This document shows, piece after piece, positions 1 to 24,000 of a stretch of DNA of 24,000 bases. This stretch comes from Acinetobacter sp. c1-l78 (lineage in GTDB: Bacteria; Pseudomonadota; Gammaproteobacteria; Pseudomonadales; Moraxellaceae). Every line of letters begins with the position of its first letter. Positions within the stretch are counted from its first letter, which is position 1. Made by a program: the position numbers and the translations under genes. The notes under the pieces are model-generated. The model was not told the DNA's origin, searched no databases, and saw only the letters and a program-made list of their open reading frames with translations. Location: positions 1-24,000 of the forward strand of contig NZ_JBHFHK010000014.1 in assembly GCF_041928215.1 (NCBI RefSeq), in the 5' to 3' direction.

Positions 1-93
1 GTGATGCTCTGCATAGTAGGTGAGTGTGTAGTTGGTTTGGCTCACCATTAGGTATTGGCAGTAGTCTAAGCGTGTGAGTGGTTTTTTTGTCAT
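1..93 (-). CDS. 5' end of a transposase-like gene running off the left window edge (partial, 31 codons visible)
   Basis: A minus-strand ATG at 93-91 opens a frame that stays open to position 1: MTKKPLTRLDYCQYLMVSQTNYTLTYYAEHH. The YCQYL..SQ.NYT.T pattern matches my recollection of N-termini of IS701/IS4-like DDE transposases. This is unverified. The ORF is absent from the ORF track because the window truncates it. Confidence 0.3.
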   Translation of the reverse strand, partial: MTKKPLTRLDYCQYLMVSQTNYTLTYYAEHH

Positions 94-153
94 GCCTTAT
101 GCTACTATAGTTTATTCCCCTTATGCAAAAAAAATTACGGTTTTGCGTAAGTC

Positions 154-549
154 CTAAATTAGTCTACGCGAAGAGTTTAGTGAGGATGGGTCTAAGATTG
201 TTTTTTCGCCCGAGGATTTAATTTCTAGCTCTATTGACGTTGCATCCTTTTGGATTTTCAAATCGAACATGTCTCTATTTCTAAAGTCATCGCTTCTTAT
301 TTTATCATATTCAATAAGAAATGGTGAAACTCCGGCAATCTCTTGCAGCAAGTATTTCTTGACGATATTTTTTGCCAGATCTCCAAGGAAAATATTCTCA
401 AACCGCTTATGAGGGAATCGCCCTTGCCAAGTATCTGCCGTGTGGTTCGCCTTCTTTAAAGCAGTGCTTTTTGCCCAATTTATTTCTGCAGGCACATCGG
501 CGACAGTGTATTTCTCTACTAGCTTTCCGTTGTTTAACTTGATTCTCAT
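154..549 (-). CDS. Hypothetical small protein (131 aa) with a PD-(D/E)xK-like nuclease motif, possibly 3'-truncated
   Basis: This is track ORF 154..618, whose listed start at 618 is a TTG. The internal ATG at 549 is preceded by AAGGGA with a 5-nt spacer, so I use it as the start. The motif DMFDLKIQKDATSIELEIKSS fits D-x(12)-E-x-K. GC is about 40%, unlike the adjacent res gene. The product call is weak. Confidence 0.4.
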   Translation of the reverse strand: MRIKLNNGKLVEKYTVADVPAEINWAKSTALKKANHTADTWQGRFPHKRFENIFLGDLAKNIVKKYLLQEIAGVSPFLIEYDKIRSDDFRNRDMFDLKIQKDATSIELEIKSSGEKTILDPSSLNSSRRLI

Positions 550-655
550 GATTTCCCTTTGTGAAACACAATCATTTTCCGCCGAAGAAATGCCTCCTGC
601 AACTGCGGAGGCAATCAAGGCTTAGATTTTTCTGAATTTCCTAAGATGCCGGTAT

Positions 656-3600
656 CTATTGTTTGACCAACTCCATAAGTCGGCCAAAGCTATCCACTAC
701 GTCATACTTCACATTTTCAGGTGAGTGGCGACGGTTCATCTCATCGAAAAACTTGCGAGCGCATTTGATCTTGGTTTTCTCGATCTCACGCAGATCCATC
801 GAGGACATCGATCCTTTGGTTTCTGCGACGAAGTAGATGTGCTTCACCGCGCCTTCCTTAAACGAGATGGCCCAGTCTGGGTTGTAGTCGCCGACCGGTG
901 TCGGGATCAAGAAACCGCGCGGCAACTTGGCATACACGACGACCTCAGTGCTGGCCTCCAAAGCCTCCGCAAAATCGCGCTCTGGCTTCGATCCGGAATC
1001 CGGCAGCACGAAGTCGTAGATGTGGTGTCTGGGCGTCTTGACTGCGTTGCTGAAGTCCTGCTTGGTTTGTCCGGCAGTGAAGATGTCTAGATCGAACTTG
1101 TCCTCAACCGGATCGTAGGCCAGATGCTCGATGATGACGGTGGCTTTCTGCTCGTTGATTAGGCGTATCGCCTCGGCAATGAAGCTCTCTGGATTAGTCT
1201 TGAACTGCGTGAATACAGCGGTGCTGAGCCCCTTGAGGATTTCGGTCACCGTACGCCGTGTCAGCAGGGTGCCTTCTGCAAGTTTTCCGATCAGGTCATA
1301 CTTGACCCCTGAATGGATTGAAACGCGGTTAGTTTCCGTCTCAGAGTCCTTCAATTCAAAAGCTTTGCCGCCCTTGATCCCATCGTAGGTCACAGCGGCT
1401 GCCTGTTCACCGTGCTGGATGGTGTACTGCAACGGGGTCACACGAAGCCCTGCATCTTTGTCGTTGAGTGTCTTGACCGCTTTCTGCACCAGCTCGTCGG
1501 AGTTGAAGTCGACGCTGTACGCCGCTTTACGGTTGATCCGATTCCAAAGCTCCTTGAACTCCTGCTTCTCAAAGTTGGCGTTTAGCGGGTTCTTCTTGGG
1601 CTTGCGGTCGTCACCAATTTCGGGCAACAGGCTCTCGCTGAAAACACTGTCAATCAGTTTGAACACCTGCTCGGCATGTGGTGCCAACTCGGGGGGCAGC
1701 GCAGCCAGCGCGCCGTCTTTCTTGGCCTCGTGGTACGCGGTGGTGATGCGATCTGCGTCGTCGGTGTAGTCGTGCTTGAGCAGGTACTTGTAGATCTGCT
1801 TAGCGAGTTGCGGTGTGACCTCGACATCACCAGTCGCTGTCTTCAGAACTTTGCCGGTGAAGTAGGCCTCATTCGCCAAGCGCGGACGCGCCGACAGCGA
1901 CTCGCTGATGTCCTTCTGCAGCGCCGCTACGAAGTCCTTGTAGCTCTCGCTGGCCACCACAGTCAGCACGTTCACTTCGTGTACCGTGGCCGGGTGATCC
2001 ATCCTGTCACCGCTTTGGTTGACGGACAGTCGCAAGCCACGTCCCACTTCCTGGCGGCGGGAAATTGTGTTGTCACTGTGCTTGAGCGCGCAGATCACAA
2101 ACACGTTCGGGTTGTCCCAGCCTTCACGCAGGGCAGAGTGCGAGAAGATGAAGCGCACGGGCTCTACGAACGACAGCAACCGCTCCTTGTCCTTGAGGAT
2201 CAGGTCGTAGGCGTCTACGTCGTCAGAAAGTCCCGCGTTCTCGCCACGCGCTGCGACCTTTCGGTCGGCCAGCCGTTTGCTCTTCTTGTCGATGGAGAAA
2301 TAGCCGCTGTGCGTTTTGTCGGCAGAAATCCCTTTGAGGTATTTGACGTACGGCGTCTCATCCAGCTCCAGCACCTCGTTGAGGTAGAGCTGGTACTCCT
2401 CCTCGAAGATGCGGGCGTACTCACCTTTTTCGTCGGGCTGCGAGTAGTCTCGGTACTTGACCACTTCGTCGATGAAGTAAAGCGTGAGCACCTTCACGCC
2501 TTGCTGGAACAGCGCCTGTTCCTTGTCGAAGTGCGCCTTTATGGCCTCTCGGATCTGTATGCGGCGCAGCGCGGCCTCGGTCACATCACCAGTCGCATCC
2601 CCGACGGTGAGCTCAACGCCATTGGTGAAGCTCAGGGTGTCGGAGTTGGCGTTGATATCGGCTACGACAAATCCATCTCGGTACTGATCGAGCCCGTTCG
2701 ACAGATCGAACAAGTTGTCGCCTTTGGAGAGCTTCCTCACTACCCGCTTGATGTTGCCACCCGCCAGTTTTTGCTCGAACTCCACACGCGCCTCTGGCGG
2801 CTTCTTGCTCGAAATCTCGATGGACTGCAGGTACAGATAACCCGCCGTGCCCGCTAGCCCCTTCACCGCGATGCCGCGCACGGCAATTTTTTTCACCAGC
2901 TTCTGGTTGTAGGCGTCCAGCGCATCGAGACGGTGGATCTTGTTGTGCGTAGTCTTGTGGGTGGCCGAGTAGCGCAACACCATCAACGCCTTGAACTCCT
3001 CCAGCGACTTCAGCGTCTCCTCGCCTTCCATCTTCTGAGGCTCATCCAGGATCAGGATCGGGCGGTTGGCGCTGATCACGTCGATGGGCTTGCGCGACTG
3101 GAAGTCGTCCAATTCTTCGTAGATCCGGCGAGCATCTTTACCAGTAGCATTAAAGACCTGGACGTTGATCACCATCACGTTGATGCCCGCATCCGAAGAG
3201 AAACTCTCCAGGTGGTGCAGCTGCTTTGAGTTGTAGATGAAGAAGCGTGCCTTCTTGTGATAAGTCTCCAAGAAGTGCTCGGCGGTGATCTGCAGCGACT
3301 TGGCCACGCCTTCACGGATGGCGATGCTGGGTACCACGATGATGAACTTGCTCCAGCCGTACTGCTTGTTCAGCTCGAAAATGGTCTTAATATAGCAGTA
3401 GGTCTTGCCCGTGCCCGTTTCCATCTCGATGTCGAGATTGACCTTGGCCACCTTGGTCTTGACCAGTGCGTCCGACACGGGCAGATTCTGGCCGTGCTGC
3501 ACGGCTCGGATGTTGTCGAGCAGCGCTGTTTCCGACAACGTGAAGTCGGCGTTGCGGAATGCGGCTTCCCTTTCCGCTGCAGCTTCAGGCGAAGCGGCCT

Positions 3601-3763
3601 CCAGCGCGAGCGCCGCTTGCGGGCTCGCTGGGGCTGCTTTCTGGCTGCCTGGATCGAGCCGATAGCGAACGCCGCCATGATGCGGAACCTGTCCCTTGAA
3701 ACAGTCCACTACTGCCTGCACGGCCGCCGTCTGGTAGGCCTGCGTCTTGAATTTCAACTTCAT
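656..3763 (-). CDS. res: Type III restriction enzyme Res subunit (SF2 helicase/translocase with C-terminal PD-(D/E)xK endonuclease)
   Basis: 1035 aa. Walker [10 protein letters not shown] lies at GTGKT = 3401-3415. Motif II LILDEPQ lies at DEPQ = 3035-3046. Motif VI is [10 protein letters not shown]. The C-terminal nuclease motif is NPDW...FVAETKG (PD at 875-880, ETK at 815-823). The ATG at 3763 is preceded by GAGGAGG, and the gene starts 10 nt after the mod stop. Confidence 0.9.
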
Positions 3764-3773
3764 CGCCGCCTCC

Positions 3774-5654
3774 TCAAATGCATTTCACTTCGGTTGCAGG
3801 CGACAAGAGCTTGAAAATCTGCTCCACATTGATTTTGACCGCACTGTCCTTGAAACCTGCATCGCGGAACACCACGCGCAGTGGCTGTCGCTTGGCAAGC
3901 TCTTTGACAAAGGCCTCATCAATACCGCCATGCGCATCAAAACAGGCGGCTAATGCATTTTCATCAACAAAGAACACTTCCTTGTCCTGCATGGTTTCTT
4001 TGGTAATTGGCAGCGCCAAGTCAACGCCCCAATCGAGCATCACCTGGAACAGCAGGTCTTCCGCCGTGCGGTCAGGCTTGATGTTGTCAACCAATAAGTC
4101 AAGTTGATCTTTTTCGATTTCGTCTGGGCGATAGTAAACATCCGCCAAATTCGACGAATCGATTTTTAGAACCCGAAAGCCAAAATCGAATACTCCAGCT
4201 GCCGCTTGGTGTACGGTTTTTCCAGCTCGTCTAATTCTCTCCTTTGAGATTTCTGCTATGGTCAAAGGAAGATTATTTTTCGATAGGAAGTCGACCGCTG
4301 GCTTATGCTCCTTCTTGGCTCCGTCAAGCGGCTCTGGTATCTGAATGCCAATCAATTTCAGATTCTTCCCATACTCGAAAGCTGCTTGGAATGTTGATCC
4401 GGAGCCGAGGAAAAAATCAAGGACAACATCTCCTTCTTTGCAATTCGCAATCGCCATCAAATTGCGAATAAGCTTTGGAGGCTTCGGGTTGCTGAATGTG
4501 TTTTTGGTTCCATCCATCAATTCGGTCAGCACCGAATTCCCCTCCTGGTTATGGCCAAATTGCTCATGGCTCCACCAGTTTGTTGCGCATTGACCCTCCT
4601 CTTCGCGCTCGAATTTAAAGTATTTTTTACGCGGAGATCCGTTCCCATTATTTGGGAAGATAATTCTATTGTCTTCAAGAAGCTTCTTGTAGGTGGCTTC
4701 TTCTCCCATCCACTCATCATCAAGACGGTTTCCGGTAGGGGTGACAATTGTGTATCTTGAGCCACTTTGATCGCTGCCCACTTTCCAAGGCTTAGATGCC
4801 CAATCACCTCGTGGGTCGTTGTCTGGGTTCGAAAAAGCTCCCGTTAGTTCGACTTTACCCACCCCGGCAGCTTTGTAGACCCATTTGTCTTTTGCGTAAG
4901 CAAGGATGTGCTCAGCGACCAGACCAATCATTTTGGTTGGGTCGTTCGGTTGATTGCTGCGGCGGCGCCAGTGGATGTGCCCTTCAAAGTTATCTCTTCC
5001 AAAAATCTCGTCGCAGATATTCCGCAGGTTTGCAACTTCCTCGTCGCCGATGGATATAAATATCAATCCATCATCTCTAAGAAGATTTCTGGCGAGCTTA
5101 AGTCGGGAGTACATCATGCTAAGCCAGTCCGAGTGATATCGCCCGCTGCTGTCTGAATTCAGTATAAGACGAGCGCCAGCTTCGTCTCTCTGGTTTGATC
5201 GCGCAAGATAAGCAGATGTATTTTCGGCGAAGTCATCTTCGTAAATAAAATCATCTCCTGTGTTATAGGGAGGATCAATATAGATCATTTTAATTTTGCC
5301 GAGATAAGACTCCTGAAGCAGCTTTAGTCCGTCCAAGTTGTCTCCCTCAATGAACAAATTGCGCGTTTCGCCGAAGTGCAAGCTCTCCTTGATATTTGGT
5401 CTTAGCGTCTTCGCGATGGGGGCGTTAGCAGCGAGTAGAGCCTCTCGTTTCCCTGGCCAGTTTAGGTGGTAGCGCTCTTGCGGACCTTCAGTAATCGACT
5501 CGGCCAACTCCTGTTTCAATTGGTCGAAATCGACGGCCAGCGTCACGCTTCCATCTTTACCCTTGGCTTCCGTCACGCAACCCGGAAACAGATCGCGAAT
5601 GCGTGCGATGTTTTCTTGCGTGAGGTTGGGTGAGTGCATTTTGAGTTTGGTCAT
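3774..5654 (-). CDS. mod: Type III Mod subunit, beta-class N6-adenine (or N4-cytosine) DNA methyltransferase
   Basis: 626 aa. Catalytic motif [12 protein letters not shown] has DPPY at 5265-5276. It precedes the AdoMet motif [10 protein letters not shown] at 4392-4415, which is the beta-class motif order. A long variable region lies between the two motifs and is the putative TRD. The gene sits immediately upstream of res on the same strand. Confidence 0.9.
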
Positions 5655-5694
5655 GTTGGTGCCTTTGGTTGCTTTGCTTCCACCATATCGGGGT

Positions 5695-6393
5695 TCAGCG
5701 GGTTAATTGTTCAAGCTCAGATTTCAATTGCCGCAGGGTTGCGTTGATTTGAACCTTGCGGTTGAATTGTTTTTCCTTAGCTAATTTTGCCTGTGTTTTT
5801 TCAATTTCACGCTGCTTGGCTTGTGCCCGTTCAATGCGCGCAATCCAGTCGGACAAGGCCTCCTGTGGACGTGCTGGCAACGGCATTAAGCCTTGCAGCA
5901 GGACGGCGTACAGGTGGGCCATGTCGAGGGCCACCGGCATAGCCGTACGGGCAGTTGCCGCAGGCATCCAGTCGCTGGTGAAGTAGCTGGATAGCACCCA
6001 GCGACTGGCATCGGCTTCGCTCGGGCGCTTGTAAGCCGCCACTACCTGCGTTTTCGCCTGATCGCCCTGGCCTTGGTGTAGTTCAAACATGATCGGGAAC
6101 TGCACCGCGCCATCAATGCAGCGGAGCACGTCTTCGTGCAGCTCGGTGGACTTGAGCTGGATGCTGAAAATCTGGATTTCCGGCACACCGGGCCGCGCAG
6201 GCAGGTTGATCGTCTCTGGGGCGAGCTTGTACTGCCAGACGATCTGCTCGACCTGCTCGACGAACAGTTCCTTCAGCCGGGTGTTGGCCCCGCTGTGCTC
6301 ATAGATTTTGTTCTTGGGCAGCACGCGCCCGAAAGCAGCTTGCTTGGGGTAGGCGATCAGCGCTGTTTTTTTTGTGGTCACTCCTTGACTCAT
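5695..6393 (-). CDS. DUF4391-like protein of unknown function (232 aa)
   Basis: The track ORF 5695..6606 is trimmed to the ATG at 6393. That ATG overlaps the helicase stop (ATGA, 6390-6393) and has GGAGG 4 nt upstream. The sequence MSQGVTTKKTALIAYPKQAAFGRVLPKNKIYEH...IVWQYKLAPETINLPA...EIQIFSIQLK...VLRCIDGAVQFPIMFEL matches my recollection of the DUF4391 family pattern. The C-terminal ~45 aa are K/E/Q-rich and look like a coiled coil. Confidence 0.7.
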   Translation of the reverse strand: MSQGVTTKKTALIAYPKQAAFGRVLPKNKIYEHSGANTRLKELFVEQVEQIVWQYKLAPETINLPARPGVPEIQIFSIQLKSTELHEDVLRCIDGAVQFPIMFELHQGQGDQAKTQVVAAYKRPSEADASRWVLSSYFTSDWMPAATARTAMPVALDMAHLYAVLLQGLMPLPARPQEALSDWIARIERAQAKQREIEKTQAKLAKEKQFNRKVQINATLRQLKSELEQLTR

Positions 6394-9300
6394 CCTGCCT
6401 CCTGAATCACGAGGAAGCTGATGAGTTCGAAGTCGTCCAGGCCGGAGATGGTGTCTGTCAGTGCTGTGGTCTTGCCACCGCTGAACAGGCTGTCCAAATC
6501 CTTTTCTTCCGTCACCTCGATCATCGAACGGATGGACTTGCCCAACAGGTCGGAGTACGGCTGCATCCGGCGGCCATCCGCCGTTTCCTGATTGAAGCGC
6601 TGGCACACGTCGACGATGGGTTTGTCCTGGCCCTTGCAGCAGGTACGCACTAGATCGAGTAGGCGCTTAACCTCGGTGTGATCATGAATGACCTCTCCCT
6701 CGCGGTTGATGTAGACGAGGTAGTACGGATGCAGGCGGTTGTGCTGGTTGAGGCTGATCCCAGCATTGCGATTGCGCAGCGTGAAGATCGTGCCCGGCCG
6801 CAAGCCCATCTCAGGTCTGGCGGGAACGACGGCGTGCATCCCGTTGGGCACATTGCTCAGTTCGCCCTGGGCTTTGACGTAGTTGAGCAAATCCATGCGG
6901 AAGTCGTTGAGGCCCAGGTCGGTGATGGAGACACCGGTCTTTAAATCCTCCAGCTCGATGACTTCCTCCTGCAGGCGACGTAGTTGTTCCTTGCGGTATG
7001 ACACGTCGTTGGCCTGCGCAGACAGCACGTTGTCGTCACCTGTGGCGGTCACGTCAGCGATCATCATTCGGCTCTCGACGCGCTCTTTGAGGTTGATGTA
7101 CTCGTCGAGCGAAATGTCGGGCCAGTAGTTGACCAGCTGGATGCTGCTATTGGGCGAGCCAATGCGATCTATGCGCCCAAAGCGCTGGATGATGCGTACT
7201 GGGTTCCAGTGGATGTCGTAGTTGATGAGGTAGTCGCAGTCTTGTAGGTTTTGGCCTTCGGAAATGCAATCGGTGCCGATCAGCAGGTCCACCTCGTGCG
7301 GCTCGTCTGGCAGTATCAACGCCTTCTCTTTAGAGCGAGGGGAGAACAGGGTGAGCAGTTCCTGGAAGTCATAGTTGCGCTTCTGAGTTTTGCTCTTGAT
7401 GGTGGACTGCGGTGCCCCCTTGCCGGTGACCTTGGCGGTGTGGATGGCGAGCGTAGCCAGCAGCTCCGGCGCAAGGTTGGCGTACAGGTAATCAGCGGTG
7501 TCAGCAAAGGCTGTGAAGATCAGCACCTTCCTGTTGCCGGGGTTGATTGGGTTTGCAATCTTGCCGAGCAGTTGTGCTTTGAGGTGCTGCAACTTGGCGT
7601 CGTCCTGCGGCGTGATCTTGTTCATCGAAGCCAGCAAGGCATCGATGACCTGTAAGTCCACCTTCAGTTCGTGCTCCCAGGACGGTAAGTCCATGTCGGC
7701 GAGGCTGATCTTGATCTTGCTGCCGATCTCGCCGATCTCGCCGATCTCGTCGCCAGGCATTGGCAGCTCATCGTCCTCTGCATCCAGCACTTCCAGCACT
7801 TCCGTGAGGTCCCCCACCGTGACCGCGCCGCCGGATTGATTGAACGCAGCGATCTTTGCGAGGGTGGCTTCGTTGTTGGCCCGCAGCGATTGCAGCGTTA
7901 GCCGGAACGACTGCACCGAACTTTCAAGCCGTTTGAGCAGGTTGACCGTCATCAGGGCCTGCAGGCTCTTTTCGCGGTCGGCTTGGCGCAGCGTGCCCTT
8001 GCCGCCTACCTTGGTGTCGTAGATCTCCTCGTACTTCTTCAGACGGCTGGGCAGGATGTAGCTGATGGGCGCATACACGGCCAGCTTGAGCAGTGAGAGT
8101 TGCTCGAAAATTTCATTGAAGCCCAACACATCCGACCGCTCGGTCAACGGGCAGTGAAACGACAGCGGTTTGCGGCGCTCCGGAAATTGACCGATGTCCT
8201 TGGTGTCGTAGAAGGTCTGGATGTGCTTACGCGAGCGTGCGATGGTGACGCTGTCCAGCAGTTCGAAGAAGTCGAAGTCCAGTGAATCGAGGATCGCACG
8301 CGCGGTACGTTCTTCCAAGGGGAGCTTCGACCACGCGTTGAACGCTGCTTGTGCGCCTCGGAAAATTTCCTCGACGCTTCTGTCCGTGCGCAGCTTTTTT
8401 GTGAGGTTTTCGGAGTTGCCTTCGTAGGCCAGGGCCAGTTGGTTGCGCAAGTCAGTAAAGCGGTTGTTGACTGGCGTGGCCGACAACATCAGCACCTTGG
8501 TCTTGACCCCTTCTTGGATCACCTTGCGCATCAGCTTCTGGTAGCGGGTTTCCTTATCCTTGTAGGCGTCGTTATTGCGGAAGTTGTGCGACTCATCGAT
8601 GACGACGAGGTCGTAGTTTCCCCAGTTGATTCGGTTCAGCGGCGTACCGAAGGACTCGCCGCTGGTGCGGGACAGATCCGTGTGGCAGAGGACGTCGTAG
8701 TTAAACCGGTCGCGGGCGAAGATGTTGGTCTTGAGGTTGCGGTTGTAGTTCAGCCAGTTATCCGCGAGCTTCTTGGGGCAGAGCACCAGCACTGACCGGT
8801 TGCGCAGTTCGTAATACTTGATGACGGCCAGTGCGGTGAAGGTCTTGCCCAAGCCGACGCTGTCCGCCAGGATGCAGCCGCTGTAGGTTTCCAACTTGTT
8901 GATGATCCCTGTAGCAGCATCCTTCTGGTAGTTGAACAGCTTGTTCCAGATTAGGGTGTCTTGGTAGCCCGTGCGGTCGTTGGGCAGGACGTCTTCGTCG
9001 ATGTCGTCGAGGAACTCGTTGAAGATGTTGTAAAGCATCAGGAAATAGATGCTCTCGGGTGAGTTCTCTTGGTAGACCGAGGCGATGTGCTCGCAAATCT
9101 GCACAGTCACGTCCTCCAGCTTTTCGGGGTCGTTCCAAATTTGATCAAATAGGCTCAGGTACGTGGCAGCAAAGAGTGCCTCGTCCATCTTGTTGACGAG
9201 GTTGGAAACCGCATTGCCTTGCTGGTACCCGAGATCGACAGCGGTGAACCCGTGCAGGGGCATGTAAGCCGTGTCGGTGCCGCCAGCCTGCACGCAGGCG

Positions 9301-9689
9301 AACTGCTGCATCGGCGCTTTGGTGCGGTTGCTCTTGAATTTGGCCTTGCGCCGTATCCACTCAGCACACTCCTTAGCCACCGCCCGCTGGGTGAGCTTGT
9401 TGCGCAGCTGGATTTCAAACTCGCTGCCGTAGAGGCTGCGCTCGCGGTCGAGCTTGGGGATGTGGAACTCCTTTCGCTCTTTGCGAATCTTGTCGGTGAC
9501 CTCGTTGGCAACAAAGGTGGGCGAGGTGAAGATAAAGTCCAGCTCGTCAATTTTTCCCAGCTCGGCTTTCAGCGCCTCGAAGGCGTACATCGAAAAGCAC
9601 GAGGCCGCGACCTTCAGGCGCGCGCCTGGCCGGAGGGTCTGCTTGAGATCGTCGCCAAGCAACCTGCTGATATTGTCGATCAGTTCCAT
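6390..9689 (-). CDS. SNF2-family (SF2) helicase-related ATPase with an uncharacterised ~250 aa N-terminal domain
   Basis: 1099 aa. Motif I ILADSVGLGKTFTA has GLGKT at 8841-8855. Motif Ia is VLVLCPKKLADNW. Motif II VVIDESHNFRN has DESH at 8586-8597. Motif III is LMLSATPVNN. Motifs IV-VI are KVLIFTAF, LIGTDCISEGQNLQ and HWNPVRIIQRFGRIDRIGS. I found no ATPase or nuclease motif in aa 1-250. Confidence 0.9.
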   Translation of the reverse strand: MELIDNISRLLGDDLKQTLRPGARLKVAASCFSMYAFEALKAELGKIDELDFIFTSPTFVANEVTDKIRKERKEFHIPKLDRERSLYGSEFEIQLRNKLTQRAVAKECAEWIRRKAKFKSNRTKAPMQQFACVQAGGTDTAYMPLHGFTAVDLGYQQGNAVSNLVNKMDEALFAATYLSLFDQIWNDPEKLEDVTVQICEHIASVYQENSPESIYFLMLYNIFNEFLDDIDEDVLPNDRTGYQDTLIWNKLFNYQKDAATGIINKLETYSGCILADSVGLGKTFTALAVIKYYELRNRSVLVLCPKKLADNWLNYNRNLKTNIFARDRFNYDVLCHTDLSRTSGESFGTPLNRINWGNYDLVVIDESHNFRNNDAYKDKETRYQKLMRKVIQEGVKTKVLMLSATPVNNRFTDLRNQLALAYEGNSENLTKKLRTDRSVEEIFRGAQAAFNAWSKLPLEERTARAILDSLDFDFFELLDSVTIARSRKHIQTFYDTKDIGQFPERRKPLSFHCPLTERSDVLGFNEIFEQLSLLKLAVYAPISYILPSRLKKYEEIYDTKVGGKGTLRQADREKSLQALMTVNLLKRLESSVQSFRLTLQSLRANNEATLAKIAAFNQSGGAVTVGDLTEVLEVLDAEDDELPMPGDEIGEIGEIGSKIKISLADMDLPSWEHELKVDLQVIDALLASMNKITPQDDAKLQHLKAQLLGKIANPINPGNRKVLIFTAFADTADYLYANLAPELLATLAIHTAKVTGKGAPQSTIKSKTQKRNYDFQELLTLFSPRSKEKALILPDEPHEVDLLIGTDCISEGQNLQDCDYLINYDIHWNPVRIIQRFGRIDRIGSPNSSIQLVNYWPDISLDEYINLKERVESRMMIADVTATGDDNVLSAQANDVSYRKEQLRRLQEEVIELEDLKTGVSITDLGLNDFRMDLLNYVKAQGELSNVPNGMHAVVPARPEMGLRPGTIFTLRNRNAGISLNQHNRLHPYYLVYINREGEVIHDHTEVKRLLDLVRTCCKGQDKPIVDVCQRFNQETADGRRMQPYSDLLGKSIRSMIEVTEEKDLDSLFSGGKTTALTDTISGLDDFELISFLVIQEAG
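7722..7748 (-). repeat. Perfect 9-bp tandem repeat x3 (gccgatctc on the + strand) inside the helicase gene, encoding (EIG)x3
   Basis: The sequence reads directly as gccgatctc gccgatctc gccgatctc. It translates to the GDEIGEIGEIGSK stretch of the helicase. Confidence 0.95.
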
Positions 9690-9692
9690 CAG

Positions 9693-9893
9693 TCACTTAC
9701 CCCCGAATCCTTGTTGGTCAGATTGGTAGCAATTCATTCGTCCAGGTCGCTGCGATGGAAGCGCCACGTGCCGCCTAGCTTGAAAGCGAGAAGCCTTGCC
9801 TTCGGCTGCGAGACGGTAGACGGTGCGCTTGCCAGCCTTCAAGTAAGCGGCTACCTCGTCCAGAGTCAGGATTTCACCTTCCAAGTCTGCCAT
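9693..9893 (-). pseudogene. Excisionase/MerR-like helix-turn-helix (HTH_17-type) DNA-binding gene, apparently frameshifted
   Basis: The ATG at 9893 follows AAAGGCGAG. The N-terminus MADLEGEILTLDEVAAYLKAGKRTVYRLAAEGK is a typical HTH. After K33 the read frame gives unrelated sequence. The +1 frame instead encodes LLAFKLGGTWRFHRSDLDE, the conserved wing, and then a TGA at 9734-9736. Confidence 0.6.
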
Positions 9894-9965
9894 CGTCTCG
9901 CCTTTGCCGTTGATGAATATAAATTGCCAAGATTTGCCAATTTTTCCATATAACGGCGAATTAGG
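9894..9965 (-). promoter_or_regulatory. Putative promoter/operator region of the HTH-helicase-DUF4391-mod-res operon
   Basis: This AT-rich stretch sits at the head of the operon. TTGCCAA occurs at 9924-9930 and 9934-9940 (TTGGCAA on the coding strand), so the two copies are phased 10 bp apart. A third TTGCC lies at 9904-9908, and there is a TATATT-like element. I could not place a clean -35/-10 pair with 17-bp spacing. Confidence 0.3.
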
Positions 9966-10009
9966 CAAGAGGCTGGGCGAAGAAAAACAGCCAAATCGTC
10001 GAATCGACG

Positions 10010-10079
10010 GACTCAGGAGCCATGCGTTACTATCTGGTTCTGAAAGCGGACGCGGGTTCGGTTCCGTGTTCCGCCACCA
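10010..10079 (+). other. Degenerate tRNA/tmRNA 3'-end-like remnant (possible former attachment-site scar)
   Basis: The sequence gcggacgcgggttcg (10046-10060) followed by ...ccgccacca, ending at 10079, resembles the T-arm/acceptor 3' end GGACGCGGGTTC...CCACCA that I recall from tmRNA and some tRNAs. The 3' half of the T stem and the acceptor complement are not preserved, and no 5' half is present. Confidence 0.35.
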
Positions 10080-10097
10080 TAATGTGAAATCCCAACC

Positions 10098-10215
10098 TGA
10101 ACCGTACCGAGATTGTCGGAGACCCAGAACTCTGAGACAATACCGTTATGAAAAACAAACAATACTCAACTGAAATCAAGACTCGAGCCGTTGAACTACT
10201 CATCGACTCACAAAA
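10098..10215 (+). mobile_element. 118-bp IS3-family end fragment (terminal inverted repeat plus first 23 codons of orfA), cut by the adjacent IS copy
   Basis: The fragment starts TGAACCGTACC and contains an ATG at 10148 encoding MKNKQYSTEIKTRAVELLIDSQK. It aligns to the reverse complement of 11011-11128. There are 5 mismatches in the first 30 nt, followed by 88 identical nt (10128-10215 versus 11011-11098). Confidence 0.85.
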
Positions 10216-10254
10216 TGAACCGTACTAAGAAAATCGGAGACAGATTATCTTGAG

Positions 10255-10764
10255 TCAAGCAGCATAGCTTGACCGATTTAATGAACGATAGTAAATATTT
10301 TCTGCCTCAACAGGTGACAAATATTCATTAGTAGAATGTAATCGTTCATGGTTGTACCAGTGTACCCAATCAAGGGTTGCCGATGCAACATCCTTTACAC
10401 CCTCCCATTCATGTTTAAAATAATCAATTACCTCCGTTTTGTATAGCCCATTCACACTTTCAGCAAGAGCGTTGTCATAAGAATCGCCAGTCGTACCAAC
10501 CGACAATGACACGCTTAAATACGTCAATGACAAAGGCGGTATAGACCCAGCCTGTTTTTGTCTTGATGTGGTGAAATCAGCCACCCATACTTTTTTAATC
10601 CGTGCAAGCAGGTAGCTGTGGTTTTGTTTACGGCGACTTTGTTTTTCTGGGTTGTCCTGTTCGTCTTTGATACGATAGTAGGTGGATGGGGCGATTGGCA
10701 GGATTCTGCAAATCGACTCGACCCCATATAAGGATTTCTCATCATCAATGAATTTGACCATCAC
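10255..10764 (-). pseudogene. IS3-family transposase OrfB remnant (frameshift plus ~0.3 kb internal deletion; middle D of the DDE triad missing)
   Basis: The frame reads ...VWVADFT and then garbles. A shifted frame reads IKTKTGWVYTAFVIDVFKRVIVGW, the expected continuation. The sequence then jumps directly to GTTGDSYDNALAES...LYKTE, the region around the DDE glutamate. The HSDxGxQ-type block is absent. Confidence 0.8.
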
Positions 10765-11078
10765 TTGCGTGGGCGGTCGAGCTCCGCCTGGGCGAAAAAA
10801 GCGGCGGCTTTACGAATGATTTCGTTGGCTTGTTTGAGTTCTTTATTTTCTCGTTCAAGTTCCGCAATGCGAGTAGCCTGGCTTTCAACAGTTACGGTAG
10901 TGGGATTTTGTTTGGCTAGGTGCTTTTGATGCCATGAACGAAGGGTTTCAGGTGTGCATCCGATTTTGGGTGCTATGGCTTGTATGGCTACCCATAGTGT
11001 GGGATAGTCTTTTTGTGAGTCGATGAGTAGTTCAACGGCTCGAGTCTTGATTTCAGTTGAGTATTGTTTGTTTTTCAT
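10761..11078 (-). CDS. IS3-family transposase OrfA (HTH DNA-binding subunit, 105 aa)
   Basis: The sequence is MKNKQYSTEIKTRAVELLIDSQKDYPTLW...ELERENKELKQANEIIRKAAAFFAQAELDRPRK. It has the HTH plus leucine-zipper-like C-terminus typical of IS3 OrfA. It overlaps orfB, which lies in the -1 frame. Confidence 0.85.
   Translation of the reverse strand: MKNKQYSTEIKTRAVELLIDSQKDYPTLWVAIQAIAPKIGCTPETLRSWHQKHLAKQNPTTVTVESQATRIAELERENKELKQANEIIRKAAAFFAQAELDRPRK
10794..10800 (-). promoter_or_regulatory. Candidate -1 programmed ribosomal frameshift heptamer U UUU UUC linking orfA to orfB
   Basis: The minus strand reads GCT TTT TTC in the orfA frame, which fits the X XXY YYZ pattern. The -1 frame is open from here into orfB (..FFRPGGARPPTQVMVKFIDDEK..). 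IS3-family elements classically make OrfAB by -1 frameshifting. Confidence 0.5.
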
Positions 11079-11130
11079 AACGGTATTGTCTCAGAGTTTT
11101 GGGTCTCCGATTTTCTCAGTACGGTTCATT

Positions 11131-11433
11131 ACTTTGGGCTTGATGGTGAATAATACTTTGGTCACAGTGAATCGTTATCTAAATGAAAATGATGCAACAA
11201 TACAACTCACTATTATCAATGCCAAACTGGTAAAAATGACCGATTATTATCAAACATGGCAAATCATTGATAGTAAAAATCCACCTTTAAAACAAGCAGA
11301 TTTTACCATCAACGAACGTTGGCATGGCTATCAAAAAGACATTAAAGTCAATCAAACCTATCAAATTGTCTTGTATCAAGGTCGGTTTGATGATGTGTTT
11401 TTAAAAGAAAATAGCTTTAAAAGTGTCAACTAA
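11131..11433 (+). pseudogene. 5'-truncated chromosomal ORF interrupted by the IS (about 100 codons remain)
   Basis: Track ORF 11023..11433 begins inside the IS and crosses its end at 11128. Only TLGLMVNNTLVTVNRYLNEND...FLKENSFKSVN is chromosomal and low-GC. A hairpin terminator follows. Function is unknown. Confidence 0.35.
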
Positions 11434-11456
11434 TTTTTGAAAATTTAAAACCGTTT

Positions 11457-11483
11457 GAGCGACAAATCAAGTCGCTTATTTTT
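11457..11483 (+). terminator. Rho-independent terminator-like hairpin
   Basis: A 6-bp stem agcgac/gtcgct with loop aaatcaa is followed by tattttt. Confidence 0.5.
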
Positions 11484-11555
11484 AAAGTTTTCATTTTTTT
11501 TCAGTAAAAATATGGCATGATAACACAAATGAAAAATCAACTGAGATAACACAAT

Positions 11556-12884
11556 ATGACTGAAATGAATTGGATACAACTACTCAATGCCAATCGCCTT
11601 GGCAGCCACAAAAGCCATACCGAACAAGCCCGCAGCCCTTTTCATAAAGATTATGATCGGATTATTTTTTCATCCAGTTTTAGACAACTGAACCGTAAAA
11701 CCCAAGTCCATCCATTGACCCAACAAGATGGTATTCATACTCGCCTAACCCACTCGCTAGAAGTGTCTTGTATCGGGCGTTCTTTGGGCATGATGGCAGC
11801 AGAAAAAATCAACCACGCCTTACCCAAATGGATTAGTCCCTATGATGTGGGTGCCAGTATCCAAGCCGCCTGTTTGGCACACGATATTGGCAATCCGCCT
11901 TTTGGACATGCAGGGGAATATGCCATTCGGGATTGGTTTGATGATGCCTACCAACAGCATCCTGATTGGTTTAGTGCTGAACAATGGGCAGATTTGCGTC
12001 AATTTGAAGGCAATGCCCAAGGCTTACGTGTGCTGACACGCCTTGATTATCACCCCAATGATGGCGGTATGCGATTGACTTATGCCACTTTGGGGACGTA
12101 TCTTAAATATCCTTGGTTGAGCCAAGCACAACTCGATGGTGTTGCATCGCATCAACGTGCCAAATTTGGTTGTTATCGCAGTGAAAAAGATTTATTGGCA
12201 AAAATCGCTGAACAACTGGGTCTAATTCAGCTTGGTGAATATCACTATTGCCGTCATCCTTTGAGTTATTTATTGGAAGCAGCCGATGATATTTGCTATG
12301 CCCTGATTGACCTTGAAGATGGCTTAAGCCTACAGATGCTGGATTATGATGAAGTTGAAGGCATTTTGATTGCTTTGCTTGGCGATCGGGGTTTGCCTTT
12401 AGAATTGTCACAAAACACCACTTGGCAACAAAAAATCGCCGCCTTGCGTGGGCGTGCCATGAAACATTTGGTAGAATGCGTCACCGATGCCTTTAAAGCA
12501 CAGCATGACGTACTCTTGCATGGTCAATTACAGCATCATTTATTGCATTATTGCCATCCCGATATCCGCCAAGGTATTCAAGATGCCAAAAATCTCGCTC
12601 GACAAAAACTCTATAATCACCGTAGCAAAGCCGATTTGGAGTTGCTCGCTCATAGTAGCTTACATCAATTATTGCATGCTTTTATTCCCCTTGCCTACCC
12701 ACAGCATCAGGTTAGTTTTAAACAACAACGCATTTTGGTGATTTTACAAAGTCTAGGTATACATTTTGGTGATAATCATTTTGACAACGTGATTGCGGTA
12801 TTGGATATGCTAGCAAAATGTTCCGACCATCAAGCCTATGCTTTGGCTCAAGAGTTACAGGGCAATAAAGTGGGCTTGTTATAA
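11556..12884 (+). CDS. dgt: dGTPase-like HD-domain deoxynucleoside triphosphate triphosphohydrolase
   Basis: 442 aa. It carries SPFHKDYDRIIFSSSFRQLNRKTQV, HTRLTHSLEVSCIGRSLG and AHDIGNPPFGHAGE, which are the classic dGTPase family HD motifs. Confidence 0.85.
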   Translation: MTEMNWIQLLNANRLGSHKSHTEQARSPFHKDYDRIIFSSSFRQLNRKTQVHPLTQQDGIHTRLTHSLEVSCIGRSLGMMAAEKINHALPKWISPYDVGASIQAACLAHDIGNPPFGHAGEYAIRDWFDDAYQQHPDWFSAEQWADLRQFEGNAQGLRVLTRLDYHPNDGGMRLTYATLGTYLKYPWLSQAQLDGVASHQRAKFGCYRSEKDLLAKIAEQLGLIQLGEYHYCRHPLSYLLEAADDICYALIDLEDGLSLQMLDYDEVEGILIALLGDRGLPLELSQNTTWQQKIAALRGRAMKHLVECVTDAFKAQHDVLLHGQLQHHLLHYCHPDIRQGIQDAKNLARQKLYNHRSKADLELLAHSSLHQLLHAFIPLAYPQHQVSFKQQRILVILQSLGIHFGDNHFDNVIAVLDMLAKCSDHQAYALAQELQGNKVGLL

Positions 12885-12954
12885 TTTTTTAAATCTCAAG
12901 CCAGCTTATGCTATAGTGTGGCAGTTTTTTATTGACAACATAGGCTAACAAATC

Positions 12955-13563
12955 ATGATTGGTTATTTAAGTGGTGAAGTGATTTACCTAGAAGCTCCAA
13001 CCGTTATAATACTCAGTCATGGCGTAGGCTATGAAGTAGATGTGCCTTTATCTACCTTTTGTCAATTTAAAAAAGGCGAAACCGTCAAGCTTTGGACGCA
13101 TTTTGTGGTGCGTGAAGATGCTCAGCATTTATATGGTTTTAGCGATATGCAAGAAAAATTTTTGTTCCGCACTTTACTCAAAGTCAATGGTGTTGGGGCA
13201 AAAATGGCATTAGGGATTTTATCTACCTTGAGCGTAGAATTGTTAATTCATAGTATTGAACATGAAGATATTCAAAGCTTGGTCAAAGTCCCAGGGGTCG
13301 GTAAAAAAACCGCAGAACGCTTGGTGATTGAACTGCGTGATCGTTTAAAACAATTGGCAAAAAATGGCAGTAGTCACAATAACTTACCACAAATTGAACG
13401 TTTGCAATTTTTACCTGACTCGCCTGTTGCTGAAGCCGAAGCCGCATTAATGTCTTTGGGCTATAAACCAGCCGAAGCCCAAAAAGCAGTCGCCATGGTC
13501 AAAGCTGATGGCCTAGACAGTGCTGGATTAATCAAAGCTGCCTTAAAAAATATGGTGAAATAA
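12955..13563 (+). CDS. ruvA: Holliday junction branch migration complex subunit RuvA
   Basis: 202 aa. It begins MIGYLSGEV...GVGYEV. It has HhH motifs [17 protein letters not shown] and [19 protein letters not shown]. It lies directly upstream of ruvB with a 1-nt gap. Confidence 0.95.
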
Positions 13564-13564
13564 T

Positions 13565-14572
13565 ATGTATGACCGCCTGATTACTGGACAAGAAAAAGCC
13601 GAAGATCATATCGACCGAGCCATTCGTCCTACCACATTGGCAGATTATATCGGTCAGCCTGTGGTACGTGAGCAAATGGATATTTTTATTCGTGCTGCCC
13701 GTGGACGTGGTGAAGCTTTAGACCATACTTTGATTTTTGGTCCCCCAGGTTTGGGTAAAACTACACTGGCAAATATTATTGCACGTGAGATGGACGGCAA
13801 TCTCAAATCCACATCAGGACCAGTACTGGAACGGGCAGGCGATTTGGCAGCCATGCTGACCAATTTGGAAGAAGGTGATGTGTTATTTATTGATGAAATT
13901 CATCGTTTATCACCCGTGATTGAAGAAATTCTCTATCCTGCCATGGAAGATTATCAATTAGATATTATGATTGGTGAAGGGCCAGCCGCACGTTCGATTA
14001 AGCTCGATTTGCCGCCATTTACTTTGGTTGCAGCCACAACCAGAGCCGGCTTATTGACATCACCTTTGCGTGATCGGTTTGGTATTGTGCAACGTTTGGA
14101 ATTTTATTCGGTTGATGATTTGAGCATTATTGTTGAGCGTTCAGCACGATTAATGAGGGTTGCCATGACTGCACAAGGGGCTTTAGAAATTGCCCGCCGC
14201 TCACGTGGTACGCCACGTATTGCCAATCGTCTATTGCGTCGTGTACGCGATTATGCTGAAGTGCGTGGTACAGGTGAAGTCACACAAGATATGGCACAGC
14301 AAGCCTTGGATATGCTCAATGTCGATAAAGTCGGATTGGATACGTTAGACCATCGTTATTTGTCTATGCTATTAGAACGTTTTAAAGGCGGGCCTGCTGG
14401 TGTGGAAGCATTGGCAGCGTCTATGGCGGAAGACAGTGGCACGCTTGAAGATGTGATTGAGCCATATTTGATGCAACAAGGCTATATTATGCGTACCGCA
14501 CGTGGCCGTATCGCCACGGCTCAAAGTTATCATTTATTTAATTTGCCTATCCCAGACGGTGAAAAAAACTAA
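13565..14572 (+). CDS. ruvB: Holliday junction DNA helicase RuvB (AAA+ ATPase)
   Basis: 335 aa. It has Walker [12 protein letters not shown], Walker [11 protein letters not shown], and [17 protein letters not shown]. Confidence 0.95.
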
Positions 14573-14664
14573 AAACTTGAGCAATATCGCCAAAGTATTT
14601 TTTGCAATCTCGGGTAAAATCAACGCCATTCTGCATCATTTACTTTTGGCTTTTTGGGGGCAAT

Positions 14665-15075
14665 ATGTCCGAGTTTCGTTTCAATATTCGTGTTTATATC
14701 GAAGATACTGATGCAGGCGGTATTGTTTATCATGCCAATCATATCAAATATATGGAACGCACTCGCACTGAATGGCTTAGAGCCGCAGGTTTTGATCATT
14801 ATTGGCACCAAAGCGATTATAACTTTGTAGTACATCAAATCGCAATAAAATATCATCGTCCAATCATGATGGATGACTATGTGACAGTTACTGCAAAGGC
14901 TTTATCTTGTAAAACCGCATCATTCGTATTAGAACAAAAAATATATCGTGGTGAAGAGTTATTAGTCAGTGGTGAAGTGGGCATTGCTTGCTTAGATAAA
15001 AACTTACGCCCACGCAAATTTCCTGAAAATTTACGTGCGATGCTTATCGATTCAATTGCAATGAATTCACAATAA
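14665..15075 (+). CDS. ybgC: YbgC-like 4HBT-family acyl-CoA thioesterase
   Basis: The track ORF is trimmed to the ATG at 14665, which follows GGGGG. The sequence MSEFRFNIRVYIEDTDAGGIVYHANHIKYMERTRTEWLR is the hallmark hot-dog thioesterase N-terminus. No tolQRA genes follow it here. Confidence 0.75.
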   Translation: MSEFRFNIRVYIEDTDAGGIVYHANHIKYMERTRTEWLRAAGFDHYWHQSDYNFVVHQIAIKYHRPIMMDDYVTVTAKALSCKTASFVLEQKIYRGEELLVSGEVGIACLDKNLRPRKFPENLRAMLIDSIAMNSQ

Positions 15076-15255
15076 TATTTTTTAATTTAATCAAGATTTT
15101 AGGTTATATTCAAGGTATTACCAATCAACTCGTATATCTAATGTTGCACGGATGCTCATTCTTGCATGGGCAGATTTAAAATCAACGCATCTCAGTTCAC
15201 ACAAACTTCACACATATTTCATTTTCATTTCAAATAAAAACCATCTGTACCATGC

Positions 15256-16698
15256 ATGATTGCATCATCTCAATCATATAGGTCAAAGATGATGCAAAAA
15301 GTAAATGTAATGGCAAAATTGGCAATACTCTGTGTATTGCTCATCGCAATGATGATGGCGTTGTCCTTTGTACGCTATTTGGTCAATGAACGGCAAAGTT
15401 ATCAAAACAATGTCGTCGAACAGATTGAGCAAAATCAAATCGGTTCACAAGCGATGATGTCACCTTTTATTATGGCGCCTTATAAACCCTATGTTGCCTG
15501 TGACAATATGAAAGAAACGACAACTTCCACACCACAAACTAGCTCTGTAATAAACTGCTCACAAGATGAATACCGTATCACGCCGATGCAACAAAATGAT
15601 TGGAATGCAGATTTTGAGGTCAAAAATGACCAATATCAGCGTGGTATTTATCGTGCCACCAATTTTATCACGCATATCACAGGTAAAGGGCAATTTAATA
15701 CACCAGCCTCAAATCCAAATAATCCATCTGAATTAACAGCTGCAAAAATGATTTTGCCAATTAAAGATTTACGTGGATTATCGCAAAAAATCATGATGAC
15801 CATTAATGGGCAAAAATATGCTTTTTCAACCAGTAAAGCCTATCCAGAACTAGGCTTAGAACTAGATTTAGGAAATATCCCATTGCAAAGTGTTAATCAG
15901 TTTGAGATTGATATTCAGCTTGAAGGATTAAAACAATTTAATTTCTTTGGCGATGAAAATACACAGTCTTTTAATGCACAAGGTAATTGGCAAAATGTAA
16001 AATATTTGGGAAGTAGTTTGCCCAAAACCAATAACTCAGATACACAACATTTTAATGCAAAATGGTCTAACTTTGCATCATACACGCTATTATCAAATAC
16101 TGATGTCAATCAATGTTTAAAGAATGCCCATTGTACATTATTAGACGACAATAATAATGGCTTAGCGATGGAATTTTTAGATCCAAAGAATATTTATCAA
16201 CAAACTGATCGTGCCATCAAATATGGTTGGTTTATTACGCTGATTACTTTTGCATGCTTCTTCTTATTTGAGGTTGTAAAATCATTACGTATTCACCCGA
16301 TTCAATATTTATTGGTTGGTGTAGCACAAGCGGTATTCTTTATGTTGCTGTTATCTGTTAGTGAGCAATTAAACTATATGCTTGCCTATTGGATCGCCAG
16401 TGTAGCATGTATCAGCCTGATTTCATGGTATTTAATCTATGTATTAAAGCGTTGGCAAGATGCCACAATTTTCGCCTTATTATTAAGTAGTTTATACGGT
16501 GTAATGTATGTTTTATTACAGTCTTCGGGTATGACTTTGATTTTCGGTTCAGTCTTAGCGTTTATGATGGTGGCAGTAGCGATGTTTGTAACACGAAATA
16601 TCGATTGGTATGCTTTGAATGAAAACGTTAAACCAAAAAATAAATCAGATGATGAAGAAACTTTAACATCACCACAGTATGGAGAAAGTGATGAATAA
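15256..16698 (+). CDS. creD: CreD-like inner-membrane (cell envelope integrity) protein
   Basis: 480 aa. It has an N-terminal TM segment, a large periplasmic-type domain and 5 C-terminal TM segments containing IHPIQYLLVGVAQAVFFMLLLSVSE, as I recall for CreD. The start is ambiguous, with an alternative ATG at 15289. Confidence 0.6.
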   Translation: MIASSQSYRSKMMQKVNVMAKLAILCVLLIAMMMALSFVRYLVNERQSYQNNVVEQIEQNQIGSQAMMSPFIMAPYKPYVACDNMKETTTSTPQTSSVINCSQDEYRITPMQQNDWNADFEVKNDQYQRGIYRATNFITHITGKGQFNTPASNPNNPSELTAAKMILPIKDLRGLSQKIMMTINGQKYAFSTSKAYPELGLELDLGNIPLQSVNQFEIDIQLEGLKQFNFFGDENTQSFNAQGNWQNVKYLGSSLPKTNNSDTQHFNAKWSNFASYTLLSNTDVNQCLKNAHCTLLDDNNNGLAMEFLDPKNIYQQTDRAIKYGWFITLITFACFFLFEVVKSLRIHPIQYLLVGVAQAVFFMLLLSVSEQLNYMLAYWIASVACISLISWYLIYVLKRWQDATIFALLLSSLYGVMYVLLQSSGMTLIFGSVLAFMMVAVAMFVTRNIDWYALNENVKPKNKSDDEETLTSPQYGESDE

Positions 16699-16906
16699 AA
16701 TCAGTATCAAACGTGTAAATCGCCACTCAAATAGAATAAAGTTTTTATTATCCAGTAGTTTGGCAGATTGTTTAATGCAGTTACGTTTAAATAATCTATT
16801 GTATTTAAATCTAGGTAGTATGGTGGTTTGTCAATCTTTGGGTATATTACTTTATTTTCGAGGAAATAAATTATATCGCGTTGATGAGAAAATCCATTTA
16901 GCTTAA
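16691..16906 (+). CDS. Hypothetical small protein (71 aa)
   Basis: The ATG at 16691 follows GGAG (16681-16684) with a 6-nt spacer. It overlaps the creD-like stop by 8 nt. The strong hairpin at 16923 follows. I recognise no homology. Confidence 0.3.
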   Translation: MNKISIKRVNRHSNRIKFLLSSSLADCLMQLRLNNLLYLNLGSMVVCQSLGILLYFRGNKLYRVDEKIHLA

Positions 16907-16922
16907 ATCATCAAAATATAGA

Positions 16923-16952
16923 CATCCCATAAAATAAACGTTTTATGGGATG
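16923..16952. terminator. 12-bp perfect hairpin between convergent genes (likely bidirectional terminator)
   Basis: The stem catcccataaaa / ttttatgggatg has loop taaacg and T-rich flanks on both strands. Confidence 0.6.
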
Positions 16953-16981
16953 TTTATCATTTCCAATTGTTAAAAATCAGC

Positions 16982-17995
16982 TTAAACCGCTTGCAATTCT
17001 GCCATTGGCCAACGTGGCGTAGTGCTGACTTGCAAATCATCCTTTTGCCCAGCTCTCAAACGTTGATAACCTGCAAAAGCAATCATCGCTCCATTATCAG
17101 TACACAGTGCCGGCTCAGCATAATAGACTTTCGCCCCCATACCTGATAAAGATTTTTGCAATTTTTCTCGCAATCGCACATTGGCACTCACACCGCCGGC
17201 GATGACCAACTGTTTTAGACCTGTTTGTTTTAACGCTTTTATAGACTTTTTCACCAAAGTATCGACTACCGCTTCTTGGAATGAGGCTGCAATATCTGCA
17301 TCACGTCCCCGCCCTTGTAATGCATTGACTTGAGCCGATACAGCGGTTTTTAAACCACTAAAAGAAAAGTTTAATGCCTGTTGCATCAATGGACGAGGGA
17401 AAGCAATCGCATCAGGATTACCTTGCTCAGCAAGCTTAGCAATATTTGGCCCACCTGGATAAGGTAAATTCAGCATTTTTGCTACTTTATCAAAAGCTTC
17501 CCCAGCAGCATCATCGATGGATTCGCCCAACAGTTCATATTGTCCCAAAGCATGTGCCGCCATGAGTTGCGTATGTCCGCCAGATACCAACAATGCCACA
17601 AATGGAAACGCTGGCGGTGTCTCAGACAATAGCGGTGCAAGCAAATGCCCTTCCATATGGTGCACGCCAATAGCAGGAATATTCAAAGCAAAAGCCAAAC
17701 TTCGCCCAAACAATGCACCTGTCATCAACGCTCCCATTAGCCCAGGTCCACGCGTATAGGCTACAGCATCTAAGTCTTGCTTTGTCACTTGGCAATCTTG
17801 TAATAATTGTTCTAATAAAGGAATTAATTTACGCACATGATCGCGTGAGGCGAGTTCTGGTACCACGCCACCGTATTCAGCATGCAATGCAATTTGGCTA
17901 TATAATACTTGTCCGAGCAAGCCTTTTTCGCTGTCATATAATGCCAAACCTGTTTCATCACAAGATGTTTCTAAACCCAATACCAACACAATCAA
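16982..17995 (-). CDS. tsaD: tRNA N6-adenosine threonylcarbamoyltransferase TsaD
   Basis: 337 aa. It carries [32 protein letters not shown] and [10 protein letters not shown]. The start codon at 17995 is TTG, so the exact start is uncertain by a few codons. Confidence 0.9.
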
Positions 17996-18185
17996 TTACC
18001 TACTTTTGTGGTCTTTCTGACAAGAATACACATTATAGACTTGTAAGTGCAAACAGAAAAGCGTAAAATAGCGCCTTCATTCACCGTAAGTTGTTGTTTC
18101 TATCAATAAAGCTTATCGAAATTCACTGTATTGATATGATTTTAAAGCAATTTACATTATCCATCATCTTGACAGAGAGGTTATT

Positions 18186-18401
18186 ATGCCACAAGTTAAA
18201 TTGAAAGAAGGCGAGTCAGTAGACGTTGCTATCCGTCGTTTTAAACGTTCTTGCGAAAAAGCAGGTATCTTGGCTGACGTACGTAAACACGAATTTTTTG
18301 AAAAACCAACACAAGAGCGTAAGCGTAAAAAAGCTGCTGCTGTTAAGCGTTATCAAAAGAAAGTATCTCGTGAATCAATCCGTACTACTCGTTTGTACTA
18401 A
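18186..18401 (+). CDS. rpsU: 30S ribosomal protein S21
   Basis: 71 aa. The sequence [34 protein letters not shown]...RLY is preceded by a GAGAGG RBS. Confidence 0.95.
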
Positions 18402-18516
18402 TTGATTATTGATACTTAAGAAAATTTTTTAAGTTAAGTTTTAGGTTAGATTTTCTAATTTAATTCAATAATTTATTTGATTTGTTGTTTGACTTTAATT
18501 TGATTGAGATACACTG

Positions 18517-18963
18517 ATGACGACTTTAAAAGCCAATATTACTGAAACGTTAAAGACTGCCATGAAAGCAAAAGATATGGCGACCGTGACAGTGATCCGT
18601 GGTTTGCAAGCGGGCATTAAACAAATCGAAGTCGATGAGCGTATCGAGCTTGATGACAATCAAGTGTTGAACGTAATCGAGAAACAGGTCAAGCAACGCA
18701 AAGAATCGATTAAAGCTTATCAAGCTGCCAATCGAGAAGATTTAGCTAGTAAAGAACAAGCCGAACTTGAGGTTTTATCTCAATTTCTACCAGAAGCTAT
18801 GACTGAGGAAGAACTTGATTCTCTTATTGTGCAAACCATTACTGCACAACAAGCAACTAGCATGAAAGATATGGGTAAGGTGATGAACGCTCTACGTCCA
18901 ATCATAGCTGGACGTGCTGATCCTGTACAAGTATCTGCTAAAATCAAAGCACAACTCGGCTGA
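18517..18963 (+). CDS. GatB/YqeY domain-containing protein
   Basis: 148 aa. It carries LKTAMKAKD...VIRGLQAGIKQIEVDE...QVKQRKESIKAYQAANREDLASKEQAELEVLSQFLP, the typical YqeY pattern. Confidence 0.85.
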   Translation: MTTLKANITETLKTAMKAKDMATVTVIRGLQAGIKQIEVDERIELDDNQVLNVIEKQVKQRKESIKAYQAANREDLASKEQAELEVLSQFLPEAMTEEELDSLIVQTITAQQATSMKDMGKVMNALRPIIAGRADPVQVSAKIKAQLG

Positions 18964-19130
18964 TTTTAACTCTATTCTACTCCCAAAATAAATTTTATTA
19001 TTGACCCTATTAAGTGTCTGCATTTCTACGTCCATAAAAATTAAAAACCACTTTGTATTTTTGTCTTGCATTGCATTTTTTTGTTTATTTTGGCTACAAT
19101 AGCATGTACTTACACAATTAAACGACTACT

Positions 19131-20072
19131 ATGACCAAATCAACCACAGCAAAAAGCACTACTCTTCCATTTATGCAACAGCATTTTATTGATCTATCGA
19201 ATAAGCAACGACTTTGCGTAGAAATGGCTGGCGATGAAAAACGTCCTACCATTCTGCTCATCATGGGTTTAGGCTCGCAATTAACCATGTGGCCAGATGC
19301 TTTTTGTCAATTATTGCTAGATAGTGGCTTTCGGGTAATACGTTTTGATAATCGTGATAGTGGTTTATCCAATAAGTGTGAATTTCTGCAACCACCTTTA
19401 TCTTTACTTAAAACTATGGGGCGTTTTAGTCTTGGCTTAGCAACCAATGGGGCGAGTTATACACTCTACGATATGGCAGAAGATGTGCATTTATTACTCA
19501 ATACACTACATATTGAAAAAGCCCATATTTTAGGTGCATCAATGGGTGGTATGATTGCGCAAATTTTAGCAGCGAAATATCCAAATCAAGTCAAAAGTCT
19601 AGGCTTATTATTTACTAGCAACAACCAATCATTCGCACAACCACCCAACTTATCTATCTTAAAACAAATGTTCAAACGCCCTAAAAGCAATAATCCTGAA
19701 GATATTATCAACAACACTGTACAGTTTTATCAGATGATCGCATCGCCAAATTATAGCACCAATTCACAGTTTTACGACTTTGCACAAGGTTTATACCAAC
19801 GTAGTTACCACCCAATGGGCACACAGAGACAGTTCTACGCAATTCTAACCACAGGCTCACTCAAAAAAATTAACCATATGATTCAATCACCTACATTAAT
19901 CATTCATGGTTCAAAAGACAAACTCATCCCGCCGAGCAACGGAAAAGCCGTTGCAAAAGCCATTCCTCATGCAAAATTTGAATTAATTGATGGTTTAGGG
20001 CATGACATCTCCCCCCATTTTATGGCAAAATTAGCAGACTTATTTACAGACCATTTTATGGCAAACAATTGA
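19131..20072 (+). CDS. Alpha/beta-fold hydrolase
   Basis: 313 aa. It has the nucleophile elbow HILGASMGGMIA (GxSxG). The C-terminal IDGLGHD supplies the catalytic His region. Confidence 0.8.
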   Translation: MTKSTTAKSTTLPFMQQHFIDLSNKQRLCVEMAGDEKRPTILLIMGLGSQLTMWPDAFCQLLLDSGFRVIRFDNRDSGLSNKCEFLQPPLSLLKTMGRFSLGLATNGASYTLYDMAEDVHLLLNTLHIEKAHILGASMGGMIAQILAAKYPNQVKSLGLLFTSNNQSFAQPPNLSILKQMFKRPKSNNPEDIINNTVQFYQMIASPNYSTNSQFYDFAQGLYQRSYHPMGTQRQFYAILTTGSLKKINHMIQSPTLIIHGSKDKLIPPSNGKAVAKAIPHAKFELIDGLGHDISPHFMAKLADLFTDHFMANN

Positions 20073-20081
20073 TAGGACACC

Positions 20082-20993
20082 ATGGCAGCATTACCTTCAC
20101 TCCGTCAGCTTTCTTACTTGGTCACTTTATCAGAGACTTTACACTTCACTGAGGCCGCTCGACGTTCGTTTGTTACCCAATCCACTTTATCAGGCGGGAT
20201 TATGGAACTTGAACGTTTACTTGGTGGAATGTTGGTCGAACGCGATAGACAAAACGTACGTTTAACACCACTTGGAGAAGAAGTGGTTGCACGTGCCAGA
20301 GTACTTCTCGCAGATGCACAAGATCTAATGCGTCTAAGCCGTGAAATGAGCGAACCTTTAACAGGTGACTTACACTTTGGTATTATTCCTACTATTGCGC
20401 CTTTTATCCTGACACAACTATTAAATCAAGTGCAGGAAAAATTACCACGCATCAATTTCCATCTGCATGAAAATCAGAGCAGTAAAATCATTTCAGATCT
20501 TGAGCATGGTAGTTTAGACATGGTGTTTTTGGCATTGCCTTTTGACACCAACAGCTTGAAATTAAAAGAAGTATTTACTGAAGAGCTTTATATTGTATGT
20601 AGTGAAAAAGATTCCAAAACACTCAATGCAAAAGAAATGACTGATTTAGATCTTAGTCGATTGATTTTGCTTGACGAAGGACATTGTTTACGCGATCACA
20701 CTTTAAGTGCCTGCCCAATCAATGAACGCAAAAATGATGCTCGCTTGAAAGCCAGCTCTTTGCCAACTGTGTTAGAGATGGTTTCTGCCAACTTAGGCTT
20801 TACCATGATGCCACACATTGCACTCAAAAATATCAATCAATTACAACTTAAAGGGTTAAAAACCTTTACTGTAAATCAAGCACCAAAACGCACTTTAACT
20901 TTGGTTACACGTAAAAGTACGCCATTACAAAACGAATTTGACATTGTTTATCATATCTTAAAAGATATTTGTGTAGAGATGTCTAAAGCATAA
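20082..20993 (+). CDS. oxyR: LysR-family transcriptional regulator, OxyR-like
   Basis: 303 aa. The N-terminal HTH is LRQLSYLVTLSETLHFTEAARRSFVTQSTLSGGIMELE. LLDEGHCLRDHTLSAC matches the OxyR redox-cysteine region (GHCLRD...C) as I recall it from E. coli OxyR. Confidence 0.65.
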   Translation: MAALPSLRQLSYLVTLSETLHFTEAARRSFVTQSTLSGGIMELERLLGGMLVERDRQNVRLTPLGEEVVARARVLLADAQDLMRLSREMSEPLTGDLHFGIIPTIAPFILTQLLNQVQEKLPRINFHLHENQSSKIISDLEHGSLDMVFLALPFDTNSLKLKEVFTEELYIVCSEKDSKTLNAKEMTDLDLSRLILLDEGHCLRDHTLSACPINERKNDARLKASSLPTVLEMVSANLGFTMMPHIALKNINQLQLKGLKTFTVNQAPKRTLTLVTRKSTPLQNEFDIVYHILKDICVEMSKA

Positions 20994-21017
20994 TTGCAAA
21001 CTGATTTAATCCAGCTC

Positions 21018-21054
21018 AAAAAAAAAACCTATCATCGATTGATAGGTTTTTTTT
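21018..21054. terminator. Bidirectional rho-independent terminator between convergent oxyR-like and ppiD genes
   Basis: An A-run, the stem cctatca / tgatagg (loop tcgat) and a T-run read aaaaaaaaaacctatcatcgattgataggtttttttt. Confidence 0.8.
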
Positions 21055-21076
21055 ATTGCTTCAGCAACAACACGCA

Positions 21077-22966
21077 TTATGGTGTTGTTGGTTGCGTGGT
21101 ATGGATTTTTACTTTTGCATTGTCACGTAAGTAATGCGTATAATCATTCAAAATCAATTGTCCACGTGGGTCATAACGATCTGTCAATTGTGCTGTCTGC
21201 TGTGCATCCAAATTAAATTGTGGATTCTTCTGCACTGCTGACACACCGATCACATACAGTTTATCACCGCTGTCTGCCGTGGTTACTGACCACTGCCCTT
21301 CTTTTGGTGCAGCAACACTGTAAATCGCACGTTCAATACTTTGCGGTAACATACGACCAAATCGTGGCACTGGGCCTAGATCTCTAAAGTTTAATTTACT
21401 TTGAGCGATTGCACTGCTTGCAGGCTGACTTGCAAGAGCTTTAAGGCTTGCATCAATGCTGGCACGTGCTTGCTTAATTTGCTCTTCACGTTTTACCGCT
21501 TGCATAACTTGTGTCTTGGCTTGTTCAAAGCTTTGTTGTGCTTCTGCACGGTAGCTGGCTACTTTTACCCACACAATATCGTGGTTTGGCAATGTAATCG
21601 CAGTAGAGACGTTATGATCGCCGTGTGCCACTTCGCTCGAGAACAGTTTGCCACGTACACTTGGGTTGGCAAGAATTGGATTAGCTGTTGCTTGCGTAAA
21701 TGCCTTGGCAGATTGAACAGTGGTTTTGAATTTTTCAGCAATTGGGGTCAAATTGTCTGCTTGCATACCTGCATCAGTTGCTTGATTAACCAATTCAGCA
21801 AACTCTTGTTCTGCTTTATGTAATTTTGCTTGTGCTGTTACTTCTGCACGAATGTCCGCCAATGGTTGGACGTTCGCCAAACCTTCTACATTATCCAAAC
21901 GGATAAGGTGATAACCATATTGTGTTTTGATTGGTGCAGACACTTGCCCTTGAGCCAAACCTACCACCGCACGGTCAAATTCATCACCAAATACACCAAC
22001 ACTATAGCCAGTAATCTTACCACTTTGTGCTTTAGATGCAGGATCTTCAGAATATTGCTGCACTAAAGATGCAAAGCTTATGCCTGCTTTTAATTTAGCA
22101 TTGATTTCATTTGCCAAAGCTTGTGCTTGTTCTGGGCTGTGTTTTTCTGTAGTGACCAAAATATGGCTGACTTCACGTTTGGCATCTTTACTATGTTCCG
22201 CCACATAGCGGTTGTATTGTGCTTGGATTTCTTCTTCGCTCACTTCAACCTTTTCAGCGAACTGTCTTGGTGATGCCACGACATAACTGACATCAACCGC
22301 AGCAGGCAAAATAAATTGCTTTTGATGTTGATCATAATAGGCTTTGGCTTGTGCATCAGTCGCAGTAAAATTCTGGGCAAACTGATTGAGATCAATCTCA
22401 GCAATATGGCTTACGCGTTCCTGTGCAAGCATTGCAATTAATGCTTGACGTGTATTGTTTGAATAAGGTGTTGCCTTGATGATACTATCCATCAATAAGG
22501 TAATTACATCTCGCTGACGTTGCGATGCAATCAGTTGATCCACACTCAAACCTTGTTGTTTTAAAATTGCTTCAAAACGTGCTTGTGAAAACTGACCATT
22601 TTCTTGAAAGTCAGGAATGGTACGCAAAATATCTGCAATCTGTGCATCACTAAGATTGATACCCAATTTGTCTGCTTGTTGTAATAAAAGCTGTTGCATA
22701 ATCATTGCATTCAGCGTTTGTTCTTGTAATACAGCATCATTGATCAGTGAACTATCACCGTTTAGCATCTGTAGATAATCGCCACGTTGTTGATTGATAC
22801 GCTGATCTAAATCCGTTTGGCTGATTTTCTCACCATTGACTTTGGCAGCGTATTGACTACCACCGTTAAAATACTGATCTACACCTGTTAATGCTAAAGG
22901 TGTCAAAAATGCCACCAATAAAACTTTACCCAGCCACCCACGCATCAAGCGACGAAACGTTTCCAT
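21077..22966 (-). CDS. ppiD: Periplasmic chaperone / peptidyl-prolyl isomerase PpiD
   Basis: The track ORF is trimmed to the ATG at 22966 (METFRRLMRGWLGKVLLVAFL...), which gives an N-terminal TM anchor. YAAKVNGEKISQTDL parallels E. coli PpiD YAAKVNDQEIS. A parvulin-like segment reads SEDPASKAQSGKITGY...YGYHLIRL. The gene lies downstream of hupB, as in enterobacteria. Confidence 0.8.
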   Translation of the reverse strand: METFRRLMRGWLGKVLLVAFLTPLALTGVDQYFNGGSQYAAKVNGEKISQTDLDQRINQQRGDYLQMLNGDSSLINDAVLQEQTLNAMIMQQLLLQQADKLGINLSDAQIADILRTIPDFQENGQFSQARFEAILKQQGLSVDQLIASQRQRDVITLLMDSIIKATPYSNNTRQALIAMLAQERVSHIAEIDLNQFAQNFTATDAQAKAYYDQHQKQFILPAAVDVSYVVASPRQFAEKVEVSEEEIQAQYNRYVAEHSKDAKREVSHILVTTEKHSPEQAQALANEINAKLKAGISFASLVQQYSEDPASKAQSGKITGYSVGVFGDEFDRAVVGLAQGQVSAPIKTQYGYHLIRLDNVEGLANVQPLADIRAEVTAQAKLHKAEQEFAELVNQATDAGMQADNLTPIAEKFKTTVQSAKAFTQATANPILANPSVRGKLFSSEVAHGDHNVSTAITLPNHDIVWVKVASYRAEAQQSFEQAKTQVMQAVKREEQIKQARASIDASLKALASQPASSAIAQSKLNFRDLGPVPRFGRMLPQSIERAIYSVAAPKEGQWSVTTADSGDKLYVIGVSAVQKNPQFNLDAQQTAQLTDRYDPRGQLILNDYTHYLRDNAKVKIHTTQPTTP

Positions 22967-23130
22967 AACAACTCTCAAAAAAACCGCAAAATAAGTGGCA
23001 ATGTTACCGAAAAATGGCATTTAAACCAAGTAAAATCGGCTATTTTTCACAAATTTAATATCAAACTTAGTGCGGCTTAAATCCAAATATGGCTCATATA
23101 TCAGATTTATTGCTTATTTTTAAATATCAG

Positions 23131-23165
23131 AAAACAAAAAAACGTATCATAAAGATACGTTTTTA
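23131..23165 (-). terminator. Rho-independent terminator of hupB
   Basis: An 8-bp stem aacgtatc / gatacgtt with loop ataaa is followed on the minus strand by tttttttgtttt. Confidence 0.75.
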
Positions 23166-23214
23166 CTCAAGTAAGAAAACTAGAGCATAATTTTTTTGTA
23201 TTGATAACAAAAAC

Positions 23215-23487
23215 TTATGCAACAGAATCTTTCAAGTTTTTACCTGCTTTAAAGCTTGGTACTTTGCTGGCAGCGATTTGAAGTTCTTCACCAGTCTTAG
23301 GGTTACGACCTGTACGTGCAGCACGCTCTTTTACCATGAATGAGCCAAAGCCCACCAAAGTTACAGTGTCATTTGCTTTTAACGCATCGCTGATAGATTC
23401 CAAAGTTGCATCTAGGGCTTTACCCGCGTCAACTTTAGTTAATCCACTTTTTTGAGCAATTGCATCAATTAATTCTGACTTATTCAT
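23215..23487 (-). CDS. hupB: DNA-binding protein HU (beta-like)
   Basis: 90 aa from the ATG at 23487; the first M in the track is a TTG. GAGGA lies 9 nt upstream. The sequence is [27 protein letters not shown]...[32 protein letters not shown]. Confidence 0.95.
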
Positions 23488-23919
23488 CAAAGATATCCTC
23501 TGGTTCGATTTTCAAATAGTTAGGCTATACCTGCCATGGCTCGCCATCTTGCTGTTATAGCAATAGCGAATACATAAAACAAGTATTCTCCTAGAAATTT
23601 CTCAAAAAACTTAAAAAATCCCACAATGGCAAGCATGATAGCTGATATCACAGTGCGTTAAAAGAGATTTTCATACTTTTTTATGAATTTTTTTCTTGTA
23701 ATTTCAGGCATATTGCAAAGTTGAGATCAATATCACAGATACCTAAAAATTATCTTTATCATTCGACATTTTTTAATTTAATATTTTTATTTGAACCAAT
23801 CTTGAAGCGACATCATGATTTGCTTAATCAACCGATAAGATTGTGATAAAATCATACAAATTCTTTACTTACAAAGCACATCTGTTACATCACCTATCCA
23901 TAATAGCTCTTTTTTAGGC

Positions 23920-23948
23920 TTGACAGTCATGACTTTTTAGCCTTAAAT
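23920..23948 (+). promoter_or_regulatory. Candidate sigma70 promoter for a plus-strand gene that may start at 23981
   Basis: TTGACA (23920-23925), a 17-nt spacer and TTAAAT (23943-23948) are present. An ATG at 23981 (MTEDQK..) runs off the window. Confidence 0.3.
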
Positions 23949-24000
23949 CCGTACATCATTTCTTTGCAATCTGAGCCACTATGACTGAAGACCAAAAAAA

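Follow-up and report, generated by a model that had tools for sequence, protein, structure and literature searches.

Classical Type III restriction-modification (R-M) systems, such as EcoP1I and EcoP15I, comprise a pair of genes, mod and res. Murray et al. (2021; PMC8259958) reported that some Type III systems carry an additional, unexplained gene for a helicase-like ATPase 5′ of mod; in BspHIV and Eco86II, this gene encodes an SF2 helicase-like ATPase without a nuclease motif, for which "guilt by association" across >500 genomes was invoked (PMC8259958). In this helicase-bearing group, Mod alone methylated, and a Mod + Res fraction free of helicase peptides cut DNA (PMC8259958). As an extra helicase in Type III systems had thus been reported, the association has not gone wholly unnoticed; the link to DUF4391 is absent from PMC8259958. 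Here, we analyzed a 24,000-nt stretch of DNA from Acinetobacter sp. c1-l78 (contig NZ_JBHFHK010000014.1, positions 1 to 24,000; hereafter the window) that carries a helicase, a DUF4391 protein, Mod, and Res in one cassette. We give about an even chance to the reading of this cassette as a four-component system derived from Type III R-M, in which an accessory ATP-driven motor module is added to a Type III core.

Architecture of the cassette and its upstream region

Positions 656-9689 of the window hold four intact, tightly packed genes on the minus strand: an iPLD-SNF2 helicase gene (6390-9689; 1099 aa), a DUF4391 gene (5695-6393; 232 aa counted from the ATG), a mod gene encoding a beta-class N6/N4 DNA methyltransferase (3774-5654; 626 aa), and a res gene encoding a Type III restriction subunit with an SF2 ATPase and a C-terminal PD-(D/E)xK endonuclease (656-3763; 1035 aa). 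Direct reading of the sequence confirmed the junctions described in the initial annotation: the helicase stop and the DUF4391 start share ATGA at 6390-6393, with a GGAGG-type site (AGGAGG) immediately upstream; 40 nt separate the DUF4391 stop from the mod ATG; and 10 nt lie between the mod stop (TGA) and the res ATG, GAGGAGG straddling that stop. The window's own cassette contains no embedded cargo between its core genes. The GC content of the block is 56-58%, as compared to 35-45% in the flanks.

A fifth gene, encoding a small HTH_17 (excisionase-type) regulator (9693-9893/9968, minus strand), is frameshifted here. A DNA alignment with four close relatives (L004, L005, L012, and L013) revealed an extra G at 9794/9795 and, in the ancestral frame, a TGA at 9734-9736 where the relatives read TGG; the Pfam HTH_17 match covers only profile positions 2-27 of 51. 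The previously noted 3-nt spacing between the HTH stop and the helicase ATG is therefore true of the ORF as it stands, but this ORF is a frameshifted one; in relatives with an intact gene, the stop of the HTH ORF and the ATG of the helicase overlap (TGATG). The proposed five-gene minus-strand operon likewise keeps its four intact, closely spaced genes but not its fifth. On the four-relative alignment, the regulator is judged to be a pseudogene in the window, and expression of the window's cassette is therefore uncertain. Other lineages carry a WYL/BrxR-like regulator in place of the small HTH gene.

Upstream of the cassette is a conserved non-coding leader (9894-10079, minus strand), delimited by alignment with related islands and by the limits of blastn homology. 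Its end is a 34-nt block (10046-10079; plus strand GCGGACGCGGGTTCGGTTCCGTGTTCCGCCACCA) with a likeness to the 3′ end of a tRNA; no tRNA was called there by ARAGORN or Rfam. The limits of homology with other islands (blastn) coincide exactly with the res stop and position 10079, an IS3 element adjoins the cassette, and E. coli copies of the cassette sit in CP4-like integrative islands. The block 656-10079 is best read as a horizontally acquired, self-contained R-M cassette.

Predicted functions of the four proteins

The sequence motifs reported earlier were all found at their positions, and Pfam profile searches upheld every gene assignment, including DUF4391 and SNF2. In Mod, DPPY (5265-5276) lies ahead of FLGSG (4398-4412), the latter falling inside the range (4392-4415) to which an FxGxG motif had been assigned. 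Mod matched Pfam N6_N4_Mtase (1e-34) and, over its full length, PADLOC MTase_III (4e-214), as well as the solved structures 6k0w (1.3e-63) and EcoP15I Mod (3e-47). Per-position identity among 63 relatives showed a hypervariable central target-recognition domain (TRD; aa ~226-375), with 12-22% identity as compared to 62-91% at both ends; the termini are better conserved than the catalytic core. Its role as specificity and self-marking subunit, i.e., a putative beta-class amino-methyltransferase with a swappable TRD, is shown by homology.

Res contains the ATPase motifs GTGKT (3401-3415), DEPQ (3035-3046), and QEVGRGLR (2030-2053) and the nuclease motif PD (875-880) and ETK (815-823), all of them invariant in seven diverse homologues ranging from archaea to Firmicutes. 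It matched Pfam ResIII and RE_endonuc (PF19778; 1.8e-30), PADLOC REase_III over its full length (E = 0), and EcoP15I Res (4zcf_C; 2.4e-74); its score of 383.8 is below the NCBIfam cut-off of 564 for the EcoP15I/StyLTI equivalog. Homology shows Res to be the predicted ATP-dependent nuclease subunit. The claim of a single recognizable nuclease motif, at the Res C-terminus, was borne out; this motif is the only intact one in the cassette, as the helicase lacks HxK.

The helicase comprises an N-terminal phospholipase-D-fold domain (aa 1 to ~210), an SNF2-type ATPase core with GLGKT (8841-8855), DESH (8586-8597), and QRFGRIDRIGS (7155-7187), and a C-terminal region of ~250 aa, for which a profile search against the PDB gave nothing significant. 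With Pfam SNF2-rel_dom and Helicase_C matches and these motifs in place, the view that the locus encodes two separate SF2 motors, one SNF2-type and one in Res, stands; the helicase's Walker A/B motifs and motif VI do not vary from archaea to Firmicutes. A structure model of the N-terminal domain (moderate confidence, pLDDT 65) matched SauUSI best in Foldseek (7clg; E = 1e-4, probability 1.0), followed by NgoAVII R, PssA, PLD, and Tdp1. Pfam gave no PLDc match in the helicase, and neither an HxK....D motif nor any invariant His was found in eight helicase homologues; from the missing HxK, the PLD-fold domain is predicted to be a catalytically dead nuclease. PADLOC model C3a139 ("HKD+Snf2") matched aa 180-1095 (1.7e-120), which suggests that the helicase is more closely akin to the HKD+Snf2 effectors of Gao_RL/MANTIS than to DISARM.

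The DUF4391 protein matched Pfam PF14335 over its full length (E = 4.3e-58). A confident AF2 model (pLDDT 89.8, pTM 0.81) predicts an N-terminal alpha/beta domain and a C-terminal helical hairpin with an invariant EKQFNRK. Foldseek found no fold relative in the PDB or BFVD, a profile search found none among PDB sequences, PADLOC has no model for the family, and no functional literature on it was found. Pfam, a motif scan, and profile searches against the PDB detected no domain with nuclease or other effector function in the helicase or in DUF4391.

Conservation of the four-gene linkage and its possible meaning

Of loci drawn from 80 genomes, 65 had enough flank to be informative, and in all 65 the order helicase-DUF4391-mod-res was found on the same strand; the neighborhood-frequency check proposed for DUF4391 homologues thus placed an SNF2 helicase, mod, and res beside the DUF4391 gene at each of these 65 loci. 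Relatives with only 20-46% DUF4391 identity keep this order in E. coli plasmids, Acinetobacter, the methanogen Methanomethylovorans, Providencia, Leuconostoc, Desulforapulum, and Enterococcus, as do three E. coli lineages (CFT073 among them); every distant plasmid example examined, from several bacterial phyla and one archaeon, keeps the arrangement. In the reverse test, of 40 plasmids whose Res is at least 52% identical, 38 also carried DUF4391. Two plasmids, Aeromonas veronii pHX3 (Res 77.6% identical) and Clostridium taeniosporum pCt3, carry a closely related mod-res with no trace of helicase or DUF4391; for carriage at least, the helicase-DUF4391 module can therefore be dispensed with. The converse, a helicase-DUF4391 pair without mod (or without res, flank permitting), was never seen in the 65 genome loci and the plasmids examined. 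Across 56 loci, identities correlated between helicase and DUF4391 (Spearman rho 0.72), helicase and Res (0.52), and DUF4391 and Res (0.50), and Mod identity was uncorrelated with the other three. By these comparisons, helicase, DUF4391, and Res are co-inherited and Mod varies only within its TRD. The linkage of helicase and DUF4391 to Mod/Res is, as far as gene order can tell, not due to chance, and the initial proposal that they are partners in an uncharacterized four-component system gains computational support (65/65 synteny; 38/40 in reverse).

About half of the relatives have known defense genes embedded between the core genes. The cargo includes SIR2+HerA, OLD/GajA (Gabija)-like, PDC-S02, PDC-S06, PDC-S13, and UvrD-like genes; insertions occur only at two fixed joints, DUF4391/mod (directly after DUF4391 in 34/65 relatives) and mod/res, and the four core genes stay together around them. 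Hma, BREX, DISARM, and Type I R-M systems have likewise been described as having genes embedded in them (bioRxiv 10.1101/2024.01.29.577857).

In the four-component Type III reading, the helicase would derive from PLD-nuclease-helicase effectors of the SauUSI or MANTIS MtsD kind that lost HxK and kept all ATPase motifs. Together with the translationally coupled DUF4391, it may form an accessory module, an ATP-driven motor on double-stranded DNA plus an adaptor, that contacts Mod and/or Res at their conserved N- and C-terminal parts. This module would work in restriction in vivo, with basic methylation and in-vitro cleavage not needing it; possible tasks are directed long-range communication between sites, clearing of DNA-bound proteins, and activation or gating of Res on invading DNA. 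The small HTH gene, broken in the window, would control operon transcription, and the cassette may double as a scaffold for other defense genes at the DUF4391/mod and mod/res joints of relatives.

Alternatively, helicase and DUF4391 could load or activate Mod on DNA, or time methylation versus restriction, in the roles that MtsA (AAA+) and MtsB play toward the methyltransferase MtsC, with Res as effector. Formally, the succession of ATPase, small protein, methyltransferase, and helicase-nuclease matches that of MtsA-B-C-D, and MANTIS also has two ATPases (bioRxiv 10.64898/2026.09.23.753747); the conservation of the Mod termini above the catalytic core and the position of the coupled pair directly upstream of mod are also consistent with such a role. 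We nevertheless regard it as unlikely, as no cassette protein is homologous to MtsA or MtsB (Pfam, PADLOC), a Type III Mod normally needs no partner to methylate, mod by itself gave 98.9% methylation in the helicase-bearing group (PMC8259958), to which our cassette is likened by description, and mod-res-only plasmids persist, although an active Res combined with a loader-dependent Mod would be lethal. Quite improbable is a separate function that travels with Mod/Res outside the restriction enzyme itself, e.g., sensing of anti-restriction proteins or of phage DNA that carries modifications, or switching on of embedded defense genes. The C-terminal ~250 residues of the helicase could be a reader domain, SauUSI, the closest structural match of its N-terminus, is modification-dependent, cargo often follows DUF4391 directly, and mod-res can exist without the pair; against this, the pair accompanies mod in all 65 genome loci and every plasmid examined, its identity tracks that of Res, neither protein has an effector domain, and the window's cassette is cargo-free.

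Mere co-mobilization of functionally unlinked helicase-DUF4391 and mod-res pairs on one island family would fit a mobile cassette with a GC jump, an att-like end, an adjacent IS3, and CP4-like islands in E. coli. Synteny makes this explanation very improbable and close to refuted, since order, strand, and near-zero spacing are kept down to 20% DUF4391 identity, across domains of life, and on chromosomes and unrelated plasmids, with insertions limited to the two joints around which the four genes hold together.

Relationship to described systems

The initial comparison with DISARM (DrmD) holds for the SNF2 fold, an SNF2-family ATPase in a methylation-based multigene defense system, but extends no further: DrmD profile matches are weak (helicase score 137 versus a cut-off of 610), DrmA, DrmB, and DrmC are missing, the roles of methyltransferase and nuclease fall to Type III Mod and Res, and HKD+Snf2 of Gao_RL/MANTIS is closer by PADLOC. 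SauUSI-type enzymes share the N-terminal fold and the arrangement of a PLD domain followed by an SF2 motor; unlike them, the cassette helicase lacks HxK in all homologues examined, has an SNF2-type motor, and belongs to a four-gene set rather than standing alone. MANTIS (Gao_RL/GAO_29; MtsA-D; bioRxiv 10.64898/2026.09.23.753747) is also a four-gene, methylation-based system with two ATPases, and its HKD+Snf2 family (C3a139), which we equate with the MtsD effector from the HKD + SF2/Snf2 description given for each, is clearly homologous to the window's helicase. The cassette differs in having no DUF499 AAA+ protein or MtsB-type protein (DUF3870 in the preprint), a methyltransferase of a different class, an SNF2 protein with a predicted-dead PLD domain in first position, and a nuclease supplied by Type III Res.

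BspHIV and Eco86II resemble the cassette in the extra SF2 helicase-like ATPase gene 5′ of mod, without a nuclease motif; the likeness to the Murray helicase is by description, as E. coli NCTC86 is absent from the 88 E. coli genomes with a DNA-level helicase match. These systems differ in having three genes, with no DUF4391-like or small ORF described, ~140 bp of non-coding sequence separating helicase from mod (BspHIV), and m4C as product (PMC8259958), and their biochemistry may not transfer to the window's cassette. Like classical Type III systems, the cassette has mod directly upstream of res and a Mod and Res homologous to those of EcoP15I; it departs from them in a Res under the NCBIfam EcoP15I/StyLTI cut-off, in the cargo embedded in its relatives, and in the co-conserved iPLD-SNF2 helicase, DUF4391, and dedicated regulator that it adds upstream.

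Gene layout and protein assignments

Five ORFs follow one another on the minus strand between 656 and 9968, namely a small HTH ORF (9693–9893; HTH_17 in Pfam), an SNF2 helicase gene (6390–9689; 1099 aa), a DUF4391 ORF (ATG at 6393 down to 5695; 232 aa), mod (3774–5654; 626 aa), and res (656–3763; 1035 aa). The tight junctions claimed in the initial annotation can be read directly from the sequence: the helicase stop and the DUF4391 start have ATGA in common, with AGGAGG upstream, DUF4391 and mod are spaced by 40 nt, and the res ATG is located 10 nt past the mod stop; all ten motifs that the same annotation had listed were found in place. GC content is 56–58% in this block vs. 35–45% in the flanks, and a simple scan identified no excess of promoter- or terminator-like sites inside the block. 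The description of five successive genes holds for four of them, the HTH gene being broken. When the DNA upstream was aligned with that of four close relatives (Ottowia, Stenotrophomonas, Extensimonas, and a Chromatiaceae MAG), the window showed an extra G at 9794/9795 and, in the ancestral HTH frame, a TGA at 9734–9736 where the relatives have TGG. In the relatives, the intact gene encodes a 66-aa HTH_17 protein (MADPEGEILTLDEVAAYLKAGKRTVYRLAAEGKLPAFKLGGTWRFRRSDLDEWI...), with a stop codon that runs into the helicase ATG; the window ORF matched the HTH_17 profile over its first half only. Because of the extra G and the nonsense change relative to these genomes, we read the window as containing four intact genes and a pseudogenized regulator or, possibly, a sequencing error. 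In other lineages, the regulator is a 59–65-aa HTH protein or a 301-aa WYL-domain protein; regulators of the WYL type control BREX and other defense loci (PMC9122601).

Profile-HMM searches against Pfam and PADLOC, one of the checks that the initial annotation had proposed, supported its assignments of all four intact genes. Res matched ResIII and RE_endonuc in Pfam, REase_III in PADLOC over its full length (E = 0), and EcoP15I Res (2.4e-74); it presents SF2 helicase motifs and a C-terminal PD-(D/E)xK, with GTGKT, DEPQ, and PD..ETK invariant among homologues. Against the NCBIfam EcoP15I/StyLTI equivalog PRK15483, Res scored 383.8 bits, which is under the cut-off of 564 and thus places it in a separate clade. 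Mod, a beta-class amino-methyltransferase and homologue of known Type III Mods, carries DPPY (motif IV; aa 127–130) ahead of FLGSG (motif I; aa 415–419), with the TRD in between, and matched N6_N4_Mtase in Pfam, MTase_III in PADLOC (4e-214), the solved Mod 6k0w (1.3e-63), and EcoP15I Mod (3e-47). Divergence among Mod relatives is limited to the TRD (aa 226–375; 12–22% identity), while the N- and C-terminal parts are 62–91% identical, a pattern that would be expected from TRD swapping on a constant chassis.

The helicase matched SNF2-rel_dom and Helicase_C in Pfam, and the nearest solved sequences are SNF2h/SMARCA5 and RapA. Its best PADLOC match was C3a139 ("HKD+Snf2"; 1.7e-120), covering aa 180–1095 only; matches to DrmD, BrxH, HmaA, and DpdE were far weaker. 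GLGKT, DESH, and QRFGRxDRxG are invariant in eight helicase homologues from archaea, Firmicutes, and Proteobacteria, which marks the protein as an ATPase under selection. Profile searches against PDB sequences yielded nothing meaningful for the N-terminal region or for the C-terminal ~250 residues, the latter also having no Pfam match. In the AlphaFold model, aa 1–250 presented a mean pLDDT of 65, with core blocks at 75–93, and a Foldseek search with this N-terminal model returned phospholipase-D-superfamily structures only, with SauUSI on top (E = 1e-4, probability 1.0) and with the NgoAVII R protein, phosphatidylserine synthase, PPK1, PLD, and Tdp1 also matched. HxK....D is absent from the first 250 residues of all eight homologues, as is any invariant His; neither a PD-ExK nuclease motif in the helicase nor a Pfam PLDc domain in six diverse members was found. 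Because the PLD fold was matched yet HxK is absent from the homologues, we conclude that the helicase is, as far as model and sequence can tell, a PLD-nuclease-helicase with a dead nuclease (iPLD-SNF2). Three database proteins (P0231, P0461, and P0491) join the helicase N-terminal region directly to DUF4391 without the helicase C-lobe, P0231 and P0491 keeping part of the SNF2 core; these are probably deletion or assembly products rather than informative fusions, and P0231 and P0491 were left out of the evidence.

The 232-aa protein is a full-length DUF4391 member (PF14335; E = 4.3e-58 in Pfam; 197.4 bits vs. a gathering score of 29.9; profile positions 2–232 of 232), for which PADLOC has no model. 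A confident AlphaFold-type model (pLDDT 89.8, pTM 0.81) presented an alpha/beta domain (residues ~12–140) followed by a long C-terminal helical hairpin, on which the invariant EKQFNRK...N...R motif sits. Foldseek identified no fold relatives in PDB or BFVD, and a profile search of PDB sequences returned nothing. The family is sizeable, with 1494 clusters (50% identity; E ≤ 0.001) among the 1.84 billion representatives of the library searched. We found no functional literature on DUF4391, and no papers turned up for PF14335 or IPR025503; the term is mentioned in a genome-enrichment table and in one recent paper, on the phage Goslar structure (bioRxiv 10.64898/2026.04.21.720040), where it is, by context, evidently a slip for DUF7941 and does not concern this family.

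Linkage of the four genes

One genome per species (185,579 species) was scanned with two narrow DUF4391 peptide patterns, and 414 stretches encoding a DUF4391 relative were found; the best 80 of these 414 were taken with 10-kb flanks and searched by tblastn with the four window proteins. In every locus with enough contig (65/65), the helicase gene runs up to the DUF4391 start, with mod and res behind it on the same strand; the remaining 15 of the 80 loci were cut by contig ends, and none showed a contrary arrangement. Mean identity of the related loci to the window was 86% for the helicase, 81% for Res, 71% for DUF4391, and 57% for Mod. Over 56 loci, identities were correlated for helicase and DUF4391 (Spearman 0.72), helicase and Res (0.52), and DUF4391 and Res (0.50); Mod identity was correlated with none of the three.

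Identical gene order was also found with more distant DUF4391 genes, including those on E. coli IncF plasmids (46% DUF4391 identity), in Acinetobacter sp. NEB149 (36%), in the archaeon Methanomethylovorans hollandica (23%), and in Providencia (20%), as well as in Leuconostoc, Desulforapulum, and Enterococcus. Among 5426 complete E. coli genomes, 88 carry the helicase and represent three lineages (CFT073/ABU 83972/clone D, an IncF-plasmid type, and an NCTC11121 type), and each annotated E. coli example encodes DUF4391, a methyltransferase, and a Type III endonuclease. Relatives of the cassette are also located on plasmids of Acinetobacter, Enterococcus, Lactococcus, and Listeria. When the test was reversed, a DUF4391 gene was detectable in 38 of 40 plasmids encoding a Res at least 52% identical to the window Res. 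The two exceptions, Aeromonas veronii pHX3 (77.6% Res identity) and Clostridium taeniosporum pCt3 (53.7%), carry mod and res only, with no helicase or DUF4391 remnant on either plasmid. pHX3 retains the embedded AAA+DUF4276 pair of the four-gene Aeromonas media copy and, for this reason, appears to have arisen from a four-gene form by loss of the helicase and DUF4391 genes.

Comparative genomics thus supports the proposal, made from the window sequence in the initial annotation, that the helicase and DUF4391 are partners of Mod and Res rather than chance neighbors; the neighbor-frequency check suggested there placed DUF4391 homologues beside helicase, mod, and res in all informative loci, and the reverse test on plasmids agrees. 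Very probably, then, the four genes form one functional system.

Embedded genes and mobility

The cassette has two fixed joints, after DUF4391 and after mod, at which other genes are carried in related loci (L019, L021, L023, L028, L030, and L040, among others). By tblastn, the DUF4391–mod gap is 0.4–6.4 kb in 34 of 65 relatives and the mod–res gap is 0.4–2 kb in 21 of 65; in tblastn alignment coordinates, the other DUF4391–mod gaps are 19–185 nt (all but one ≤68) and the other mod–res gaps are 14–278 nt (≤17 in 42 of 44). The same-strand genes in these gaps form 18 clusters, of which the ten that were scanned include SIR2+HerA, an Old/GajA/AriA-like ATPase, a UvrD-like helicase, and the candidate families PDC-S02, PDC-S06, and PDC-S13. 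The Old/GajA-like ATPase is accompanied by a 469-aa partner with no PADLOC match. A 900-aa "ATP-binding" cargo gene of E. coli and Aeromonas, considered as MORC/GHKL, encodes a UvrD-like SF1 helicase instead. Such embedding has been described for Hma, BREX, DISARM, and Type I R-M (bioRxiv 10.1101/2024.01.29.577857); the embedding of defense genes provides independent support for the four genes as one co-regulated defense unit, and a recurrent landing pad of this kind makes the cassette usable for discovery through "guilt-by-embedding".

The window cassette is the minimal form, without cargo. The limits of homology to related islands fall precisely on the res stop (656/657) and on 10079; at the latter, a 34-nt block (10046–10079; + strand GCGGACGCGGGTTCGGTTCCGTGTTCCGCCACCA) looks like the 3′ end of a tRNA, with a T-arm-like sequence and CCA, and ends in CCACCA. 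This block is kept at the cassette edge in four other genomes, where it marks the exact limit of homology, and may be an attachment-site remnant; neither ARAGORN nor Rfam called a tRNA here, and no integrase was identified in the window. Beside the cassette lies an IS3-family element on the minus strand (10255–11078), with orfA (10761–11078, minus, IS3-family), an ALIL frameshift pseudoknot (10687–10803; 101 bits), and an orfB (10255–10764, minus; 169 aa) that looks short for an IS3 orfB. Past this element are the chromosomal housekeeping genes ruvA, ruvB, creD, tsaD, and YqeY-like and ppiD-like genes. Directly downstream of res, a 154-aa ORF (154–618, minus) with a GC content of ~44% and no Pfam match falls outside the region common to related islands. 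The nearest relatives of the cassette are mostly betaproteobacterial. Given the homology limits and the surrounding housekeeping genes, the cassette is imported DNA, 9.4 kb long and GC-rich, in a GC-poor chromosome.

The uropathogen CFT073 and the asymptomatic-bacteriuria strain ABU 83972 (hits H200–H202), as well as clone D i14 (L002), have all four genes and a regulator with a WYL domain, on an island that also holds BrxA and phosphorothioate-dependent endonuclease pseudogenes. Other copies are interrupted by IS elements (NCTC11121, L091; E. coli 0H26, L001; L085; and L096), located between helicase and DUF4391 (IS3), within mod (IS30), or after mod (IS1), and Listeria pLI100 carries an IS1216-scrambled remnant, which together suggests frequent inactivation.

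Possible mechanism and comparison with known systems

Type III enzymes are the textbook example of restriction by two-site long-range communication: EcoP15I-type enzymes hemimethylate a short asymmetric site, and they cleave once a sliding complex, set off by ATP, reaches a second complex on an unmethylated site in inverse orientation. Homology identifies Mod as the subunit that recognizes and methylates DNA and Res as an ATP-dependent Type III nuclease of the PD-(D/E)xK class. The iPLD-SNF2 protein would be an accessory double-stranded DNA motor, possibly dimeric via its PLD-fold domain by analogy with solved PLD nucleases and MtsD, which are dimeric, and DUF4391 might be an adaptor linking the helicase to the conserved Mod termini and/or Res. 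Both proteins would contribute to restriction in the cell and not to the basic catalytic steps. Such a specific accessory-motor role is put forward tentatively, as possible rather than probable.

The alternative is that helicase and DUF4391 load the methyltransferase, as in a MANTIS-like loader, and, like MANTIS/Gao_RL, the cassette combines two ATPases with a small protein and a methyltransferase, arranged in the same order (bioRxiv 10.64898/2026.09.23.753747). However, mod-res-only derivatives persist on plasmids, and mod alone methylated fully in the only published experiments on Type III systems with an extra helicase-like ATPase gene (Eco86II/BspHIV; Murray et al. 2021, PMC8259958), whose helicase may or may not belong to the family found here; in these systems, a Mod+Res fraction without helicase peptides cut DNA ~25 bp from the site. 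The weight of the argument from that paper is limited because E. coli NCTC86 (NZ_LT601384.1, the Eco86II host), which is in the collection searched, was absent from all listed E. coli genomes whose helicase matched by blastn, at the DNA level only, and because no small ORF was described. Of the two readings, we prefer the accessory motor.

A wider reading, slightly less likely than the accessory motor and on balance unlikely, is that helicase and DUF4391 form a dedicated motor-adaptor complex that alters the Type III rules and might also couple recognition to the embedded defense genes, which would define a four-subunit class of ATP-dependent R-M with a new fold. Passive 1D sliding could, for example, give way to directed translocation, making cleavage possible at single sites, at sites of the same orientation, or on protein-coated phage DNA.

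In a widespread lineage, a constant second, nuclease-dead SNF2 motor together with a protein of unknown fold suggests an unrecognized control layer or another communication mechanism. The cassette is common and tractable, with the reference uropathogen CFT073 and ABU 83972 as convenient strains; in current annotation tools, it shows up as a plain Type III R-M system, with DUF4391 unassigned.

Three known types of system were weighed and rejected as a home for the cassette. The helicase, encoded by the first of the four genes, is homologous to HKD+Snf2 family C3a139, which we take to be MtsD, the last gene of MANTIS; however, the MANTIS effector has a catalytic HKD, whereas the cassette helicase presents the PLD fold without HxK, and the nucleases of the two systems differ. 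Neither the DUF499 ORC/Cdc6-type AAA+ protein (MtsA) nor the small MtsB was found among the five proteins. With MtsA and MtsB absent, homology confined to the helicase core, and a dead HKD, membership in Gao_RL/MANTIS was rejected. Pairs of ATPases can gate methylation and restriction in MANTIS (bioRxiv 10.64898/2026.09.23.753747), and the cassette would represent a second, unrelated case for this idea. DISARM profiles presented weak DrmD and DrmA matches to the SF2 core of the helicase only, with DrmD under the NCBIfam cut-off, and neither DrmB (DUF1998) nor DrmC matched any of the five proteins, which rules out DISARM. Hma includes an m5C methyltransferase and a different ATPase (PMC8565338), whereas Mod is an N6/N4 amino-methyltransferase and the HmaA match was only 7e-23.

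The cassette is partly noticed in the literature and missing from the PADLOC-DB v2 catalogue. Among published systems, it comes closest to the "third group" of Murray et al. (2021; PMC8259958), which has in common with it an extra SF2 ATPase gene 5′ of mod and without a nuclease motif; this extra-helicase group was left unexplained in that study, and no small ORF was described for it, whereas the cassette has DUF4391. The cassette shares Mod and Res with classical Type III systems, but these are two-gene units, whereas mod-res of the cassette comes with the helicase and DUF4391 in all 65 informative loci.

Follow-up and report, generated by a model that had tools for sequence, protein, structure and literature searches.

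Positions 5695-9689 of the window, the whole 24,000-nucleotide stretch of Acinetobacter sp. c1-l78 DNA that was analysed, carry the two conserved genes that make up the accessory module of a type III-like restriction-modification cassette with four genes in all. The module lies on the minus strand. Its first gene encodes an SNF2 ATPase of 1099 aa (9689..6390), its second a DUF4391 protein of 232 aa (6393..5695); the two overlap by ATGA, and a type III Mod and Res lie downstream. The cassette order is HTH, SNF2, DUF4391, Mod, Res, and it is identical in all 100 examined loci where the contig extends far enough. At every related locus examined, an SNF2 ATPase with an apparently dead phospholipase D (PLD)-type domain and DUF4391 precede mod, and wherever the contig permitted checking DUF4391 is never found without type III Mod and Res. 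Related loci are kin rather than independent samples. The four-gene cassette is a widespread, unstudied relative of type III restriction enzymes. Assignments from Pfam, PADLOC and NCBIfam profiles agree with the following anatomy:

9693..9893, minus strand: leader HTH gene, excisionase/MerR-type HTH_17 (Pfam HTH_17, E 1.3e-6), frameshifted after about codon 33
9090..9689, minus strand: helicase aa 1-200, putatively inactivated PLD/HKD nuclease-type domain (BLAST to intact-HKD N-termini)
9243..9314, minus strand: HKD motif remnant, helicase aa 126-149, PMQ-QFACVQ...PLHGFT where relatives have LHGKIYHMD...GSSNFT
8943..9089, minus strand: helicase aa 201-249, helical linker from PLD-type domain to motor (predicted helices and conserved residues)
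7110..8942, minus strand: helicase aa 250-860, SNF2-type ATPase motor (Pfam SNF2-rel_dom, ResIII, Helicase_C)
6393..7109, minus strand: helicase aa 861-1099, conserved C-terminal region, no recognised domain
6390..6403, minus strand: coupling junction, AGGAGG (6403-6398), then CAGG, then ATGA
5695..6393, minus strand: DUF4391 gene, 232 aa plus stop (PF14335, E 4.3e-58, 197 bits against a cut-off of 29.9)
5884..6360, minus strand: DUF4391 aa 12-170, alpha/beta globular domain (predicted secondary structure)
5698..5868, minus strand: DUF4391 aa 176-232, amphipathic alpha-hairpin tail (predicted helices 180-206 and 210-231)
5743..5775, minus strand: DUF4391 turn motif E207-N217, EKQFNRKVQIN (family consensus EKQFNRKVExN)
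3774..5654, minus strand: type III Mod methyltransferase (PADLOC MTase_III, E 4e-214, full length; Pfam N6_N4_Mtase)
656..3763, minus strand: type III Res, SF2 ATPase plus C-terminal endonuclease (PADLOC REase_III, E 0, full length; Pfam ResIII and RE_endonuc)

None of the four large ORFs is truncated, and apart from the HKD remnant of the helicase the catalytic motifs of the cassette are intact: Mod carries DPPY at 127 and FLGSG at 415, and Res carries GTGKT at 117, PD at 962 and ETK at 981. The canonical type III enzymes EcoP15I and EcoP1I (Mod2Res) likewise have a full-length Mod with DPPY before FxGxG and a Res that joins an SF2 ATPase to a C-terminal PD-(D/E)xK endonuclease, encoded as mod then res. 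They consist of mod and res alone, however, whereas the cassette adds the dead-PLD SNF2 ATPase and DUF4391, and its Res falls below the cut-off of the NCBIfam type III Res equivalog (383.8 vs 564).

The helicase motor has the sequence of an intact SNF2-type ATPase, with GLGKT at 279, DESH at 365, SATP at 403 and QRFGRIDRIG at 835, and with PDB matches to SMARCA5, RapA and the Sso Rad54-like protein. An earlier note on this DNA placed the first motor motifs at about aa 255, in agreement with the Pfam starts (SNF2-rel_dom at aa 254, ResIII at aa 250). It also counted about 200 aa beyond motif VI; the extension measures about 250 aa and is conserved in every clade, including the intact-HKD relative of genome G116. 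This C-terminal region has no Pfam match and no PDB match by profile search, and the PADLOC model that best fits the helicase extends over it, to model position 947 of 948. Between the N-terminal domain and the motor, helices are predicted with low confidence (AF2) at 195-208 and 211-227, and Y215, L219, F223 and T240 are conserved across clades.

Residues 1-250 had been described as lacking any recognisable Walker, HxK (PLD) or PD-(D/E)xK motif, and they have no Pfam match; the sole H.K of the whole protein lies at aa 702, and the N-terminal domain contains neither HxK(x4)D nor GSxN. The suggestion that this is a degenerate nuclease or PLD-like domain nevertheless holds up once intermediates are brought in. 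Helicase residues 1-200 match the N-termini of intact-HKD relatives at BLAST E values of 6e-21, 8e-21 and 3e-8, and those N-termini in turn match Pfam PLDc_2 at about 3e-9 and the RE_NgoFVII PLD at 2e-8. Judged from this alignment, residues 1 to about 200 are a nuclease-type domain of the PLD/HKD kind whose catalytic His, Lys, Asp and Asn have all given way to other residues (H>Q128, K>Q129, D>Q134 and N>G147). The HxK(x4)D motif is present in 0/85 DUF4391-linked helicases vs 3/3 unlinked relatives. The AF2 model of the N-terminus is poor (pLDDT 55.6) and gives no significant PLD match by Foldseek, so the assignment stands on transitive sequence homology, not on structure, although by our own reading the strand and helix order of this low-confidence model fits a PLD fold. 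The top PDB matches of the N-terminal family profile are PLD6/Zucchini, non-significant at E about 1 and aligned on the GSxN...W segment. The earlier note had held that confident alignment of this region to a well-characterised domain with a mundane role would cost its proposal novelty, and by that measure novelty is partly lost.

The helicase domain is homologous, via the intermediates, to the PLDc_2 and RE_NgoFVII PLD domains. Compared with the single-HKD PLD nucleases (Nuc, the BfiI N-terminal domain and Zucchini/PLD6), it differs in lacking HxK(x4)D and GSxN, in being fused to a motor and in carrying a conserved basic insertion of ~40 residues (aa ~58-100). Catalysis by this domain is not expected from its sequence. 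Its mean pairwise distance is 0.129, the lowest of the helicase segments, against 0.156 for the motor and 0.284 for DUF4391; on these distances, the dead domain is under purifying selection at least equal to that on the motor.

The HKD-Swi2/Snf2 helicases of Type-2 BREX-related ('BR') systems have the same general build, in which a PLD-type domain at the N-terminus is followed by the SNF2 motor and then by a conserved C-terminal extension, and intact-HKD members are direct sequence homologues of the window helicase. Each has as its partner a small alpha+beta protein that stands alone, lacks known homologues and is proposed to be a reader (PMC12839542). DUF4391, also small, standalone and of unknown fold, is encoded beside the helicase here. 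The best model for the window helicase is PADLOC PDLC01075, the candidate 'C3a139 HKD+Snf2' (E 1.7e-120), and the top genome matches of that model are DUF4391-linked helicases. The systems differ in that the window helicase has lost every catalytic residue of the HKD motif, and in their partners: DUF4391 and type III Mod/Res in the cassette, but a large N6-methylase, DUF3780 and a DUF499 ATPase in BR. DISARM class 1 (DrmD, DrmMI) likewise places an SNF2 ATPase and an adenine methylase in one defence operon. DrmD models match the motor only partially, however (DrmD equivalog 137 vs a cut-off of 610), a Pfam search of the operon found no DrmA, DrmB (DUF1998) or DrmC, and in DISARM the PLD protein, DrmC, has a gene of its own, in contrast to the motor-fused PLD domain of the cassette.

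The ATGA stop/start overlap reported earlier is borne out: the start ATG (6393-6391) overlaps the stop TGA (6392-6390), and AGGAGG lies four bases 5' of the start. The 92 related loci comprise 78 with ATGA, 7 with GTGA, 3 with TGATG and 4 with a gap, so that the overlap is 4 nt in 85 of them and 1 nt in 3. This is far above chance expectation, and the 4-nt overlap persists in one clade whose DUF4391 identity is no more than 22-27%. In most loci the Shine-Dalgarno sequence is within the last helicase codons (IQEAG). A longer DUF4391 ORF from GTG 6606 was rejected as unconserved; few loci offer a possible start there (-217). Conservation across related loci thus strongly supports use of ATG 6393, on which the earlier note had relied, together with translational coupling.

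The DUF4391 family is large, with 5464 clusters at 90%, and no paper on it was found in the literature. The AF2 model (pLDDT 90.2, pTM 0.83) predicts a compact alpha/beta domain, its fold unrecognised, and after it an amphipathic hairpin of two helices. Foldseek returned nothing at E<=0.001 in PDB or BFVD, and the globular domain has no PDB match by sequence or profile search. The BFVD matches below significance cover about 50 residues at rmsd 0.5-2.7, with the aligned region unreported; from their length and rmsd they look to us like generic helical segments. In the globule P16 and K27 are invariant, and W53, E72, D94, P100, K122 and Y162 nearly so. The tail had been read as a K/E/Q-rich, coiled-coil-like segment. 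Its helices are confidently predicted (pLDDT 93-97), and by our reading both have heptad-like hydrophobic spacing, but instead of a generic K/E/Q-rich stretch it is modelled as an amphipathic hairpin with a near-invariant turn motif. Across 106 sequences Q209, F210, K213 and N217 of this motif are invariant, with E207, N211, R212, V214 and E215 at >=90%; Q209 and N211 are also >=90% conserved among 100 diverse DUF4391 representatives, and a homologue with 27% overall identity (L025) keeps ESQFNRKVQLN. The alignments mark EKQFNRKVExN as the most conserved motif of the family. An A8 run at codons 7-10 of the window gene has arisen by one substitution.

What, then, could the pair do for Mod and Res? 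The best overall explanation, which we hold to be rather probable, is that the dead-PLD SNF2 motor and DUF4391 act as an accessory module to Mod/Res. The ancestor would have been a self-sufficient HKD-SNF2 nuclease-motor of a type still found beside other methylases; the intact-HKD relative in G116 adjoins an Eco57I-type methylase without Res, and genomes with intact-HKD relatives have no DUF4391. In the DUF4391-linked lineage, cleavage may have been transferred to the PD-(D/E)xK domain of Res, and the PLD fold retained for a non-catalytic job. Single-HKD nucleases act as dimers, so the likeliest such job is dimerisation or docking to DNA or a partner. DUF4391 would be co-translated with the motor and bind it, probably via the hairpin motif, and the resulting unit may tune or extend Mod/Res action on unmethylated DNA, possibly by loading, clearing or translocating on target DNA or by gating of the motor. 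Only 3/92 related loci have the junction between helicase and DUF4391 broken, and DUF4391 globule divergence correlates with that of the three helicase segments at rho 0.61-0.65 vs 0.28-0.39 with Mod or Res. Both observations fit a helicase-DUF4391 unit, but genetic linkage alone also explains them, the divergence correlation being as expected in a recombining linear cassette.

DUF4391 could instead, as the earlier note proposed, work mainly with Mod/Res, being an adaptor or specificity factor docking the SNF2 motor onto Mod2Res or DNA, with a variable hairpin helix matched to a variable Mod. Within DUF4391 the tail varies most overall (mean distance 0.334), and in divergence it follows the Mod N-terminus (rho 0.45) and the helicase (0.39-0.42) about equally closely; type III Mod and Res are constant companions of DUF4391 wherever this could be checked. 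Adjacency by itself would yield the tail-Mod correlation, however, and DUF4391 and Mod are contiguous in only 45/91 loci, with up to 6.3 kb of cargo, such as a UvrD-like helicase or a HerA-like ATPase, lying between DUF4391 and Mod in about half. Mod and Res are contiguous in 47/77. The Mod target-recognition regions vary among loci, yet the turn motif stays invariant. We judge the adaptor role unlikely. A doubtful proposition, too, is that the pair forms a separate defence or counter-counter-defence layer sharing only the operon and its methylation mark, with DUF4391 reading the modification or sensing a phage Mod/Res inhibitor to gate the motor, in the manner of the HKD-SNF2 effector and its small 'reader', DUF3780, suggested for the BR systems. 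Membership of the helicase in the 'HKD+Snf2' family, the pairing of intact-HKD relatives with other methylases and no Res, and the proposed reader of the BR systems all speak for it. But the HKD is dead in 85/85 linked helicases, which would leave the pair without an effector of its own, the DUF499 ATPase and DUF3780 are absent from the operon, and DUF4391 shows no relation to the small protein encoded next to the intact-HKD helicase of G116 (hhalign probability 1.9%).

A local question is whether the accessory module still operates in the window. The leader HTH gene reads ...AAEGKLPAFKLGGTWRFRRSDLDEWI... in the relative L046 and ...AAEGKASRFQARRHVALPS... in the window, and its tblastn match in relatives is divided over two frames; with this frameshift, regulation and possibly expression of the local copy may be abnormal. 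At 55-58% GC the cassette stands out as a block from a genome of roughly 32-45% GC, and IS3-type transposase fragments adjoin it. Together with the A8 run in DUF4391, these features could mark a decaying relic, unexpressed or non-functional after the frameshift and a recent horizontal arrival. We regard this as very improbable: the four large ORFs and the catalytic motifs are preserved as described, the helicase and DUF4391 are 98% and 94% identical to their closest intact relatives, and loss of a repressor-type leader is more likely to raise expression than to abolish it.

A single row of tightly packed genes lies on the minus strand of the window:

9893..9693, minus strand, small HTH gene
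9689..6390, minus strand, SNF2 helicase of 1099 aa
6393..5695, minus strand, DUF4391 protein of 232 aa
5654..3774, minus strand, type III Mod
3763..656, minus strand, type III Res

The block has a GC content of ~55-58%, against roughly 32-45% across the rest of the window, and IS3-type transposase fragments flank the row at ~10.2-11.1 kb. The core of this cassette is a type III restriction-modification (R-M) system. Mod matches the PADLOC model MTase_III over its full length (E 4e-214) and carries the catalytic motifs DPPY (127) and FLGSG (415), while Res matches REase_III, also over its full length (E 0), with GTGKT at 117 and PD 962...ETK 981. As expected of type III R-M, Mod and a Res that combines an SF2 ATPase with an endonuclease are adjacent and co-oriented. 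The two-component composition of mod and res only does not describe the cassette, as the helicase and DUF4391 genes precede mod, an arrangement found, wherever the contig permits checking, in each of 100 related loci. Type III enzymes are a textbook case of ATPase-mediated communication between two distant DNA sites, and this large, horizontally mobile family gives them a second, chromatin-remodeller-type motor with a conserved but dead nuclease domain, together with a small partner protein for whose predicted fold no solved counterpart was found.

The motor itself is an SNF2 ATPase, both in its domains and in its motifs. An SNF2-related N-lobe starts at aa 254 (PF00176, 47.1 bits, cut-off 24.9) and Helicase_C occupies aa 719-844 (PF00271, 47.0 bits, cut-off 23.5), with motifs I, II, III and VI intact (GLGKT 279, DESH 365, SATP 403, QRFGRIDRIG 835). 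The C-terminal ~240-250 aa are kept in all clades, including an intact-HKD relative, and the PADLOC family model reaches the end of this region. It has no match in Pfam, and a PDB profile search returned just one weak match, to a repeat protein. In related Swi2/Snf2 defence helicases, the motor is reported to be followed by an inactive REase-like domain and an alpha+beta domain (PMC12839542).

The N-terminal 250 residues, taken on their own, have no match in Pfam and contain no HxK. Of the PADLOC models, the candidate family 'HKD+Snf2' fits the full helicase best (E 1.7e-120), with the match starting only at aa 180. Run against the genome sample, the same model finds as its top matches helicases that neighbour DUF4391, plus a few relatives that do not. 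Three of these unlinked relatives carry LHGK(I/M/L)YH(M/I)D ... GSSNFT, and the N-termini of intact-HKD relatives match the Pfam families PLDc_2 (best E 3.2e-9) and RE_NgoFVII PLD (2.1e-8). Cut before the motor, aa 1-200 of the window helicase align to the intact-HKD N-termini with E values of 6e-21, 8e-21 and 3e-8, the two best alignments spanning aa 3-199. PMQ-QFACVQ is paired with LHGKIYHMD, and PLHGFT with GSSNFT. From this alignment it follows that all four catalytic residues are replaced: His by Gln128, Lys by Gln129, Asp by Gln134 and Asn by Gly147. LHGFTAVD was considered as a remnant of HxK..D and rejected, since its HGFT aligns with the (S)NFT of GSxN in the intact-HKD relatives. Among 88 helicase N-termini, HxK(x4)D is present in 3/3 unlinked and 0/85 DUF4391-linked proteins, and no DUF4391 was found in the genomes carrying the intact-HKD relatives.

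Homology to the PLD superfamily is thus transitive, because the window sequence has no direct Pfam match and the intermediates match PLDc_2 or RE_NgoFVII, and the catalytic HxK(x4)D...GSxN is absent from aa 1-200. On this alignment evidence the region is classed as a PLD-superfamily homologue and not as an active PLD nuclease. Structure prediction adds little: an AF2 model of aa 1-260, built from 48 rather similar sequences, is poor (pLDDT 55.6), and its strand and helix order is by our reading compatible with the PLD layout. Foldseek of this model against the PDB gave nothing at E<=0.001; the highest TMq values, non-significant and from a poor query model, belong to PLD-family phosphatidylserine synthases (0.26-0.31). 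Likewise, the best PDB match of the N-terminal family profile is PLD6/Zucchini, at a non-significant E of ~1. No other part of the helicase is as conserved as the N-terminal domain, whose mean pairwise distance is 0.129 against 0.156 for the motor and which is 89-99% identical among the best 120 database matches, from many genera. By these values the dead PLD domain is not decaying and is under strong constraint.

The features that the earlier note listed as seen in the helicase-DUF4391 region are all present on Pfam, motif and junction checks. Its proposal of a degenerate PLD-like N-terminus is borne out by the alignment to intact-HKD N-termini (E 6e-21) with the catalytic residues replaced. 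Its claim to novelty survives in part: the N-terminus does align to a known domain, a dead PLD, so that the novelty now lies in the conserved association of a dead-nuclease motor with DUF4391, plus the fold and motif of DUF4391.

The partner protein belongs to PF14335 (DUF4391) along its whole length (profile positions 2-232 of 232; E 4e-58; 197.4 bits against a gathering score of 29.9). At 90% identity the family forms 5464 clusters, a 50% threshold leaves 1494 representatives, and DUF4391 is present in 22 of the 401 sampled genomes of the window's phylum (about 5%). A literature search for DUF4391, PF14335 and IPR025503 found no paper on the family; among the matches listed for 'DUF4391', one is just a table entry and another an apparent slip for DUF7941. 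AF2 models the protein with confidence (pLDDT 90.2, pTM 0.83), predicting strands at 20-25, 48-57, 73-80, 100-107, 114-124 and 132-139, and helices at 27-34, 38-47, 87-96 and 158-167, followed by two long ones at 180-206 and 210-231. Foldseek of this model against the PDB and BFVD (predicted viral structures) gave nothing at E<=0.001, and neither phmmer nor a profile search against the PDB found a significant relative. Matches to Brix/Imp4, RecJ-like and CD-NTase proteins were of low probability and were rejected as meaningless. Several BFVD matches cover ~50 residues at rmsd 0.5-2.7, the aligned part of the query being absent from the output; judging by length and rmsd, we take these to be helical stretches of a generic kind.

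The tail of DUF4391 had been described as coiled-coil-like. Two long helices are indeed predicted, both with a 3-4 hydrophobic spacing by our reading of the sequence; the monomer model folds them into an intramolecular antiparallel hairpin, so that the tail is best described as a predicted amphipathic alpha-hairpin. As a whole it is the most variable part of DUF4391 (distance 0.334). Yet EKQFNRKVExN, which spans the turn and the opening of the second helix, is the most conserved motif of the family: Q209, F210, K213 and N217 are invariant (n=106 sequences), conservation of Q209 and N211 is 90% or higher in 100 diverse representatives, and the protein of a distant locus (L025), at 27% identity overall, retains the motif as ESQFNRKVQLN. 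A fixed turn motif in a variable scaffold looks like a putative binding site.

At the gene junction of the pair, the DUF4391 ATG (6393-6391) overlaps the helicase TGA (6392-6390), with AGGAGG four bases upstream. The related loci comprise 80 from species genomes, 20 from the sample of the window's phylum and 2 from metagenomes, the latter obtained with one distant query; a search of viral contigs found none. The junction could be scored in 92 loci, whose mutual relatedness means that the counts overstate independence: 78 have an ATGA overlap, 7 GTGA, 3 TGATG and 4 a gap. A Shine-Dalgarno sequence lies within the last helicase codons in most loci. Taken together, the conserved overlap and the helicase-encoded Shine-Dalgarno support the ATG at 6393 as the start of DUF4391, as the earlier note had assumed, and argue for translational coupling, though not for any particular ratio of the two products. 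The order helicase, DUF4391, optional insert, Mod, optional insert, Res is found in all loci with sufficient contig reach, down to 22-27% DUF4391 and 42-44% helicase identity, and the four cassette genes strictly co-occur. DUF4391 and Mod are contiguous in only 45/91 loci, and Mod and Res in 47/77. With a near-constant ATGA-type overlap and other junctions that are often split, helicase-DUF4391 is the sole junction that is almost never opened.

In the scheme we propose, the helicase would descend from an HKD-SNF2 nuclease-motor that was sufficient by itself, like those known from BREX-related systems. Cleavage in the DUF4391-linked lineage would be done by Res, and the PLD fold would be retained as a structural element. 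Nuc, BfiI, Zucchini and other single-HKD nucleases act as homodimers, which makes motor dimerisation, or docking of DNA or a partner, the most economical guess for that role. DUF4391 would be co-produced with the motor, its probable binding partner. The globular part of DUF4391 diverges in step with all three helicase segments (rho 0.61-0.65) more than with Mod or Res (0.28-0.39); this mirror-tree style distance correlation was rejected as evidence of contact, as it fits linkage decay along the cassette, and since linkage alone could produce it, it carries little weight. A bolder reading, on balance doubtful, is that the dead-PLD motor and DUF4391 make up a regulatory or sensor sub-complex of a new kind, which alters the type III enzyme and in which DUF4391, a fold with no solved relative, would dock through its invariant QFNRK hairpin turn. 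If so, the sub-complex could permit cleavage without two head-to-head sites, clear protein-coated or modified phage DNA, or confer resistance to anti-restriction proteins, and the cassette, with its four components, would represent a class of its own among ATP-dependent restriction systems.

Three rival readings rank below the main one, in which DUF4391 probably binds the motor and Res does the cleavage. DUF4391 could instead dock onto Mod or Res. The SNF2-DUF4391 pair could also be a sensing layer in its own right, comparable to the reader role proposed for DUF3780, or the window copy could be an inactive relic. The family raises the questions of what a second motor contributes to restriction, what constrains the dead PLD, and which partner the QFNRK hairpin has. 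Answering them could establish ATP-dependent restriction of a new class and assign a function to DUF4391.

Comparison with known systems sets the cassette apart. A literature search on SNF2 plus type III and on DUF4391 returned no description of the cassette or of an SNF2/DUF4391 addition to type III. Nearest to the helicase are the Type-2 BR HKD-Swi2/Snf2 effectors (PMC12839542) and the PADLOC candidate family, from which it differs in its dead HKD and its partners. The cassette does not have the Type-2 BR composition of active HKD, DUF499 ATPase and DUF3780: a Pfam scan of the operon found neither DUF499 nor DUF3780. Nor is it DISARM, since the score for the DrmD equivalog NF038317 is 137.2, far short of the 610 required, no DrmB/DUF1998 was found among the operon proteins with Pfam or PADLOC, and DrmA is also missing. 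A locus in one sampled genome (L157, G116:C1, 7954-15237) encodes an intact-HKD PLD-SNF2 helicase of 1083 aa; the next gene, here too overlapping by 4 nt, specifies a 353-aa protein that matches nothing in Pfam; the third gene encodes a 1053-aa Eco57I/TaqI_C-type methylase, and there is no Res. This is likely a sister system whose helicase keeps its own nuclease. The 353-aa protein was tried as a distant DUF4391 and rejected as unrelated, given an hhalign probability of 1.9%.

Several features are particular to the window copy. The HTH leader (9693-9893, minus strand) is frameshifted relative to intact relatives: its translation reads ...AAEGKASRFQARRHVALPS... against ...AAEGKLPAFKLGGTWRFRRSDLDEWIAAKLTNKDSGASD in a related locus (L046), whose frame terminates on the helicase ATG. 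The wing of this excisionase-type HTH is lost, and operon control in the window copy may be altered as a result. The longest homopolymer of the operon is a stretch of A8 (read as T8 on the plus strand) at 6366-6373, codons 7-10 of DUF4391; the closest relative (L045) has A6 here, and one C>A change (Q8K) accounts for the difference. Other relatives do not conserve the tract, so this is no family-wide phase-variation site. Directly downstream of res lies a low-GC ORF of 154 aa (154-618, minus strand), with no match in Pfam, PADLOC or NCBIfam; as tblastn found it in 0/100 related loci, it is probably not a cassette member.

Compared with the Mods of related loci L045-L124, the window Mod (3774-5654, minus strand) drops or breaks in identity mid-protein, at roughly aa 225-390, and is 55-80% identical to relatives on both sides of this divergent middle, a pattern that fits a target-recognition region swapped between cassettes. 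One locus (L118) has two tandem mod genes. In about half of the related cassettes, cargo separates DUF4391 from Mod (e.g. L064:10672-13374, L083:10687-16966), in inserts of up to 6.3 kb; a 900-aa UvrD-like helicase recurs, its ATG overlapping the DUF4391 stop, and other cargo consists of a HerA-like ATPase with two proteins lacking a Pfam match. Inserts of 1-2.5 kb between Mod and Res occur in about a third. The window copy is the minimal, cargo-free form. Three database proteins considered as Rosetta-stone fusions proved uninformative: P0249 has a 490-aa tail without a Pfam match, and two are internal-deletion products, joining helicase 1-531 to DUF4391 from residue 24 (P0353) and DUF4391 1-210 to Res 370-550 (P0077). 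The latter two show that decayed copies of the cassette circulate in metagenomes.
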